Virus record (IMG/VR): IMGVR_UViG_3300036770_008702 | Span: 19,952 to 83,951 of that record | Source of the DNA: a virus | Length of the DNA: 64,000 nucleotides | Reading direction: 5' to 3' (one strand) | Shown: in pieces, positions 1-64,000 of the stretch | Numbering within the stretch: position 1 is the stretch's first letter | Layout of the letters: each line of letters begins with the position of its first letter | The notes under the pieces: generated by a model | The model's database searches: none | What the model was told of the DNA's origin: nothing | Seen by the model: only the letters and a program-made list of their open reading frames with translations | Made by a program: the position numbers and the translations under genes

Positions 1-2783
1 TTGGCGGGTCTTAGGTTGGCAGCAGCATCGAAAAGGGTCCCGGCGAGTTGACCTCCTGGCTCGTTCAGCGCAGCATTGCCGACATCATCGTCGGAAGTAA
101 CGACATTCAGGTCTTCCGGAGGTGCTCGATAGGCTAAGGAGGCCAGCCGATCCCAGATCTGAATAAACGCGCTTGATGCATGGGCGGTTGCGTCTAATTT
201 CTCACGCATTCTTTGGAGCCAGGACGTAGCTGCCGGCAAGAACGATAGAAGAACCTCTTCAGGAATGCGCATCAGATTCGCAGCGATCCGCTGCGAAAGA
301 AAGTCAACATCCGCCCCTGTGGCTTCCCAGAAAAACTCCTTCCAACGCTCTGGGTCCCAATGATGCTCCGCGGCGGAAGCCTCGAGTCCATTCAACGCGC
401 GTGCCGGGTCCGATGCGCATAGGGCGCGCCAGATGTCACTGCTTTCAAATGGATGCTCCCTCTGGAGTCGCCCCGCGACAGAAACTAGTTCAGGTTCTGA
501 GACCCCAGAAAGGACTGAAGGATCGCCTCGCAATCCCCAACTGCTAGTCATCCAATAGCTGAAGTCGTCACGATCACCCGCCCCGGCGATCCAGTCCGGA
601 TGTCGTTGCTTTATTTTCTCGAGCGCCTCCCGGCCGTTTCCATCCAAAATGCCACCAGCACCCTTGATGCGCGCAAGTCGCTTGAATGTGGCTCTGTCCC
701 GTACTGCTTGCCATTCGTCTGGATCAGCGATCGCCTCCTCTCGATACATCGCACTTGGAGGCCCATCAACGAGCCGCAGTACTAAGTTCACGTGCGCCGT
801 GGTTGAAAATTGATTCCACCGCTCCGCCATCAAACGCATCGTTTCGCGGCGAAGGCTGAGTGACCAAAACTCGGTATCTTTGAGGTCAAGAAGTCCATCC
901 GCTGCCTCATCGGCTGTATATGCGACGTGATTGACCAAGGCATGGAGGTGCAGGCGCTGGAACAGTGCGTACTTCGACGAGCTCCATTGTTGAGCATGAG
1001 ATCGCGCGTCTGTCGGTGCTAGCGCAACAAGTCGCGTCCAAACCTCGGCAATCAGCCGCACCAAGGGAAGAAAGCCCCCGCGATGCCGGTTTTGATCGTG
1101 CTCGGCAATTGACGGTACATCACCTGACGATCTGTCATACGGTTCAACAAAGCCAGCGTCTCGAGCCTGATCGAGCGCTGCATCCAAACTCCGACATAGC
1201 GTTCGCAACAGACCCTCGACTAATTCTGCGTCCTCCGGCAGAACATCGATGACTTCTTGCATTCTTGGTGGGTGTGAGACTTCGAAATCCACCTCGATCA
1301 GCGATCGCGCGGTGACTGTGTCCGCTTCGCGTTGCTCAGTGTACGGCCATTTGACAGGGCGGCGAACATGCAGCATCGGCCGGAAGAGTTCGGCTACAGC
1401 GGATCGAAACCCGAACTCGTCTTCGACAGCAGTTGATTTATTCAGCAAAAGAATTGAGCGGTGTCGCCAGGAGGGTTGTTGGTTCCGCCGCGCCCAGATG
1501 ATCCATCGCCATGCTGTCCTGTATTCCGCAGGTGGGAGGTGTTCCTTTCGACCCAGCGCCCACTCGACTGTCTCCCAAGTTTGCTCGCTTACGGGCTCTG
1601 ATGCGCAGTTCCGGACCATCTCGGGATCGCCGAGGCGACTTACAATCCAACTACTTGCTGTGATTCTCCCATCAGCAAAAACGCCGCGTTCTCGGAGTTT
1701 GGGCAGCCATTGTGCGGACGGTGAAATTACACCGAGGAGCCGGTCGGCGTCTCCGTGCCTCAGGAGAGCTACGATTTCCCCGAGATCGAACTCGCTGACC
1801 GATGCCGGATCGGAGGATAGGAAGGCGGTCAGGCGCTCCTTTCGCCAGGAGGTCGGATCCTCGGCGTAGCGGGCCCACTCGCGGATCGTCCGATACAACG
1901 GAAGATGACTGCCCTGCGCATCCTTTTGGTACAGGACCGGTTCAATACCCTTGGCACGCCAAAGCGCTTCTTCATGAAGACCCTTGGCCGCATCTCCCGC
2001 TGCGAAGGCGTATACGGGTTTCAAGTCGGGAAAGCGCTCACGATCGGCCTCAAGGGCCTCAAGCAGATATCGCATCGGCGGGTCGTCAGCCGAGTACCCG
2101 ACAAGAACTAGGGTATGAGTTCTGAAGACATCATAGAGGTAACGCGACGCCCATCCGCTGCGAAGATAAGCGTCACCGAACTCGGCGCTCGTCAATACAA
2201 GGTCAGTGTCGTCTAGATCGAGTGTTGTGTCCGCAAGGCGACCATGCAGATGCAGAACGCCATTGAACCGTCCATCCTTAGGCTGAGGCATTGCTTGACA
2301 TGCATGAGAAGCGATTGAAGTCGTCTTGGCGAATTTCCATGCGCGTTCAAACAGCGTGTCGAAATTGGTGGTGAGTATCCGATTACGGTGTTCGGCGTCC
2401 CTTGATAGCTCAAGAAGCATGAGGTGGTCAGTCAGATCCGCATCATTTTTGGGCGCCAAACTGTTTCGTACTGCGTCTCGAATACGCCCGCGCCAGGACT
2501 GAGAGCTTCGGCTACCTTGGCCAACGAGACGACGTTCCAGCGCGCGCAGTAGTCTGTCGTATTGCCCGCTAAGGCTACCTCCATCGCGCATAATCTCGTT
2601 CTCAGCCGGGTGTACCTCCCAGCGCTCCCCGAGGTGCTGGTAGATCCGTTCAACTAGACCACGGAAAAGCGGCAGCCCGGCATTAAGTGAAACGCCTGCG
2701 CCACACACGAACAGCACTTCTCCCCGTTCCTGAGCTCGAACCAGTTCGTCCGGGAGGTTGGGGCCATCATCAACTAGGCGCAT
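1..2783 (-). CDS. SIR2-domain protein, Dsr1-like defence-associated sirtuin (partial; 3' end outside window, >=927 aa)
   Basis: Hand translation from ATG at 2783 (upstream AAGGTAAGG): MRLVDDGPNLPDELVRAQERGEVLFVCGAGVSLNAGLPLFRGLVERIY...RILTTNFDTLFERA...VLHLHGRL...DLVLTSAEFGDAYLRSGWASRY...LVLVGYSADDPPMRYLL. These are the SIR2 GAGxS, TTNFD and HG motifs. It is absent from the ORF track, consistent with no stop codon inside the window. Confidence 0.88.
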   Translation of the reverse strand, partial: MRLVDDGPNLPDELVRAQERGEVLFVCGAGVSLNAGLPLFRGLVERIYQHLGERWEVHPAENEIMRDGGSLSGQYDRLLRALERRLVGQGSRSSQSWRGRIRDAVRNSLAPKNDADLTDHLMLLELSRDAEHRNRILTTNFDTLFERAWKFAKTTSIASHACQAMPQPKDGRFNGVLHLHGRLADTTLDLDDTDLVLTSAEFGDAYLRSGWASRYLYDVFRTHTLVLVGYSADDPPMRYLLEALEADRERFPDLKPVYAFAAGDAAKGLHEEALWRAKGIEPVLYQKDAQGSHLPLYRTIREWARYAEDPTSWRKERLTAFLSSDPASVSEFDLGEIVALLRHGDADRLLGVISPSAQWLPKLRERGVFADGRITASSWIVSRLGDPEMVRNCASEPVSEQTWETVEWALGRKEHLPPAEYRTAWRWIIWARRNQQPSWRHRSILLLNKSTAVEDEFGFRSAVAELFRPMLHVRRPVKWPYTEQREADTVTARSLIEVDFEVSHPPRMQEVIDVLPEDAELVEGLLRTLCRSLDAALDQARDAGFVEPYDRSSGDVPSIAEHDQNRHRGGFLPLVRLIAEVWTRLVALAPTDARSHAQQWSSSKYALFQRLHLHALVNHVAYTADEAADGLLDLKDTEFWSLSLRRETMRLMAERWNQFSTTAHVNLVLRLVDGPPSAMYREEAIADPDEWQAVRDRATFKRLARIKGAGGILDGNGREALEKIKQRHPDWIAGAGDRDDFSYWMTSSWGLRGDPSVLSGVSEPELVSVAGRLQREHPFESSDIWRALCASDPARALNGLEASAAEHHWDPERWKEFFWEATGADVDFLSQRIAANLMRIPEEVLLSFLPAATSWLQRMREKLDATAHASSAFIQIWDRLASLAYRAPPEDLNVVTSDDDVGNAALNEPGGQLAGTLFDAAANLRPA

Positions 2784-3055
2784 TGCCTTACCTTGCATCA
2801 GTGGCCGGGCGGGGATCATTGTCGCCAGCGACTGTGGATTACGACACTGGCATGGTGAAGTCGACATTGCTGATGACTTTCTAACATGCAGTGCCGCGCG
2901 GAACGCGTCCGAACCGCCAAGCCGCCTCGCAACCTCATGCACATGGATGAGCGCAGCCTTGTGCCAACACGTCGGTTCGGCAACCATGCTCGCGTCCAGA
3001 GATGGCCCGCAGAAGCTGAGCCTCTCCCCAGATTGCTACAAGGAATCCGCCTTTT

Positions 3056-4858
<1,803 letters not shown>

Positions 4859-4940
4859 GTATACCCATCCGTCACAGGTGCCACGCTCAATTCGCTTTGC
4901 TTCGCGCGAGGAGAACTATCGTCCTCGAAGGGGCGCGGTG

Positions 4941-6110
4941 ATGTCTGTCTACCCGATCAGACCTCTTGGCGAGATCGTCGAGAACCTCGACGCGCAACGC
5001 CGGCCGGTCAAGAGTTCAGAGCGAAGGCCAGGCCCATATCCCTATTTCGGCGCGCAAGGCATTGTGGACCATGTAGATGGTTTCCTTTTCGATGGGGAGT
5101 TCGTCCTGGTTGCCGAAGACGGTGAAAATCTGCGATCGCGCAACCAGCCCATCGCGTTGATGGCGCGTGGCCGCTTCTGGGTGAACAACCACGCTCATAT
5201 CCTGCGCGGCACTTGGTCTGCGAATACCCGCTTTTTGTTCTATGCCCTCAACCACGCTGACATTTCAGGCTATGTAACAGGCTCGACCATACCGAAGCTT
5301 TCCCAGGGCAACCTGAACCGCATACTGGTTCCCTGTCCGTCAATCGACGAGCAGCGCGCAATCGTCGCTATCCTCGGCGCACTCGACGACAAGATCGACC
5401 TGAACCGCCGGATGAACCAGACGCTGGAGGCGATGGCCCGCGCCATCTTCCAGGACTGGTTCGTCACCTTCGGCCCCACCCGCGCCAAGCAGGAAGGCCG
5501 CCCCCCCTACCTCGCCCCCGACCTCTGGTCCCTCTTCCCCAACCGCCTCGACGACGACGGCAAGCCGGCGGGGTGGCAGGTCCGAAAGGTGGTGGATGTT
5601 CTCGATCTCGCCTATGGCAAGGCGTTACCATCCCCGGATCGCACACCCGGCCCTATTCCTGTCTACGGATCAGGCGGCATTACAGGACACCACGATACGG
5701 CATTGGTTGATGGACCTGGTGTGATCGTTGGCCGCAAAGGCACAGTTGGCAGTTTGTATTGGGAAGACCATCCATTTTATCCGATTGATACGGTGTTCTA
5801 TGTTGTCCCCCGAACCTCGATGGCATTCTGTTTCTACTTACTGCGAACACTCGGGCTCGAAGGCATGAACACCGATGCGGCCGTCCCTGGCCTCAACAGG
5901 AACAACGTGTATCGGCTGCCGGTTCCGTGGGCGCCGGAGGAGGTGCGGCAGGTATTTGACTCGGTCGTGATGCCGCTCCGCGCAAAGATTTCAGCGAATG
6001 ACGCAGAGGCCCGCACCCTCGCCGCCACCCGCGACCTCCTGTTGCCAAAACTCATGTCCGGCGAACTCCGCGTGAAGGAGGCCGAGCGTCTGGCGGAGGC
6101 GGCCCTGTGA
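4941..6110 (+). CDS. hsdS: Type I R-M specificity subunit S
   Basis: Two TRDs separated by conserved P..EQRAIVAILGALDDKIDLNRRMNQTLEAMARAIF; C-terminal RDLLLPKLMSGELRV. Start taken as ATG 4941. Confidence 0.93.
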   Translation: MSVYPIRPLGEIVENLDAQRRPVKSSERRPGPYPYFGAQGIVDHVDGFLFDGEFVLVAEDGENLRSRNQPIALMARGRFWVNNHAHILRGTWSANTRFLFYALNHADISGYVTGSTIPKLSQGNLNRILVPCPSIDEQRAIVAILGALDDKIDLNRRMNQTLEAMARAIFQDWFVTFGPTRAKQEGRPPYLAPDLWSLFPNRLDDDGKPAGWQVRKVVDVLDLAYGKALPSPDRTPGPIPVYGSGGITGHHDTALVDGPGVIVGRKGTVGSLYWEDHPFYPIDTVFYVVPRTSMAFCFYLLRTLGLEGMNTDAAVPGLNRNNVYRLPVPWAPEEVRQVFDSVVMPLRAKISANDAEARTLAATRDLLLPKLMSGELRVKEAERLAEAAL

Positions 6111-7135
6111 GCTACTCACCGAAGGGCGAACTCATTCTTTACCGCACCGAGGACGGCCGAACCACGATCCAGCTTCGCGCGGTCGATGGCACCGCCTGGT
6201 TGACACAGGCGGACATCGCCGCCCTGTTCGACACCACCAAGCAGAATGTCAGCCTGCACCTTAAAAACATCTTTTCCGACAAAGAGTTGGACCCTACCGC
6301 AGTTGTCAAGGAATCCTTGACAACTGCCGCCGACGGCAAGGCCTACCCGACCCAGCACTACAACCTCGACGCCATCCTCGCGGTTGGCTACCGCGTGCGC
6401 TCGCCCCGCGGCAGCCAGTTTCGCCGCTGGGCGACCACCGTGCTGCGCGAATACCTGGTGAAGGGCTTCTCCCTCAACGACGAGCGACTCAAGGACCCCG
6501 CCGCCACGGACTACTTCGACGAGCTGCTGGCGCGCATCCGCGATATCCGCGCCTCGGAGAAGCGTTTCTACCAGAAGGTCCGCGACCTCTTCAAAGCCAC
6601 CAGCGTGGACTACGACGGCACCGACGACGCCGCCAAAACGTTCTTCGCCACCATCCAGAACAAGCTCGTCTTCGCCGTCACCGGCCGGACCGCGGCGGAG
6701 CTGATCGTGGAGCGGGCCGATCCGACCAAACCCAACATGGCGCTCACCAGTTGGAAAGGGCCGACGGTCCGCAAAGGCGATGTCACCATCTCGAAGAACT
6801 ATCTCAACGCCGAGGAGATCGAATCCCTCAACCGCCTGACCACGATGTTTCTGGACTTCGCCGACGAGCGCGCCCGCCGTCGGCGTGAAACCCGCATGGC
6901 CGACTGGCTGGCCCAGACCGATCGCTTCCTCGCATTCAACGAACGTGACGTCCTGCGCAACGCCGGCAGCATCTCGCATGATCGGATGGAAGCAATTGCC
7001 CATGGCCGCTTCGAAACCTTCGACGCCAACCGCCGCGCCTCCGAACTGGCCGCCGCGGAAGAGGAAGCCGCGGCCGAGATGAACCAACTGGAGCAGGAGG
7101 CGCAGCGACTTCGGCGCCCGCGCAAGCCAAAGTGA
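6107..7135 (+). CDS. rhuM: RhuM-family (virulence RhuM / putative DNA-binding) protein
   Basis: [65 protein letters not shown]; this family is commonly found inside type I R-M operons. Confidence 0.88.
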
Positions 7136-10100
7136 CCGGTATCGCGGAAAGTCATGTGGAGGAAGCGGCGCTGCATTGGCTCGCCGAGCTTGGCTACGCC
7201 GTCGCCGCTGGCCCCGACATCGGCCCGGACGGCGCGCGGCCCGAGCGAGCTACCCATGGCGACACTCTCCTCCTCGGTCGCCTGCGCGCCGCCATCGCCC
7301 GGCTGAACCCCGGACTTGCGCCGGAGGTCCGGGCGGCCGTGCTGGCGAAGGTCACCCAAACGGAAACCCCGTCGCTGATCGAAGAGAACCGCCGCCTCCA
7401 TCGCTATCTGGTGGAAGGCGTGCCGGTGGAGGTGCGCCGGCCGGACGGCAGCATCGGGGGCGAACTCGCCCGCCTGATCGACCTCACCGACGTCGCGGCC
7501 AACGACTGGCTGGCGGTGAACCAGTTCACGGTCATCGAGAACAAGGCCAACCGTCGGCCCGATGTGGTGGTACTGGTCAACGGTTTGCCGCTCGGCGTGA
7601 TCGAGTTGAAGAACCCCGGCGAACAGAACGCCACCCTCGACGGTGCCTTCAACCAGTTGCAGACCTACAAGGCCCAGATCACCTCCCTTTTCCGCGCCAA
7701 CGTCGCCCTGGTGATCTCCGACGGCATCGCCGCCCGCATCGGCTCGCTCACCGCGGACCGAGAACGCTTCATGCCCTGGCGCACCATCACCGGCGACGAC
7801 CTGGCGCCCAAGAGCGCGCCGGAACTGGAGACCCTGCTGAAGGGCGTCTTCGACCGGCAACGCCTGCTGGACCTGATCCGCGACTTCCTCGTCTTCGGCG
7901 GCTCCGGCAGTGACACGGTGAAGATCCTGGCCGGCTACCACCAGTTCCACGCCGTGCGCCACGCCGTCGCCCGCACCCTCGCCGCCACCGCCCCGGGGGG
8001 AGACCGCAAGGTGGGGGTCATCTGGCACACCCAGGGCTCCGGCAAGAGCCTGCTGATGGCGTTCTACGCCGGCCAGGTCATCAAGCACCCAGAGATGCAA
8101 AACCCCACGGTCGTGGTGCTGACCGACCGCAACGACCTCGACGAGCAGCTCTTCGGCACCTTCTGCCTGTGCCAGGACCTGCTGCGCCAGTCCCCGCAGC
8201 AGGCTGAGGACCGCGACCACCTGCGCAAGCTGCTCGATCGCCCCTCCGGTGGCGTGATCTTCACCACCCTGCAGAAATTCTCGCCCGAGAGCGGCTCCAC
8301 CGACTACCCGGTGCTGACCGACCGCCGCAACGTGGTGGTGATCGCCGATGAGGCGCACCGCAGCCAATACGGCTTCCGCGCGAAGGTCGCCGCCAGGACG
8401 GGCGAGATTTCCTACGGCTTCGCCAAGTACCTCCGCGACGGGCTGCCCAACGCCTCCTTCATAGGCTTCACCGGCACGCCGATCGAGAAGGACGACGTGA
8501 ACACGCCGGCGGTGTTCGGCAACTACATCGACATCTACGACATCGCCCGCGCCGTGGAGGACGGGGCGACGGTTCCCATATACTACGAGAGCCGCCTGGC
8601 GAGGATCGAACTGGACGAGGACGAGAAGCCGAAGCTCGATGCCGAGATCGAGGACCTGACCGAGGACGAAGCCGAGACCGAGCAAGAACGCCTGAAGCGC
8701 AAATGGGCCAGCGTCGAGGCCCTGGTCGGCGCCGAGAAGCGCCTCGCCCTGGTGGCCGAGGACTTGGTACGCCATTTCGAGGCCCGCATCGCGGCGCTGG
8801 ACGGCAAGGCGATGGTGGTGTGCATGAGCCGCCGCATCTGCGTCGCCCTCTACGACGAAATCATCCGGCTCCGGCCCGCATGGCACAGCGACGATGACGA
8901 TGCGGGCATGGTGAAGGTCGTGATGACCGGAGCGGCTTCCGACCCGCCCTCCTGGCAACCGCATATTGGCAAGCGGCCGAAAGCCCGCCGTGAGGCATTG
9001 GCCAAGCGAGCCAAGAAGGCCTCCGATCCGCTTAAGCTCGTCATCGTCCGCGACATGTGGCTGACGGGTTTCGACGCCCCGAGCATGCATACGATGTATG
9101 TGGACAAGCCGATGAAGGGCCACGGCCTGATGCAGGCCATCGCCCGCGTGAACCGGGTGTTCAAGGACAAGCCGGCCGGCCTGGTGGTGGACTACATCGG
9201 CGTTGCGCAGAACCTGAAGAGCGCCCTGGGGCAGTATTCCGGCGGCGACCGCGACCAGACGGGCATCGATGAGGCCGAAGCGATCCGTGTCCTGGAGGAG
9301 CACTACGAGATCGTCCACGCCATGTTCCGCCCCGACATGGCCGGCGGCTTTGATTACCGGCCCGCCTTGGAGCCTGGGGCGAGCGCACCCGTCCGCCTGG
9401 GCATCATGGCCGGCGCCATCGACTGGGTGCTGACCATGCAGCAGAATGACGCTGCCAAGGAGATCACCGAGGAGGGCAAGAAACGTGCCCATCGTCGGTA
9501 TGCCGACGCGGTGGCGGCCCTCTCCAAGGCATTCGCGCTCGCCTCCGCCAGTGACGAAGCGCGGGCCATCCGCGAGGAGGTGGGGTTCTTCCAGGCGATC
9601 CGGGTCGCCCTGGCCAAGAGCGCGCCTGGCGACGGCAAGAAGAGCACCGCGGAACGCGAGTTCGCCATCCAGCAGCTTGTCAGCCGCGCCGTGGTGTCCA
9701 CCGAGATCGTCGACATCATGAAGGCCGCGGGCCTGGACAGCCCGGACATCTCCATTCTCTCCGACGAATTCCTGGCTGAAGTGCGCGAGATGGAGAAGCG
9801 GAACCTCGCGATCGAGGCACTGAAAAAGCTGATTGCCGGCACCGTGCGTGCCCAGGCCCAGCGCAACGTGACCCAGGCCAAGGGCTTCACCGAACGCCTG
9901 GAAGCCGCGATCGCCCGCTACCACACCAACGCCATCACCACGGCCCAGGTGCTCGAAGAGCTCATCCAGATCGCCAAGGACATCCGCGCCGCCCGTGCCC
10001 GCGGTGAAGAAACCGGACTGTCGGACGAGGAGGTCGCCTTCTACGACGCCTTGGCCGAGAACGAGAGCGCCCGCCAGATGATGGGCGAGCCCGCTCTTCG

Positions 10101-10302
10101 CCTGATCGCCCATGAGCTTGTCACGATCATCAGGGGCAATATGACCGTCGACTGGATGCACCGCGACTCAGCGCGCGCCAACATCCGGCGCCTCGTGAAG
10201 CGCCTGCTGCGCAAGTACGGCTATCCTCCCGACCTCCAAGACGCTGCGGTGCAGAATGTCCTGCAACAGGCCGAGGCGCTGTCGGCAGAGTGGGCGGCAT
10301 GA
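7132..10302 (+). CDS. hsdR: Type I restriction endonuclease subunit R
   Basis: [19 protein letters not shown] nuclease motif, WHTQGSGKS Walker [22 protein letters not shown]. Confidence 0.96.
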
Positions 10303-10995
10303 TGTCGGCGTTCCGCGCGCACTGGAAAGAGTGGGCTTTTCGCTCCCAGTCACCAATGCCCACCCGATCGAGTTTCGAACTTACGGTTTGGAGTCGCATC
10401 ATTAAAGCGCGCGACTTCAATAGGATACAACTCGGGCCCAAAACCCCCACAGCCCCAAGTCGCGGAGAAAATTGGCCCTTCGGAGAGAGATTCGGGCGTT
10501 CGTTCCGCTCGCGGAGCCCCGAGTCCACCCGGCAACCCCACGGAAAACTTGGGGTTTTCCGGGCCGTCTCACCAGCGGAGAGCGGTTCACCCCTAGGGTG
10601 GTGGCGTAGGATAGGGAACTGGGAGCGAAAAGTCTCTGTGCGCCGGCGGTCGCCGCCCAACGACGGTGAGCGGCTTCCTGGCGGGTATATTCAGCGAGCC
10701 TGCGTCGTAGCCTTTGCCAAGGCATTCTGAACACCGCTATCGTCTCGATCGTAGGTTTTGCTCCATCAGCGCCCGCAAACCCTGGGGCCAATCGCTGCTG
10801 AATTGTTGTTGCTGTTAAGCGGCGAATCTCTTGTGTTGGGCGCATTGAAGTGGCGTGCCTGCGAGAACAATATCGTTTGCCAGCTCCGAACGTTTGCCGC
10901 TCAGCCGACCCGAAGGTGAAGGCCCGACAGTCAGCTCCGCCGGAATCTTGTCTGGGGCCCGGGGAGCGGCAGGTCACAAGAAGGGACGGAAGATG

Positions 10996-11202
10996 ATGGC
11001 TACGGGTACGGTGAAGTGGTTCAACACGACCAAAGGGTATGGCTTTATCGGCCTCGACACGGGGGGCAAGGACGTATTCGTGCACGTCAGCGCAGTTCAG
11101 AAAGCTGGGCTGCGCACCCTGAACGAGGGTCAGAGGGTCAGCTTTGACGTCGAGCAACAGCCTAACGGCCGATTAGCGGCCGTGAATCTGGGCGCCGAAT
11201 GA
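10996..11202 (+). CDS. Cold-shock protein (CspA family)
   Basis: [18 protein letters not shown]...DVFVHVSAV (RNP1/RNP2), 68 aa, RBS-like AAGGGACGGA upstream. Confidence 0.95.
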
Positions 11203-11321
11203 CCAGCATGGTTGACGCAGGCGTGCAGCAAGGCCGGGAGGATGTGTGCCTTGCGACGGCGCCACAGTACAATAACACAAGGAGACTCGCGCTATACTAT
11301 TTATCAATATAATTCAGATTG

Positions 11322-13430
11322 CTAGGATTTATCAGATATTTTGTGACCAATTCTGCTTTTCAGCGTTACGATAAACGTGGCTCCGTTTTCGTCGTTGGCT
11401 GCCCTGATTTCTCCTCCCATTTCCCAGATCAGCCGTCGTGTGATGGCGAGTCCTAGGCCGGTACCTTCTGTTGCAGACTTGGTTGTCACGAATGGTTCGA
11501 ACAAGCGTGTTAGGACCGTTTCTGGAATCCCGCCACCGTTATCAGAAAAATTGATTTGCACGTCAGCGTTGGATAATCGAGAGACGGATATGCGAATCTG
11601 CCGTTTTGGTCCATATGGTTGTTTGGCAAGTGCATCACGTGAATTCATCAAAATATTAATGAGGGCCTGCTCTAGAGGTAATTTTCGGCCGCGTACAAAA
11701 ATGGCTTCATTGCAGACCTGAAGATCTACATAGATTTGATCTTGTTGGAACGTGTGCTCAAGAATTTCAAGAGAGTCTTGCGATACGAGATTGAGATCAA
11801 TATCTTCAAGTGACAAATCACTATCCGGTGTTCGCGAGAGTTGCCTTAGATTATCAATCAAACGAGCGGCGCGATTCGTCTGATGTTCTATTCTTTGCAG
11901 CCGATGCCTCGCGCTCTCGACATCGCCGTCATCGAGAGCAGCAAGAGCATTGCTTGCTGCGAGCCCGATTGTACCTAATGGCTGTCGTAGTTCATGCACT
12001 AGCCCCGCAGCCATCTCGCCAAGGGATGCGAGTCTCGCGGACGTCAGTGCACGAGCTTCGGCGTCACGACGAGCTGTCACGTCGATGGTATAGCCTACAA
12101 TTTCTGCGCCACCGTCAGGCCAGAGCGTCAATACACGAGCGTAGGTATGCAGTATCCCCCAACTGCCAGAGGGTTGCCGTATGCGCGTTTCGAACGCTAC
12201 CCGTCCTGAGGAAAGAAGCTCGTGGTTATACTCGTCTGGCTTTGGGTCATCCGGATGAACCAGGTCTGTTAGGGAAGAGAGTCTTTCGAGATCACTCGAG
12301 GGCCATCCGAACACACCCTCTATATCACCTCCGCGATATACGCTTCGGACGGTCGTGCCATCTGGCGCAACTTCTCGCAGGAAGATGACCGCGGGCAATC
12401 CATCAAGCAGGCGTTCAACGTCTTTCTGTCCCTCCAACAGCGCTGTCACCTCTCGCCGGGCGTGCCGAACATCTTCACGGCGAAGGATCCAGGCTACCGA
12501 CGCCAGCGTGACGCCAAGCGCAGTGCTGGCCAGTAACAACCACTGGACAGCCTTCCACGCAGCGCCTTGCAAGGACGCCTGGGCCTCGGCGACGGTCACG
12601 GTCCAGCCAGTTGCGACTGACAGACGTTCGACGGCGTAGACATTGTCATTTCCGCTCCAGCCGGGCCCGACGACCAGTGTGCTCTGTCTGTTTCCAATGG
12701 CCTTTCCCACCCACTCTGGCGCTCTGGCGCCAACTCGGCGTCCTGTCGGATCGAAGCTGTGCGCCAGGATCCGGAACTGGCTATCGGCGATCGCGGCGAA
12801 TGTGCCGGGTGGAAGGTTCTGGCTTAGAAGTAGTTCCCTCATTGCAGTCGGTTTCAGTGCCAGCGCCAGCGCTCGGCGGGTTTGACCTGGTCGCTCAACG
12901 GGAACGAGCGCTGCCAACACGAGCCGGTCCGCAACAGCACCAGGAAACAGATCTGAAATCGCCGGACGTGAATGTTGGAATACTTCATCAAGAGCAGGCA
13001 GCAGAGCCTGCTCGTGACCCTTTGGCAAAGCGGAGGGCAGGGGCGTTCCCGGCACGCGGAGGGAGTTAGCTCTCATCATGTAGTCGGGCGGGGGACCGAT
13101 GAGAACGATCCAGCCTCCGAGGCGAGCACCGACGGTGCGTGCACGTTCTTCAAACGCCCCGGCAGCAGCCCCAGAATCGAGCAAATTAGACGTCGCAAGT
13201 GTTTCCAGGGCGCTGACATAACGTCCCAGCTGCGCGTCCACCGCGGAAGCGAGGGCTCGCGCTGTCGACTGCAAGCGCGCTTCATCATTCGATCGGTAAA
13301 GGGTGAGGGTTGTGGAAAGTGAAAGAATTACAAACAAAATGGCTGGAAAGATGGCAAAAGCGCCAACGATTAACCGAAAAATACCAGGGCGCTTAGTTCG
13401 AAATACGGTCACTGCCTCCGCGATCTTCAT
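11322..13430 (-). CDS. Membrane-bound PAS-domain sensor histidine kinase (NtrB/DctB-like HisKA-HATPase); no adjacent response regulator
   Basis: Two TM segments, PAS (VHPDD), H-box LASLGEMAAGLVHELRQPL, N-box EQALINILMNSRDA, DNGGG, FEPFVTTK, GTGLGL. Confidence 0.92.
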   Translation of the reverse strand: MKIAEAVTVFRTKRPGIFRLIVGAFAIFPAILFVILSLSTTLTLYRSNDEARLQSTARALASAVDAQLGRYVSALETLATSNLLDSGAAAGAFEERARTVGARLGGWIVLIGPPPDYMMRANSLRVPGTPLPSALPKGHEQALLPALDEVFQHSRPAISDLFPGAVADRLVLAALVPVERPGQTRRALALALKPTAMRELLLSQNLPPGTFAAIADSQFRILAHSFDPTGRRVGARAPEWVGKAIGNRQSTLVVGPGWSGNDNVYAVERLSVATGWTVTVAEAQASLQGAAWKAVQWLLLASTALGVTLASVAWILRREDVRHARREVTALLEGQKDVERLLDGLPAVIFLREVAPDGTTVRSVYRGGDIEGVFGWPSSDLERLSSLTDLVHPDDPKPDEYNHELLSSGRVAFETRIRQPSGSWGILHTYARVLTLWPDGGAEIVGYTIDVTARRDAEARALTSARLASLGEMAAGLVHELRQPLGTIGLAASNALAALDDGDVESARHRLQRIEHQTNRAARLIDNLRQLSRTPDSDLSLEDIDLNLVSQDSLEILEHTFQQDQIYVDLQVCNEAIFVRGRKLPLEQALINILMNSRDALAKQPYGPKRQIRISVSRLSNADVQINFSDNGGGIPETVLTRLFEPFVTTKSATEGTGLGLAITRRLIWEMGGEIRAANDENGATFIVTLKSRIGHKISDKS

Positions 13431-13700
13431 GGGGCTGAGATGATCCTGGCTGCCTATGGTTTCTTTATAGAGAGTGCAGAATATAAAGGAAACCGCATAT
13501 TATATCGTGTGTTATATGCGTTCCTTGCGTAGTACGCACTCCCGGCATGAAGCACTCAGCATGGTCCGAGGAGATCGGACTTCGGTCGCAACCCGGCAGC
13601 CAAGGCCCAGGCAGCGAAGTCTGCATCGCCTGCTCGGACCGCGGTTGGACCGGTCATCGAGGTTCCGATGGCGACGGCGAGGACGGCCCAGTGCATGGGT

Positions 13701-14774
13701 TCAGGCCGCTTCGGTGCGGTCGGACGCCGCGACGGGGGTCGCGCGGGCGGCGCGGCTGCGGTGGATGCTGCGGACGGTGCCCTGGGGCTTGCCGTTGGCG
13801 GAGAGGAAGGTTCGGCCGATGTATTCGCCCATGACGCCGAGGATCGTCGACTGGATGCCGGTGAGCAGGAGGATGACCGTCATGGTCGAGGCCCAGCCGG
13901 AGGGGCTTTCGCTGCCGAACAGGGCCTCGAAGATGGTGAAGGCGGCGCCGGCCAGGCCGAGGGTTGCCATGGCGATGCCGGCGAGGATGGCTATGCGCAG
14001 GGGGGCGAGCGAGAAAGAGGTGGCGAGGTTCAGCCAGAGGCGGATGAGGCGCTTGACGGTGTAGTTGCTGCGGCCTTCGGCGCGGGGGAGGTGGCGGACC
14101 TCGATGCTGTCGATGCGCTGGGTGACCTCCATGATGAGGCCGTCGATATAGGGGTAGGGGCCGCGGTAGCGGGTGACGCTGCGTACGACGAGGGCGGACA
14201 TGCAGCGGAAGGAGGAGAGGTAGAGGCCCTTCGGCTTGTCGAGCAGCCAGTCGGCGACCTTGTTGGCGAACTGGCTGCCGAGATTGCGCCAGGGGGCGTG
14301 CTTCTTGCTGGCGTAGCGGGTGTAGACGACATCCCAGGTGCCGAGGCGGGCGTGGTCGTAGAGCTTGGTGACTTCCTCGGGCGGGTTCTGCAGGTCGTCG
14401 TCCATGGTGATGACGAAGCGGCCGCGGGCGTGGCGCAGGCCGGTCATGACGGCGTTGTGCTCGCCGTAGTTGCGGGCGTGCTCGATGGCGACGACGGGGA
14501 GCTTGCGGTCGGTGCCGGCGATGGTGGGCGGGTTGGTGGCGAGCGCGCGGCAGACCTCGCCGGAATTGTCGGGGCTGCCGTCGTTGACGAGGATCACCTC
14601 CATGCCGCCCTCGGGACGCAGGGCGGCGAGGGCTGCAACGAGTGTGCCGATGGTCGCCGCGCCGCGATAGACGGGCACGACGACCGATAGGCCGATAAAC
14701 GGGGCGCGAACACGCTCACGAGCGCGGCCTTCGCGACTTAGCGCCTCGGCGGCAGTGAATCCTGCGAGGATCAT
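13701..14774 (-). CDS. Glycosyltransferase family 2 (ArnC/GtrB-like polyprenol-phosphate glycosyltransferase)
   Basis: LSVVVPVY, VILVNDGSPD, RNYGEHNAVMTGL, ITMDDDLQNPPEE, two C-terminal TM helices; start uncertain. Confidence 0.9.
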   Translation of the reverse strand: MILAGFTAAEALSREGRARERVRAPFIGLSVVVPVYRGAATIGTLVAALAALRPEGGMEVILVNDGSPDNSGEVCRALATNPPTIAGTDRKLPVVAIEHARNYGEHNAVMTGLRHARGRFVITMDDDLQNPPEEVTKLYDHARLGTWDVVYTRYASKKHAPWRNLGSQFANKVADWLLDKPKGLYLSSFRCMSALVVRSVTRYRGPYPYIDGLIMEVTQRIDSIEVRHLPRAEGRSNYTVKRLIRLWLNLATSFSLAPLRIAILAGIAMATLGLAGAAFTIFEALFGSESPSGWASTMTVILLLTGIQSTILGVMGEYIGRTFLSANGKPQGTVRSIHRSRAARATPVAASDRTEAA

Positions 14775-15068
14775 AATGCCAGGGTTTCTGGAAACGCGAT
14801 TACACCACTCCTCGAAGCTGAGTTTGGTAATGCGGTGGTTGCGCGAGTATCGACGTGGCTAGACTGAAGTTCTTCTCGAACTGCAAGTACATTATGGCCA
14901 ACATCGGATCTGAATCACTGCGGCATCGCGGATCATCTGGTCGACAGTTGAGTCACCATGTCCAAAGCACGAATCAGGAAGCCAGCGCGCTACAGCCGAC
15001 ACCGGAAACTTGGTTGGATAGAATCGGCAGCCCTTCACCAAAGGGGTCGCAGGTAGTGCGCCCACGAA

Positions 15069-15452
15069 TTAGGTGGCCCCCGGGGCTGAGCAATCCCTGG
15101 ATGAGCCCCGCAGCGTAGGAGGTGACGTCAACCCTAGGGGGCGGACTTCGCTGTCGCGGCGATGTGAAATGCAGATCTGACCCAATCGGGGGAGTCCCCC
15201 GTCGATGACGTTGTCGCATTCTTCGAAGGAACTGTCCTCCACGAGGACCATGCCTATCGGCCGTAAGCCGCAGCGTTCGCAGCACATCCTCTCGACAAAA
15301 CTCCCAACTATCGCTGAGGGAGCAATAGAAGCAAGTCGGGACAAATGCATCTGGACGGTCATCCGGCAGTCCAAACATCGCCCCACTACGCGACAGCTAC
15401 TCAATTCCGCCAAAGGCATGAGGAGCGTCGTAGAGCGGATTTCGGTTAGCAA
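15069..15452 (-). CDS. Hypothetical protein with two CxxC motifs (Zn-ribbon-like)
   Basis: RCLDC...CERCG.RP pattern; start uncertain. Confidence 0.4.
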   Translation of the reverse strand: MLTEIRSTTLLMPLAELSSCRVVGRCLDCRMTVQMHLSRLASIAPSAIVGSFVERMCCERCGLRPIGMVLVEDSSFEECDNVIDGGLPRLGQICISHRRDSEVRPLGLTSPPTLRGSSRDCSAPGAT

Positions 15453-15649
15453 TTCAACCTCGACTGACTGATATCACTTCCCGGCCAGCAACAACTATTT
15501 CGTCACGGACGCGAATTGAGGCGCTCACGATTTACGAGCTACTCCAATATGCTGCATCGCTCCGCGTATTCATAATCGTAAAAAATATCGAATAAACTCA
15601 AAAATTTTGCGATATTGAGATTAATTTCGAGAAGTGATGTATATTTCTT

Positions 15650-15810
15650 TCGCCACATCCAGTTTTGTGGGCACGCGATTGATTTGTATCGCCGCGCCTC
15701 AGGCTGGTGTCGAGGCGAGCGGCGCGAGAAACGAGCGGGGCGGGGTAACGTTTCTTCTCGATCAGTGACCGGGCCTTGTAGCGGATTGAGAAGTCACGCG
15801 CCGCCCCTTT
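15650..15810 (-). pseudogene. Degenerate IS3-family transposase 3' fragment
   Basis: Translates AARDFSIRYKARSLIEKKRYPAPLVSRAARLDT, aligning with AVRAFAARYNAKCLIEKNGYLSPLAARAGRIDT at 63880-63980. Confidence 0.65.
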
Positions 15811-15844
15811 TCGTTCACACCAACACACACTTCGGTACGCGGCC

Positions 15845-16060
15845 TCAGCTTTGTATGGCATCCGCCGATCGAAACAGCGCGTCAACCTGCTCGACGTTCA
15901 GCCCGAGGTCCGCGGCCAACGACATGAGGAACTCGCTGTCCCGGCTCCACTCGGACGCGCCGACCCACGCGTCCTGAACCCGGCTGTCCGATGCCGCGAC
16001 GGCCGCCTCAACGTCATCCAGCAACCCAGCTTCCCGCAGCGCCGCCTTGCCCTTTCAGGC
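15845..16060 (-). pseudogene. Decayed copy of the 3' 72 codons of the tail-accessory gene at 18489-19046
   Basis: Ungapped hand alignment to 18489-18704, about 80% nt identity; TGG->TGA nonsense change at the AWKGK motif; 5' part replaced by an IS5 remnant. Confidence 0.88.
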
Positions 16061-16086
16061 GTGGACGCCTTCATGGCCGGATCTCT

Positions 16087-16224
16087 GCCGCTTGGATGAC
16101 CCGCTTCCGCCGCCTCGTGCGAGACTTCGAGCAACGCATCGACGTCTCGAAGGCCATGATCTACGTGGCCATGGGATGCGTGCTGCTCCGCAGACTCCAT
16201 GAATGAGAGTTTTCAAACGGGCTC
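16087..16224 (+). mobile_element. IS5-family (IS1031-like) right-end remnant
   Basis: C-terminal transposase peptide AWMTRFRRLVRDFEQRIDVSKAMIYVAM followed by terminal-IR-like TTTTCAAACGGGCTC and TGA. Confidence 0.75.
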
Positions 16225-16245
16225 TGAGCAGTTACGATTATTGCA

Positions 16246-16488
16246 TTAATTAGCTAGCTTGTTTGCAGGAATAATTGATCGTATCTGCCTATTCATCTCA
16301 ATCTGCTTTGTGAGATTGGATAATCCATTTACAAAATTTGGCAATTGTGCAACAGGGATGCAGATCATGCCGCATGGTATATTATGACCATCTTTGCCGG
16401 TCATCACGAGCGTGATCCGCGCCACTCCATTCGCAACCTGTGCTTCCGTAACGCCGTCGATGAATATGATGGGGCAGCAATCAGACAT
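16246..16488 (-). CDS. Small hypothetical protein (80 aa), low GC
   Basis: MSDCCPIIFIDGVTEAQVANGVARITLV...; RBS-like GAGGA upstream; protein-like composition. Confidence 0.6.
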   Translation of the reverse strand: MSDCCPIIFIDGVTEAQVANGVARITLVMTGKDGHNIPCGMICIPVAQLPNFVNGLSNLTKQIEMNRQIRSIIPANKLAN

Positions 16489-17401
16489 TAGAATGCCCGA
16501 TCCTCGTTGCAGAAAAAATGTTGGTAACACGCCGCGTTTCGGGAGAATTAAATTCAATAAAAAGGCTTTGTGGTGTCGAGATAAAGCTCGGTTCGTAGTT
16601 TAGTGCGGCACTATCCACGGAGATTACCTTAATTAGAGTGGTGGCCTTATGAAAACCATTTACCGGATCATTCTTTCTGATCGGCGACTGACAAGTGCGT
16701 CCGGGGCGTTCGGATAACGAAGAGAAGGCAGACCTAGTCCATGGCTCTGATCCCTACATCTGGAGCCACGAACATCGGGGTCGAGGTCGCTGAAAACCAA
16801 ATCTTATCATGGAATTTCTTAAATATCATCTGTGCGTATCTTGAATTGGGAAAGTTCAAGATCGCTATCAACAAAAAATTGCGCAAATGCCAAAAAATTT
16901 TTCAGGTTATGGCGATTTTGACATCTCACGATCGAGATGCCGGGTGATGCCGGCTCAATTTTAACAATCGGCGCATCGCCATATGCCTTTTTGACCAAAC
17001 GCAATAGAAGCGCTAAGCTTATTGGCAACTCCACCGACGCTTGCAGCGTGACTGAATCTTGAGACTGCATAGATTGCGGTTTTGACCGGATTCCGAATGA
17101 GGACACTCAAGCGACTATAACCGAGAATCATTCCTGAAAATTCTTTTATAAGTAATTATATAACGTAATTTTAATTGAAACCTCTCTTAAAATCGAAAAT
17201 AATTAAATTATATAAAATTCTACTCATGGCTGCGATGTAGGTGCCCATGCGGCCACTTCAGGTTCCAGGAATGATGGATCGATTGCATTAGCTGCTGCGG
17301 CCCGTGAACGCACCGGCGAGCCTTCGCAGCCCAACCTGATTCAACTCGCAGCGATGACACAGATCGCCCTCAAAACAGCACGCGAAGTTCCCGCGACAAC
17401 C

Positions 17402-17865
17402 TCACGGCCGGATCTCTGCCGCTTGTCGGAACAGCGCCTCTGCCTCCTCGTCGGTCACCTCGAGCAGGCGCATCAGCTCGGTGGCCAGCGAGGAATGGCG
17501 CTCGATGCGGTCGCCATACTCGAACAGCTCGGCGGCCAGGAGCGCCTGCGGCGTGGCAAGCTGGCCCAGCGCGTGCTGCACCAAATCGAACTGCCCGGCG
17601 AGCTTCAGCGCGGCTCGGAACTGCCACAGCGCGACATCGTGCGGCACGGGGGGTGCGGCCGGCGCCGGAGCTGGCTGCTGCTGCCAGGTCTGCCACCACA
17701 GCCCGTCGCGGAAGCAGGGCGGGCCCTCGACCACGACCATCCCCTCCGCGGCGGGCGGGCACGGCATGGGGCGCACGAGCCGGATCCCGGCGGCGATCAG
17801 CGCGTCAGCGTCGATGTGGGCCGGGAGACTGCCGTCCGGTTGGGTCAGGTACTGCGTGGGTGTGC
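17402..17865 (-). pseudogene. Phage tail-accessory protein paralogue, probably lacking its native start
   Basis: Open frame GTPTQYLTQPDGSLPAHIDADALIAAGIRLVRP...VALWQFRAALKLAGQFDLV...EEAEALFRQAAEI. Its C-terminal domain resembles that of 18489-19046. The frame begins straight after a TGA with no ATG. Confidence 0.6.
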
Positions 17866-18075
17866 CTCAGAGGTAGGTGGTGATGCGCGCGTAGCATCGG
17901 CCTTCGCGAGGGCCAAAGAGCGGCCTGCGTACGCCAGACACTCGACGGTCACTCCGAAAAGCCACTCAGTGGCCCCCCTACACGACTACTGGGGACACCA
18001 CCCATCCGCGTCGACAAACTCGACGAAAGCTACCTCAGGCCCGTCAAACTCGCTGCTGCCAAGATCTGGAGCAGA

Positions 18076-18303
18076 TTATGAGTCAGTGCCCCATGGCCTG
18101 CAGAAAATTCTACCACATGGGCCAAAGCCGTGCAGTAAACCCAAGTGTGTTAGGCAATCTTTAAGAATTTCACGATTTACATGACGAATTGCGGTAAAAT
18201 TTCCAGATTTTCTGACAAAAACTACATCTTCGTATTCGTACATCTCAGTTTTATTTTGGTCAATATCGTTGAAATTTACGGGAATTATGGCAGAGTACGT
18301 CAT
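18076..18303 (-). CDS. Small AT-rich hypothetical protein (possible moron)
   Basis: 75-aa ORF with AGGAG RBS upstream of ATG; far lower GC than its flanks. Confidence 0.45.
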   Translation of the reverse strand: MTYSAIIPVNFNDIDQNKTEMYEYEDVVFVRKSGNFTAIRHVNREILKDCLTHLGLLHGFGPCGRIFCRPWGTDS

Positions 18304-18488
18304 CTCGAACTCCTGGTTGGTAACTGTGCACCCGTAGCGACGGCCATGGCGTGAGGCGGTGAGCGCGTTGGGCCTATAGAAAGGAGCTTACACGACCACG
18401 GGTGCCTCAATTCAAGATGGTCGTGAGCCCCGCGATCAACCTCGCCGCAATAGCCTAAACTCGCCCCAATCGGCGTCGCCACACATCC

Positions 18489-19046
18489 TCAGCTCTGTAT
18501 CGCCCCCGCCGATCGAAACAGCGCGTCAACCTGCTCGACATTCAGCCCGAGGCCCGCGGCCAGATCAGACAGAAACGAGCTGTCCCGACTCCACTCCGAT
18601 GCGCCGGCCCAGGCGTCCTGAACACGACCACCTGCAGCCGCGACTGCGACTTCAACGGCATCCAGCAGCCCAGCCTCTCGCAAAGCGGCCTTGCCCTTCC
18701 AGGCCGGGACGACCGGCGGAACGGGCGGCTGGGATGCCGGAGGAAGGGCGACGTCCCACCCGCGGGACGGCGTCGCCGGCACGACCAGGGATACCTGGAA
18801 AGCTTCCTCGGGCTCGCGGCCATGCCAAGCCAGGTTGACGTGATACCGCGGGTCGATGACGTCACCGGCGATCGGCACACCGCCTTCGCCGACCTGCGCA
18901 GGGGCGACGATCGGCCCCACGATATCGACCGCCACACCCTGCGGCAGATCGGGATCCTGGCCCGGCGGACAGGTCCACCCCGCAGCCTGGCACGCCGCGA
19001 GGAATTCCGCCCGGCTGGTGAACCGGTGACAGGTCGTGATCCACAT
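18489..19046 (-). CDS. Phage tail-fibre accessory/hypothetical protein (185 aa)
   Basis: MWITTCHRF... starts 11 nt after the fibre gene stop with a GGAG RBS; last gene of the late operon. Confidence 0.8.
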   Translation of the reverse strand: MWITTCHRFTSRAEFLAACQAAGWTCPPGQDPDLPQGVAVDIVGPIVAPAQVGEGGVPIAGDVIDPRYHVNLAWHGREPEEAFQVSLVVPATPSRGWDVALPPASQPPVPPVVPAWKGKAALREAGLLDAVEVAVAAAGGRVQDAWAGASEWSRDSSFLSDLAAGLGLNVEQVDALFRSAGAIQS

Positions 19047-19057
19047 GGCGTTGGCTC

Positions 19058-20305
19058 CTAGGGCGCCGTCAGCGTCTGCAGCAGGGCGTTGGACAGCCGG
19101 CGAGGGAAGTACTGGAACGCCCGGCAGGTGGCGTTGGCGAGGGAGGATGCCGAGGGCTCCGACCAAGGGGCCGCGCCGATCGCGATGCGGGCCGGGGTCG
19201 CCGGCAGAGGGCAAAGGGCGTGGCTGCTGACGGTGCCACCATCCAGGCAGAACGCTGCGTCGAAGTTGGCCCAGGCCATCGCCATCCGGAAGGTCACCGC
19301 ATTGGCGAAGCTGAACGGCCGGGTCAGCGCCGCATAGCCAGCGCCACCCGCGCGCGTGTTCAGCACCAGCTGTCCGGTGGTGAAGCGTGACAGGTAGAAG
19401 GTGTCGTTGAAGGTCAGGCCGAAGCCGCCATAGACCAGGGCACTGCCACCGGTCTGCGCCGGCACGATCCGGTTCACATACTCGAAGATCATCGTTCCCT
19501 CGCTGGGGTTGAACCAGCGCGTGTCGACGTCGAGGTAGAGGTTGTCGGCCCCGCGGGTGACCGAGGCGGTCGTAGTCGGGATGTAGCTCGTCGGGTTGGT
19601 CAGCGTGGCCTCCGCCTCGAGCTGTGCACCCCAGGCATAGATGCTGTTGGTGCTGGCGGGCGGGGTGTTGTCGGCCGCGGCGGGTCCGATCGACGCGGCG
19701 ATGGCGGTCACCGTGGTGCTGGTGGCCTCGATCGCGCAGCGATACCAGCCGGCGCCGTGCGCCTCGATGGTCTTGGCGCTGTAGAGCAAGGTACCGGCGC
19801 CGGCGGTGTGGGTCCCGACCGCGCCGCTGACCAGGTTGAACCAGACCTGGATGGTATTGCTGCCGTCGCTCAGTTCCAGCACCGCGAAGCCACTGGCGGC
19901 GGCCTTGAGGAACACCACGAAGGCGATGCCGCGCCCGGCGGTGATGGTGACGGCCTGCGTCAGCTTGCCGCCGCTGGCGGCCGCGGTGAGGGTGTCCGCC
20001 GTCGTGGTGCCATCCGGGGCCATGGTGGCATTCGGCGTGACGGTGAGGTTCGCCGCGGACCAGGGCGCGGTGTCCAGTTCCTCGCTGCGCAACAGCAGGT
20101 TGGTGCGCTGGGGCTCGATCAGCAGCCCCTCGCAGACGCCCGTGACCGGGTGGTGCTGCCAACGCCCGGTGTTGGCCGGCACGGCCCGAATGAGGCCTGT
20201 GCGCCCGACATTGCGGGCGGCCCCGGTGCGGGTGAAGCGGGCGCGCGGGTCGATCAACCCGGGGGCCTTGTGGAACTGCCAGTTGATGGCGGGCTCGACG
20301 GACAT
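19058..20305 (-). CDS. Phage fibre/spike protein with carbohydrate-binding/LamG-like domains (putative receptor-binding protein)
   Basis: GLLIEPQRTNLLLRSEE, IYAWGAQLE, PTSYIPTT motifs typical of phage fibre proteins; beta-rich; distal tail position. Confidence 0.8.
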   Translation of the reverse strand: MSVEPAINWQFHKAPGLIDPRARFTRTGAARNVGRTGLIRAVPANTGRWQHHPVTGVCEGLLIEPQRTNLLLRSEELDTAPWSAANLTVTPNATMAPDGTTTADTLTAAASGGKLTQAVTITAGRGIAFVVFLKAAASGFAVLELSDGSNTIQVWFNLVSGAVGTHTAGAGTLLYSAKTIEAHGAGWYRCAIEATSTTVTAIAASIGPAAADNTPPASTNSIYAWGAQLEAEATLTNPTSYIPTTTASVTRGADNLYLDVDTRWFNPSEGTMIFEYVNRIVPAQTGGSALVYGGFGLTFNDTFYLSRFTTGQLVLNTRAGGAGYAALTRPFSFANAVTFRMAMAWANFDAAFCLDGGTVSSHALCPLPATPARIAIGAAPWSEPSASSLANATCRAFQYFPRRLSNALLQTLTAP

Positions 20306-20307
20306 GG

Positions 20308-20889
20308 CTATGCCACCTCGAAGGATGTGCTGCCGGTGCAGACCAGGGTGAGGATCGCGGAGCCGGTGGTCACCGTGATGCCCACCCCGGCGGTGCCGCC
20401 GTTGATGGCGTCGGTGGCGGCGCCGGTGTTCAGGGTCAGGGTGGCGCCGCTGCGGTTGCGCAGCCGGCAGGTCCAGCCGGGCCAAACGTCGATGGCCACC
20501 GGCAGGATCCAGGTGCGGGTGCCGTTGGTGCAGAGCAGCAGCTTGCCGGCGTCGTGCGGGGTGATCTGGTAGGTGGCGTTCTGCGTGTTGGGATAGAGTG
20601 ACAGCGCCATGTCCCAGGGCCGGAAGCCGCCGCTGTCCAGATAGGCCAGGCGCGGCAGGTCCATCGGCTCGTTGCCGACGCCGTTGGCCGGCGTGCCGAG
20701 GGCCAACTGGGTGGCCAGGCTGCCCGAGGCGGCGGTGGCCGATGCCTGGGCCTGACCGGTCAGGTAGGCGACATCCTGCGCAGTGCGGCCGATCGCGTTG
20801 AGCGAGGGGCGGAAATAGATGCGGAACAGCCCGTTGGGGAAGTCGGCGTCGCTGCGGGCGGCGAGATAGGTCCAGTCCTCCTCACTCAT
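20308..20889 (-). CDS. Phage tail-associated hypothetical protein
   Basis: MSEEDWTYL... overlaps the upstream stop; TYQITPHDAGKLLLC fibre-like segment. Confidence 0.72.
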   Translation of the reverse strand: MSEEDWTYLAARSDADFPNGLFRIYFRPSLNAIGRTAQDVAYLTGQAQASATAASGSLATQLALGTPANGVGNEPMDLPRLAYLDSGGFRPWDMALSLYPNTQNATYQITPHDAGKLLLCTNGTRTWILPVAIDVWPGWTCRLRNRSGATLTLNTGAATDAINGGTAGVGITVTTGSAILTLVCTGSTSFEVA

Positions 20890-21749
20890 AGCCATTCCTC
20901 CAGTTCCAGGACGGTCTCGTGCACGTTGTGGAAGGCCTGGGTGATCGGATCGAGCTTGCGGAACCGCACCAGGCAATCGCGCTTGAACCGCCGCGCGGTG
21001 TCATCGGGGCTGGGCACGACCCAGAACGGGGTGTGGGTGCCGAGCAGGCGCTGGGCATCGAGCAGGGCGCCGAACGCCTCGACCCGGGTGATGCCCTTGA
21101 GCGCCAGGCGCAGCACCCGGGCCGGCGGTCGCGTCTCGCTGTAGAGCACGCCGCCGAGCGATGTGGCGCTGACGCTGCGGTCCTCCCAGGCCAGCTGCGC
21201 GCCGGGGGCGAGGTTGCGCTCCGGCGACCAGATCGTGCCCAGGCGCAGGTGGGCGAGCTCGACATAACCATCGGGGTTGGCGGTGTCGTTGATCTCGATG
21301 GCCCAGTAGCGCGCCCGGATGTTCACCAGCGCGTCGTGCATGCCGTGGCTGGGATAGCCCACGATCTCCTCGTCCGAGAGCTGCCCGGTCCAGAAATTGT
21401 CGTCCTCCCATTCGAGGTCCTCGGGGAGGTAGACGGCCGGCCAGACCGGGATCCAACCGGCGCTGTAGAGATCCGTCCCGCCTGGCGTGGCGCCGGCGGT
21501 GATCCGCACCAGGGCATCGCGGGTCAGGTTGTGCCGCGCAACGCCGATCATGCGCACCGGGATGTTGCTGGCGCCGAGATCGACGTTGAACTTGGTCGAG
21601 GCCAGCAGCAGGTTGCTGGACCGCGCGCGCAGGCTGAGGAGCGGTGGATCGAGCAGCAGGTTGGCCAGCGGCGCGCCGGCTTGCCAGGCGCCGCCCGAGA
21701 GCGTTGCCACGGGCGCCTTGCTGTAGAATTGGAACTGGATGTTCGTCAC
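20886..21749 (-). CDS. Phage minor tail (distal tail-like) protein
   Basis: 287 aa, RARYWAIEINDTANPDGYVELAHL; position after the hub gene. Confidence 0.75.
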   Translation of the reverse strand: MTNIQFQFYSKAPVATLSGGAWQAGAPLANLLLDPPLLSLRARSSNLLLASTKFNVDLGASNIPVRMIGVARHNLTRDALVRITAGATPGGTDLYSAGWIPVWPAVYLPEDLEWEDDNFWTGQLSDEEIVGYPSHGMHDALVNIRARYWAIEINDTANPDGYVELAHLRLGTIWSPERNLAPGAQLAWEDRSVSATSLGGVLYSETRPPARVLRLALKGITRVEAFGALLDAQRLLGTHTPFWVVPSPDDTARRFKRDCLVRFRKLDPITQAFHNVHETVLELEEWL

Positions 21750-21842
21750 GACCGTGACGCTCCTGAGCGTTGCGACGCGCGCGGCAGCGGCGTCGCGTGC
21801 GCCGCGAGAGCGCGCGCCGCTGACAGGTTGAGCATGGTGTTC

Positions 21843-23423
21843 CTAGCCCCAGAGATCGAGGGTGAGCTGCGAGCGCGGGCCGCCGGGGGTCTGGGCCCCG
21901 TCGACGTCGATGCCGACGACGCGAAAATCGCGGCCGGCACCGTAACCGAGCCGGCTGGTGACCAGACGCACCGCGCTGCCAAGATCGATCGCGGCTCGCG
22001 CCTGGGTGAGCCAGACGCCGACCTGAGTGAAGTCGCGCCGCAGCTTGTGCAGCGCGAGCACCCGGCTGGCCTCGGTTGCCATGTCCGCGGCCTGCTGCAG
22101 GCAGGTGTCGCGCAGCATCTCGGGGGCGAGGAGATGGGCGGTCTGCACCGCGGTGTCGCTGGCGATGGCCTCGCGCCAGGGTTGCAGCAACTCGGCACGA
22201 CGGGCCTCGGTCAGTGACGGGCCAACGGCGACCAGGTCGTTGGCGCTGGTCTCGGCATAGGGCCGGCCGCGCAACCGGACCCGCCACACCGGGATCCCGG
22301 CATCGGCATCGCGGGTGGCCAGGGTGTCCAAGGCTTCGATCTCGACGTCGGTGAAGGTGAAGGCCGGGCTGCCGGTCGGCGCCAGCAGCTGGCCGACCTG
22401 CCACAGCCCGGTGCGGGTGGGGGCGAGCCAGCCGCCGCAGCCGCTGAGGACCTGGTCGATCGCCTGCTGCCGGGTTACCTCGCCGGTGAGGTGGACGCCG
22501 CACTCGCCCGTGGCGGCGGCGTTGAGGGTGGTGAAGGACCCGGCATCCAGATCCCCGACGGCCACGCCGCAGCGCTGCGTCAGCAGGCGCTGGACGATCT
22601 CGCCGGCCTTGGCGACATAACCGCCGGCGGCATCGCCCTGCGCATCCATGGTGATGCGGCCGACGGCCGACGCGCCGAGGCGGACCAGGCCGAGGGCGAG
22701 GCAGGTGTCGAACTGGCCGGCGGCGACCGTCGCGCCTTCGAGGGCTGCCAGGCTGGCGCGGTTGTTGCCGGAGAAGGTCAGCGCCACGCCCTGGTCGTAG
22801 ACGGCGTCGACGGCCTGGGCCTGGCCGTCATGGAACTGGTAGATCAGCCGGGCGGTGTTCACCAGGATGGGGACCAGCTGGTAGCGCCGCCCGAACAGCA
22901 GCGGTTTGCGGCGTCCCTTGATGTCGTCGGCACTGCCCTCGGCGCCTGCAGGGAGGGCATTGTTGCCAGCGTAGAGATTGGCCTGGAGCGGCAGCGCCAG
23001 CATCTGCAGCTTGTCACGCAGGCGGATGGTCACGGTGCGGGCGCCGACCTCGACCTGCTCGGCGGTGCCGGTCAGGAAGGTAGTGGTGCCGCCGGGATAG
23101 GGCGCGTTTTGCGGCCCCACACGCACCACCACCTCACGCCCGTCGATACCGAGGTCGCGGAGATAGGCAAGGCCCTGGTCCAGGTTGTTGAGCACGATGT
23201 CGCCGACACCGACCGTGCTGCCGCCGCCGAGGCGGGCGGCCGAGAACATGGTGCGCTTGAAGCGGATCGGCTGCTGCAGGCGCGGGGCGAAGTGGACGTT
23301 CGGGGGCACCTCCGTCGGCCGGGTCATGGTGCCGAGGCCGGAGGTGAAGCGCAGCACTCGGGTGCCGGGGATGGCCGGGTCGTAGGCGGTGACCTCGACC
23401 AGAGTGATCAAACCGTCAGGCAT
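21843..23423 (-). CDS. Phage tail hub/baseplate-like minor tail protein
   Basis: 526 aa, coupled to the TMP stop (TGATG); DIKGRRKPLLFG motif. Confidence 0.78.
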   Translation of the reverse strand: MPDGLITLVEVTAYDPAIPGTRVLRFTSGLGTMTRPTEVPPNVHFAPRLQQPIRFKRTMFSAARLGGGSTVGVGDIVLNNLDQGLAYLRDLGIDGREVVVRVGPQNAPYPGGTTTFLTGTAEQVEVGARTVTIRLRDKLQMLALPLQANLYAGNNALPAGAEGSADDIKGRRKPLLFGRRYQLVPILVNTARLIYQFHDGQAQAVDAVYDQGVALTFSGNNRASLAALEGATVAAGQFDTCLALGLVRLGASAVGRITMDAQGDAAGGYVAKAGEIVQRLLTQRCGVAVGDLDAGSFTTLNAAATGECGVHLTGEVTRQQAIDQVLSGCGGWLAPTRTGLWQVGQLLAPTGSPAFTFTDVEIEALDTLATRDADAGIPVWRVRLRGRPYAETSANDLVAVGPSLTEARRAELLQPWREAIASDTAVQTAHLLAPEMLRDTCLQQAADMATEASRVLALHKLRRDFTQVGVWLTQARAAIDLGSAVRLVTSRLGYGAGRDFRVVGIDVDGAQTPGGPRSQLTLDLWG

Positions 23424-26400
23424 CAGGCGACATCCCGGACGGTGTTGCGCAGCTTCTGCACGGCCTCGGTGGTGCCACTGGTGCCGGCACGCACCTCGCC
23501 AGCGATCAGGACCGCCGCCTCGCGCAGCACCTGGCGCAAGTCGGCAACCTCCTGGCGCAGCGCCTGGAGATCGGCGCGCAGGCTGTCGGACGCCGCAGGC
23601 ATGGTGGCGCGGACGCCGAGGGAGCCATCGCCACGGCGGGCCAAGGGCATGATCGCCTCGGGCCCGGCCTCGCCGAACAGCGCCATCGGCGCCAGGGTGG
23701 GACGACCGACGAGGTCGGGGATGCCGCCGCGCGCGAAAGGGATGACGTTGCCGCCGGTGAACACGCCGCCGAGGGCAAAGGCGCCGCCTTCGCCGGCGTT
23801 GCCGCCACGGGCGTCGTCGATCAGCGTCTGGGTGTTCTGCACGACCTGGCTGGTGAAGCCGCGTGTCGCGGCAATGTCATCGCGCATGGTGGCGAGGATG
23901 GCGTTGGCCGCGGTGAGCAGCCCGGACAGCTTGTCGTCGATGGAGCGGCTGATCTGGATGGTCTCGGTGGTCTCGACCGCCTGGCGGATGATGCGGGTGA
24001 TACTCTCGTCGGTCAGCAGCGTCGCCCCGGTGGCGGCGAGCACCTGCTGGAAGATGCCGCGCAGCACCGCCTCGCTCTCCGGCACGACGATGGTGCCGGT
24101 CGGCGCGAAGATGGTCTGGTTGATGCCGCGGGTGACGATGGCGCTCTCGATGACCAGGGCCCGCTCGGCGTCCGTCAGAACCCGACCCAGCTGCTGCTCG
24201 ACGGTGCGGACGACGCTGGCGGCCTGGATCAGTCCGGCGCGCTCCTCGGCGGTGAGGTCCCGGCCGATGGCTTGGCCGATGGTTCGTTCGATCGCCGCGC
24301 CCTGCACCAGGCTATCGCGCTCGGCATCGGACAGGGTGCGCCCGATTGTCTGCTCGATACTGCGCAGGATGCTGCCGCCCTGCACCAGGCCGGCGCGCTC
24401 CGCGTCGGTGAGATCGCGGCCGATGGCTTGCTCGACGATGCGGGCGATGCTAGCGCCCTGCACCAGGCTATCGCGCTCGGCATCGGAGAGGTTGCGGCCG
24501 ATCGCCTGTTCAATGCTGCGCAGGATGCCGCCGCCCTGGACCAGGCCAGCACGCTCGGCGTCGGTGAGGTCTCGCCCCATCGCCTGCTGGATGGCGCGGG
24601 TGATATCGGCGTCATAGACGAGCCCGGCGCGTTCGGCGGGCGACAGGTCACGCCCGATAGCCTGCTGGATGGCCCGCGTGATGTCGGCAGCCTGCACCAG
24701 GCCGGCGCGCTCGGCGACGGAGAGATCGCGGCCCATGGCCTGCTGGATCGCGCGGGTGATGTCGGCACCATAGACGAGCCCGGCGCGCTCGGCCGGCGAC
24801 AGGTCACGTGCCATCCCCTGTTGGATGGCACGGGTGACATCGGCGGCCTGAACGAGCCCGGCACGCTCGGCGACGGACAGGTCGCGCTGCATCGACTGCT
24901 CGATGTCGCGGCGCACGACAGCGCCCTGCACCAGGGCGTCGATCTCACCATCGGTCAGCAGTCGGCCAAGCCGTTCCTCAACCGTGCGCAGCACCGTAGC
25001 GGTCTGCACCAACCGCGCCCGGTCGGCGTCCGGTAGCGCGTTCAACGCCTCGGTGATGACGCGCACTATCTCGACACCGACCTGGACGTTCACCGAGCCG
25101 CCCAGCTGCTGAAGCGCGGCCAGGATCTGCGCGTCGTAGGACTGGGTGGCCGGCAGGTTCTCCAGGCTGGAGATGATGAACTGGCGCAGCGCCTGGAAGT
25201 CGGTGCCTGAGGCATACATGCCACGCCCGGCGGCCAGCAGCGTGTCGGCGGTCTGAGTGATGCGGGACAGAGCATCGCCGTCGCCGCCACGCGCCAGGGC
25301 CAGGTCCCGCCCGAAGGCGTTCTGGGCTTCGGTGAGCCGGTCGGTGGGCGAGGCGCCGCCGGAAGCTCCGGCGCGCAGTCCATCTATATAAGTACGGATC
25401 GCACCACCGGTGCGCAGCAACGCGTCGCGCGCCTGCTCGGCATAGCGGGCGATGATGGCGGCCCGCTCGGCCGCCTGCGTCTCCTCCAACGCCACCAGCA
25501 GCCGCGACTTCTCGGCCGCGGCGGTTGCCAGCGCCTCCAGTTGCTCGGTGAAGGCCCGTGTCTCCTGCCGCGCCGCCTCGGTCTGGCGGGCTAGTTCGGC
25601 CGCCTCGGTGTTGCCAGCTGCGGTGAGCCGCCGCACCACCAGCGCCACCTCGCCCTGGCGCAGCGTCTCGGTGCGTTGCACCTCCAAGGCCGCGATCTGC
25701 CGGGCACGCTCGGTGGCAAGCTTCTCCTCGGCGAGCCCGTACGTACGGGCCGTCTCGGTTGCCTTGTCGAAGGCGGCGTTGATGGCGTCGATCTGCTGCG
25801 CGAAGGCCGCCAGCGGCGCCGTGCCGAGCTTGTCGATCTCGGCCTGGGCGGCCAGGAAGCCATCGACCCATTGCGCCAGCTTGTCCACGCCGGAGAAGGT
25901 CTTGCCCTCCAGCGAGCGGGTGAGGTCAGCGTTGTCCCGCGAGGCAAAGCGCAGTCGGGTGTACGCCTCTTCGACCGAGCCGGCATCGGCCCAAGAATAG
26001 TCGGCGCCGTTCTTGTTCCCGCCGATGACGCTGACGCCACCCACCTGCAGGCCCCGCTGGGCCAGATAGGCGTTGGTGGCGGCGACAACCTGCTCGGCCT
26101 GGGCGAAGACCGCCTTGCCGCTGTCGTTGTAGAAACGGTAGTCAATCGGCATCAGCTGGTCGGCCATCGCGTTTGACGGCGCCGCGTCAGGCCCCCAGCC
26201 GGCGCTCTGCAACCGCAGGCCGAAGCCGCGCACGCTCTCGCCGGGGCCGAACAGGCCGCCCAGCCCCCCACCGGCTGCCCCGCCGAGCAGGCCGCCGATG
26301 AGGGTGCCGATGCCGGGGATGATCGAGCCCAGTGCCGCCCCGGCCAGGGCCCCGGCGCCGGAGCCGACCATGCCGCCGGTCTGGTTGCCGCCGAGGAGCG

Positions 26401-28759
26401 AGTTGAGCAGCATGCCCGCGCCGAAGCCGGCTCCGGCACCGCCCAGCAGCGAGCCGAACGTCGCGCCGGTGCCGCCGAAAAGCCCGCCACCACCGAAGGC
26501 TTGCAACTGGGCGAGCGAGGCCGGGCCGTAGGCCCCGCCCATCGCGCCCAGCGCGGCACTGGTTGAGGTGCCCCAGCCGGTGATGGCCGTGGCACCCAGC
26601 AATCCACCCGCGCCGGTCAGGCCGAGGCCGGAGCCGATGCTGGAAAGCAGCCCGCCGGGTCCGGTCAGACCCAGCGTCTCGCCGATATTGCCGAGCCCGA
26701 GTAGGCTCGCGAGCGAGCCACCGCCCGAGGCCGCACCACCGACGCCACCGATCCCACCGCCACCGAAGATGCCCTGGACGATGGGGGTGACGATCGGGCG
26801 GATCACCGCCTCGGCGGCGATGCGCGCGAAGGTCGCGCGCGCCAGGCGGTAGAAATCGTCCATCAACCCGGCCCAACCACGGCCCGTGGTGCTGAACAGG
26901 TCGGCGAAGCGGTCGCCGGCATAGCGCACCACGTCGTCGGTGGTAGACTGGATCTGGCGCTCCTGTTCCTTGCGGGCGTCGTCGAGCTTCTTCTGGTCGT
27001 CCTGGGCCGACTTGTAGGCCGCCCGCTGCGCCTCGATCTGGCGCACCGTGGCCTCGATCGCCTCGGCCTCACGCTGCTGAGCGGCGGTGCGCTTCTCGAT
27101 GGCGGGGATGCCGGCTTCGCGCAGCTGCTTCTCTATCTCCAGCGCGACGTTCAATGCTGCCACCGCATTGCTGCCCTGGCGTTGCGCCTCGGTCAGGCGG
27201 GTCTGGCGGTCGAGCTCGACGGCCAGCGCCTCGGAGACCTTGGCCACCTTGGCGGCCTGGTCGTCGGCCAGCTTGGCGGCCTTCTGGCCCTCCTCATTGG
27301 CCTTGGCCAGCTTGTCCTGATACTCGCGCAGCGCATCCGCCCGCGCCCTGGTGGCATCGAAGACCGCCCCGCCCGGAAGGGTGGTGACCCCGGCCGCCTC
27401 GGCGCGGGTGATCTTTGCCAGCTGCTCCTGATACTCGCGGGTGGCCTTGAGCTTCTTGTCGTTGGCCTCGACGACCTCGCGCACTTCCTGAGCGGTACGG
27501 GTGCGGGCGGCCTCGGCAGCCTTGGCCTGGGCGGTGACGTATTCGCCGAAGCGCTGCTGCCCGGCATCGCGCTCGATCTCGGCCAGACGGTCATTGGCGG
27601 TGCGGTAGTCGCTCTCGGCCTGGCGCAGGGCCGACTGCCGGGCGGTGGCTGCCGCCTGCAATTGGGCGCGCTGGATGGCGGAGTAGCCCCGCGCCGGGTC
27701 CGAGCCGTCATCCATCGCCGGACCGGCGCGCAGGGCTTCCAGACGAGCGCGGCTGCGGGCGACGTCGTTCTCTGCGGCCTGACGGTCGGTTGGCGCGACA
27801 TACCGCTGCACCGCATTAACCGCGGCGGCCGCGTCCATCGCCGCCTTGGCGATCGCCTGGGAGAGGCCGAGCGCCTTGTCGAGTTGGCTGGCGAAGTTGT
27901 CCATCGCCGCACCCAGCACGCCGAAGGCGCGGCCCATGGTCGGCGGCAGCTTGTCGAACTCGGCGGCCAGCTTCTCACCGGCGGCAATCAGGGCGGGGAG
28001 GACCCGATCGGCGGTGAGCTTGCCCTCGCTGCCCATCTGGCGCAGCTGGCCGATGCCGACACCCAGCTCCTTGGCCAGCGCCTGTGCCAGCTGCGGCATG
28101 TTCTCCAGCAGCGAGCGCAACTCGTCGCCCTGCAGCACGCCGGAGGCCAGGGCCTGGCCCAGCTGCTGCACCGCCGCGCCAATCTCCTGCGTGGCGCCAC
28201 CCGAGACAATGCCGGCCTTCTGGACGCCGACCACCAGCCGCATCACCTGGTCGTTGGTGGCTCCCACCTCCTTGGCGGCGACGGCGAAGCGATTGAACGC
28301 CCCGGCAGATTCCGCCACGGCGATGCCGGTCTGCTGCGACAGGCGGAACAACCCCTCGAAGGCATGTTCGGCCGCAGCGGCGGAGCCGGTGGCACTGACC
28401 AGGCGGGCCAGCACCGCGGTGGCGGTATCGCCGGCCTGGGCAATTCGCGTCCCTGCGGCCACGGCAGCCGCGCCTATCGCCGCGAAGCCTGCGGCCAGCC
28501 CGCCGGCCGCGACAGACACGCCGCCGAAGGTGCGGCCAACGGTGCCGAGGCTGCCACCCATGCCCTGGAAGGCGCGGGTGGCGACATCGGAGGCGCCGGC
28601 CAGGCGCTGCAACCCAGGCGATGCCGCGGTGCTCGCCACCTCCACCCGACGCAGGGCCGCCTCGCCCGCCACGCCGAACTGCTCCAACTCGCGACGGGCA
28701 CGGTCCGCCCCCTCGGTGGAGACGCGGATACCGACGGTGCGGGCGGTGGCACCACTCAT
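23423..28759 (-). CDS. Tail tape measure protein (about 1778 aa)
   Basis: QLGQALASGVLQGDELRSLLENMP tape-measure motif; Ala/Gly-rich; C-terminal FARGG...GEAGPEAIMPL..DGSLGV. Start MSGATART at 28759. Confidence 0.93.
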   Translation of the reverse strand: MSGATARTVGIRVSTEGADRARRELEQFGVAGEAALRRVEVASTAASPGLQRLAGASDVATRAFQGMGGSLGTVGRTFGGVSVAAGGLAAGFAAIGAAAVAAGTRIAQAGDTATAVLARLVSATGSAAAAEHAFEGLFRLSQQTGIAVAESAGAFNRFAVAAKEVGATNDQVMRLVVGVQKAGIVSGGATQEIGAAVQQLGQALASGVLQGDELRSLLENMPQLAQALAKELGVGIGQLRQMGSEGKLTADRVLPALIAAGEKLAAEFDKLPPTMGRAFGVLGAAMDNFASQLDKALGLSQAIAKAAMDAAAAVNAVQRYVAPTDRQAAENDVARSRARLEALRAGPAMDDGSDPARGYSAIQRAQLQAAATARQSALRQAESDYRTANDRLAEIERDAGQQRFGEYVTAQAKAAEAARTRTAQEVREVVEANDKKLKATREYQEQLAKITRAEAAGVTTLPGGAVFDATRARADALREYQDKLAKANEEGQKAAKLADDQAAKVAKVSEALAVELDRQTRLTEAQRQGSNAVAALNVALEIEKQLREAGIPAIEKRTAAQQREAEAIEATVRQIEAQRAAYKSAQDDQKKLDDARKEQERQIQSTTDDVVRYAGDRFADLFSTTGRGWAGLMDDFYRLARATFARIAAEAVIRPIVTPIVQGIFGGGGIGGVGGAASGGGSLASLLGLGNIGETLGLTGPGGLLSSIGSGLGLTGAGGLLGATAITGWGTSTSAALGAMGGAYGPASLAQLQAFGGGGLFGGTGATFGSLLGGAGAGFGAGMLLNSLLGGNQTGGMVGSGAGALAGAALGSIIPGIGTLIGGLLGGAAGGGLGGLFGPGESVRGFGLRLQSAGWGPDAAPSNAMADQLMPIDYRFYNDSGKAVFAQAEQVVAATNAYLAQRGLQVGGVSVIGGNKNGADYSWADAGSVEEAYTRLRFASRDNADLTRSLEGKTFSGVDKLAQWVDGFLAAQAEIDKLGTAPLAAFAQQIDAINAAFDKATETARTYGLAEEKLATERARQIAALEVQRTETLRQGEVALVVRRLTAAGNTEAAELARQTEAARQETRAFTEQLEALATAAAEKSRLLVALEETQAAERAAIIARYAEQARDALLRTGGAIRTYIDGLRAGASGGASPTDRLTEAQNAFGRDLALARGGDGDALSRITQTADTLLAAGRGMYASGTDFQALRQFIISSLENLPATQSYDAQILAALQQLGGSVNVQVGVEIVRVITEALNALPDADRARLVQTATVLRTVEERLGRLLTDGEIDALVQGAVVRRDIEQSMQRDLSVAERAGLVQAADVTRAIQQGMARDLSPAERAGLVYGADITRAIQQAMGRDLSVAERAGLVQAADITRAIQQAIGRDLSPAERAGLVYDADITRAIQQAMGRDLTDAERAGLVQGGGILRSIEQAIGRNLSDAERDSLVQGASIARIVEQAIGRDLTDAERAGLVQGGSILRSIEQTIGRTLSDAERDSLVQGAAIERTIGQAIGRDLTAEERAGLIQAASVVRTVEQQLGRVLTDAERALVIESAIVTRGINQTIFAPTGTIVVPESEAVLRGIFQQVLAATGATLLTDESITRIIRQAVETTETIQISRSIDDKLSGLLTAANAILATMRDDIAATRGFTSQVVQNTQTLIDDARGGNAGEGGAFALGGVFTGGNVIPFARGGIPDLVGRPTLAPMALFGEAGPEAIMPLARRGDGSLGVRATMPAASDSLRADLQALRQEVADLRQVLREAAVLIAGEVRAGTSGTTEAVQKLRNTVRDVA
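24110..25015 (-). repeat. Eleven full plus one partial 78-bp (26-aa) tandem repeats inside the TMP
   Basis: Units such as LVQAADITRAIQQAIGRDLSPAERAG, counted in the translation. Confidence 0.92.
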
Positions 28760-29499
28760 GATTTGACCCCCCGCAGTTCGGCGATGGCGTTGCGCGCAAA
28801 CCAACCCGGCACTCGCGAGCGCACGCTGGCCACATCGAGCCGCTTGCGCAGGGTGACGCGGCGCAGCAGCAGGAACATCGGCACGAACCCCTGGGCCAGG
28901 ACGTCCCGCCGGCGCTGCGCCTGGCTCTTGCGATGGCCGGTCAGCACCTCGGTGCCGCTGCCGACGAACAGTCGCAGCCGGTTGCGCGTGCGGCGGCTGG
29001 TCCCGGTGGCTGCGGCCACCCGCAGGCACCAGAGTGCGGTGCCGGGCCGCGATCGGCTGGGCAGCACGAAGGCCTCGCCACGCCGCCCGGCCTGGATCAT
29101 CTGCGCCGGGGTGATGCGCAATCCGCCACGCCGGCCCGACCTACGGCCGCCAATCGAATTGTAGCCGGTGGGGATGGCCATGTAGGTGCGGCCGCGCGCG
29201 ACGATGGTGGCGCCGCGGTCAAAGGCGGTGACGACGGTCGGCATGCGCGACCAGATCAGGGCTGCTGGCTTGAAGGTGGTCGGTGCCGTCCCTGCGGCCG
29301 GATACAGGTTTAGGCGCCAGGCATTGGCGATGCTGCGGCCGCCGTCCTTGAAGCCAGCCGACCGGGCCTGGGCGCGCAACTCTGACTGCACCTCGCGGCC
29401 GGTTGCGGCGACGGCGCGGCGCAGTCCGCCTGCGACGGCGCGCACCTCGGTCTGCATGGCCTCACGCAGGCGGCCGAACACGGCGGCGCGGACGAACAT
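28756..29499 (-). CDS. DUF6441-like basic phage protein (tail completion-like)
   Basis: MFVRAAVFGRL..., RSIANAWR, VPMFLLLRRVTLRKRLD; stop overlaps the TMP start (ATGA). Confidence 0.75.
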   Translation of the reverse strand: MFVRAAVFGRLREAMQTEVRAVAGGLRRAVAATGREVQSELRAQARSAGFKDGGRSIANAWRLNLYPAAGTAPTTFKPAALIWSRMPTVVTAFDRGATIVARGRTYMAIPTGYNSIGGRRSGRRGGLRITPAQMIQAGRRGEAFVLPSRSRPGTALWCLRVAAATGTSRRTRNRLRLFVGSGTEVLTGHRKSQAQRRRDVLAQGFVPMFLLLRRVTLRKRLDVASVRSRVPGWFARNAIAELRGVKS

Positions 29500-29629
29500 G
29501 GGCTGGTTCCTGCGGGTGTGCCGACGCTTGCGCTGGCCCATGCCACGGTTGCGTGGCTACGCTGCGTCCAGGCGGCTCGGATCGTCGAAATTCCGGTCAC
29601 CGCGTGGCAGCGATCTGGGGAGTGGGTAG

Positions 29630-30523
29630 ATGAGCAAGGTGCGTGTTGGCTTGGTCCAGATGGCGCTGAAGGCACCGACCTCGGCGCCGGTCGCAGAGAT
29701 TCGCGACGCGATGAATGCCGCCCATGCCGAGCAGGTGCGCCAGGCGGCGGAGCAGGGCGTGCAGGTGATCTGCTTCCAGGAGGTGTTCAACGCCCCGTAC
29801 TTCTGCCCGGTGGCGGAACCGCGCTGGCTGGAAGCCGCGGAGCGCGTGCCGGAAGGACCAACGACGCAGCTGATGTGCCAGGTCGCCCGCAAGCACAGCA
29901 TGGTGATCGTGGTGCCGCTCTACCGGCGCCACGACGATGGCCGGAAGACCAACACCGCGGTGGTGATCGACGCTGATGGCTCGGTCCTGGGTACCTACGA
30001 GAAGACGCACATCCCGACCATTGGGGCGCACCTGCATACGATGATCGGCAACGAGGAGCGCGGCACCGAGCGCTACTGGTTCGAGCCAGGGACCACGGGG
30101 TTCCCGGTGTTCCAGACACGCTACCTGAAGCTGGGGGTCTACATCTGCTACGACCGGCACTTCCCCGAAGGCTGGCGTGCCCTCGGTCTGGCCGGCGCCG
30201 AGTATGTCGTGAACCCCTCGGCGACCTGGAAGGGGTTGAGTCAGCACCTCTGGACGCTGGAGCAACCGGCGGCCGCGGTGGCGAACGGTTTCTATGTCGG
30301 TGCCATCAACCGCGTCGGTGTCGAGGAACCCTGGGCGATCGGCGAGTTCTACGGCTCCAGCTATGTGGCTGATCCGCGTGGCCGCATCCTGGCCCAAGGG
30401 CCCGACGATCGCGATGCGCTGGTGGTGGCCGATATCGACCTCGATGTCGTCCGCGAGGTGAAGGCGACGTGGAAGTTCGACGAGCATCGCCGTCCCGAGA
30501 CCTACGGCGCCCTCACGCGCTGA
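29630..30523 (+). CDS. Nitrilase-superfamily carbon-nitrogen hydrolase (beta-ureidopropionase / N-carbamoyl amidohydrolase-like)
   Basis: Catalytic triad in context: CFQEVF, YEKTHIP, YICYDRHFPEGWR; also NPSAT, AINRVG, FYGSSY. Confidence 0.92.
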   Translation: MSKVRVGLVQMALKAPTSAPVAEIRDAMNAAHAEQVRQAAEQGVQVICFQEVFNAPYFCPVAEPRWLEAAERVPEGPTTQLMCQVARKHSMVIVVPLYRRHDDGRKTNTAVVIDADGSVLGTYEKTHIPTIGAHLHTMIGNEERGTERYWFEPGTTGFPVFQTRYLKLGVYICYDRHFPEGWRALGLAGAEYVVNPSATWKGLSQHLWTLEQPAAAVANGFYVGAINRVGVEEPWAIGEFYGSSYVADPRGRILAQGPDDRDALVVADIDLDVVREVKATWKFDEHRRPETYGALTR

Positions 30524-30842
30524 CCGACTGGCCGCGGAGCCGCGCCTCGCTCTCGACCATCTTGGCGTAGATCGTGCCGAGGGTGGCAAAGGCATCAACC
30601 AGCCAGGCTGCCTGGTCTCCGACGCCGCCGGCATCGGGCCAGTGCGCGACACCACCTTTTGGATCCCGGCATGCGGCCCAAAGGCGGACGACCTCATGCC
30701 AGGCTGGCGCAATTGCCAGCCGCGGGTTGTCGCCCTTCCACGGCTCGCCTGCGACCAGCCAGTCCGAGCCATCCTCCGGCCTCAGCCCTCCGGCGAAGGC
30801 GTCGGGGTCCCTGGCGACGGCAAGGGCGCCACGGAGTTTCCC
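30513..30842 (-). CDS. -1 frameshift extension of the tail chaperone (gpT-like part of gpGT)
   Basis: G GGA AAC at 30842-30836; the -1 frame reads GKLRGALA...WPDAGGVGDQAAWLVDAF to a stop at 30513. Confidence 0.75.
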   Translation of the reverse strand, partial: GKLRGALAVARDPDAFAGGLRPEDGSDWLVAGEPWKGDNPRLAIAPAWHEVVRLWAACRDPKGGVAHWPDAGGVGDQAAWLVDAFATLGTIYAKMVESEARLRGQSVSA

Positions 30843-31426
30843 TCCGCACTCCGGTCCAGCGACACCAGCAGGAAGGCCCGCCAGCCCACGGCAGTGACCT
30901 CGCTCGCCGGCAGCACGTCGAGCAGGTCCTCCGGCACCAGTCCCTTGTCCCGCCGGAAGACCGGCAGCCCGGGACCATCCCAGCCGCGGAGTGCATGCCG
31001 GCACGCCACCCAGGGTGCCATGCCAGTCCAGCGCTCGCCGGCCACGCGCAGTTCCGCATAGACGGGCACGTCCATGCAGGCGGTGATGATCACCGCGAGC
31101 CGCGCCTGCGCCTCTGCCAGCTTGGCCTTGAGCGTCGTGTCGTCCGGTGCAGCATCCACCGCGTCGCGTGCGGCATCGGCGTCGTCGACAACGGCGAGGG
31201 CCTCGTCCAGGTTGGCGGGCGCGATCTCGCGCAACGCGGCGCGCAGGCCGTTGCTGACATCCTGCGGCGACGGGCGCATGCCGGCCTCGCGCGCGAGTGC
31301 CGTTCGGAAGGCAATGCGTTCGCGATAGGTCAGTGGCGCCAGACGGTAGGTCCGCGGGCTGCCCGGCGGGGTGAAAGCCACGAGGTCGTGCGCCGAGAAC
31401 ACCGGCGGGGCGGTCATGCCATCCAT
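30782..31426 (-). CDS. Tail assembly chaperone (gpG-like)
   Basis: Directly after the major tail gene; contains the slippery heptamer GGGAAAC near its 3' end. Confidence 0.8.
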   Translation of the reverse strand: MDGMTAPPVFSAHDLVAFTPPGSPRTYRLAPLTYRERIAFRTALAREAGMRPSPQDVSNGLRAALREIAPANLDEALAVVDDADAARDAVDAAPDDTTLKAKLAEAQARLAVIITACMDVPVYAELRVAGERWTGMAPWVACRHALRGWDGPGLPVFRRDKGLVPEDLLDVLPASEVTAVGWRAFLLVSLDRSAEGNSVAPLPSPGTPTPSPEG

Positions 31427-31449
31427 GAGGGGACTCCTGGGGGAAAGGT

Positions 31450-32616
31450 TCAGAACTGGGCGAGATAGAAGGCGCTGTCGGCGCCATCGCCCTGGAAGCT
31501 GATGCCATGCTGGCCGAGGCCATCGCGCTGGCCAGGGTCCATGGCGATCGCCTTGGCGTTCGGCACGATCGCCACGAAGCGGTTGCCCGGGGTGCTGCCG
31601 ATGATCGCCATCAGCGACATCGGCGTGCCCGCCCGGAAGGCGTTGAACAGCGCCACCGAGTTCGTGGTGTTCATGTAGGGATCAAGGTTCCCCGCCACGT
31701 CGCGCTCGATCGGCAGGGCGGCGCCATAGCCCTCCGCACTCTCCGGGTCGTCGGGCAGGATGACGTTGACCCCGGCATTGATGGTCAGCGTCCGGACCTG
31801 GGCCAGCGCCTTGTTGAGCTGGCACTTGCCGCCGACAAAGCGCGGGGGCGTCGGCCGCAGCACCGCGGCGGCACCTGCCGGCACGGCGGTCGCAGACTTG
31901 CTGGCGAACTGGGCGCGCATCTCGAAGCTGACGAAGCCGATGCCGCCGGTGGTGAGCTCCAGGGTGGGCGTTCCCAGCGCGCCGGTGAAGGTCCAGAGCA
32001 GACCATCGGCGTAGAAGTAGATCGTCGCGGTCTTGTAGACGCTCTCGTCTGAGGTCGGGCTGTAGAGCACGTTGATCGGGATCTGCAGCAGGCTGCCCGT
32101 GGTGTAGGCCGTGCCGGCGGTATCGCCCGTGGTGATCACCCGCGCCGCGGTGTAGTCGACGATCCCGGTTGTGCCTGCAGCGATGCCGGTGACGATCAGC
32201 GGCATGCCGCGATACTGCTGCGCGGTGGTGCCGAACGGAGTGGCTGCGGTCACCGTGGTGGTGGTGCCGGCGGTGGCGGCGGTCGGGGCGCCGATGGCGG
32301 CGGCAGTGACCAGTTCGGCGAAGGTGCTGCAGCGCATCAGCTTGCCGAAGTCCGGCGCGGTGCCGGCAGTGCCGGAACCGCGCAGGGGCATGCGCAGCCG
32401 CAGTCGTGGCTTGAGGCCACCGACGACCGAGGATGCCTTGTCGAGCGAGCCGGTGAGTTCGGGCAGTTCGATGATGGTGGGGTCGAACTGCACCTCCATC
32501 TCCGACGCGATCCAATCACCTGCCGCCGGCGTGCCGCCGATGGAGTCTACCCCGGGGGTGACTTCGATCTTGGCCGCGACGGCGGCGAACTTCATGCGTA
32601 CGAGATTCACACTCAT
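31450..32616 (-). CDS. Major tail tube protein
   Basis: 388 aa, Thr/Gly-rich; LRGSGTAGTAPDFGKLMR motif; between the terminator and chaperone genes. Confidence 0.8.
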   Translation of the reverse strand: MSVNLVRMKFAAVAAKIEVTPGVDSIGGTPAAGDWIASEMEVQFDPTIIELPELTGSLDKASSVVGGLKPRLRLRMPLRGSGTAGTAPDFGKLMRCSTFAELVTAAAIGAPTAATAGTTTTVTAATPFGTTAQQYRGMPLIVTGIAAGTTGIVDYTAARVITTGDTAGTAYTTGSLLQIPINVLYSPTSDESVYKTATIYFYADGLLWTFTGALGTPTLELTTGGIGFVSFEMRAQFASKSATAVPAGAAAVLRPTPPRFVGGKCQLNKALAQVRTLTINAGVNVILPDDPESAEGYGAALPIERDVAGNLDPYMNTTNSVALFNAFRAGTPMSLMAIIGSTPGNRFVAIVPNAKAIAMDPGQRDGLGQHGISFQGDGADSAFYLAQF

Positions 32617-32653
32617 GGGCTGGACCTTTCAGATTGTGCGGGTGAGCCGCAGG

Positions 32654-33106
32654 TCAGGGCAGGTAGGGGGACCCGAGCGGCGCGATAGCCAGCATCGAGA
32701 AGCGGGCCAGGAATTCACCGGCCGGCTTGGCGCTCTCGTCGGTGTCGTAGAGCCGGAACTCGGCGCCCTGTTCGGTGGCCTCGCCGAGCCCATCGACGGT
32801 GGGCGTCCAACCGGCGAGGGCCGCCACCACCGAGGCATGCAGATCCGAAAGCCCCTGCTCGACACCCAGGTCGGTGGTGTCCCGTATGTAGCCGGCGACC
32901 ACGAAACCCATCGTGTAGTGGGTGCTGCCCGGCTCGGCCGTCTCGTCGGCCTCCCAGTCGGTGCCGGTCAGCACGAGGCGTGGCAGAGGCTCCTTGTCGA
33001 TGTCGACCAGTGCGCGGCGCGCGCGCTCCAGGACGGTGCCCGGCAGTTCGGTTGTCAGGCGGTCGGCGATCGCGGCCAGTGCTGCCTCGCGGATCGGTGT
33101 CGACAT
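32654..33106 (-). CDS. Tail terminator-like protein
   Basis: MSTPIREAALAAIADRL, 150 aa acidic; synteny with lambda gpU. Confidence 0.72.
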   Translation of the reverse strand: MSTPIREAALAAIADRLTTELPGTVLERARRALVDIDKEPLPRLVLTGTDWEADETAEPGSTHYTMGFVVAGYIRDTTDLGVEQGLSDLHASVVAALAGWTPTVDGLGEATEQGAEFRLYDTDESAKPAGEFLARFSMLAIAPLGSPYLP

Positions 33107-33108
33107 GT

Positions 33109-33426
33109 TCAGCCCTCCGCCAGGACGAGGCGCCAGGAGAGGTCGAGCGGATCGCGCTCGGCGTCCTCGACGCGGTGCACCGCGGTGCCAATCCGCACCT
33201 CGTCGCCACGTTGCGGTTCCAGTGAGGCGATGTCGCCCGCGAGGATGGTGGCGGACAGACTGCCGGCGCGGGTGCCGATGCCGCCCAGCCCACCGATGGT
33301 GTCGGTGGGTCGCGACAGCACGACACGGGCCGGCACCCAGGGGCCGGGCGGATGGCGGAAGTCGGCCGGGGTGCCGATGTTGCTGTCGGCGTGCGCCGCC
33401 GCCAACATGGAGGCGAAGGCCGACAT
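33109..33426 (-). CDS. Head-tail joining protein (gpFII-like)
   Basis: 105 aa, PQRGDEVRIG...AERDPLDLSWRL. Confidence 0.75.
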   Translation of the reverse strand: MSAFASMLAAAHADSNIGTPADFRHPPGPWVPARVVLSRPTDTIGGLGGIGTRAGSLSATILAGDIASLEPQRGDEVRIGTAVHRVEDAERDPLDLSWRLVLAEG

Positions 33427-33806
33427 CAGCCCCTCCCCGCCGGATAGGCATCGCGGTTGAGCTCGAAGTGCGGGCCATCGCGGAAGCGCGGCCAGTCGCC
33501 ACCCCACACGATGGCGACACCGCGGGCCTGCGCGGCATCCTTTACGGCCTTGGCCATTGGGAAAAAAAGCGGCCAGTCCCAGCGGACCTTGCCCGCCACC
33601 GTCGGGGCGAGATCGACGGCGTGGCCAGTGAGGTGCCGGCTGTCCATGGTGCGGCTGGCGCCGGCCTTTACCAGCTGCGCCTGACGCTCGCGTGTGCGCA
33701 TGCCCTCCACCACGATGAAGGGCAGAATCTGGCGCGCCGCCTCGACGACGGCAACCAGGTCGGGATGCACGCCCGTGAGCCGGGCCTTGTCGCGGACCGT
33801 CATCAT
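33426..33806 (-). CDS. Endolysin, M15-family (L-Ala-D-Glu) peptidase
   Basis: GVHPDLV, EGMRTRERQ, SRHLTGHAVD, WGGDW, DGPHFEL. Confidence 0.9.
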   Translation of the reverse strand: MMTVRDKARLTGVHPDLVAVVEAARQILPFIVVEGMRTRERQAQLVKAGASRTMDSRHLTGHAVDLAPTVAGKVRWDWPLFFPMAKAVKDAAQARGVAIVWGGDWPRFRDGPHFELNRDAYPAGRG

Positions 33807-33979
33807 GCGCTGGCACCCCGGTCACGGAGCAGGATGCCGAGCAGGCCGGCGATGCCGGTGCCGATCAGGGTGATGTTCTGCATCACGCCGGGATCGAGAT
33901 GCAGGCCGAGCGCGGCGAAGACGCCGGTGAGCGCACCATAGGTGCTGGCCTCGCGGAAGCGGGCGATCAGGTAGGTCAT
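33803..33979 (-). CDS. Putative holin (58 aa, 2 TM)
   Basis: MTYLIARFREASTYGAL...; two hydrophobic segments; coupled to the endolysin. Confidence 0.7.
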   Translation of the reverse strand: MTYLIARFREASTYGALTGVFAALGLHLDPGVMQNITLIGTGIAGLLGILLRDRGASA

Positions 33980-34007
33980 GATGTGTCTCCTGGGGGAGAG
34001 GGCGGCG

Positions 34008-34349
34008 TCAGGTCCCCGCCGGGGTGGACCCGGACAGCCGCACCCGCACCGTGGTGTCGGCGGAGGCCGCGGCCGCGACGGCATGGCCGATGGCGGTGTT
34101 GGAAGTTGCCGTGGTGGTGACCCGCCTGTTGGTGTTGTCCCAGAAGACCCGGGCACCAACGGCGATCACCAGCGGCGCCTCCTTGGTGATGTCGAAGACG
34201 CCATTCACCGCCACCTCGGCAGTGACGCCGGTGAGCGCATCGACAGCGACGACGCCGAAAAGCGCGCCGACCAAGACGCCCTGGCCGGAGGTGCGGTCGT
34301 AGGGCATGGGCAGCGGGACCGAGAGGCCCGGCTGGACGAAATTCTTCAT
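34008..34349 (-). CDS. DUF2190-family capsid decoration/cement protein
   Basis: MKNFVQPG...GVLVGALFGVV...VRVRL. Confidence 0.88.
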   Translation of the reverse strand: MKNFVQPGLSVPLPMPYDRTSGQGVLVGALFGVVAVDALTGVTAEVAVNGVFDITKEAPLVIAVGARVFWDNTNRRVTTTATSNTAIGHAVAAAASADTTVRVRLSGSTPAGT

Positions 34350-34387
34350 GATGGAGACGCTCCAGAAACGCGAAGGGCGACCCGAAG

Positions 34388-35950
34388 GAGGCCGTGTGAG
34401 AATTAGCGCCGGAACTCAGGTAGAATCGCCGCATCGGTAACGGTGCGGCGATTCCATGAGATACGTGCGCGGCGAAGACCGGAACCAGGCGAACCTGCTT
34501 CCGGCTGTTCTGGATGATTACGTTGGACCCGAAGCGGCGGTGCGTGTCGTGGACGTCTTCGTAGATGGCCTCGACATGGCGGGACTTGGTTTTGGTCGAG
34601 CTGCTCCAGCCGCATTGGGACGTCCCGGTTACGATCCTCGCGACCTGCTGAAGCTCTACATCTACGGCTACCTGAACGAAGTCCGCTCGTCGCGTCGCCT
34701 GGAACGAGAGTGCGGGCGCAATCTCGAGGTGATGTGGCTGGTTCGGCGCCTTGCTCCGGACTTCAAGACGATTGCGGATTTCAGACGTGACAATACGGAA
34801 GCGATCGTCGGCACAGCCCGCGCCTTTGTGCTGTTCTGCCGTGATCAAGGCCTTTTCGCAGCGCGGCTGGTTGCCCTGGATGGTTCAAAGTTTCGGGCAG
34901 CTGCGAGCGCCAAGCGGATCATGGGACGGCGCGAAATTTCGGAAGAGGTGGCGCGCGTCGACCGGGCTATTGCAGGCTATCTTGGTCGCCTTGACGCAGC
35001 GGACGCAGATGAGCCGGCCGATAGCGATACATCGACTACTTCTGGTTCGGTGGAGGCGGCTATTGCAACGCTCCAAGAGCGGCGTGCCGAACTTGATCGG
35101 CTAGCCGCGTATCTGGAAGCCGAAGGACGCACCACCATTGTCGAGGGCGAGCCGGATGCGCGACCGATGCGATCGGGCGCTGGACGCAAGCCACCGAGCT
35201 ACAATGTCCAAACGGCTGTCGATGCTGAGACCGGCCTCATTGTTCACCACGAGGTCACGACCGAACCGACTGACAACCGGCTGCTCTATACCATGGCAAG
35301 TGCCACCAAGGCTTCGCTCGATCGCGAAACGCTCACGGTGGTCGCGGATAAGGGCTACTCAAATGGGGCCGATGCCAGCGCCTGCGAAGCGGGTGGCATT
35401 ACGCCATGCGTGCCTGCCAACCGATCGAGCAACAACCAAGGTGATGGCACGTTGTTCACGCGGTCGGTCTTCACGTACGAGCCGGAGGGCGATCGATATC
35501 GCTGCCCAGCAGGTCGCCTCCTCGTTCGCAGGCAAGTTATCCGTCGAGACGCCACCATCCTCTATGCCGCTCGCGACTGCAGCGGCTGTGACCTGAAGCC
35601 CCGCTGCACCCAAACCAACCGGCGCCTCATCACCCGCCACCTGCATGAGGACGCGCTGGTGCGCATGCAGGCTCGTATCGACGCGGATTCGACTCTGATG
35701 GTCAAACGACGCTGTGCCGCCGAGCATCCGTTTGGAACGATCAAACGAATGAGCCAGGGACGGTTCCTGACCAGAGGCCTAAAGGGGACCAGAGGAGAGT
35801 TTGCCCTTTCGGTTCTCGCCTACAACATCCTCCGCAGCACCAATATCGCCAGGTCCGCAACATCCTAATGCGCCGCCGTCGGTTCGGCGTCTCAGCATAA
35901 GTAAGAAAGGAGGCCTCCAGTTGGAGGCCTCTTCGTTTTCACACGGCCTC
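34388..35950 (+). mobile_element. IS1182-family insertion sequence, intact
   Basis: Terminal IRs GAGGCCGTGTGAGAA (34388) and TTTTCACACGGCCTC (to 35950); 6-bp direct repeat CCGAAG at 34382-34387 and 35951-35956. Confidence 0.92.
34456..35868 (+). CDS. IS1182-family transposase
   Basis: GRPGYDPRDLLKLYIYGY, SSRRLERE, PDFKTIADFR, DGSKF, ADKGY, EHPFGTIK. Confidence 0.95.
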   Translation: MRYVRGEDRNQANLLPAVLDDYVGPEAAVRVVDVFVDGLDMAGLGFGRAAPAALGRPGYDPRDLLKLYIYGYLNEVRSSRRLERECGRNLEVMWLVRRLAPDFKTIADFRRDNTEAIVGTARAFVLFCRDQGLFAARLVALDGSKFRAAASAKRIMGRREISEEVARVDRAIAGYLGRLDAADADEPADSDTSTTSGSVEAAIATLQERRAELDRLAAYLEAEGRTTIVEGEPDARPMRSGAGRKPPSYNVQTAVDAETGLIVHHEVTTEPTDNRLLYTMASATKASLDRETLTVVADKGYSNGADASACEAGGITPCVPANRSSNNQGDGTLFTRSVFTYEPEGDRYRCPAGRLLVRRQVIRRDATILYAARDCSGCDLKPRCTQTNRRLITRHLHEDALVRMQARIDADSTLMVKRRCAAEHPFGTIKRMSQGRFLTRGLKGTRGEFALSVLAYNILRSTNIARSATS

Positions 35951-36019
35951 CCGAAGGCCGCCCGTTCGCGAGACGATGAGGATGGAGAGGAAGGCCGGGC
36001 GGGCTCGATCAGCCCGGCA

Positions 36020-38116
36020 TCAGGTTCCCGGGTTGAACCAGGCACCACGCCAGTCGATGGCGCCGACGCCGAAGTCGAAGATCACCGACACCTCGACGCC
36101 GTCGACGCCGGAGACCGGACCGGTGGTCACCTGCGGGCCCTCGGCGCCGTTGAGATAGCCGTAGACGTAGACCGGCGCCGACACCGCATCGGAGAACAGA
36201 TACCAGCGGTTGGCCGGGATCAGCGGCTCGACCAGGGGCTGGATGAAGCCAGCGTAGATGTTGACGTTGCTGGTCTGGTTGGCCTGCACCGATACGGTCA
36301 GCTGCCTGGCAGCCAGTTCCTGGTTCGGACCCACCACCAGCTGCATGCTGGAGCCGACCGAAATTGGCAGCCCATCCAGCGTCTTCTGCTTCATCACCGC
36401 CGCCCGGCCGGCGGCAAGGTTGGTCAGGTCGAGTGCCGTGCCGGAAGCCGCCTTGTTGGCCCGTGCGGCGCCGGTGGCGAACACCGCCGTGGCCCCGGTG
36501 GTCAGCGTCGGGCCATCGCCGTTGGCGGTATTGAGCAGGCCATAGGCGGTTACATTCTCGAAGTCCGCCACGCGCCGCCCGATCATGGCGGCGAAGTCGG
36601 TGAAGGCGCCGAGATCGTCATTGACCAGCATCGGCCGGGTGACGCGGATGCGCCGGGCGAAGGTGGTCAGCGCCACCAGTTCCTGGCTCTCGGACATGGT
36701 GCCGGCCTGGATCTCGCCGCTCTCGGACAGCGGCACCAGGTTGGGGAAGTCCCCGACGCGCAGGTGGCGGTGCGGCTTGAAGTCGCGGAAGTCGCGCCGC
36801 AGGAAGATCTGGCGGTAGGTGGGGTTTGCCGGCGCGTAGGCGGCGAGCAGCATCTTGTTGGCGGCGGCCGAGAGCAGCAGCGGGAAGTCGCTGGTGGTCT
36901 GGAAGGCGCGCTCAGCCAGCTTGGCGGTGTCGCGCGGGATGTTCTTCTCCCCGCGGGCGCGCATCAACTCGGCGACCATCTCGGACGGACGCCAGCCGAG
37001 GAACTCGGCATGCCGGCCAGAGGTGGGCGCCTGGTAGCCGGGCATGGCGCGCACAGCCAGCGCCTCGGCCATGGCGTCGCGGATGACCTCGGGATCCTGC
37101 GACGCCGGACCAGCGGTCGGGTTGGCGGGCAGCGTGGGTGCCGCGGCGCGGCCGCGCTGGGCGAAGGCGTCCCACAGCCGGCCGCGCAGCACGTCGGCCG
37201 ACACCCGCTCGCGGACGGCGGCCTGACGCTGGGCGTCGATCTGGTCGTCGGGCAGCAGGCCACGGGCGGCGGCGAGCACCGGATCGTAGCTGGCGATGCG
37301 CTCGGTCGCGGCGCGATCGGCCTCGGCACGAATGGCGTCGAGGTCCGGTGCAGGGGGCGGCGTCGTTGCTGGGGCCGCGGGTGCAGTCGCGGGGTTGGTG
37401 GTCATGGTCGGATTGGCCTCCTGGCCCGTGGCGGTGGTGGTCGTCGCGGCGTCTGCCGGGTCCGGCATGATGGTCTCCTGGGTGGGGATGGGATCGGGAT
37501 CGGGGATGGCCGGCTCGATGGCCGGCATGGGCGGAGTGTCACTGGCGCCGCGCACAGCGGCGGCCGGATCGACCGGCAGCGGGACGACAGAAATCTCGTA
37601 GGGCTCCCAATCGACAGCCCGGTGGACGGTGCCGGCGACGGGATCCGGGATCGGCTCGTAGCGGTGCACGCGGTATCCGACGCTGACGCTGCGCAGGGTG
37701 CCGTCGGCGATGCGTTGCCAGAGCGGTTCGACATCGGCCGCGGACGAGAACTGCAGCGTGGCGATACCGCGACCGCCCTCGAGGCGGGCGGAGATCACGC
37801 GACCCACGACGTCACGGGCATCACCACTGCGGTGGGTGTTGAGCACCGGGGCGGCGCCATCCCGGAGCCCCTGCATGCGCACCGCGTTCGGCGACATGTC
37901 GAGCTCCTCGGTGATCAGGCCGAGGGGTGGGACGAAGTTGCGGGCGCGGGCACCGGTGGACCACAACACCTCGACCGTGCGCGCAGCGCGGTTGACGGTC
38001 GCCGGTGCGGCAAGAGCACGGGCAGCGACGATCGACTGCCCATCGGTGGGAAGTCGATCGGCATGCATCGGCGCCGGCGCGGGATCGCTCCCGCCCGGAT
38101 CGATGGGTTCGGTCAT
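36020..38116 (-). CDS. Prohead protease / major capsid protein fusion
   Basis: N-terminal HK97-type protease (PVLNTH, SVSVGY, WEPYEISVVP), Pro/Thr linker, capsid domain TTSDFPLLL...DFGVGAIDWRG. Confidence 0.93.
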   Translation of the reverse strand: MTEPIDPGGSDPAPAPMHADRLPTDGQSIVAARALAAPATVNRAARTVEVLWSTGARARNFVPPLGLITEELDMSPNAVRMQGLRDGAAPVLNTHRSGDARDVVGRVISARLEGGRGIATLQFSSAADVEPLWQRIADGTLRSVSVGYRVHRYEPIPDPVAGTVHRAVDWEPYEISVVPLPVDPAAAVRGASDTPPMPAIEPAIPDPDPIPTQETIMPDPADAATTTTATGQEANPTMTTNPATAPAAPATTPPPAPDLDAIRAEADRAATERIASYDPVLAAARGLLPDDQIDAQRQAAVRERVSADVLRGRLWDAFAQRGRAAAPTLPANPTAGPASQDPEVIRDAMAEALAVRAMPGYQAPTSGRHAEFLGWRPSEMVAELMRARGEKNIPRDTAKLAERAFQTTSDFPLLLSAAANKMLLAAYAPANPTYRQIFLRRDFRDFKPHRHLRVGDFPNLVPLSESGEIQAGTMSESQELVALTTFARRIRVTRPMLVNDDLGAFTDFAAMIGRRVADFENVTAYGLLNTANGDGPTLTTGATAVFATGAARANKAASGTALDLTNLAAGRAAVMKQKTLDGLPISVGSSMQLVVGPNQELAARQLTVSVQANQTSNVNIYAGFIQPLVEPLIPANRWYLFSDAVSAPVYVYGYLNGAEGPQVTTGPVSGVDGVEVSVIFDFGVGAIDWRGAWFNPGT

Positions 38117-38302
38117 GATGTCAGCCTTGCTGGGGTGCTTTGCTAGAAGGCGGATGTGCTGTTGGCCGTCTTCCGCGGGGAACTGCGGCGGGCACAGCCC
38201 TCGCCTCTATGGTTCCTAAAGTTGCCACACCGAATAGTTGTGGCCTGCGCACGGTCCGCGTGACGTGTAGACGTGGCCGCGAACTGATGGCCAAATCAGA
38301 AT

Positions 38303-39013
38303 ATGTCAATTCCGAGTGACCGTCAGCGCCTTCGCCAGTTCGCGGCCGAATACGAGTTTCGGCTTTTTCAGGAAGACGCCAAGTATCTAATTGAAAAAAC
38401 GGCCTGCGGTAACCCGCGATTCGAGGATTGGAGAAAATACTCTAACTTTTATATTTCTAATTGTGGCAACCCGTTAAATCGAGAAATGGCAACGGTAACC
38501 GCTTTTTTTGGGAAGAGGCCAATTGGTTACATGATGAGTGGTGGAGGTCTTCTGATGGAAGATGGGGCCAGTCTTCATTACTCCTTTGGATTTTCAGGCG
38601 CTGTGGTCATCAGCCTCTATCCAGCACATTCCGAATTTATGCGTCCTCGGGAGAAAATGATCCACCTCCACATCGGTCAGCTCACCGCACACCAGATTGG
38701 CAAACGAGTTCAATCAGATGTGACGAATTTGATAGCGTACGCCCACGTAACATCCATAGACGGCAACCCCACGCTACGTGAGAAGGCGCGCATTTGGCTT
38801 CTGCGTAAATCAAAACCGACGCAAACCGACGATGGATTTCAAGATGCACTTTTGAGAAAATACATAAGAATTGGCACGGCTTACCTGCCGAAAGCTATCA
38901 TCACTTCCTTCCTAGGCGAAACCTTCAAGGTTATTGCCATTGCACTTGCCGTAGTGGTCCTAGTGCGCTTGGGTTTCCCTGAATGGGCCGAGCGCTTTCT
39001 GCCTCGCAAGTAA
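38303..39013 (+). CDS. Low-GC hypothetical protein with C-terminal TM helix (moron)
   Basis: 236-aa ORF antisense to the late operon with markedly lower GC; hydrophobic VIAIALAVVVLVRLG. Confidence 0.8.
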   Translation: MSIPSDRQRLRQFAAEYEFRLFQEDAKYLIEKTACGNPRFEDWRKYSNFYISNCGNPLNREMATVTAFFGKRPIGYMMSGGGLLMEDGASLHYSFGFSGAVVISLYPAHSEFMRPREKMIHLHIGQLTAHQIGKRVQSDVTNLIAYAHVTSIDGNPTLREKARIWLLRKSKPTQTDDGFQDALLRKYIRIGTAYLPKAIITSFLGETFKVIAIALAVVVLVRLGFPEWAERFLPRK

Positions 39014-39120
39014 CGCTGTCGCCTGTAGAACGGCGAGGCCGAAAGCTCCAAATTAAAGAAGTCACTGGCTGCCTACGACGCACCTTGCTGGATATGGCTC
39101 ATTTCACCTCGACCGCGCTA

Positions 39121-40572
39121 CTACGGCAATGCTGCACCCGTCGCGGCAATCTCCATAGCCGCCATTTGTGCCGCGTCCTGCGCGCCTCCGCTCTTGGCCA
39201 CCCGTCGCGGATCGCTGTCGAGCGAGATTCCCGCGTCATCGAGCAGCGCGTTGGCGGCGCGGATCATCTCCACCGCCTGACGGAAATCGTAGCCGAACGA
39301 GCCCACTGCCTCGGGCTGTGGCACAAAGCCCGCGCGCACCTGTGCGATCAACGCCGTAGTATCCTTCAGTGGATCGATCATCTCGTGCGCCGGAGGGACG
39401 TGCGCCACGTCGTCCGGAATCTCCGCTCCCCACAGGCCGAGCAATGCCCCCTGCTGGTAAAAGCGGTCGGCGATGGGCCGCACCAGCATCGGAATCAGCA
39501 TGCCGTACTGCACCTGCTCACACAGCCGGCGGAACTCGATCTTGCCCGCCCGCAAGCTGGAGTAGTTCGCCTGGGTCAGATCGCCGGAAACCTGGTCATA
39601 AGTGAGGCCCGCGCCGACGGACGCTGCTTCCAGCGCGCGCCGAGCGAAGGCGGTGTGACTGCCACCGCCGGAGGGGTTCACCACTTCCACCGAACCGCTA
39701 CCGCGCCGGTAGAGGATCATCCCCGGCTCGAAGGCTTCCACCGGCCGGCCCTGGGCATCCCGCAGCAGACCTGCGGCTGGCCCAGTCAGCACTTCGTCAC
39801 CCTCCTCGGTGACGACCGCGGCAAGGCATGCCTCGATCTTGGCTTTCATCAGCAGGGCCGCCTCGTAGTCGCCGAGGTCGCGTAGCCGTAGCAGGATCGG
39901 CGCCAGCCAGGACACGTCGCGCAGCTGGCCGGGCCGGCGCTTGCGGTAGATGTGCAGCACCTCCGAGGTTGGGACTGGCATGCTGCTCTGGCTCGTCCCC
40001 GGCAGATACCACGACGCCCCAGGATGCTGCGGGAACAACCAGTAGGCCGCGGGTGCACCGGTAGCATCGAGCGTGATGCCCTGCACCGTGATTGCGCCAC
40101 CAATCGTGCCGGTGCGGCTGGCGTCGAGGTGGTCGCTCTCCAGCACCTGCAGGCGCAGGCCGATGGGGTTGGCGGGCGTCGGTTCGCTGGTGAGCAGCCG
40201 CACCAGGCACTCCCCGCTCTCGACGACCGAGCGCATGACCAGTGCCTGCAACCCATAGAGATCGAGCCGCCCCTCGGCATCGCAGGCGGTGCTCTCAGCC
40301 CAGCGCCGCCAGGTATCGGCGTGCTTCTTGTCCGGCCAGCGGGTGGTGATGCCGGCGCCGACGGCGTTGCCGGTCCAGAGGTCGACGATGCGGGCGGCAT
40401 AGGGATCGTTGCGGACGGCATCGCGGGCGCGGCGCGTGATGGTGCTCGACGCGCTGGCCACTTCACTGTTGGCGCTGCCGCCCGAGGCCGCCCAGGTGGA
40501 CGCGCGGGCGTCCTGGGCCGCCGCATAGCCGCGCAGGGCGCGCCATGCGTTTCGGAAGCGGGTGGCGATCAT
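39121..40572 (-). CDS. Portal protein, lambda family
   Basis: RARDAVRNDPYA, RPGQLRDVSWLAP, GDLTQANYSSLRAG, IDPLKD. Confidence 0.95.
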   Translation of the reverse strand: MIATRFRNAWRALRGYAAAQDARASTWAASGGSANSEVASASSTITRRARDAVRNDPYAARIVDLWTGNAVGAGITTRWPDKKHADTWRRWAESTACDAEGRLDLYGLQALVMRSVVESGECLVRLLTSEPTPANPIGLRLQVLESDHLDASRTGTIGGAITVQGITLDATGAPAAYWLFPQHPGASWYLPGTSQSSMPVPTSEVLHIYRKRRPGQLRDVSWLAPILLRLRDLGDYEAALLMKAKIEACLAAVVTEEGDEVLTGPAAGLLRDAQGRPVEAFEPGMILYRRGSGSVEVVNPSGGGSHTAFARRALEAASVGAGLTYDQVSGDLTQANYSSLRAGKIEFRRLCEQVQYGMLIPMLVRPIADRFYQQGALLGLWGAEIPDDVAHVPPAHEMIDPLKDTTALIAQVRAGFVPQPEAVGSFGYDFRQAVEMIRAANALLDDAGISLDSDPRRVAKSGGAQDAAQMAAMEIAATGAALP

Positions 40573-40578
40573 CGGCTG

Positions 40579-40758
40579 CTACTTCACCACCAGCCGCTTC
40601 ACGACCTCGACGACGGTGCCCTCGCCAAACAGCAGCAGAAGCACGATCGCCACCAGGACGAGTTCGATGCGTTTCAGCCTGGCGTCCGTCTGCTTCCAGC
40701 GTTCGGCGCATACCGCCTCGTGGACGGCGAGCTTCTGCGCGACGTCATCCTCGGACAT
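40579..40758 (-). CDS. Small membrane protein (XhlA-like coiled coil plus TM)
   Basis: HEAVCAERWKQTDARLKRIELVLVAIVLLLL; GGAG RBS. Confidence 0.7.
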   Translation of the reverse strand: MSEDDVAQKLAVHEAVCAERWKQTDARLKRIELVLVAIVLLLLFGEGTVVEVVKRLVVK

Positions 40759-40772
40759 GGGGTGGTCTCCAG

Positions 40773-41006
40773 TCAGCCGGCGTCGCGGGTGAAGCGAGCC
40801 AGGGTGATGCAAGGTCGCCGCTGGGCCGGGTTCTCGGCGGCGTAGCCGGCGGCGAGCGCCTGCCCGATCTCGGAAAGCGACCGGTATTCGACGGTGCGGC
40901 CTTCAAAGGTCACCCGCGTGGTCCCGCCGGTGTAGGCATCGGCGAGGCCGCGCCAGCGGTTGCCTGTCGGTTGCGCCAGGGCCCAGGTCAGAGCGTCAGG
41001 ATTCAT
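40773..41006 (-). CDS. gpW-like head-tail adaptor
   Basis: GTTRVTFEGRTVEYRSLSEI; between terL and portal. Confidence 0.85.
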   Translation of the reverse strand: MNPDALTWALAQPTGNRWRGLADAYTGGTTRVTFEGRTVEYRSLSEIGQALAAGYAAENPAQRRPCITLARFTRDAG

Positions 41007-41017
41007 GATGGCGTTCC

Positions 41018-42949
41018 TCAGCGCAGCCAGCCGGAGCGGGTGCCCAGCCATGTCCGCGGCCGCATCGCCGGAGAGTTGCCGAGCGCCTGCAGGGCGGGTG
41101 CAGGTTGTGCCTGGTCCATGGTTGCTGACGTCGCGCTGCTGGTGGATGTCGGCGCCGTGGTAATTGGCGCGTCCGCCAGTTCCTCGCGCAACCTCTGCCA
41201 GAACCGCTCGCCGTAGCGATCGGCGCCTAGCAACCACAGCGCGGCGCGCGCCAGCACGGCGCAATCCAGTGCCTCGTTGCGCTCCCTGAGCTTCGACCAT
41301 TCCTGCCGTGCGAAGCCTCGCCGGTCCTTGGTCGTCCGCAACTGCTCGGCGACCAGCTGCTTCACCCATTCCACTTCGATGGCCCGCGGCAGATGCACCC
41401 ACCCCTGGGGGAACTCCTCCGCCTCACCTCGGCCGAGCCACAGCCGGCGATACAGGTCCGCCTTCCAGGTCGAGACCGACACCGTCCACAGCTTCAGCCC
41501 GCGCCGCAGCTTCTGGCCGTTGACCAAGGCATCGACCAGTGTCGGCCCCTGAACCGGCTGTGCTCGGTTCCAGCCCTCCACGCCCTTGGTCGGCGCGATC
41601 CGCGGATCCCGCAGATGCCGGAGGTGGCCGTAGACCGAAGCCGTGTCCCGGCCGCCGGTGTCCACGCATACCTTGGCGATGCGCATCGCGCCGGCAGTAC
41701 CGGTGCTACGCGGCCAGTCCCTCGCCAGCAGCTTCGCCAGCTCATCCCACGGCGCCCGCTCCCGCGGACTGCCGGCGATCACGACGTGGTCGATTAGCCA
41801 AGAGGTGTAGCCCTCGGCCCAACCCCAGACATCGACTTCGATGCGATCGTCCTGCACGTCGACCCCGGCGGTGAGCACCAGGGCGCCCGGAGGCACGATG
41901 CTGAGGGCGAAGTCCTCGCGCCGCTCGACCAGCCGCTCCCAATCCGGCGCCTCGCCATGCTCCTGCCACGTCTCGCCCAGCACGGTGTTGCGGAAGGTCT
42001 TGAGGTCTTCCGCCTTGCCCTGCGCTGCCTCCCAGTCCCGCGCGATCTGCTCCCACGACAGCCACCCCACCGGCGAGTAGAGGGCCGAGATGTGGTAGCC
42101 AACCGTGTGCGGGTCCGACGCCTCGGCCGTGGCCCGCCACTCGCCCCCGGCCAGCATCGCCGTCTTGTGGTGCTCGCCGATCGGCTGGTCGCATGCCTCG
42201 CAGTGATAGGCGGCGCTGATAGGGTTGCCTCGCTCCCAGACCAGCCGCTCAAAGCGCAGCCACTGCATCGCCAGGCAGTGCGGGCACGGCACGAAGAACC
42301 GCCGCTGGTCGCTGGAAAGGTATTCCCGCTCGATCCGGCTGCGCCCGGCAATGGTTGGCGTCGAGACCAGATACGCCTTGCGCCGCCAGCCGAAGGTCCG
42401 CGCCCGCGCCTCGGCCAGTGCGATCGGATCTCCCTCGCCCTCGACGTCACCGGGATAGGCATCGACCTCGTCCAGGAACAGGAACCGCGCCGTCATCGAG
42501 CGCAGCCCGACCGCCGAGTTGGCCCCGGTCAGCACCAAGATGCCGCCAGGAAACTCTTTCGACAGCATGGTGTTGCCGCTGTCCCTGGCCCGGGCCGGTG
42601 CCACCCGTTCCCTCAGCGCGGGCGTCTCCTCCAGCAGGGGATCGATCCTCTGCCGGCTGAAGCGCTTGGCCAGTTCCACCGTCGGCTGAACCGCCAGCAC
42701 CGGCGCCGGCACGTGGTGCATGATGTAACCCAGCCAGCAATTGCCCCCCTCGCTCGCGCCGACCTGAGCGCCCTTCATGAACACCACGCGGCGGGCCGGA
42801 TGCACGGCCGACAGCGCGTCCATGATGTCGCGCAGATACGGGGTGCGGGCCGTGCGCCACGGCCCCGGTTCCGACGAGGCTCGCGTACTCAGCACTCGGT
42901 GCCGCTCGGCCCATTGGCTGACCGTAAGCTGCGGCGGCGGGCGCAGCAT
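41018..42949 (-). CDS. Terminase large subunit, GpA family
   Basis: TVSQWAE, MKGAQVGASE, FLDEVD, VSTPT, TAGVDVQDDR, NEALDC. Confidence 0.96.
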   Translation of the reverse strand: MLRPPPQLTVSQWAERHRVLSTRASSEPGPWRTARTPYLRDIMDALSAVHPARRVVFMKGAQVGASEGGNCWLGYIMHHVPAPVLAVQPTVELAKRFSRQRIDPLLEETPALRERVAPARARDSGNTMLSKEFPGGILVLTGANSAVGLRSMTARFLFLDEVDAYPGDVEGEGDPIALAEARARTFGWRRKAYLVSTPTIAGRSRIEREYLSSDQRRFFVPCPHCLAMQWLRFERLVWERGNPISAAYHCEACDQPIGEHHKTAMLAGGEWRATAEASDPHTVGYHISALYSPVGWLSWEQIARDWEAAQGKAEDLKTFRNTVLGETWQEHGEAPDWERLVERREDFALSIVPPGALVLTAGVDVQDDRIEVDVWGWAEGYTSWLIDHVVIAGSPRERAPWDELAKLLARDWPRSTGTAGAMRIAKVCVDTGGRDTASVYGHLRHLRDPRIAPTKGVEGWNRAQPVQGPTLVDALVNGQKLRRGLKLWTVSVSTWKADLYRRLWLGRGEAEEFPQGWVHLPRAIEVEWVKQLVAEQLRTTKDRRGFARQEWSKLRERNEALDCAVLARAALWLLGADRYGERFWQRLREELADAPITTAPTSTSSATSATMDQAQPAPALQALGNSPAMRPRTWLGTRSGWLR

Positions 42950-42983
42950 GGAGCCCGCACGCCGGCGGACATGTTCCGCCGTC

Positions 42984-43514
42984 CTAGCTGCGGTCTCCGA
43001 GGCCTGGGGGATCGAAGCGATCTGCGGCCTCCGTCAGTAGATCGGTGACGTGCTGCTGCAGCACGGTCTGCACCAGGTGGGGCTCCACCCCGAGATCGGC
43101 GGCGATCATGCCGGACACCCGGGCGGGCCAATTCAGCAGCGCGTCGCGCATGGCACCGGCGATCTCGTCGATCGCGGCATTGGCGGTCACGGCGTCCAGC
43201 AGCCGGCCCTTGTCCTCGTCCAGCGCCATGCGCTGGGCTTCGACCTTGAGCGCCAGCTGGGCGACACGGAGCCTGGCGTAGGGCGTAGCATCGCCCGACA
43301 ACCCCGCCTGCGTGGTGCCCGCGCCCACAGCACCCGCCAGCGGCGATCGCACCGGGTCCGCCGTCTCGATCATGCGGCGCCGCGACTTCTCCACGTCCCA
43401 CTGGCCATCCGGCTCGCGCTCGATGCGGCCCTTGGCTTCCGCCTTGCGCAGGGCCGTCTCGGTGACGCCGATGCGTCGGGCCAGTTCGCGGGTGGACGGT
43501 GTCAGCTCCGACAT
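42984..43514 (-). CDS. Terminase small subunit (Nu1-like)
   Basis: N-terminal HTH STRELARRIGVTETALRKA; RDALLNWPARV; immediately upstream of terL. Confidence 0.82.
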   Translation of the reverse strand: MSELTPSTRELARRIGVTETALRKAEAKGRIEREPDGQWDVEKSRRRMIETADPVRSPLAGAVGAGTTQAGLSGDATPYARLRVAQLALKVEAQRMALDEDKGRLLDAVTANAAIDEIAGAMRDALLNWPARVSGMIAADLGVEPHLVQTVLQQHVTDLLTEAADRFDPPGLGDRS

Positions 43515-43639
43515 GGCGGCGACCTCCCGCCGCACGTGGCGCTCATTCTGCGCTCAATCCGACTTGGCTGTGCCGCGCTCCAGCGCGAAGTGTCCATCAC
43601 GCGCAGGGGACCAGACCCCGCCAGCCAGGAGCAGCACAG

Positions 43640-44008
43640 ATGGCAAACACCAGCATTCCGCAGACCCAGAACCGCGAATGGGGGTTCTTCGGGACCATCT
43701 CCCACCACGCCGACCCGGAACGCGCCTGGGACATTGCCCTGGCCTTCATCGCCGGCACCACCGGGTGCAGCCCCGAAGCCACGCGCGCCTTCCTCGACAG
43801 TCGCTACGGACGCCACTTCGCGGACGAGGTCAGCAACCACCTGGCGGCGGGCCAGGGACTGGCCAGCGCCATCAACGCCGCCGCGACCACCTGGATGGGT
43901 TGGCGGATCAGCGCCCGCACCGCCCACGAGACCGGCATCCCCCGCGGGCTCCCCTACCTGACCGGCTACGTCCTGCACGCCGAGATCGAGGCCGACACCA
44001 CCGACTGA
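43640..44008 (+). CDS. Hypothetical prophage protein
   Basis: AGGAG RBS; WGFFGTI...RAFLDSRYGRHFADEV. Confidence 0.78.
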   Translation: MANTSIPQTQNREWGFFGTISHHADPERAWDIALAFIAGTTGCSPEATRAFLDSRYGRHFADEVSNHLAAGQGLASAINAAATTWMGWRISARTAHETGIPRGLPYLTGYVLHAEIEADTTD

Positions 44009-44107
44009 CGCGCCGCCCTCCGCCACCGCCCCGACCGGGTTCCGCCCGGCGGGGCTCCAGGCAGTAGCAGCCCCTGGTGGTCAGGGGCGCGAGAGGGAGA
44101 TGCCCCG

Positions 44108-44911
44108 ATGGCCAAACTTTCCGACACCGCCCTGGTCCTGCTCAACAAGGCCGCCACCCGCGACGACCGCCTCGCCGAGCCGCCGAACCACCTGCCCGCT
44201 GCCGCTCGCAACGCGGTGGTGCGCAGCCTGCTGAAGCAGGGGCTGCTGATCGAGGACGCGGTGGCACTCAACCACCCCATGGCCTGGCGGACGGACGAGA
44301 GCGAAGCGGACCTGCGCTGCAGCATCGCGCTCCGCATCACCGACGCCGGTTTCCGCGCCCTGAACCTCGACCCGCCGGGCAACGAGCCGGAGGCCGGCAC
44401 TTCCGCCACAGAGGCGCCCACAGCGCCCGACGCGGCGGTGGTGCAGGCGGAGGCCATGGCCGTCGCAGACGCCCTGGAAGCCGCCCAGGGCGCGCCCGTG
44501 GCCGCGCCCCGCGCTAGCCTGCGCGACGCCGCTGCGACGGTGGTGGCCGCCTGGATGGACGAGACTAACCGCGAGACCGACATCATTGCGGCCCTCGAGG
44601 CCCCGATGGATGCCCTGCGCACCGCCCTGGCGGCGAAGCCCGGCCGCCCCGCACGCGAGCGCGGCGCGCCGCGCAAGCCGCGCGAGGGCACCAAGCAGGA
44701 GACGGTGCTGACAATGCTGCGCCGCGACGAGGGCGCCACGGTGGCCCAGATCGCCGAAGTTACGGGGTGGGTCTCCAACACTGTCCGCGGCTTTCTGGCG
44801 GGCCTGAAGAAGAAGGGCATCGAGATCGCCACGCTGGATCGAGTCCGGATGGTCGGGCCGAACAAGGACGGGTCCCGCGGGTCCTTCACCATCTACCACG
44901 TGGCCACCTGA
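44108..44911 (+). CDS. DUF3489-domain protein
   Basis: REGTKQETVLTMLRRDEGATVAQIAEVTGW..NTVRGFLAG. Confidence 0.87.
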   Translation: MAKLSDTALVLLNKAATRDDRLAEPPNHLPAAARNAVVRSLLKQGLLIEDAVALNHPMAWRTDESEADLRCSIALRITDAGFRALNLDPPGNEPEAGTSATEAPTAPDAAVVQAEAMAVADALEAAQGAPVAAPRASLRDAAATVVAAWMDETNRETDIIAALEAPMDALRTALAAKPGRPARERGAPRKPREGTKQETVLTMLRRDEGATVAQIAEVTGWVSNTVRGFLAGLKKKGIEIATLDRVRMVGPNKDGSRGSFTIYHVAT

Positions 44912-44921
44912 GGATACGGTG

Positions 44922-45278
44922 ATGCCTCGCGAGCGACGCTGGATCATCCTGGCTGCAGATGGCCGGCACTCAACCCTGGGGCGCAGCGCCCCACCAGGCG
45001 GGGAGGAGGTGGCGAAAGCCGCCTCCGCCCTCGCGGCGGTTGGGCTTGCCGGCTGGCTGGTGAGCCTCGAGAGCGACTACTGGTTGCGCCGGAAGCCGGT
45101 GGTGCTCACCATGATCCAGCCCCTGGCTCACGCCGCGGACGCCGACTGGCCCGCCGCGGCGGCGGCGTTTGAGGCCATGCGCATGGCCGCGACGTCGTCG
45201 AAGGTCCGGTCCTCGCCCTCCAGGATGGCGGGCTCGCCGGTGAAGGCCTGCCAACGCAGCAGCGCGACGTCGCAGTAG
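44922..45278 (+). CDS. Hypothetical prophage protein (3' end overlaps the methylase)
   Basis: MPRERRWIILAADGRHSTLGR; GAGG RBS after the DUF3489 stop. Confidence 0.55.
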   Translation: MPRERRWIILAADGRHSTLGRSAPPGGEEVAKAASALAAVGLAGWLVSLESDYWLRRKPVVLTMIQPLAHAADADWPAAAAAFEAMRMAATSSKVRSSPSRMAGSPVKACQRSSATSQ

Positions 45279-46429
45279 TCTGGGCTGATCTCCATCGCCA
45301 TGCACACACGCCCCGCCGTCTCGGCGGCGATGATCGTGGTGCCGCTGCCGCAGAACGGTTCATAGACACCGTCGCCAGCGATGCTGTTGTTCAGCATCGG
45401 CCGGCGCATTACCTCCACCGGCTTCTGCGTGCCGTGCACCGTGGCCGCGTCCTCGTCGCCGCTGGCTGTAGCCACGGACCACAAGGTGGTCTGGTCCCGC
45501 GCCCCCTGCCAATGGCCGGTCTTGCCGTCGCGCACAGCGTAGAAGCACGGCTCGTGCTGCCAGTGGTAGTCGCCGCGCCCAAGCACCAGCCGGGACTTCG
45601 CCCAGATGATCTGCGAGCGGATGCCGAACCCGGCGGCCTCGAGGCTCTCCGCGACGACGCGGGCGTTGCGCCCGGCATGCCAGATGTAGGCCACGTCGCC
45701 TGGGAACAGCGCCCAGGCCTCGCGCCAGTCGGCGCGGTGATCGTTCGGCACTCGGCCGACGCGGGCGGTGGCCGAAACGCCGGCCTCGTTGCGCCAGGTC
45801 GGGTCGTAGTCCACCCCGTACGGGGGATCGCTGACGAGCAGGTGGGGCTTGGTGCCGGCCAGCAGTCGCTGCACGTCCGCGGCGGCCGTTGCGTCGCCGC
45901 AGAGCAGCCGATGCCGCCCCAGGCGCCACAACTCACCCGACCGCGTTACCGGCACAGGGGGCGGTTCCGGTGCCGGCGCGTCCTCATCGGCTCCGCCGCC
46001 CGTGCCTCCATCCAGCCCTGCATCGGCCAGCAACGCATCGAGTGCCGCCTGGTCGAAGCCCAACAGCGCCAAGTCGAAGCCATCATCTCGGATCCGCGCG
46101 AGTTCGGCGGCCAGCAGCGCCTCGTCCCAGCCCGAGTTCAGGGCGATCTGGTTGTCGGCCAAACGCAGGGCCCGCGCCTGTGCCTCGGTCAGGTGCGCCA
46201 GACGGATTGCCGGCACCGATGCCAGGCCCAGGCGCTTCGCTGCCAGCACGCGGCCATGCCCAGCCACCAGCACGCCAGCCGCGTCGACCAACACCGGGTT
46301 CACGAAGCCGAACTCGGCGATGGAGGCGGCGATCTGCGCCACCTGCGCGTCAGAATGGGTGCGAGCGTTGGCGGCATACGGCACCAGCGACGCCACCGGT
46401 ACCGCCACCACGGCGAGATCAGCCTGCAT
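45128..46429 (-). CDS. ParB-N domain / N4-N6 DNA methyltransferase (beta class)
   Basis: NARTHS..QIAASIAEFGF, AGHGR, SDPPY, HGTQKPV, EPFCGSGTT. Confidence 0.93.
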   Translation of the reverse strand: MQADLAVVAVPVASLVPYAANARTHSDAQVAQIAASIAEFGFVNPVLVDAAGVLVAGHGRVLAAKRLGLASVPAIRLAHLTEAQARALRLADNQIALNSGWDEALLAAELARIRDDGFDLALLGFDQAALDALLADAGLDGGTGGGADEDAPAPEPPPVPVTRSGELWRLGRHRLLCGDATAAADVQRLLAGTKPHLLVSDPPYGVDYDPTWRNEAGVSATARVGRVPNDHRADWREAWALFPGDVAYIWHAGRNARVVAESLEAAGFGIRSQIIWAKSRLVLGRGDYHWQHEPCFYAVRDGKTGHWQGARDQTTLWSVATASGDEDAATVHGTQKPVEVMRRPMLNNSIAGDGVYEPFCGSGTTIIAAETAGRVCMAMEISPDYCDVALLRWQAFTGEPAILEGEDRTFDDVAAMRMASNAAAAAGQSASAA

Positions 46430-47891
46430 CAGCGGCCTCCATCACCTGAGTGCGTTCCGCGCTCACGGCGTCGTAGTCCCGGCCGTCGCCATCGAGGGTG
46501 ACCGGCAGATCGGGATGGTTTTGCCGCCAGCGCGCGATCGCCAGGTCGACATAGGCCGCCGCCAGTTCGATCGCCCGCACGCGCCGCCCGGTGCGTTGCC
46601 CTGCCAGCAACGTCGTGCCGGAGCCGCAGAACGGCTCGAACACCAGATCGCCGGCATTGGCGTAGGTTTCCATCAGGAACGCCGGCAGCTTCACCGGGAA
46701 CACCGCGGGGTGCTCGGTCTCGATGCCGCGCTCCTTGTGCCGCGTGATGCGCACCACGTTGTCCGGGATCCGGAAGTCCTGGATCGGCCGGCCTTCGTGC
46801 GAGTTGCCGCTCATCGTGCCGTCCGCCCGACGCAGGCCCGACATCAGCAGCGGATCGCCCGCCCATTTGCAGGGCACGATCTTGTTCGCCTGCCGCGCCT
46901 GCCGGTTGAAGTGGAACAGGAACTCGAAGCTCGGCGCGAGGCGGCCATTCCAGTCGCCGGGCAGGCCAGGGCCTTGGTCCCAGACATACCAGCCGAACCG
47001 GCGCCAGCCGGCCGTGCGCATCCACTCGATCCAACCCTGCCAGTAGGGGTGCCACTCGTTGTCACGATGGGTGAGGCCGAGGTTCACCAGGATCTGGCCG
47101 TCATGGGCGAGGGCGTCGCCTGCGTGCTGGAACACGCCGCGCATCAGCGCATCCCAGTCGCCGATGCCGCCGGTGGTGTAGTTGCGCTGGCTGCCATACG
47201 GCGGCGAGGTGAACAGCAGGGCCGCGCGTTCCCCGGCCATGATGCGCGCGACGGTGGTCGGGTCGGTGCTGTCGCCGCAGGCGAGGCGATGGTCACCGAG
47301 GCACCAGACATCGCCAACGCGGGCGACAGCGACGCGCGGCGGTTCAGCCGCTGCATCGGCGGGATCGTCGTCCTCAACACCGCCATCGGCGGCCACGGCC
47401 GCGCCATGGCCTTCGGCGTCGGAGCCGTCCGGCTCATCTCGCGCGTCGCCATCCGTGACGGCATCGTCCGCGGCGGCCAGGATCGCGCCGATCTCCTCTT
47501 GCGAAAAGCCGATGGCCAAGAGATCGACCTCGCCCGCCTGCTGCAGTCCGGCCAGTGCATCGCGCAGCAGCGCCTGGTCCCAGGTGGCGTTCTCGGCGAT
47601 GCGGTTGTCGGCCAGCCGCAGCGCCTCCTTCTGTGCCGGCGACAGGTGCTTCAGCACGATGACCGGCACCTTGGTGACGCCCAGGGCCTGCGCCGCGTCC
47701 AGTCGGCCGTGGCCGGCGATCAGCACGCCGCCCTCATCGACCAGCAGCGGGTTGGTGAAGCCGAACGCCAGCATGCTGGCCTTGATCTGCTCGATCTGCT
47801 CGGCCGAGTGCAACCGGGCATTGCCGGCGTGCGCGCGCAGCTCGCCCACCGGACGCAGCACGATCTTCGCGGCCATCCAGGGGAGGGTCAT
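46419..47891 (-). CDS. ParB-N domain / N4-N6 DNA methyltransferase (beta class, SPPY)
   Basis: NARLHS, AGHGR, FTSPPY, HPAVFP, EPFCGSGTT; start taken at MTLPWM. Confidence 0.92.
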   Translation of the reverse strand: MTLPWMAAKIVLRPVGELRAHAGNARLHSAEQIEQIKASMLAFGFTNPLLVDEGGVLIAGHGRLDAAQALGVTKVPVIVLKHLSPAQKEALRLADNRIAENATWDQALLRDALAGLQQAGEVDLLAIGFSQEEIGAILAAADDAVTDGDARDEPDGSDAEGHGAAVAADGGVEDDDPADAAAEPPRVAVARVGDVWCLGDHRLACGDSTDPTTVARIMAGERAALLFTSPPYGSQRNYTTGGIGDWDALMRGVFQHAGDALAHDGQILVNLGLTHRDNEWHPYWQGWIEWMRTAGWRRFGWYVWDQGPGLPGDWNGRLAPSFEFLFHFNRQARQANKIVPCKWAGDPLLMSGLRRADGTMSGNSHEGRPIQDFRIPDNVVRITRHKERGIETEHPAVFPVKLPAFLMETYANAGDLVFEPFCGSGTTLLAGQRTGRRVRAIELAAAYVDLAIARWRQNHPDLPVTLDGDGRDYDAVSAERTQVMEAADAG

Positions 47892-48019
47892 CGGCGGCAT
47901 CCGGATTGTGGAAAGTGCGAACTGCGGGGGAAACGGCGCGGCCAGAAGTGGCGGAGTTCCGCGGGCTGGTGGGCGGTGCCTGCGCACCGCGCACCAAAAT
48001 TGAGACCTGGCGCTAGGGG

Positions 48020-48067
48020 TCTATCGCGCGCCGTCCCCCCGCATCGATCCGGCCCAGGAAGGAACCC
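48020..48067 (-). other. Putative cos (cosQ/cosN-like) packaging site
   Basis: Minus strand GGGTTCCTTCCTGGGCCGGATCGATGCGGG|GGGACGGCGCGC resembles lambda GGGTCCTTTCCGG...TTACG|GGGCGGCGACCT in sequence and spacing (lambda recalled from memory); intergenic, at the early/late boundary. Confidence 0.5.
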
Positions 48068-48235
48068 TCGGATCGACGCTGGTGGGGTGGGCCGTTCGGT
48101 CCGCCCAGGGCTGAGCGGACCTTTTTACAGTAGACAGATAATAGCCTTGCGGATTTGGGCTGTGCAACACGACATTCTTTCGCATTTCTACGCGCAACTA
48201 CGCTGTCCGCATTTTTCTTTGCCCGCACAAGCCAC

Positions 48236-48793
48236 TCATGCCGCTCGCCGGCGTGTCAGCAGGCCGAAGTGAACCGCCAGCACACCCAAGGCCGCGGCCA
48301 GCATGCCCTGCGCGTTCTGCGGCGCGATCGGCCGACCTGACCAGCCCTGCCGCAATGCCCATTCCCGCACCGATGCCTCACAGCCGAGGACGTGCCAGGC
48401 GCAGGAGCCGACCGCCGTGTCATGGCCACCGAGCACATCCATGGCGTCGGCAATCTTGATCCTGGCGTGCACGTTGGTTTCCGACAGGTGATCCACCCGC
48501 TGTCCCGGCATCCGCAGGAAGGACGTCGTCATCACGCGATCGATCGCCGCCTTGCGGAACAGGGCCCGGAACAGCAAGCCGGTGTCATAGAGCTCCTGAC
48601 TGATCGTGCCGTTTCGCAGCATCATCCCGAGCGTGTCGACCGCCCGGTGGTGCGTGACCACACGACCAGTATCCGGGTCGGCGTCGTAGCTGGGCGGCTC
48701 GAACGCGGAATGCTGCTGTCGCCACTGCGACGGCTTCGAGAGGTCCTCCAGCACGGGCAGTGCGATCTTGAACCGACGCTTCCTAGCGGCCAT
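48236..48793 (-). CDS. Hypothetical protein, DUF6456-like / putative late-gene regulator
   Basis: DTLGMMLRNGTI, SCAWHVLGCEASVREWA; last early gene, at the position of lambda Q. Confidence 0.72.
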   Translation of the reverse strand: MAARKRRFKIALPVLEDLSKPSQWRQQHSAFEPPSYDADPDTGRVVTHHRAVDTLGMMLRNGTISQELYDTGLLFRALFRKAAIDRVMTTSFLRMPGQRVDHLSETNVHARIKIADAMDVLGGHDTAVGSCAWHVLGCEASVREWALRQGWSGRPIAPQNAQGMLAAALGVLAVHFGLLTRRRAA

Positions 48794-49010
48794 GGCCGTG
48801 TCCTCCGTTGCGGCGTCCCCACCGTCGGGTGGCTTCGTTGGCGATCGCCTGGCGCAGCCAAGGATCGGTGATCTCGGAGATGTTCAGCGCGGCCACGCCG
48901 TGCTGGTGCCACGCCTGCCGGCGCATGGCGTCGAGCCTGGTGGCGTCGGTCGGCGTGCGGGCCCGATCCAGGCAGGAGCGCGGCGCCCGTGGTGCACCGG
49001 GCAGGCTCAT
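48783..49010 (-). CDS. Small hypothetical phage protein
   Basis: MSLPGAP...DPWLRQAIANEATRRWG; translationally coupled on both sides. Confidence 0.65.
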   Translation of the reverse strand: MSLPGAPRAPRSCLDRARTPTDATRLDAMRRQAWHQHGVAALNISEITDPWLRQAIANEATRRWGRRNGGHGHGR

Positions 49011-49621
49011 GCCATGCCTCCCGTGCCGGTGGTGGCCCAGAGCAGCAGGGCCAGTGCATCGGCTTCGTTGTCGTCGACCGGCTCGAAGCCGCGAGCCTGC
49101 ATGGCCGCGATCACGGCTGCCTTGTCGGCGTTGCCGCGGCCGGTTGCGAAGCGCTTGATCGTGCCCACCGGGACGCCCTGGTAGGGGACGCCGGCCTGCT
49201 CGCACCAGGCGCTCAGATGCGCCAGGAAGCCGCCATAGACGTGGGCCGCAGTGGTGCCGGCATGGCGACGCACCTCCTCGAACACGATGCTGCCGAACGG
49301 CCCTGCGGTCGTGGCCATGCCGTCGAGCCAGCGGCGGAAGCGCAGCCACGCCATGCCACCGCCCTCGAACCGGCTTGGCCGGAAGGTCGCGGTGCCCGAG
49401 GTGATGCTGCGGTCGGTCAGCTGGACGGCCCAGCCGAGCGTGCTGCCGAGGTCCAGGCTGAGCAGGCTGGCAGGCGGATTATTCGTTTCGATGACGGATG
49501 TGACGGGTGTTCCGGAAACACCCGTTACGCGCGTGCGCATGCGCGCGCGAACGGGTATTTGGGGGCAATCCGTCACATCCGTCATCGCAACATTACGAAG
49601 GGCGCGCAAAGTGGCGTTCAT
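49007..49621 (-). CDS. RuvC-like Holliday junction resolvase
   Basis: LSLDLGSTLGWA, VFEEVRRH, VPVGTIKRFATGRGNADK, DDNEADALA. Confidence 0.85.
   Translation of the reverse strand: MNATLRALRNVAMTDVTDCPQIPVRARMRTRVTGVSGTPVTSVIETNNPPASLLSLDLGSTLGWAVQLTDRSITSGTATFRPSRFEGGGMAWLRFRRWLDGMATTAGPFGSIVFEEVRRHAGTTAAHVYGGFLAHLSAWCEQAGVPYQGVPVGTIKRFATGRGNADKAAVIAAMQARGFEPVDDNEADALALLLWATTGTGGMA
49489..49587. repeat. Nested inverted repeat (18-bp perfect arms), candidate replication origin
   Basis: CGATGACGGATGTGACGG (49489-49506) and CCGTCACATCCGTCATCG (49570-49587), with inner ACCCGTT/AACGGGT arms around a CG-alternating core. Confidence 0.8.
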
Positions 49622-49636
49622 TGCTGTTGTCCTCGA

Positions 49637-52027
49637 TCAGAACTGCATGGGTCCGGTGGGGGGGAGGGGCTCGCGCAGGCGCAGCCCGCGGAAGCGGCGT
49701 GCACCGCCATCGCGCTGGGGCTGGAAGCCGCGATTGATCAGGGCGTCGGAGAAGCGCTTGCTGGAGCCGACGTACTCGCCACCCGCCTCGGCCCAGGATT
49801 TCCAGCTGGCAAAGAGCTGACCGGTGATCTCGATGTGGCGGGTGCCGGTTTCGCAGCATTCGTCGAGCCAGCGTCCGATGGCGTCCTCGGCCTCGAAATA
49901 CTCGTCCGTGGCGGCGAGCACGGTGGCGGGGGGACGCAGGCCAAGCCGCTGCCATTCGAGGCAGCCCTGCAGCGCCCAGGCGAGGATGCCGTCGCGCTCG
50001 GCCAGCAGGCGCTCCGGCAGCCGCTTGTCGCGCCGGGCCGGCGGGATGGTGACGGTGAACGGTACCATGTGCAGCCGGCGGCGCATCGCCTCGTCGACGT
50101 TGCGGATCGACGGCTTGTGGTTGCCGGCGACCAGGAGCTTGAACTGGGGGGTGAACTCGAAGAAGTCCTGCCGCATGAAGCGGGCGGTGATGCGGTCGCC
50201 GCCGGTCAGCGCCTTGAGCTTGTTCTCGGCCCAGCGGCTGCCCTGCTCGGTCTCGATGGAGGTGACGATGCGGGCGCCGCGCAGCCCCGCCATGTCGGTG
50301 GGGTGGCGGTCGCCGTGGGTGGCCATGAACATGTCCATCGGCGCCACGGTGGCGTAGTCCCCGAGGATCTCGGTCAGGGTGTTCACGAACACCGATTTGC
50401 CATTGGCGCCGGTGCCGTAGAGGAAGAACAGCGCGTGCTCGGTTGTCACCCCCGTGAGGCCGTAGCCGACGACGCGCTGGAGATAGGCTTGCAGGTCGGT
50501 GTCCCCGCCGGTGACCTGCGCCAGGAACGCCAGCCAGGCCGGACAGCCGCCCTGCGGCGTGGCGGTGGCGATCTTGGTCATGCACAGGGCGCGATCGTGC
50601 GGCGCGGTGGCGCCGGTGCGGAGATCGACGATGCCGGCCGGCGTGTTCAGCAGCCACGGGTCGCGATCCCATATCTCGGCTGTGGTGGCATGCCGGCGAT
50701 CGGCCCGGGCGAGCCGCTCGACCGCGGCCACGGTGGACGCCTGGGACAGCCTGGTGCGGACCTTGGCGCTGTTCGCCCGGTTGGCGGCGGCGCGGCAGAC
50801 GCGGCGTGCCAAGTCGAACGCGCGCAGCGTGCCCTCGCGCTCCCAGCGTCCGCCCGTCCAGGTCAGCCAGGCGCCCCAGATGGCGACGTGGCGCCAGTCG
50901 TCCCCGTGCTGGGTACTGAACTCGGCGGCGAGCGCGTCCTCGGTGAACCCCACCGGCAACGGCTCGTCGTTGGCGGCCGCGCCGGCAGCGTCGGGGGCGC
51001 CATCGGCACCGTCGGCTCCGTCGGCACCGGCGTGGGCCGCACCGTCGCGGCGCCACAGCCGCTCGGCCTCCTGGCGCAACCGGTCCTCCGGCCAGGGCGG
51101 GTCGATGCGCGCGGCGTTGTAGTCGCAGATCTCCTGCCAGGCCTGAACCGGCGTGGCATGGCCCTCGCGGCAGCGGCGGATCCAGTAGCCGATGATGCGG
51201 GACAGCGCCTCGAAGCGGGTGACGCCGTCAGCGCCGCCCTCGCGGATGCGCTGGCCGAACAATTCGGCGACCTCGCCGCGCGCGGTGGCCGCACCGTTGA
51301 AGTCCAGCGGATCGGCACCGGGGTCCATCGCGACATCGCTGCCGACGCCGGGCAGGGGCGGCATGGCCATCACCGCCTCGGCGAATTCGGCGAGATCGCG
51401 GTCGTGGCCCTCGGACGGCGCAATGGCTACGAGACGCCGGGTGGCGGCCTTGGCGTGGAGGGAGCCAGCCACGCGGATCGGCTGATGCGCGGAGCGGAAC
51501 GCCGGGTCTCCACCCACCTTGACCGCGATGGCATGGCGCAACCGGCAGACCGTGGCGAGGTCGGTGTCGACGGCCGGCTCGGTGAGCCGCCAGTAGAGAT
51601 GCAACTTGGCCTGGCCCTCGGGGGTGACGCCGCCGGAGGCCACCTCGAGGCCAGGAGCGCCGAGGTGGTGCACCAGGTGCGCCCGCTTGGCCGAGATGTC
51701 GCCCTGGTCGAGGTCGACCAGGATCACCTGCATCTGCGCGACATGCTCGGCGCTGGCGAGCCCGCTGGCGCTGACGGTGCCGGGGATGACGTACAACGCC
51801 ATGCCGGCGTCAGCGGCCCATTGCGCCTGGACGGCCAGCTTGGCCGGCAGGTCGGTGTCGGCTGGCAGGAAGGGCGTGTGCGGCGGCCGGTCGGGCCCGC
51901 CCTTCTCGGCGAGCGCCCGCACCGCCACCCAGCCATCGCACCAGCCGAACACGAACTCGGCGTAGGCGGCGACCATAACGGGATCGATGGCAATTGCGGC
52001 GGTGGCGCCGGGCGGATCGTTCAGCAT
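49637..52027 (-). CDS. Primase-helicase (RepB-like primase + D5_N + SF3/P4-family helicase)
   Basis: VDLD, SGG, HLYW, QPIRVAGS primase motifs; LYGTGANGKSVF Walker A, KALTGGD, GNHKP. Confidence 0.92.
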   Translation of the reverse strand: MLNDPPGATAAIAIDPVMVAAYAEFVFGWCDGWVAVRALAEKGGPDRPPHTPFLPADTDLPAKLAVQAQWAADAGMALYVIPGTVSASGLASAEHVAQMQVILVDLDQGDISAKRAHLVHHLGAPGLEVASGGVTPEGQAKLHLYWRLTEPAVDTDLATVCRLRHAIAVKVGGDPAFRSAHQPIRVAGSLHAKAATRRLVAIAPSEGHDRDLAEFAEAVMAMPPLPGVGSDVAMDPGADPLDFNGAATARGEVAELFGQRIREGGADGVTRFEALSRIIGYWIRRCREGHATPVQAWQEICDYNAARIDPPWPEDRLRQEAERLWRRDGAAHAGADGADGADGAPDAAGAAANDEPLPVGFTEDALAAEFSTQHGDDWRHVAIWGAWLTWTGGRWEREGTLRAFDLARRVCRAAANRANSAKVRTRLSQASTVAAVERLARADRRHATTAEIWDRDPWLLNTPAGIVDLRTGATAPHDRALCMTKIATATPQGGCPAWLAFLAQVTGGDTDLQAYLQRVVGYGLTGVTTEHALFFLYGTGANGKSVFVNTLTEILGDYATVAPMDMFMATHGDRHPTDMAGLRGARIVTSIETEQGSRWAENKLKALTGGDRITARFMRQDFFEFTPQFKLLVAGNHKPSIRNVDEAMRRRLHMVPFTVTIPPARRDKRLPERLLAERDGILAWALQGCLEWQRLGLRPPATVLAATDEYFEAEDAIGRWLDECCETGTRHIEITGQLFASWKSWAEAGGEYVGSSKRFSDALINRGFQPQRDGGARRFRGLRLREPLPPTGPMQF

Positions 52028-52032
52028 CGCGC

Positions 52033-52794
52033 TCACGCCCAGCACCGGCTGCGCCAGGGGCAGCGGGCGCATTCCATATGGTCGGAACTGATGGCGACAC
52101 GCGGCAGCCACTCGCCGGCATCGCAGGCCTGCAGCACCCGGACCGCCTTGTCGCTGGTCGCCTGGGCCAGCGCGCCATCGAAGGGGACCATCTCGTGGTG
52201 GAGTTCGCTGGTGTCCTTGTTCACCACCGTGAACAGCGCCGGCGTCTCGGCGAGGCCCATGTAGGCTTGGTAGAGGGCGACCTGCGCCGCGTAGACCGGC
52301 TTGGCCGCGGCGACGCCGCGCCGGACGATCTCCTTCCAGTTGCGTGCGTTGGCCGACTTGCACTCCCACAGCGCCGGCACGGCGACGTGGTGGGCGGCAG
52401 CATCGGGTGCGGTCACCACCACGCCATCGATGTGCCCCTGGACCCGTCCGCCCGCCACGGAGAAGCCGAACTGCTCGCCGGCGCGGTTGCGGGTGCGGAT
52501 GTCGAAGCCGGCGCGGCGCAGCCAGCCGATCGCCAGGTCCTCGAAGACATGGCCGACGGCGAAGATCCGCAGCGTCTGCGCGCTGAAGGCGGTGCCGGGA
52601 TCGCGCGGCAGGTCGAGATGCTCGTATTGCAGCCGCCGCGCACAGGGATCGCCGAGGCGAGAGCCGCCGAGGTAGTCGCGCCGCGGCCGCGTGCCAGTCT
52701 CCGCGACAATGGCGGCATCGATGGCAGCGTTGATCGCCTCCACCGCGCCAGGCGGCTTGGCGCGGTGGTTGAAGTCGAAGGGGGTGTCCGTCAT
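52033..52794 (-). CDS. PD-(D/E)xK exonuclease (Cas4/lambda-exo-like)
   Basis: YLGGSRLGDPC, GHIDG, WECKS, QVALYQ, C-terminal CARCPWRSRC. Confidence 0.85.
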   Translation of the reverse strand: MTDTPFDFNHRAKPPGAVEAINAAIDAAIVAETGTRPRRDYLGGSRLGDPCARRLQYEHLDLPRDPGTAFSAQTLRIFAVGHVFEDLAIGWLRRAGFDIRTRNRAGEQFGFSVAGGRVQGHIDGVVVTAPDAAAHHVAVPALWECKSANARNWKEIVRRGVAAAKPVYAAQVALYQAYMGLAETPALFTVVNKDTSELHHEMVPFDGALAQATSDKAVRVLQACDAGEWLPRVAISSDHMECARCPWRSRCWA

Positions 52795-53168
52795 CAGAAA
52801 GGCACCTCCATCGGGTCGATGCGCGTGGTGGCCCGCATCGCGTCCTGGAAGCCGCCCACGGCCACCTCGATCAGCGTCAGCACCTGCGCCTCGGTCAGCG
52901 CGTTGAGTGGGGTGGTCCAGCCGATCTCGGCCATGATCTCGGCGACCGGCCGCATGGCGGCGCGCATGGCCGCCTTCTCCTGTTCACTGAGGTCAACCAT
53001 GGCGAAAGACCTCCCAGCCAGGCGCGACCAGAAACGCTGGCAGGTGATGGAGCAGAAGGAGGCCGAACGCGGCGGCTGCCTCGGCCGTGTCGGGGCGGAC
53101 CAGCCAAAGCCACGCTCCCGGCGTCGGCAGACGGCACACAGGCTGGACGGTGCAGGGGCAAGGGACAT
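52794..53168 (-). CDS. DUF6511-like protein
   Basis: CAVC..RGFGW, FCSITCQ, MVDLSEQEKAAM. Confidence 0.72.
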   Translation of the reverse strand: MSLAPAPSSLCAVCRRRERGFGWSAPTRPRQPPRSASFCSITCQRFWSRLAGRSFAMVDLSEQEKAAMRAAMRPVAEIMAEIGWTTPLNALTEAQVLTLIEVAVGGFQDAMRATTRIDPMEVPF

Positions 53169-53171
53169 GGA

Positions 53172-54857
53172 TCACGCCGCCCTCCCCATCCCCTGCGGGA
53201 ACACCGCGGCGATGATCTGCGGCCGGTGCCAGAGGAAGTTCAGCCGGCAGTTCGCGGCATACTTCGACAGGCCGAAGTCCAGGGTGGGATTGCTGTCGCC
53301 GGCGCCGAGAAGAAGTTCCCGCTGGCGGGCTGTCGCCGGGTGGTTGAGCCAGAGCCGCGACTTGCTGGCGGCCGCCCCGGTCTCGGTCTGGCGCAGGAAG
53401 TCGTCGGCGGCCGCCAGCACCTGGATGCGCTCGCCGACGGCCAGCTGGCGCAGCCTGGCCGGCTTGGCGCGCCCCATCGCGTGCCAGTGGGTGCCGTCGA
53501 AAAACACCCCGGCCCAGGCATCGAAGCCCGAGGCGATCATCGCATGGCCGTCGCCATGCATGTCCCACCACCGGAAGGGCGACCGGTCGAGCAGGTCGAT
53601 CTCGGTGAGGTCGAACGCCTCAAGCACGCGCTTGTCGCGGAGCTTGCGCTGCCAGACATGGCCGCAGAACGGGCAGGCCACCGTGCCCAGCGGCACCTCG
53701 GCGTCGCAGCCGGGGCAGATCTTGTAGGGGGCCTTGCCGGTGTCCTCGTCCTCTTCCTCGGCGAGGGTGCCGTCATGCTCGATCGAACCGTGGCGCAGCG
53801 CGGCCCCGGCGAAGTCCAGCACCAGGCAGTCGGTCTTGACCACGCCGGGGAAGCGCTCGGGGTCGACCTTGCGCAATCCGCGTCCGATCGCCTGCACGAA
53901 GGTGCCACGATGCAGCATGGGGCGCAGCACGATGATGCAGCCGACCGGCTGGCTGTCGAAGCCTTCGGTGAGCACCATGCAGTTGGTGATTACCTGGACC
54001 TCGCCGCGGTCGAACTGCGCCAGCAGCGCGGTGCGTTCGCGGGCAGGCATCTCGCCGGTGACGGTGGCCGCCGTCACCCCCGTCGCGCGGAAGGCGGCCG
54101 CGACCGCCTCGGCGTGGGCCACGGTGGCGCAGAAGGCGATGGTGCGCCGGTCGGGGGCACGCTCCTGCCAGTGGGCGACCACCGCCTCGTTGAGCACCGC
54201 CCGGTTCAGGACCTTGGCGGCCGCATCCATGTCGTAGTCGCCGGCGGTGGCGCCGACCTGGTCGAGGTCGTCGGAGATGCCGAGGTCGATGGTGAAGGTG
54301 CGCGGCGGCACCAGGATGCCCTGGGCGATCAGGGTGGCGATCGGCAGGTGGAAGGCGATGTTGGAGAAGGTCTTGCGCAGGCTGCGCCCGTCGCCGCGCT
54401 CGGGGGTGGCGGACAGGCCCAGCAGCTTCACCGCGGGGTTGGCGGCGCGGGCGTCGGCGATGATCGACTGATAGCTGTCGGCGGCGGCGCGGTGGCACTC
54501 GTCGATGACGAGGTGCGAGAGCCGCGGCATGCGCATCCGGCGCGCGGCGCGGGCCAGGGTCTGCACGCTGCCGAACACGATGCGGCCGGACCAGTCGTCA
54601 CGCTCGGCCTTGACGATCGAGGCGGGCAGGCCGGTAACCGCGCCGATGGTGCGGCGGTTCTGCTCGATCAGCTCGTCGGTGTGCTGCAGCACCAGGAAGC
54701 TGGCGGTCGGGTCCTGCTCCGACTCCTCGCCGATGTAGAAGCCGGCCACGGCGGTCTTGCCGGCGCCCACCGGGAGGGCGACAAGCGTGTTGCCGTGGCT
54801 GGCGATCCTGCTGCGGGCGGCGGCAACCGCCGCCCGCTGGTAGTCGCGAGGGATCAT
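53172..54857 (-). CDS. SF2 DEAD/DEAH helicase with Zn ribbon
   Basis: PVGAGKT, IDECH, LSATPER, LTEGFD, QAIGRGLR, CPGC/CPFC. Confidence 0.93.
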   Translation of the reverse strand: MIPRDYQRAAVAAARSRIASHGNTLVALPVGAGKTAVAGFYIGEESEQDPTASFLVLQHTDELIEQNRRTIGAVTGLPASIVKAERDDWSGRIVFGSVQTLARAARRMRMPRLSHLVIDECHRAAADSYQSIIADARAANPAVKLLGLSATPERGDGRSLRKTFSNIAFHLPIATLIAQGILVPPRTFTIDLGISDDLDQVGATAGDYDMDAAAKVLNRAVLNEAVVAHWQERAPDRRTIAFCATVAHAEAVAAAFRATGVTAATVTGEMPARERTALLAQFDRGEVQVITNCMVLTEGFDSQPVGCIIVLRPMLHRGTFVQAIGRGLRKVDPERFPGVVKTDCLVLDFAGAALRHGSIEHDGTLAEEEDEDTGKAPYKICPGCDAEVPLGTVACPFCGHVWQRKLRDKRVLEAFDLTEIDLLDRSPFRWWDMHGDGHAMIASGFDAWAGVFFDGTHWHAMGRAKPARLRQLAVGERIQVLAAADDFLRQTETGAAASKSRLWLNHPATARQRELLLGAGDSNPTLDFGLSKYAANCRLNFLWHRPQIIAAVFPQGMGRAA

Positions 54858-54872
54858 TGTCCGGGTCCCTCC

Positions 54873-55574
54873 TCAGCGTGCCCAGAACGGTGCGGCGCTT
54901 GCCGGGTCCGACGCCGGAGCGGCGTGCGCGGTCGGTGCGGTGGGTGCAGCCGGGGCGGCCCAGGGCAACGCGTTGCCGTTCGGTGGCATGACGGCCATCG
55001 GAGCGCCGGGCGGCGGGGCCGCCATGCCGGCGTGGTGCGACGGCGCCATGACCGGCACCGCGCCCATGACCCGCGCATAGTCCGGGTGGTCGGGGCCCAG
55101 CGCGGCGGCGATCGAATTGCGCCCGTCCTCGGTGGGGGCGGACTTGTCCTTGTCGATGCCGATGCGGCCGACAAACTCGAGGCCGTTCAGGTCGCCGTAG
55201 CCGTGGATGACACGGGCGGCACGCGCCCGGTCGGAGCTGTCCTTGCTGGCGATGCCGCGGGCGCTCTCCAGGATGCCGCGGATGAGCGACCGGCCGCGGT
55301 TGCCGTAGGAGTCGTCGGCCCCGGCACCGCCTTTGCCGCGCAGCCCGATGCGCGTGTAGATGCGCCGCCGGGCATGCGGGCCGTCCAGCACCACCGCCTC
55401 GGTGTTGAGGTACTGCGCCTCGCTGGTCTTGCTCTGGGTCACCCAGCCCTCGGGGCCGACTCCGCCGGGGCGGATGGTGAGCCGGACCTTGACCAGCGTG
55501 CCCGCGGGGATCAGATCGAAGGCGTTCTGCTGCGCGTCAGCGCCGTTGAAGTCGTGCGTGAAGCTGCCGGACAT
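54873..55574 (-). CDS. Putative single-stranded DNA-binding protein (DUF669-like)
   Basis: FDLIPAGTLVKV...; Pro/Ala tail ending PFWAR; follows the Sak4-like ATPase. Confidence 0.72.
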   Translation of the reverse strand: MSGSFTHDFNGADAQQNAFDLIPAGTLVKVRLTIRPGGVGPEGWVTQSKTSEAQYLNTEAVVLDGPHARRRIYTRIGLRGKGGAGADDSYGNRGRSLIRGILESARGIASKDSSDRARAARVIHGYGDLNGLEFVGRIGIDKDKSAPTEDGRNSIAAALGPDHPDYARVMGAVPVMAPSHHAGMAAPPPGAPMAVMPPNGNALPWAAPAAPTAPTAHAAPASDPASAAPFWAR

Positions 55575-55577
55575 GGC

Positions 55578-56504
55578 TCAGCCCTCCTGCGTCGTCGTGG
55601 GAGTGGGGGTGGGGGCGCCGGACGGTGTCGGGGTGTCGGGCGGCAGCGCGATCTGGAAATGCGCCGTGGGCGGCGCGGTGAGCGGGCGCCGGATCTTGGC
55701 CATCAGCCGGCCGAGATGGGCTTCCTCGATCGTCGCCAGGCGGCCGGACCGGTCCTTCGCCGGGACGCCCAGCGGGTTGAGCGTCGTGCAGATGAACGCG
55801 CGATACGGCATGTCGTCGGGGCCGCGCAGCTCGGCCAGCGTGATCAGTTCGTCGACCACGCCGGGCAATTCCAACCCGGTCTTGGTGCCTTCGACCTGGA
55901 GTGCGAAGTAGGGCCGATTGAAGTCATCGACCTTCTTGTCGAGAATTGCCGCGAGCCAAACGTTCTTGTTCGGCACGTGCTGCAAGTGCGTGATCCAGGA
56001 AATCATCTCCTGGCCGAGCAGACCGTAGGCGGCGCGGAGGTCCGGCTTGCCGCTGCGATCCGACTGCGCCTGCGGCTGACCCTTGGACCACTGCAGACAC
56101 AGCCTGGACGCGACAGTGACCGAGTCGACGAAAATCGTTTCGTATTTGGCCAGAACATGGGGATCGCCGAAGGCGGCACAGACGCGGGCGTAGTGCGTGC
56201 TGTCGTAGGGCTGGTCGGCGCGCATGGCGGGGTTGGGGCCGCCGATCCAGCAGGCGATGTCGCGCGCCAGTTCCCAGTCGCGGACCCGCACCTCGTCGCC
56301 CGGCCAGCCCTGGACGGCCAGTTCGCCGGCCTCCAGGTTCACGAACAGCGTCGTGGCCGGGTCGAGCGACCACAGCTGCGAGGTCTTGCCGATGCCCGAG
56401 GCGCCGGCGAGCACGCCCTTGATGCCGCGCCGCTCGGCCATGCGCTCGTCGGCGCTGATGATCCGGAAGCCGCTCGCCGGCGCCGGGGGGAACGGGGCGC
56501 TCAC
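55578..56504 (-). CDS. AAA_24 / Sak4-like ATPase
   Basis: GASGIGKTS Walker A, IFVDSVT, PAKDRSGRL. Confidence 0.88.
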   Translation of the reverse strand: MSAPFPPAPASGFRIISADERMAERRGIKGVLAGASGIGKTSQLWSLDPATTLFVNLEAGELAVQGWPGDEVRVRDWELARDIACWIGGPNPAMRADQPYDSTHYARVCAAFGDPHVLAKYETIFVDSVTVASRLCLQWSKGQPQAQSDRSGKPDLRAAYGLLGQEMISWITHLQHVPNKNVWLAAILDKKVDDFNRPYFALQVEGTKTGLELPGVVDELITLAELRGPDDMPYRAFICTTLNPLGVPAKDRSGRLATIEEAHLGRLMAKIRRPLTAPPTAHFQIALPPDTPTPSGAPTPTPTTTQEG

Positions 56505-56935
56505 TTCAGCCCCCGCACGGTCTGCACCGCGGCGTCCGCCGCATTGGCCGAGCCCACGGCGCCTGCCTCGCGCGCCAGATCGTGCAGGCGCTGGAGGTCA
56601 TCGACCACGCGCAGGATGGCGCGGGCGCTGCGGTTCATCTGGCTGGCAGCGAAAGCGATATCGTCGACCGACGCCTCAGCCACACGCTTGGTGACCACCG
56701 TGTTGGGGTTGCCCGCCACGGGCACCGTGATGGTCTCGGGCAAGTTCTTGAGCCAATGGGTCTCGCGCAAGGCCTCGATGGCGGACTTGGGCTGCTTCAC
56801 CGCGCCCGCCGTGGCGGCCGACGGCTTGGCGGGATCGGCGGCCAAGCCGGGCTTCGAGAAGGAAAAGAGGGCGACGAGGCCGGTGAGCAGCGCGAGCGCG
56901 CGGCGACCCGGCGGATGGTGGGGGGAGAGAGTCAT
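56501..56935 (-). CDS. Hypothetical phage protein
   Basis: MTLSPHH... after a GGAG RBS; EASVDDIAFA motif; stop overlaps the next start. Confidence 0.7.
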   Translation of the reverse strand: MTLSPHHPPGRRALALLTGLVALFSFSKPGLAADPAKPSAATAGAVKQPKSAIEALRETHWLKNLPETITVPVAGNPNTVVTKRVAEASVDDIAFAASQMNRSARAILRVVDDLQRLHDLAREAGAVGSANAADAAVQTVRGLK

Positions 56936-57078
56936 TGGGGGGAGCTCCGTTCTGTCGGTGCTCCGTTCGTCGAATGGGAGACTGCCGGGCCCCGACGCGG
57001 TGGAGCAGACCGTCCTGGTATTTCCGCGTCGCCGCGGTGTTGCATTTCCAGGAAGACCCGGCAGCGAACCGGGTGGGA

Positions 57079-57306
57079 TCAGGCGGCGCTCATCTCCTTG
57101 CGCTGCGCTTCCTCGAAGCTTTCGATATCGGAAAGGACGTAGGTCACGTGACCGCCGAGTTTGAAATACGGCGGCCCCTTTCCCTCGGAGCGCCACCGCT
57201 CCAGCGTGCGCACCGACACGTCCCAGCGCGTCGCCAGCTGGCGCTGGTTGATGTGCCGCACCGCAGTGCCGTCACACCGGCCGGCCAAGTAATGATGCTT
57301 GCTCAT
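57079..57306 (-). CDS. AlpA/Xis-like HTH DNA-binding protein
   Basis: INQRQLATRWDVSVRTLERWRSEGKGPPYFKLGGHVTY. Confidence 0.88.
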   Translation of the reverse strand: MSKHHYLAGRCDGTAVRHINQRQLATRWDVSVRTLERWRSEGKGPPYFKLGGHVTYVLSDIESFEEAQRKEMSAA

Positions 57307-57602
57307 GCCGGGCACCTACCGGCGCGGCTTCCGAAGTGTCGGGGTGCCGAGTTGTACCCCCTGAACCCTGCCGCTTCTCCATGAGATGAGATGATCGAGG
57401 ATGTGCATCGCGCTGCCTCGCGGACGTCGGGCGCGGGCTCGCTGACGTAGATCGCCAGCAGCGGCGTCCCATCGGCATGGGTGCCAGCGTCCTCGATTTG
57501 GTAGTTGCAGTTGGGCTCGCAGACCTCGGTCAGTTCCCAGCGGCGATAGAGTCCTGGAAGACGCCTGAAATCCGCGAGCGACAGATCGGCAGTGCGGTTC
57601 AT
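57303..57602 (-). CDS. Hypothetical protein
   Basis: FRRLPGLYRRWEL...GTPLLAIY; first gene after the bipartite motif. Confidence 0.6.
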   Translation of the reverse strand: MNRTADLSLADFRRLPGLYRRWELTEVCEPNCNYQIEDAGTHADGTPLLAIYVSEPAPDVREAARCTSSIISSHGEAAGFRGYNSAPRHFGSRAGRCPA

Positions 57603-57651
57603 GCTTGCCTGCTTTCGGCTGAAGGGACGGCGCTCGGAGCGCTCGAACGGG

Positions 57652-57683
57652 AAAAGCCATCGGCGAAGGCAGATCGGGACATC
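57652..57683 (-). promoter_or_regulatory. Bipartite motif GATGTCCCG-N15-TGGCTTTT, candidate phage-sigma promoter for the replication operon
   Basis: Identical boxes and spacing to 61202-61233; 50 nt upstream of ATG 57602. Confidence 0.65.
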
Positions 57684-57686
57684 GGC

Positions 57687-58409
57687 TCAGGGGATTTCCG
57701 CCAGGGCGTCGCGCAGCTTGGGCATCGCGCGCTGGTAGCGCTTGCGGGCGGCGGCCTCGGTCAGGCCCATCTCGACGGCGACCTCGGCCTGCGAGAAACC
57801 CTCGATCGCCACGCGGATCACCAGAAGGGCGTCCGCGCCGATCAGCTTGTGCAGGTCGTCCTGCAGGTGCGCATCTTCCGCCCCGGGCTGTCGCCCCGCC
57901 TGATCGGCGGGCACGTCGTTGATCTCGATATCGCTGGCCAGATCTTCGCAGGCTGCTTCGCGCTTGCGCGCGCGAATCATGTCGCGCTCGACGTTCCGCA
58001 GGACTGAGGCTGCGATCCAGTTGACGCGCCCCAGGTCGAGGCCGCGGACTGCCTCAGTGGTGCGCGCCAGCACGTCGGACGTCATCTCGTTGGCTGTGCC
58101 GATCCTGCGCCAGATCGAGCGGCGCCGGATGGCGTCGAGGCCGGGCCAGAGCGCCAGCAACAGCAGCGTCAGGGCGCAGTCGGACGCGGGTCCGTCGCCC
58201 TGCGCAGCTACGACCAGCGCGGAAAGAATCACGTTCTTCCGGGCCGGATCGCCGGTCGTACGATGCAGCCCGTCAAGAAGGGCCGCTGGATCGCGGAACG
58301 GCGCGAGGGCGGCCTGCGTGCGCCGGACGGCGTCGAAACTACGCTGGAAGTGAAGGCTCGTGGAGGAATGCATGAGGTGATCACGGATCTCGTGCCACGC
58401 GAAGGACAT
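57687..58409 (-). CDS. Prophage-encoded ECF-like sigma-70 factor
   Basis: Region 4 HTH EGFSQAEVAVEMGLTEAAARKRYQRA; region-2-like WIAASVLRNVERDMIR. Confidence 0.78.
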   Translation of the reverse strand: MSFAWHEIRDHLMHSSTSLHFQRSFDAVRRTQAALAPFRDPAALLDGLHRTTGDPARKNVILSALVVAAQGDGPASDCALTLLLLALWPGLDAIRRRSIWRRIGTANEMTSDVLARTTEAVRGLDLGRVNWIAASVLRNVERDMIRARKREAACEDLASDIEINDVPADQAGRQPGAEDAHLQDDLHKLIGADALLVIRVAIEGFSQAEVAVEMGLTEAAARKRYQRAMPKLRDALAEIP

Positions 58410-58438
58410 CGGACGCCTGCCTTGCGGCCAGGCGTCCG
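58410..58438 (-). promoter_or_regulatory. RBS-occluding hairpin immediately 5' of the sigma start codon
   Basis: mRNA CGGACGCCUG-GCC-GCAA-GG-CAGGCGUCCG-AUG: perfect 10-bp arms, GCAA loop. Confidence 0.7.
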
Positions 58439-58505
58439 GCGCCTTGTCGTGGCCAGGTCAGGACGTCGCGCGTCTCTGCGATTTCAGGGGGGGTAACTGT
58501 GCGCG

Positions 58506-58751
58506 TCAGCGCGCGGGCGCGGTCGCGTTGTTCAGCGTGCTGCAGCCACGGCAGGTGGCCTGAACCGGAAAGCCCACGAGATACTCGTGCCCCCGCGCGA
58601 AGCGCAGGTGCATCCGGCCGTCCCGGCAGACTCCGAGCAGCTTGTCACAGCGCGTGCAGCGCCATTCCGCGTTCAGGGTGGTGGGCTTGGTCGTCGCGGC
58701 GCCGGTCCAGCTCGTCGGGGCTGCCTGGCGCGAGGGGAAGGGAGTCGGCAT
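58506..58751 (-). CDS. Com-like zinc-finger protein
   Basis: WRCTRCDKLLG...ATCRGCSTLN matches the Mu Com pattern RCxxCxKLL...CxRCxxxN; GAGGAG RBS. Confidence 0.72.
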   Translation of the reverse strand: MPTPFPSRQAAPTSWTGAATTKPTTLNAEWRCTRCDKLLGVCRDGRMHLRFARGHEYLVGFPVQATCRGCSTLNNATAPAR

Positions 58752-58829
58752 GGGAGTGCTCCTCTATGTGGAGCCCCTCCAGTAATCAGCGGTTCGTTAG
58801 ACCGTCTCCCGCTTCATTTTAGACGGCCT

Positions 58830-61079
58830 TTAGACGACGGCCTCGACGGGCGCTTCGACCGGTTCGGGTGCTGGCCGCGGCGCGACGATCAGGCGCCAGT
58901 AGCCGCGCTTCGCCCCCTTTGCGATGTAGAAATCTATGATGTCCTGCCACATCTCCTTGCGGAACGCCTGCTGGGGACTCTTTGCCGAGAAACCCTTCAT
59001 CAGGTCGCCGACGTAAACGTCCGCGGTGCCCGTTGCATACGCGGCGACAAGGCGTTCGAAGATCGTAAGTTGTTCATTTCCAGCGAGGTACAGCGGCTCA
59101 CGGCCGGGAATGTAGAGCGTCCCGGATTGCGTGCTGCTGCGGTCGACACGCGGCGACCCGCCGCCGTGCGCGAGCGAGTGGCTGCTCCGATATGCGAGTT
59201 CCAGGCCGTCGCGGGAGAAGAGCATCTCGTCGTCAGCGGGTGATAGATGTAACAGAAGCGGTACGACCACGTTCGACCCGAGATGCGATGGCATTTCTTC
59301 GCTTGCCGCCAGGATGATCCCGACGCCAGATGTATTCCGGGCTCGCAACATCAAATCCAGCCGCTGTGCAGTTCTTGGGTCATTGATGCGCCTGGCAAAA
59401 TAGACGAGAACGTCGGCATCATCGATCCGCATTGCACCCAGAAGATTCAGGTCCCGGTCGAGGATCTGGGCTGCCCGCTTGTTCAAGATCGGTTTCATCA
59501 GCCGCATGAGCGTCTCTTGAAGCCACTGGCCGTTGATGGCAAACATCTTGATATCCGATACAGGTCGCCTGCCTGCGTCCTGGCCGAACGGCCCCTCCGT
59601 GCGGACCATGCCTGCTGTCGCCGAGGGCTTGATGGTGCCTTCCCCGTCGATGTCGTCGTCCTCGATGAGGACCACATCCTGCCGATCACGGCGCTCGAGC
59701 AGCCCGCCTTCGATAAGACGGCTGGCGTCGAGCCCCAGTTCCAGAAGATACGCGCCGCTGACCTCGTCCTCGACCCGGTCGTAGAGTTGAACTAGCTGGG
59801 GGAATATCGCGCGCAGGTCGTCGGGTGCGATCTGCCGGAATGCGCTGAGAATCCCCCATTCCTTCAGGAGCGCAAAGCCAAGGCTGCGCTCTTCCGGATC
59901 CATCTTACTCTGTAGATTGCAGCTCTTCGTGCCGGCGATCGTGATGTTGATCGTCCGCTCCTTCTCGTCGCCGACGCGATTGTAGGCGACCGCGATCCCG
60001 ATCCGGCTGAACGCCTCGGCGCGCCGAAAGATGTTTCCGGCCCCAAGATACTGGTCCGCCACTTCCTCGATATCGTCGTCAACGGTGACCTTCAGCTGCA
60101 GCTTACGGCGCCAAGTGCCTAGCCGAACCTCGGCTTCCAGAACGCGCGCAAACGCGAGCTGGTAGCCCTCGATCTCGGGAGGCTTCAGAAGGAGCGAAGT
60201 ACGGAACCGGGATAGGTTGTAACGCTTCCAGGTCAATGGCTTCTGAGAGATGTCGTGCCCGAGGGCGATTTCGGCGAACGCGTCGCTGACCGTCTGGCGG
60301 ACCACCGGGCTGTCGGCGCAGACCTCGATCTGGCGCAGCGATGGCGTGTAAATCAGCGTCGCCTCGTTCGGCGGGCGATAGTAGATGGTGTCCCTGCGTC
60401 CGTCATGCCGGTGGTCGTGGACGCTCGATAGCGGCCCGCCATGCCGGACGATTAGCATGATCGATGCAGGGTGCGAGTCGGTGGCCGGCAGATTGAGAGC
60501 CTTCACCTCGCATGAAATCTCCGGTTTCAGCTCAAGCATGTCCTTGATCTTTGTGGCCAGCGCCGCCTCGTCGATTGCCGCAGCATCGAGCGCCATGTGG
60601 TTCTCGAGTTCGACCTCGAAGGCGTCATAGAGCTTGCCATGGTCACGGAACTGCCGGGCGAAATGGAAGCTCTCTGCATCCGCGAAAGTCTTGTACGCGT
60701 TCAAGTAGACCCATATGCTTCTGCATAGCTGATCGGGCTGGCGCTCGAATTGTTCCGATTGGCCGCCATCGAGCCGCTGCTCGACGATCGTCGTAAGGGA
60801 GGTGACGCCTTTGCCGTCCGCGAGAGACCGGATCCTTCGTGCTCGCTGCTCTGCTGGCTGCAGTTCGTCCTGATCGAATTCTGACAGCGTCTGGATGAGT
60901 CTTTGCCTGAACATCTCGACCGCTTTTTTGTCAGAGTGATCAGGCAGGTCCTCGGGCAACTTGAAGTCTGGCTCGTTATCGCCCTCCCGAAAAGCAAGGG
61001 CTGCACGGGCGAGGTCGACGCGCGCATCTTCGATCAGCCTCAGGACATGGGGACCGATCCGATTTGCTTTACGCGCCAT
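58830..61079 (-). CDS. Large hypothetical protein (749 aa) with possible C-terminal winged-helix domain
   Basis: Long ORF; C-terminus EQLTIFERLV...GDLMKGF...GAKRGYWRL resembles an OmpR-type wHTH. Confidence 0.85.
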   Translation of the reverse strand: MARKANRIGPHVLRLIEDARVDLARAALAFREGDNEPDFKLPEDLPDHSDKKAVEMFRQRLIQTLSEFDQDELQPAEQRARRIRSLADGKGVTSLTTIVEQRLDGGQSEQFERQPDQLCRSIWVYLNAYKTFADAESFHFARQFRDHGKLYDAFEVELENHMALDAAAIDEAALATKIKDMLELKPEISCEVKALNLPATDSHPASIMLIVRHGGPLSSVHDHRHDGRRDTIYYRPPNEATLIYTPSLRQIEVCADSPVVRQTVSDAFAEIALGHDISQKPLTWKRYNLSRFRTSLLLKPPEIEGYQLAFARVLEAEVRLGTWRRKLQLKVTVDDDIEEVADQYLGAGNIFRRAEAFSRIGIAVAYNRVGDEKERTINITIAGTKSCNLQSKMDPEERSLGFALLKEWGILSAFRQIAPDDLRAIFPQLVQLYDRVEDEVSGAYLLELGLDASRLIEGGLLERRDRQDVVLIEDDDIDGEGTIKPSATAGMVRTEGPFGQDAGRRPVSDIKMFAINGQWLQETLMRLMKPILNKRAAQILDRDLNLLGAMRIDDADVLVYFARRINDPRTAQRLDLMLRARNTSGVGIILAASEEMPSHLGSNVVVPLLLHLSPADDEMLFSRDGLELAYRSSHSLAHGGGSPRVDRSSTQSGTLYIPGREPLYLAGNEQLTIFERLVAAYATGTADVYVGDLMKGFSAKSPQQAFRKEMWQDIIDFYIAKGAKRGYWRLIVAPRPAPEPVEAPVEAVV

Positions 61080-61201
61080 TGATTCACCGCAACGAACAAC
61101 TGATCAGGATTGATTCAACCCAAAATAATCATGGACGATGGGATTCGGTGCAAGATCGGATTTTCTGCCCTCGTTCGCAATTTAGAGAGTCGCCGTCGTT
61201 G

Positions 61202-61233
61202 GATGTCCCGTCTCAAGCCCCTGGGTGGCTTTT
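61202..61233 (+). promoter_or_regulatory. Bipartite motif GATGTCCCG-N15-TGGCTTTT, candidate phage-sigma promoter for the recombinase operon
   Basis: Identical boxes and spacing to 57652-57683; 38 nt upstream of ATG 61272. Confidence 0.65.
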
Positions 61234-61271
61234 GATCGGTAACGACATCACCGAACACGCCCAACCGAGCC

Positions 61272-61490
61272 ATGAATCGCTCCAGCCCGCCCACCACCGG
61301 TCCCCATCTCCCACCGCACCTCCGCGAGGTCTGCGCCATCCTGGCCGCCGGCCTGCTGCGGCTGCGCAGCCGCAGCGCCGAGGAATGTGCCCGTGACGCC
61401 GCGGAGACCGGGGACCACGGAGAGTTTCGCCTACACTACGTGCCCCACCAGCGCGGTCATGCAACCCGGACCAACCGGAGAGACGCATGA
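61272..61490 (+). CDS. Small hypothetical protein preceding DUF2924
   Basis: LREVCAILAAGLLRLR; ATGA overlap with the next gene. Confidence 0.7.
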   Translation: MNRSSPPTTGPHLPPHLREVCAILAAGLLRLRSRSAEECARDAAETGDHGEFRLHYVPHQRGHATRTNRRDA

Positions 61491-61999
61491 CCAGACTGGC
61501 CAAACCCAAGGGCGCCGCGGCCACCGCCGCGCCCACCACGTTCCCCGCCATCCCGCCTGCCGACGTGCTGGGGCGCCTGGCGGCCCTGAAGACCGCGCCC
61601 GCCGCCGAGTTGCAGGCGCAGTGGCGAGAGCTCTTCGGCAAGGAGGCACCGCCGCACAACCGGACCTTCCTGCAGAGTCGACTGGCATACCGGGTGCAGG
61701 AGCTCGCTTACGGCGGGTTGAAGCCCGAGACGCTGCGGCGGCTCGAGGCGTTGGGCGAGCAGCTGGATGGCGGTAACCCGGTGCTGCGGCGGATCCGGGT
61801 CGACGACAAGCCGGTCACCGGCACGAAGCTGGTGCGGAACCACCAGGGGGTCGAGCACACCGTGACCGTGCTGGTCGACGGGTATTCCTGGGAAGGCCGC
61901 CCCTACAAGTCGCTGTCGGCCATCGCGCGCGCCATCACCGGCACGCGCTGGAATGGCTGGACGTTTTTCGGGATTGCGAACCGGCGGGGGTCAGCATGA
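61487..61999 (+). CDS. DUF2924-domain protein
   Basis: LAYRVQELAYGGL, YKSLSAIARAITGTRWNGWTFFG. Confidence 0.9.
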   Translation: MTRLAKPKGAAATAAPTTFPAIPPADVLGRLAALKTAPAAELQAQWRELFGKEAPPHNRTFLQSRLAYRVQELAYGGLKPETLRRLEALGEQLDGGNPVLRRIRVDDKPVTGTKLVRNHQGVEHTVTVLVDGYSWEGRPYKSLSAIARAITGTRWNGWTFFGIANRRGSA

Positions 62000-63345
62000 G
62001 CCGGAAATCTGGACTTCCCGCCGGTGGGAAGTCGACGGCAGCACCGCCTGTCCGTAAGGTCCGCTGCGCCGTCTACACCCGAAAATCCACAGACGAGGGG
62101 CTGGAGAAGGAATTCAACAGCCTGGACGCCCAGCGCGAGTCATGTGAGGCGTACATCGCCAGTCAGCGCACGGAGGGCTGGGTGCTGGTGCCCGACTACT
62201 ACGACGATGGCGGCATCTCCGGTGGCACGCTGGAGCGCCCGGCCCTGCAGCGCCTGCTGCGAGACATCGAGGCCGGCTTGGTCGACGTCGTGGCTGTCAA
62301 CAAGATTGACAGGCTGTCGCGTTCGCTGATGGATTTCGCCAAGCTGGTCGAGACCTTCGACGCCCACAACGTCACCTTCGTTTCGGTCACGCAGTCTTTC
62401 AACACGACGACCAGCATGGGCCGGTTGACGCTGAACATCCTGCTCAGCTTTGCTCAGTACGAACGCGAGATTATTGGCGAGCGGGTGCGCGACAAGATTG
62501 CGGCGTCCAAGGCGCGGGGCATGTGGATGGGTGGGCCAGTCCCGCTTGGCTACGACGTCCGCGACCGCAAGCTGGTAGTGAACGAGGTGGAAGCCGCGAC
62601 GGTGCGGCGCGTGTTCGATGCCTTCGCCACGATCGGTTCCGCCACGCAGCTAGTGCCGGCGCTGCGTGCCGAGGGCCTGCTGACCAAGATGGGGCGGCCG
62701 TTCGACAAGGGGGCGATCTACAAGACGCTGAGCCTTCGTACCTATCTCGGCGTCGTGACGCACCAGGGGAAGGTCTACCCTGGCGAGCACCAGGCGATCG
62801 TGCCGCAGGACCTGTGGGACCGGGCGCACGACATCATGCGGGAGAGCCCGCGCGTCCGCGCCAACGAGGCCCGCCGCCAGACACCGGCGCTGCTCCGCGG
62901 ATTGATCTTCGGGCCGGACGGCAGGGCGCTGTCGCCAACGCACACCCGTCGCAGGGGCAAGCTCTACACCTACTATGTGAGCCAGGCCGTGCTGAAGGGC
63001 ACCGACGACGGCGGTACGGTCCGCCGCATCTCGGCGGGCGAGATCGAGGCCGCAGTGATGGACCAGGTGCGGGCGCTGCTCTGCCAACCGGAGGTGGTGA
63101 TCGGCACGTGGCGCGCCGCGCAGGCCGAGGCGCCAGACCTGACCGCGGCTGAGACGCGCGTGGCACTGGAGCAGCTTGACCCGCTGTGGGACGAGTTGTT
63201 CCCCGCCGAGCAGGCGCGGATCGTGCGGAGCCTGGTCGAGCGTGTGGACATCAGCCCCGCGGGCGCCGACATTCGGTTACGGCTGGATGGCCTGGCCGGC
63301 TTGGTGCGCGATCTGCGGGCATCCCCCGTGCGCGAGGCCGCCTGA
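61996..63345 (+). CDS. Large serine recombinase (integrase)
   Basis: CAVYTRKS catalytic Ser, DDGGISG, RPALQRLL, KIDRLSRS, recombinase domain PLGYD. Confidence 0.95.
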   Translation: MSRKSGLPAGGKSTAAPPVRKVRCAVYTRKSTDEGLEKEFNSLDAQRESCEAYIASQRTEGWVLVPDYYDDGGISGGTLERPALQRLLRDIEAGLVDVVAVNKIDRLSRSLMDFAKLVETFDAHNVTFVSVTQSFNTTTSMGRLTLNILLSFAQYEREIIGERVRDKIAASKARGMWMGGPVPLGYDVRDRKLVVNEVEAATVRRVFDAFATIGSATQLVPALRAEGLLTKMGRPFDKGAIYKTLSLRTYLGVVTHQGKVYPGEHQAIVPQDLWDRAHDIMRESPRVRANEARRQTPALLRGLIFGPDGRALSPTHTRRRGKLYTYYVSQAVLKGTDDGGTVRRISAGEIEAAVMDQVRALLCQPEVVIGTWRAAQAEAPDLTAAETRVALEQLDPLWDELFPAEQARIVRSLVERVDISPAGADIRLRLDGLAGLVRDLRASPVREAA

Positions 63346-63722
63346 TGTCCGTCAGCATCACGGTGCGGGTGCCGGTCACCATCAGGAAGCGCGGCGGGCG
63401 GCGGCTGGTCGTGGCGCCCGATGGCGCACCCTGGTCGGCGCCGCGTGCACGAATCGACAACACGCTGGTCAAGGCATTGGCACGCGCCCACCGGTGGAAG
63501 AAGATGCTGGACGACGGCCGCTACGGGACGGTCACGGAACTGGCGGCGGGGGAGAAGCTGGATCGCGGCTACCTCGGCAAGATCCTGATGCTGACGCTGC
63601 TGGCGCCGGACATCGTGGAGGCGATCCTGGACGGGAGGCAGCCGGCCGAACTCGGGGTCCATGTGCTTCGGGAGGGGTTTCCGGTGGAATGGGGGGAGCA
63701 GAGGGCCAATCTGGTCGCCTGA
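63345..63722 (+). CDS. Recombinase-associated small protein (possible directionality factor)
   Basis: RKRGGRRLVVAPDG, LVKALARAHRW, LTLLAPDIVEAILDGRQP; TGATG coupling to the recombinase. Confidence 0.8.
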   Translation: MSVSITVRVPVTIRKRGGRRLVVAPDGAPWSAPRARIDNTLVKALARAHRWKKMLDDGRYGTVTELAAGEKLDRGYLGKILMLTLLAPDIVEAILDGRQPAELGVHVLREGFPVEWGEQRANLVA

Positions 63723-63779
63723 CGATATGTTGGATGGCGATAGGCATTGGGGGCGCTGCAATCTGCCCCGGGCGGGTAG

Positions 63780-64000
63780 GGCCAGTCGAGACGAATGGCG
63801 TCATAGAGAGGTTCTTCCGGACGATGAAGGAGCAGGCCATCCACGGCCGCGTCTTCCAGACCATCGACGAGGTCCGCGACGCTGTCCGCGCCTTCGCGGC
63901 CCGCTACAACGCCAAGTGCCTGATCGAGAAGAACGGCTACCTCAGCCCACTCGCCGCTCGCGCCGGTCGCATCGACACGACCCGACGGCACGCTGCATAG
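63780..64000 (+). pseudogene. IS3-family transposase C-terminal fragment
   Basis: ETNGVIERFFRTMKEQAIHGRVF...YN...GYLSP integrase-core end with no N-terminal part. Confidence 0.8.

Follow-up and report, generated by a model that had tools for sequence, protein, structure and literature searches.

Outward-facing bipartite motifs in an alphaproteobacterial prophage family as probable private promoters of a phage sigma factor

Two copies of a bipartite motif, GATGTCCCG-N15-TGGCTTTT, carried by a prophage are quite probably promoters that would be read by the host core RNA polymerase together with the prophage's own 240-residue sigma factor. Both lie in a 64,000-nucleotide stretch of DNA (the window; positions 19,952–83,951 of IMG/VR record IMGVR_UViG_3300036770_008702). 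An earlier note had assigned them to the adjacent phage sigma as its cognate promoters, and this assignment is supported, at the level of sequence comparison, by fixed positions, exclusivity, geometry and the sigma fold. The sites have sequence-level properties of sigma-dependent promoters: they are bipartite with about 17 bp between the boxes, face genes at a 5'-UTR distance, co-occur with the sigma and are absent elsewhere. Private promoters of a phage sigma are a familiar phage strategy, most likely employed here by a very widespread alphaproteobacterial prophage family.

Site A (putative promoter P_A) occupies 57652–57683 on the minus strand and site C (P_C) 61202–61233 on the plus strand. 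The two copies agree at 17/17 box positions and at 2/15 spacer positions, bearing out the earlier description of identical boxes around spacers of equal length but unrelated sequence. Site A starts 3 nt beyond the sigma stop codon, within the 84-nt gap between that stop (57687) and the ATG at 57602, and lies 49 nt upstream of this ATG; the proposed −35 box, TGTCCC, is at 57681–57676 and the proposed −10 box, GGCTTT, at 57658–57653. Site C is within the 192-nt divergent gap 61080–61271, 38 nt upstream of the ATG at 61272, with the proposed −35 TGTCCC at 61204–61209 and TGGCTTTT at 61226–61233. Both copies are intergenic, and both distances agree with the 38–50 nt before a first ATG that the earlier note had given. 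When up to three mismatches were allowed, two matches were obtained in the 64-kb window (expected 0.17; at least two matches in 2/100 shuffles), and the whole provirus record (83,951 bases) contains two copies of the motif and none of a control pattern. No third copy is present in the window or the record, nor in the window at up to two mismatches of the 13-base core, the best other core matches there (2/13 mismatches) lying inside coding sequence.

The motif is asymmetric, with −35/−10-type geometry and an invariant 17-bp gap (TGTCCC-N17-GGCTTT). There is no likeness or complementarity between GATGTCCCG and TGGCTTTT, which form no palindrome or direct repeat. A consensus scan found no sigma-70-like promoter at either site. 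A reading of the motif as an RNA structure or terminator was dropped: the fold z-scores were weak (+1.6 to −0.5, no stable fold), and there was no intrinsic terminator and no Rfam match at the sites. In ECF promoters an AAC core is usual in the −35 box; TGTCCC is without one, a point against the promoter assignment.

Conservation was assessed in 241 related loci (2.1 Mb) using the pattern TGTCCC-N17-GGC[CT]TT[TC]. All 532 core copies fall into three positional classes, with none elsewhere. Class A (n = 233, the site being occupied in 233/241 loci) starts 3–5 nt beyond the stop codon of the sigma gene; a further four A sites have a mis-measured offset. Class B (n = 135), on the same strand 1335–1514 nt downstream, is absent from the window. 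Class C (n = 160) is on the opposite strand 1954–4835 nt upstream, at the equivalent divergent site, before an operon of a small ORF, a DUF2924 gene and a serine recombinase gene. The motif always faces a gene, with the start codon 49–51 nt away in classes A and B and mostly 34–38 nt away in class C. The motif is therefore conserved at fixed positions and orientations across the 241 loci, and because of this conservation the pair in the window is not a chance match. The earlier statement that there is no third copy holds for the window and the provirus record but not for most relatives, which have one.

The motif is also confined to this setting. Five whole host genomes (3.2–4.6 Mb, about 20 Mb in total) contain 14 core copies, all within the prophage module, and one match to the control pattern. 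An unbiased motif scan of IMG/VR returned 117 stretches, 96 of which carry the sigma in the same stretch; nine of the remainder are recognisable A, B or C sites cut by contig ends and 12 are apparent chance matches with unrelated flanks. In sequences read without a motif filter the boxes do not vary and the spacers take many forms, over a range of sigma identities from 85% to 34%. Boxes and spacing are kept even at 34–55% identity, and no site that was read departs from this spacing. One variant was seen: in phage L164, site A has CGCGTTT (GCGTTT for GGCTTT) beside the canonical GGCTTT at site C. Of the covariation of motif and sigma raised in the earlier note, co-conservation was found; there was no compensatory change, and distant clades keep the same boxes. 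This lack of joint variation between motif and sigma counts against the assignment.

The family comprises 639 clusters at 50% identity from many alphaproteobacterial genera in several orders. Distant relatives were gathered by related-locus and genome searches; single distant queries recovered few viral loci. Searches of 50,697 GenBank records of isolated phages by blastn and tblastn found nothing that matches the 4.3-kb region or the sigma.

The sigma gene (57687–58409, minus strand) encodes 240 residues with a region-1.2-like N-terminus, sigma-2, a linker of about 20 residues and sigma-4, and without sigma-3. On the evidence of its AlphaFold2 model (pLDDT 92) and profile matches it is a real sigma-fold protein (regions 1.2/2 and 4). 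Region 4 is recognized by Pfam Sigma70_r4_2 (26.7 bits, cut-off 25.7). Pfam Sigma70_r2 was not detected, and the curated NCBIfam model TIGR02937 (sigma70-ECF) gave 33.0 bits, short of its 42.9 cut-off, both further points against the assignment; because of the latter score the protein is termed ECF-like here and is not placed in a curated ECF group. Region 2 was assigned from the TIGR02937 alignment (residues 104–236 against profile positions 26–165), the profile match to RpoE, Foldseek and superposition. A family profile run against the PDB matched CnrH and RpoE (2q1z, over positions 102–236). Among the Foldseek matches listed (ranks 1–50) all were sigma-family chains, one of them (3t0y) being the PhyR sigma-like domain. 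Superposition with VIA-align, in which Z-scores below about 13 are common among helical folds, placed residues 1–156 on regions 1.2–2 of sigmaS (Z 9.7, r.m.s.d. 3.1, 110 residues) and residues 177–238 on sigma-4 of SigD (Z 8.7, r.m.s.d. 2.6, 61 residues). The most conserved segments are IAATxxRNxERDxxR, the sigma-2 helix, and AARKRYQRA, the recognition helix of sigma-4, in agreement with the invariance of the boxes. No anti-sigma gene is evident.

In the proposed mechanism TGTCCC would serve as the −35 element, read by sigma-4, and (T)GGCTTT(T), 17 bp downstream, as the −10 element, read by sigma-2, with transcripts expected to start near 57645 and 61240. P_A would fire leftwards into the replication genes. 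The first gene in its path encodes 99 residues (57303–57602, minus strand), and is followed on the same strand, to about 19000, by a 231-residue ORF, Sak4-like, helicase and primase genes, ParB-methylases, terminase, portal, head and tape-measure genes and further genes. Since no further copy of the motif lies downstream, P_A may head this entire co-directional 38-kb lytic array; it would switch on the replication genes and probably the whole lytic set too. P_C would fire rightwards into an operon (61272–63345, plus strand) of a 72-residue ORF, a DUF2924 protein (61487–61999) and a large serine recombinase (61996–63345). The sigma is the last gene of a presumed three-gene operon, behind a 749-residue protein and a Com-like zinc ribbon, that would start in the divergent gap beside P_C, its promoter probably being of host type. 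Production of the sigma would then switch on replication and recombination genes together.

A search for RNA runs returned biofilm and lake metatranscriptomes only, with 6–14% of sampled words. Their contigs on the window are short and come from mixed relatives, most of them less than 99% alike. RNA depth was low over the 749-residue gene and higher to the right of 61208; this pattern was discounted because divergence of that gene among relatives explains it.

In the divergent gap, a LexA-type box (TTTC-N7-GTTC, 61162–61176, plus strand) ends 25 nt upstream of site C and agrees at 7/8 bases with GTTC-N7-GTTC, the alphaproteobacterial SOS-box consensus (PMC8565304, PMC9578287). Among 121 distinct divergent regions from relatives, 77 have the exact consensus at this same fixed offset, where shuffles lead one to expect 0.26. 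The box is newly reported here, and its fixed place in most relatives suggests an SOS input. On the other strand, TTGCAC-N17-GATTAT (61125–61153) is a putative sigma-70-type host promoter for the three-gene operon; when the divergent regions are aligned its blocks prove conserved, and it is a weak consensus match that a simple scan did not report. No CI-type repressor was seen near the switch.

The first gene of the sigma operon (58830–61079, minus strand), which appears to be a swappable 'input' gene, encodes 749 residues with no Pfam, NCBIfam or PADLOC family; it matched phrog_37634 only and is 'hypothetical' in Atlas. Its AlphaFold2 model (pLDDT 74) gave only weak CENP-N/RdgC-like Foldseek matches (E from 1e-3 to 1e-2). 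A 724-residue protein at the equivalent position in locus L016 is 29% identical to it, and in L039 a 205-residue wHTH protein replaces it. The middle gene (58506–58751, minus strand) encodes an 81-residue CxxC...CxxC zinc ribbon, an obligate neighbour upstream of the sigma gene: such an ORF is found within 500 nt upstream of the sigma in 208 of 210 assessable loci, and is more conserved than the sigma itself. This constant neighbour is newly reported here. Pfam Zn_ribbon_Com (PF10122) did not match the 81-residue protein at E ≤ 0.01, and its L039 homologue scored 20.8 bits, below the cut-off of 22.9; the name Com-like is used in this limited sense. Com of Mu is an RNA-binding translational activator. 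The present gene resembles it in the Com–mom arrangement, being a small CxxC...CxxC zinc-ribbon gene immediately upstream of a gene that it possibly controls; it differs in that the target would be the sigma gene and not a DNA-modification gene, and in the sub-threshold or absent Pfam match.

The Com-like protein co-occurs with the motif as strictly as the sigma does, which counts against the sigma assignment; co-occurrence cannot tell the two proteins apart. This constancy would suit a motif that is the site of another phage regulator, the host sigma starting transcription or both being needed, with the Com-like protein as the best candidate, either as sole activator or as sigma co-factor. 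In its favour, a phage sigma can require a phage co-factor, as gp36 of phiEco32 requires gp79 (PMC12276001). We regard this as improbable, all the same. The two boxes are mutually unrelated, without palindrome or direct repeat, unlike most operators of oligomeric regulators, and no sigma-70-type −10 element lies downstream for an activator to assist. An RNA-binding translational activator such as Com of Mu fits translation of the sigma better than DNA binding. The motif also stays constant while its other neighbours vary, whether the first operon gene encodes 749 residues, 724 residues or the 205-residue wHTH protein; the first gene after site A likewise differs between subfamilies, with the motif unchanged. 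A dimeric operator was rejected in the absence of internal symmetry between GATGTCCCG and TGGCTTTT.

A host range of several alphaproteobacterial orders might in principle allow a conserved host factor to account for the invariance, the motif being a promoter for a host alternative sigma and the phage sigma having other targets. A host regulon should have chromosomal promoters, however, and the confinement of the core to the prophage module in the five host genomes makes this very unlikely; the window showed no other repeated motif that would suit the phage sigma, and to our knowledge the motif resembles no host consensus promoter (RpoD, RpoH, EcfG or RpoN). The inverted arrangement of the copies, which flank a 3.5-kb segment slightly lower in G+C content beside a serine recombinase gene, would be in keeping with recombination sites for inversion or excision of the control module, or with the ends of an inserted element. 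Such an origin is the least credible of all: the spacers, where a crossover core would sit, are unrelated, a third copy, directly oriented, is present in most relatives, and the distance to the start codon is fixed, which recombination sites do not require. A flipped module was found in 0/241 loci, the sequence after site A never being that found after site C. With neither a shared crossover core nor both orientations, serine-recombinase sites were rejected.

If the motifs are indeed promoters of the sigma, it would be the lysis/excision switch of a temperate phage and not a late-gene timer. A broader scheme is conceivable, which we put forward tentatively and hold to be rather doubtful as a whole: a full lysogeny switch lacking a CI-type repressor, in which a swappable input (here a host LexA box and the 749-residue gene) would feed a fixed output (the Com-like protein and a sigma of regions 1.2, 2 and 4). 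Two or three private promoters would then be the sole entry to the unidirectional 38-kb lytic array (P_A) and to the recombinase operon (P_C), with the sigma as master lytic switch across several alphaproteobacterial orders and the Com-like protein as its obligate partner at the level of translation or of RNA polymerase. The bacteria that carry the family include culture-collection strains. Since the putative promoter is short and strict and does not occur elsewhere on host chromosomes, the pair could serve as an orthogonal expression switch in Alphaproteobacteria. No paper describing the sigma/motif pair or the prophage family was found.

The best profile and Foldseek matches of the sigma are group 4 (ECF) factors, e.g. 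CnrH (4cxf), Rhodobacter sphaeroides RpoE (2q1z) and the Mycobacterium tuberculosis SigL, SigH and SigE complexes. It shares with them sigma-2 and sigma-4 with a short linker between them, no sigma-3, and, in its presumed promoters, distinct −35 and −10 boxes about 16–17 bp apart. It differs in about 70 extra N-terminal residues that superpose on region 1.2 of sigmaS/sigmaA, in the sub-cut-off score, in having no evident anti-sigma gene, in a proposed −35 box without the usual AAC and in being phage-borne with a predicted regulon of two or three promoters.

Most known examples of a phage sigma factor with promoters of its own come from lytic phages and serve the expression of middle or late genes. 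On the input side a possible parallel is the temperate Bacillus thuringiensis phage GIL01, in which lysogeny is kept by host LexA (PMC4551915, PMC6182141): near the switch no CI-type repressor is seen, a host LexA box lies in the control region, and SOS would trigger the lytic programme. LexA binding and a helper, gp7, have been shown experimentally in GIL01, whereas the box here is a sequence match; GIL01 has no phage sigma, and the present box is just upstream of the presumed promoters and not over them. In coliphage phiEco32 a distant phage sigma homologue, gp36, redirects host RNA polymerase to phage promoters and a small phage protein, the co-factor gp79, is also required (PMC12276001). 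As an analogy for a Com-like co-factor gp79 is speculative; it has no zinc ribbon, gp36 promoters lack a −35 box and consist of one element, AATGTA centred at −11.5, and phiEco32 is a lytic phage with middle and late promoters. Salmonella phage 7-11 offers a further likeness. Its sigma, SaPh711_gp47, has eight late promoters, GTAAtg-(16)-aCTA (PMC8948821), and in both systems a phage sigma-like protein would act on host core RNA polymerase at private bipartite promoters with a fixed spacer of about 16–17 bp, which are found only in phage and are placed before phage operons. The box sequences are unrelated, and 7-11 is a lytic podophage whose sigma drives late genes, whereas the present phage is temperate and its two or three sites per genome head the replication and recombinase operons.

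The motif GATGTCCCG-N15-TGGCTTTT is present twice in the window, at 57683-57652 on the minus strand (site A) and at 61202-61233 on the plus strand (site C). As the earlier note had described, the two copies have identical boxes (17 of 17 bases) and spacers of unrelated sequence, and both are intergenic and lie shortly before an ATG. The spacers agree at 2 of 15 positions. Site A begins 3 nt past a stop codon, 49 nt separate its end from the ATG at 57602, and site C is followed after 38 nt by the ATG at 61272. Its statement that there is no third copy holds for the window, where a search allowing up to three mismatches returned no copy besides A and C (expectation 0.17), and for the whole 83,951-base provirus record, whose bases 19952-83951 form the window, but not for relatives, most of which carry a further copy (class B; 135 copies). 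At least two motif hits were obtained in 2 of 100 shuffles of the window. When the 13-base core was searched with two mismatches, the extra matches in the window were chance-looking and all within coding sequence.

Three minus-strand genes lie between the two sites: a 749-aa gene with no family assigned (61079-58830), an 81-aa CxxC...CxxC zinc-ribbon gene (58751-58506) and a 240-aa gene that matches sigma-70 region 4 (58409-57687). To the left of A follow a 99-aa ORF, a 231-aa ORF, Sak4-like, helicase and primase genes and two ParB-methyltransferases, and further on the large terminase, portal, head-protease, tape-measure and more genes; since all are on the minus strand, site A stands at the head of about 38 kb of co-directional genes. 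The replication, packaging, head and tail genes are thus all on one strand (about 19000-57602, minus) downstream of A, and no additional motif copy was found in this interval. The array would be served either by one very long transcript from P_A, the promoter proposed at site A, or by late promoters of another, unseen kind. The 231-aa ORF (56501-57196, minus; phrog_36009) lies between the 99-aa and Sak4-like genes, where relatives such as L010 have about 300 nt, and is read from this comparison as an insertion in the P_A operon specific to this lineage. To the right of C are a 72-aa ORF, a DUF2924 protein and a large serine recombinase.

Three sources supplied related sigma-bearing loci: IMG/VR, genomes taken one per species, and 401 sampled genomes of the class, of which seven have a family member. 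Carriers of the module among the loci read include the culture-collection strains Paracoccus yeei CCUG 46822 (L134), Rubellimicrobium thermophilum DSM 16684 (L108), Devosia enhydra ATCC 23634 (L115) and Defluviimonas denitrificans DSM 18921 (L101). The core TGTCCC-N17-GGC[CT]TT[TC] was counted in 241 loci (2.1 Mb), and its 532 occurrences are confined to three positions. Class A (233 copies, and four more with a mis-measured offset) starts 3-5 nt beyond the sigma stop; class B (135 copies) is on the sigma strand about 1.5 kb further, past the Sak4-like gene; and class C (160 copies) is on the opposite strand, 2-4.8 kb upstream, towards the recombinase operon. The motif is thus conserved in related elements. 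Class B, for example L010:8231-8262, is the third copy in most relatives (134 other loci), placed after the Sak4-like gene and heading the next replication genes. The window lacks it because the stop of its Sak4-like gene (55578) and the following start (55574) overlap; the equivalent position is about 55575.

Box conservation among sites selected by a regular expression is partly so by construction, and the argument therefore rests on the unfiltered sequence directly after the sigma stop and on whole-genome counts. In the unfiltered read-out the boxes and their spacing are kept at sigma identities from 85% down to 34%. The 15-nt spacer varies by lineage, with 72 distinct versions at A and 89 at C. 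In distant clades the box variants are limited to CGTCCC or TGTCAC (first box) and CGCGTTT, CGCTTTT or GGCGTTT (second box). Covariation of motif and sigma, for which the earlier note had proposed a test, was not borne out: locus L164 combines a variant box at site A with a canonical box at site C, and the variants are tolerated degeneracy. Counts over five entire host genomes (3.2-4.6 Mb each) gave 14 copies of the core, always at prophage position A, B or C, and one of the reversed control pattern; the genome scan thus confined the core to the prophage module. A motif-only scan of IMG/VR returned 117 stretches, of which 96 have a sigma homologue with the motif at position A, B or C and nine are recognisable A, B or C sites truncated by contig or stretch ends. 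The flanks of the remaining 12 are unrelated, and these look like the chance hits that a pattern of 16 bases is expected to give in a collection of very large size.

Other readings of the pair were weighed against these data. Neither a sigma-70-type promoter, an intrinsic terminator, an RNA fold better than shuffles nor an Rfam family was found at site A or C. An operator is argued against by boxes that have no internal symmetry. Were the two copies recombination sites, inversion of the module and a shared crossover core might be looked for, but the module is never flipped in the relatives examined and the spacers have no common core. A promoter for an alternative sigma of the host is argued against by the absence of the core from the rest of the five host chromosomes. 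The only sigma gene that always accompanies the sites is the phage's own, and its product is for this reason the proposed reader. The earlier proposal that A and C are cognate promoters of the adjacent phage sigma (P_A and P_C) is supported by their sigma-70-type promoter anatomy, in which TGTCCC would be the -35 element and GGCTTT, after a 17-bp gap, the -10 element, and by the constant company of the sigma gene, and we consider it quite probably correct.

In the 240-aa protein Pfam recognizes region 4 only, with a score barely above threshold, and the NCBIfam sigma70-ECF model aligns with residues 104-236 at 33 bits, below its cut-off of 42.9. A search of 1.8 billion representatives placed the protein in a distinct family of about 240 aa (639 clusters at E <= 0.001, alignable over the full length), in which conservation is strongest in LALWPGLDA, IAATxxRNxERDxxR and AARKRYQRAxxRL. 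Compared with solved ECF sigmas, the family profile matched CnrH (E 4e-5) and, over positions 102-236, R. sphaeroides RpoE. An alignment-based AlphaFold model (pLDDT 92) was searched against the PDB with Foldseek, and the matches listed (ranks 1-50) were all sigma-family chains, one of them (3t0y) the sigma-like domain of PhyR. Residues 1-156 superposed on region 1.2 and region 2 of sigmaS (Z 9.7, rmsd 3.1 over 110 aa) and residues 177-238 on the sigma-4 domain of SigD (Z 8.7, rmsd 2.6 over 61 aa) in VIA-align. On these results the protein is a sigma of two domains that has a region-1.2-like N-terminus and no sigma-3; the appropriate label is ECF-like, outside the curated ECF groups. The N-terminal extension (residues 1-70) can be superposed on sigmaS/sigmaA region 1.2, a part normally missing from ECF sigmas.

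The chief reservation about sigma as the reader of A and C concerns the zinc-ribbon (Com-like) gene, which immediately precedes sigma in 208 of the 210 loci that could be assessed and is more conserved than it. The ORF at 58506-58751 (minus) is read as an obligate partner. Its core, WRCxRCDKLLGVCRDGRMHLRFARGHEY..., is nearly constant even where sigma is less than 55% identical. In Mu, Com controls translation of mom, and by analogy the Com-like protein may control that of sigma. It may instead act together with sigma on RNA polymerase, as gp79 does with gp36 in phiEco32 (PMC12276001); that it reads DNA itself is less likely. G+C-rich hairpins or palindromes start 8-12 nt past the -10 box at A (57610-57645, minus, in the window), and their sequences differ among lineages (e.g. 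GGACGC..GCGTCC, AGACGC..GCGTCT). The mean fold z of the site-A leaders is -1.06 (17 types, six of them below -1.5), and no hairpin signal was found at B or C. The hairpins could be 5'-terminal stem-loops or operators.

Alignment of the divergent regions beside C revealed conserved blocks TTGCAC-N17-GATTAT (61153-61125, minus), which would fit a weak promoter of host type driving the sigma operon. A direct repeat GAAC-N7-GAAC lies at a fixed offset, 24-28 nt from site C, and is exact in 77 of 121 distinct divergent regions, including those of L064 and L164, against 0.26 expected from shuffles. Its other strand, GTTC-N7-GTTC, is the LexA box of Alphaproteobacteria (PMC8565304, PMC9578287). The window has TTTC-N7-GTTC (61162-61176, plus; 7 of 8 bases of the box). 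The box does not cover the presumed promoters but sits just upstream of them, and its match to LexA sites suggests that the sigma operon is under SOS control. Of the 95 distinct loci with a 749-aa-type first gene (58830-61079, minus, in the window), 77 have the exact box, which is absent with a 724-aa first gene (0 of 11; L016:1699-3873, 29% identical to the 749-aa type) or a 205-aa winged-helix one (0 of 10; HTH_36/DnaD_N, L039:3147-3764). The input part is therefore swappable, in contrast to the fixed set of Com, sigma and promoters. The 749-aa protein (AlphaFold model, pLDDT 74) gave only weak Foldseek matches, to CENP-N and DNA-binding RdgC (E 1e-3 to 1e-2). If LexA control were true, the phage would be SOS-inducible without a CI-type repressor. 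The whole cascade, from LexA/SOS input to sigma output, is a tentative and rather doubtful proposal.

Short contigs of Rhodobacter kunshanensis (L085, L092, L123) and Roseibium aestuarii (L097, L127), 1-2 kb long and from one assembly each, bear a different sigma copy apiece, 76-80% identical to that of the window, which points to the presence of several related prophages in each genome, with assemblies breaking at their conserved control module. One contig (L110; sigma 79% identical, with a motif variant) is filed under a 'Candidatus Woesearchaeota archaeon' MAG and is probably mis-binned.

Neither the region nor the sigma was matched by any isolated phage in GenBank, and literature searches found no description of this system. 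SOS induction without a CI-type repressor, proposed here from a sequence match, is a likeness to GIL01 (PMC4551915). The closest proven systems are gp47 of phage 7-11, with bipartite late promoters GTAAtg-(16)-aCTA (PMC8948821), and gp36/gp79 of phiEco32 (PMC12276001). Those phages are lytic and their sigma drives late or middle genes, whereas the phage described here is temperate, has only two or three sites per genome, directs them at replication and recombinase operons, always carries a zinc-ribbon partner and may have an SOS input.

Follow-up and report, generated by a model that had tools for sequence, protein, structure and literature searches.

A conserved two-fold RNA leader links a zinc-ribbon gene to a sigma factor gene in alphaproteobacterial prophages and may act as a protein-responsive translational switch

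The window (the 64,000-nucleotide stretch of viral DNA analyzed here) carries a sigma factor gene whose leader is a conserved, previously undescribed RNA element. Comparison with related loci demonstrates two mutually exclusive folds for this leader, the conservation and covariation of both, and an invariable linkage to the gene for a small zinc-ribbon protein immediately upstream. One fold is a long hairpin that hides the translation start of the sigma gene (the lock), and the other consists of two tandem copies of a short hairpin motif. From this arrangement we infer a protein-RNA contact, its direction (activation) and its timing, and propose a putative switch in which the zinc ribbon binds the mini-hairpins, probably co-transcriptionally, blocks the lock and so licenses sigma translation; we rate the chance that this proposal is correct as about even. 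The genes run in the order 749-aa gene, zinc ribbon, sigma, and all features are listed in Table 1.

Table 1. Genes and RNA or DNA features of the module in the window; a position in covariance model R1 converts to a window coordinate as 58480 minus the model position.
Feature	Position	Strand	Remarks
Zinc-ribbon (Com-like) ORF	58506..58751	minus	81 aa; stop 58508-58506
Sigma-like ORF	57687..58409	minus	240 aa; AUG 58409-58407
Spacer between zinc-ribbon gene and sigma gene	58505..58410	minus	96 nt
Conserved RNA leader element	58404..58479	minus	covariance model R1, positions 1-76
Mini-hairpin 1 (motif copy 1)	58460..58477	minus	pairs kept, with compensatory changes
Mini-hairpin 2 (motif copy 2, alternative fold)	58430..58445	minus	covariation
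Sequestering hairpin (lock)	58410..58438	minus	sequence, folding, covariation
Outer helix of the long hairpin	58394..58453	minus	MFE structure; pairs partly conserved
Promoter-like motif copy 1, facing the downstream replication operon	57652..57683	minus	exact motif match
Promoter-like motif copy 2, facing the DUF2924/serine recombinase operon	61202..61233	plus	exact motif match; neighbors by Pfam
749-aa protein gene	58830..61079	minus	matches phrog_37634 only

The zinc-ribbon gene, a leader of 75-115 nt and an ECF-like sigma gene are found together in hundreds of alphaproteobacterial prophages and metagenome contigs, and the association persists where the sigma proteins are only ~20% identical; the gene pair and the start-hiding hairpin that a sequence-only reading had picked out in the window are therefore kept together over great divergence. 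Species genomes with this prophage family number 182, and hundreds of viral and metagenome contigs carry it as well; cultured lysogens with the module include Paracoccus yeei CCUG 46822 (L001), Wenxinia marina DSM 24838 (L003) and Gemmobacter nectariphilus DSM 15620 (L005). The gene after the zinc ribbon is a sigma homolog in ~75 of 80 genome loci and 30 of 32 viral contigs, and almost every metagenome contig that extends far enough downstream has one there as well. Every sigma-seeded viral locus with room upstream (71/71) has the zinc ribbon there. Synteny of the 749-aa gene is kept in nearly all loci, and the homology of all sigma relatives begins at the same start codon as that of the window sigma. 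Distant relatives were reached by searching for EWRCxxCGKLLG as a degenerate DNA pattern; 401 genomes sampled from the phylum yielded two matches only and no new information, and tblastn of the zinc ribbon and the sigma factor against 50,697 phage records found nothing. Metatranscriptome contigs (X14, X17 and X18) bridge the small gene and the leader, and the leader and the sigma gene, in relatives, although contigs cannot show a transcript, its end or its strand, and RNA libraries can hold DNA. The short X18 leader contig, which has high depth, is best explained by many strains collapsing onto the most conserved stretch, and none of these contigs enters the argument here.

Across 67 distinct loci, column identity of the 70-nt leader is 0.990, with 79% of columns invariant, compared with 0.961 for the small gene, 0.905 for the sigma gene and 0.848 for sigma third codon positions, which makes the leader the most conserved stretch of the region. 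The R1 model matches the window once (102.5 bits) and gives one match per source in 69 of 78 sources, at the leader coordinates wherever the small gene and the sigma gene are called. Searches of the region 57000-61500 on both strands against Rfam 15 returned no covariance-model match at E <= 1, and a scan of the spacer found neither a terminator nor a sigma-70 promoter. Folding alone (141 nt) gives only z = -2.06, and it is conservation that carries the argument against chance. The leader is a robust new candidate RNA family, and would stay one if the link to the protein failed.

The start-hiding hairpin reads CGGACGCCUG-GCC-GCAA-GGC-A-GGCGUCCG and is followed directly by the sigma AUG. It comprises an 8-bp lower stem, a U/G bulge region, a 3-bp GCC/GGC top and a GCAA tetraloop, and the Shine-Dalgarno (SD)-like purines AAGGCAGG (58423..58416) lie in its loop and 3′ arm. 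The sequence-only reading had described a 96-nt spacer ending in a hairpin that abuts the sigma AUG and buries this SD-like sequence: the ORF coordinates give exactly that spacer, and the hairpin is GNRA-capped and folds alone at -23.2 kcal/mol. The longer hairpin, in which the first codons are paired as well, reaches -41.4 kcal/mol, and the model positions G59-G70 have a P(unpaired) of ~0 in the free RNA. Homologs bear the stem out through compensatory change. For the lock, 94.2% of cells are paired and seven pairs show compensatory changes, values reached by none of 500 shuffles, with 21-45% paired in slid controls; for the lower stem, 91% of cells are paired over 65 distinct sequences and five of the eight pairs have compensatory changes, again matched by 0/500 shuffles. 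The outer helix joins 58440-58453 to 58394-58408, taking in the U and G of the AUG and codons 2-5, and one of its pairs covaries (AU 28 / GC 12), a support weaker than that for the inner stems. In two loci (L087 and L094) the stem encloses a GUG start. A conserved hairpin thus contains both the start codon and the ribosome-binding site of the sigma gene, as in a translation inhibition structure of the Mu type.

The other fold is built from a motif with the consensus G-A(bulge)-GGCG-[C-N-N-G-A]-CGCC-C, present in two copies in the leader. Mini-hairpin 1 consists of A-G, a bulged A, GACG, the loop CGCGA, CGUC and C-U; mini-hairpin 2, 31 nt downstream, consists of A, a bulged A, GGCG, the loop CCGGA, CGCC and U. 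The spacing between copies ranges from 30 to 34 nt across loci. Within the 64 kb of the window the motif occurs exactly only at these two places, and a single further match with one mismatch is consistent with chance. In both copies the bulged A and the loop C..GA stay the same (in 64-65 of 65 distinct sequences for mini-hairpin 1), and the two middle loop bases vary freely, a pattern to be expected of a protein-binding site. In mini-hairpin 1, 95% of pairs are kept and two are compensatory (GC 49 / AU 16; GC 64 / CG 1). Mini-hairpin 2 is paired in 100% of 65 distinct sequences, with compensatory changes in four of its five pairs, in an alignment that was not fitted to this helix; moreover, all five one-sided changes in it produce G-U pairs, which points to selection on the sense strand of the RNA.

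Because the CGCC of copy 2 also belongs to the 5′ arm of the lock, the two folds are mutually exclusive: the 3′ half of mini-hairpin 2 is that arm, and in the locked state its 5′ half is taken up by pairing with the AUG and codon 2. Three-way covariation, G-C-G to A-U-A, is seen at two positions (L087, L094, L126 and L160, and L168), and it is copy 2, not copy 1, with which the 3′ arm of the lock covaries. The arm could also pair with copy 1, but that candidate pairing shows no compensatory change. A few clades account for many of the covarying cells, and the number of independent covariation events is therefore small. An alternative fold had also been part of the sequence-only reading, which let an upstream GACGUCC pair with the 5′ arm. 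Such a fold exists and covaries, but its partner is the second mini-hairpin copy: the GACGUCC pairing is possible at six of seven positions in the window and is paired in 66% of cells across the family, with two of the seven pairs mostly unpaired and values no better than shuffle controls, and is thus not conserved.

When mini-hairpin 2 alone is forced in the model, the 3′ arm re-pairs with copy 1; when both mini-hairpins are forced, the mean P(unpaired) of the initiation region rises from 0.21 to 0.47. That both copies have to be held for opening would explain why there are two. The modeled cost of refolding from the locked to the open state is about 17-19 kcal/mol, which is beyond what a small protein could pay at equilibrium, so that a kinetic mechanism must be assumed.

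The zinc-ribbon gene has its own ribosome-binding site (GAGGAG, 7 nt upstream) and encodes a core of the form EWRCxRCxKLLG...H.RF.RGHEY...P...CRxCxTLN behind a disordered N-terminal stretch of ~25 aa. The protein has 455 close relatives and 366 representative clusters at 50% identity; C32, C67 and C70 are invariant in the family, and W30, R31, C35, L38, L39, G40, Y57, P62 and N74 nearly so. Its AF2 model is an all-beta ribbon (core pLDDT ~90). The window protein has no Pfam match and none to PF10122 (Zn_ribbon_Com) even at E <= 10, in a search in which the Mu Com control scored 36.8 bits against that family. PF10122 is matched weakly by 28 of 67 relatives (best E = 1.3e-5) and is the commonest and top Pfam family among them. 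When the family profile was aligned with hhalign to a profile of true Com proteins, the probability was 74% and E = 2.7e-5 over 12 columns only, which cover the first zinc knuckle and nothing beyond it. This knuckle carries the RCxxCxKLL signature (WRCTRCDKLLG in the window protein), which is kept across the family, whereas the second CxxC (C67, C70) lies 31 residues past the first, against ~14-16 in Mu-type Com. The Com-like identity given by the sequence-only reading therefore stands for the first knuckle, which aligns, and not for membership in the Pfam family: the protein is not a demonstrable Pfam Com member, and its common ground with Mu Com is the RCxxCxKLL knuckle only. Structural relatives sought by PDB sequence search, Foldseek and a VIA-wide comparison (best Z = 3.1) yielded nothing usable, and the fold accordingly says nothing about function. 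No protein of the module is better conserved than the zinc ribbon: its identity across loci is 85-98%, against 61-82% for the sigma factor and 28-85% for the 749-aa protein.

The sigma factor matches PF08281 (Sigma70_r4_2) at residues 199-231 with 26.7 bits (cut-off 25.7), which identifies region 4. Against TIGR02937 it scores 33 bits over residues 104-236, below the cut-off of 42.9, and region 2 has no Pfam match in the window protein. In a Foldseek search of the PDB with its AF2 model (pLDDT 88.9), all top matches were ECF sigma factors (probability ~1.0, E = 5e-3, TM 0.2-0.47). The protein resembles ECF (group IV) and phage-encoded sigma factors in its region 4 and, probably, in an ECF-like fold, and differs from ECF sigma factors in an N-terminal extension of ~100 aa ahead of the stretch that matches the ECF model, in a region 2 below family cut-offs, in having no anti-sigma gene downstream and in a control that appears to be translational. 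A bipartite motif, GATGTCCCG-N15-TGGCTTTT, has two exact copies in the window and recurs at matching relative positions in most related loci. This motif is the probable target of the sigma factor, which probably starts the replication and excision program of the prophage family.

In the mechanism that we propose, the free leader would fold into the long hairpin, in which the inner stem hides the weak SD-like purines and ends at the AUG and the outer helix pairs the AUG and first codons; with the initiation region locked, sigma would not be translated. The zinc ribbon, translated from the preceding gene of the same transcript, would recognize both mini-hairpins by their bulged A and loop C..GA, most likely as the RNA leaves the polymerase and before the 3′ arm is made. 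Once both copies are held, the 3′ arm would be left without a partner and ribosomes could start on sigma; sigma in turn would activate transcription of the replication and recombinase operons from their outward-facing GATGTCCCG-N15-TGGCTTTT promoters. Since the zinc-ribbon gene lies on the same transcript, such a gate would add a delay or a threshold and not an independent input.

In phage Mu, Com recognizes a short hairpin with a closing C-G pair and binds its loop motif CC(N)2-3GAG, in which GA is essential; this hairpin adjoins and overlaps the one that holds the mom start codon (PMC6483171). The module resembles com-mom in that the gene for a small CxxC...CxxC protein with an RCxxCxKLL knuckle lies immediately before the presumed target within one transcript, and in that the target start codon lies in a hairpin with a short hairpin, bearing a conserved loop that ends in GA, directly 5′ of it and overlapping it (PMC6483171). 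This layout is the part of the com-mom logic, invoked in the sequence-only reading, that the leader reproduces. Unlike in Mu, the target is a sigma factor and not a DNA-modification enzyme, the genes do not overlap (being separated by the spacer), the protein is no PF10122 member and has ~15 extra residues between its knuckles, the hairpin motif is present in two tandem copies, and the lock is far more stable. The loops differ as well: C-N-N-G-A closed by a G-C pair shares the C...GA pattern with the Mu loop but lacks its flanking C and G, and so does not match the Mu motif. Com-gated DNA methyltransferases are found in Mu-like and P2-like prophages, FluMu and others (PMC3299994), and these modules likewise put a Com-type gate on a gene other than mom, although their proteins are true PF10122 members gating DNA-modification enzymes (PMC3299994). 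Here, a sister family would act on a transcription factor that probably heads a lytic program. A further parallel lies outside the Com family. In RAT/terminator antitermination of the BglG/SacY/LicT type, a protein-stabilized small hairpin shares nucleotides with a more stable competing hairpin, and binding during transcription decides the outcome; the control is over transcription termination and is exerted by CAT-domain proteins. The leader has the same sharing of nucleotides between a small hairpin and a more stable competitor, whereas the competitor here hides a translation start, and CAT-domain proteins are unrelated.

The evidence on the RNA is silent on what binds the leader, and the lock may be real but opened by something other than the zinc ribbon, such as a host protein or helicase, the 749-aa protein, the sigma factor itself through autoregulation, temperature or a small ligand, in which case the zinc ribbon would have another job. 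The zinc ribbon has neither confirmed membership in an RNA-binding family nor a structural match, which leaves room for such an opener; yet no other protein of the module is as conserved, its gene invariably adjoins the leader, and it carries the Com knuckle. Furthermore, invariant unpaired bases in a duplicated motif are more in keeping with recognition by a small sequence-specific protein than with a ligand pocket or a thermometer, and we regard a different opener as unlikely. A reading in which the motif copies and the inverted repeat are DNA operators for a promoter in the spacer, with RNA folding incidental, draws on the fact that GGCG..CGCC and the 10-bp inverted repeat are also palindromic in DNA and that the copies are about three helical turns (31 bp) apart in many loci. 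It is very improbable in our estimation: one-sided changes on the sense strand give G-U and not A-C, covariation of one segment with two alternative partners is meaningless for duplex DNA, the spacing between copies varies, the spacer holds no promoter-like site, and the pairing runs into coding sequence.

The zinc ribbon might instead act at the level of protein or DNA, either on sigma, as its partner or antagonist, or as a transcription factor, with the hairpin serving as a constitutive throttle, or as an element of mRNA stability or processing, that simply holds sigma production down. The extreme stability of the lock would suit a throttle, and ECF sigma factors are commonly paired with small zinc-binding regulators; in addition, three of 67 relatives of the zinc ribbon match the anti-sigma Fin zinc ribbon weakly (best E = 0.017), and NCBI names the Com family as a transcription factor. 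A throttle would, however, make the second covarying fold and the duplicated motif with its invariant loop bases superfluous, anti-sigma genes normally come after the sigma gene whereas the zinc-ribbon gene precedes it, and the Fin matches are far weaker and rarer among the relatives than the Com matches. To us this combination of roles appears rather improbable.

To our knowledge, bacteria offer hardly any example besides com-mom of a protein dedicated to activating translation, and the Com relatives that we know of gate DNA-modification enzymes. What is new here is probably the placing of Com-mom-like translational logic on a phage sigma factor; full-text literature searches yielded no paper linking a Com-like protein to a sigma factor, and the module is not discussed in the Paracoccus virome paper. 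More broadly, and tentatively, since we hold it to be somewhat less than evenly likely, the leader may represent an undescribed class of protein-responsive translational switch in which tandem hairpins of 16-18 nt, with an invariant bulged A and a C-N-N-G-A loop, form the anti-sequestor, and in which a sister family of Com gates a sigma factor that is a possible master regulator in widespread alphaproteobacterial temperate phages. If the proposed switch is real, the regulatory role of the Com superfamily would be broader than currently known, the mini-hairpins would supply a new, sharply defined protein-RNA recognition motif within a two-state leader small enough for structural and synthetic-biology work, and the module would offer an entry point to the lysogeny/lysis decision in these prophages.

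The leader also has a variant form: in a subgroup of three loci (L096, L117 and L135), copy 2 alone is present and a terminator-like hairpin follows the zinc-ribbon gene.

The window belongs to a provirus record of 83,951 bases and carries a module with the gene order 749-aa protein, zinc ribbon (Com-like) and sigma (ECF-like). Exactly 96 nt separate the zinc-ribbon ORF from the sigma ORF on the minus strand, and this spacer ends in a start-hiding hairpin, the lock, a 10-nt perfect inverted repeat topped by GCC/GGC and capped by a GCAA tetraloop; the sigma AUG lies directly 3′, and the purine run AAGGCAGG sits in the loop and 3′ arm. Folded in isolation the lock reaches -23.2 kcal/mol; in context it is nested within a longer hairpin of -41.4 kcal/mol, in which an outer helix pairs codons 2-5 as well as the start codon's U and G. 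When the free RNA is folded, bases G59-G70 of R1, our covariance model of the leader between the two genes (positions 1-76; window coordinate = 58480 minus model position), are practically never unpaired. The sequence-only reading had claimed a 96-nt spacer and a hairpin that abuts the AUG and buries the Shine-Dalgarno-like purines, and sequence, ORF calls and folding all agree with it. A strong ribosome-binding site, GAGGAG, stands 7 nt 5′ of the zinc-ribbon AUG (window 58752-58835, minus strand), and the sigma site is weak and buried.

Features of the module and its surroundings (window coordinates)
Feature	Position	Strand	Basis or remark
Promoter-like motif GATGTCCCG-N15-TGGCTTTT, copy 1	57652-57683	-	faces HTH_17 / AAA_24 replication-type operon
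Sigma-like ORF, 240 aa	58409..57687	-	ORF call
Lock, sequestering hairpin, last 29 nt of spacer	58438..58410	-	sequence, folding
Motif copy 2 (mini-hairpin 2)	58430-58445	-	same motif as copy 1, 31 nt from it in the window
Motif copy 1 (mini-hairpin 1)	58460-58477	-	G, bulged A, GGCG, five-base loop, CGCC, C
Zinc-ribbon ORF, 81 aa	58751..58506	-	ORF call
749-aa protein gene, first of module	58830-61079	-	phrog_37634 its only match
Promoter-like motif GATGTCCCG-N15-TGGCTTTT, exact copy 2	61202-61233	+	faces divergent DUF2924 / serine recombinase operon

We accept the downstream protein as a predicted divergent ECF-like sigma factor with an N-terminal extension. Its sigma-70 region 4 lies barely over the Pfam cut-off and an ECF sigma match (residues 104-236) falls below threshold; a Foldseek search of the PDB with its AlphaFold model (pLDDT 88.9, from an alignment of 49 diverse relatives) returned solely ECF sigma factors as top matches, with probability ~1.0 and weak E-values. 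The zinc ribbon of the window, tested as a member of PF10122 (Zn_ribbon_Com), matches neither this nor any other family in Pfam or NCBIfam. It belongs to a family of 455 close proteins (366 clusters at 50% identity) with the core EWRCxxCGKLLG...RLHIRF.RGHEY.V..P....CRxCGTLNE. PF10122 is the commonest family among 67 diverse relatives, 28 of which match it weakly, and profile-profile comparison with true Mu-type Com gives an alignment limited to the first knuckle, RCxxCxKLL, at 74% probability. The label "Com-like" given to it earlier is thus fair as a resemblance, carried by the knuckle and the weak matches, and does not extend to Pfam membership; the zinc ribbon is probably a distant relative of Com. 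Its predicted model is an all-beta ribbon, for which PDB sequence, Foldseek and wider structure searches gave no informative neighbour. True Com proteins are automatically named "Com family DNA-binding transcriptional regulator" by NCBI, despite the characterisation of Com as an activator of translation that binds RNA (PMC6483171).

The gene pair is widely linked. Scanning 185,579 species genomes found 182 zinc-ribbon relatives, nearly all in Alphaproteobacteria, and a sigma homologue lies downstream, with spacing and start codon unchanged, in about 75 of the 80 retained genome loci. Distant forms were retrieved with a degenerate DNA pattern for EWRCxxCGKLLG (32 viral and 98 metagenome stretches; 80 kept as loci), the sole route by which gene context was sampled for the most distant protein clusters; a sigma-like ORF of ~250 aa follows after 74-116 nt in 30/32 viral stretches and nearly all metagenome contigs with room for it. 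Linkage persists even where sigma scores no more than 15-30 bits against the profile, or ~20% identity. Conversely, a search seeded with sigma gave 238 viral contigs, with the zinc-ribbon gene and leader in all 71 loci that had sufficient upstream sequence. Two occurrences at ~90% identity, in MAGs labelled Candidatus Woesearchaeota (L078) and Rhodocyclaceae (L007), are most likely binning artefacts or recent prophage transfers.

By sequence conservation, the leader is a conserved RNA element. Across 67 distinct close loci, its 70 nt have a column identity of 0.990 with 79% of columns invariant; the corresponding identities are 0.961 (zinc-ribbon gene), 0.905 (sigma) and 0.848 (third codon positions of sigma). 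The primary sequence of the leader is recognisable even in distant relatives. The consensus reads (A)G-A-GGCG-C-N-N-G-A-CGCC-C-UGA..GGCC, then ~6 nt, then G-A-GGCG-C-N-N-G-A-CGCC-C-GGCC, loop, GGC(C)-A-GGCGUC, AUG. An Rfam search of the region found no family match. R1 matches once per locus in 69/78 sources, at leader coordinates wherever both genes were called, and once in the window. A subgroup (L096, L117, L135) lacks motif copy 1 and retains copy 2 and the lock; immediately 3′ of its zinc-ribbon gene stands a strong, terminator-like GC-rich hairpin with a run of U residues behind it, and sigma may have its own promoter in these phages. In other variants (L091, L115, L154, L157, L179, with a 141-nt spacer, and L176) the sigma-like ORF spans ~506-555 aa and a canonical AAGGAG stands outside the conserved hairpin, 5′ of a UUG start. 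The same parts are thus arranged differently here, and the gene may be fused or mis-started.

The CGCC of motif copy 2 doubles as the core of the lock 5′ arm, and in the outer helix the 5′ half of this copy (AAGGCG) is the partner of the AUG region; lock and mini-hairpin 2 are mutually exclusive. Both covary among homologues, as had been suggested for checking. Across the 65 distinct sequences of the R1 alignment, 94.2% of lock cells are paired (21-45% with slid partners), and seven pairs show compensatory changes, values reached by 0/500 shuffles, with covarying cells concentrated in few clades. Mini-hairpin 2, to which this alignment was not fitted, is 100% paired with compensatory changes in 4/5 pairs. 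Changes in the shared segment are accompanied by changes in both of its partners: L087, L094, L126 and L160 have A-U-A in place of G-C-G at one position, and L168 has it at another. Position 35 covaries with position 50 and also with its codon-2 partner in the outer helix, a helix with less support than the inner stems. The bulged A and loop C, G and A are invariant in both copies (64-65/65), the two middle loop bases vary freely, and a search of all 64 kb of the window found the exact motif at these two places only. No covariation was found between the 3′ arm and copy 1. The pairing of an upstream GACGUCC with the 5′ arm, also proposed earlier, can form in the window but does not characterise the family (66% of cells paired, without support). 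In a distant group of loci with 79-nt spacers (L121, L138, L169, L170, L185 and similar), predicted single-sequence MFE folds pair the 5′ half of copy 1 with sigma codons 2-7; if real, both mini-hairpins would there compete with helices enclosing the start region.

The zinc ribbon-leader-sigma layout is alike in kind to Mu com-mom, and the leader loop C-N-N-G-A resembles the Mu Com target motif, closing pair excepted. In Mu, Com binds a short hairpin through its loop motif CC(N)2-3GAG, of which GA is essential; this hairpin adjoins and overlaps the one that contains the mom start codon (PMC6483171). In modelling, the 3′ arm re-pairs with copy 1 when mini-hairpin 2 is the only one forced; with both forced, the initiation region becomes more accessible (mean 0.47, up from 0.21), which gives a reason for two copies. 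Since the modelled open state costs ~17-19 kcal/mol relative to the lock, opening by equilibrium melting seems unlikely, and we infer that the mini-hairpins would be captured during transcription, before the 3′ arm is synthesised, as in protein-dependent antitermination. Neither a terminator nor a sigma-70-type promoter was found in the spacer, consistent with zinc-ribbon-sigma co-transcription, and RNA-library contigs of relatives span the module junctions, though contigs cannot prove a transcript. In metatranscriptome run X18, a 109-nt contig corresponds exactly to the leader plus the first 40 nt of sigma (window 58369-58477), at a depth several-fold above neighbouring contigs; many strain variants collapsed onto the most conserved stretch likely account for this, and a stable leader fragment is possible.

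Other readings of the leader were weighed. That the switch is real and opened by some other factor seems less likely than opening by the zinc ribbon, in whose favour speak the highest conservation among the module's proteins, the shared Com knuckle and a gene that always adjoins the leader. We likewise doubt that the hairpin is a fixed throttle, with the zinc ribbon acting on sigma or DNA, as this would leave a second covarying fold to be explained. That the repeats are DNA operators is very improbable in view of the RNA-specific covariation: where only one side of a mini-hairpin 2 pair has changed, the result is always G-U, a pattern that favours selection on the RNA sense strand over selection on duplex DNA. 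We class the module as putative translational gating of the Com type, exerted by a sister protein family. The targets of known Com relatives are mom or DNA methyltransferases (PMC3299994), and full-text literature searches turned up no account of coupling between a Com-like protein and a sigma factor; the two-copy RNA design and the sigma factor as a target class are classed as the apparent novelties.

The GATGTCCCG-N15-TGGCTTTT motif is conserved in most related loci just 3′ of the sigma gene and divergently 5′ of the 749-aa gene (e.g., L001:5072-5103). This shared relative placement makes the sites likely sigma targets, and they are probably promoters read by the module's sigma factor. Some loci have a third copy ~1.5 kb further on (e.g., L017, L021 and L045, at 6576-6607). 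The 749-aa protein, at 28-85% identity among homologues vs 85-98% for the zinc ribbon in the same loci (L001-L080), has the look of an exchangeable module for sensing or specificity.
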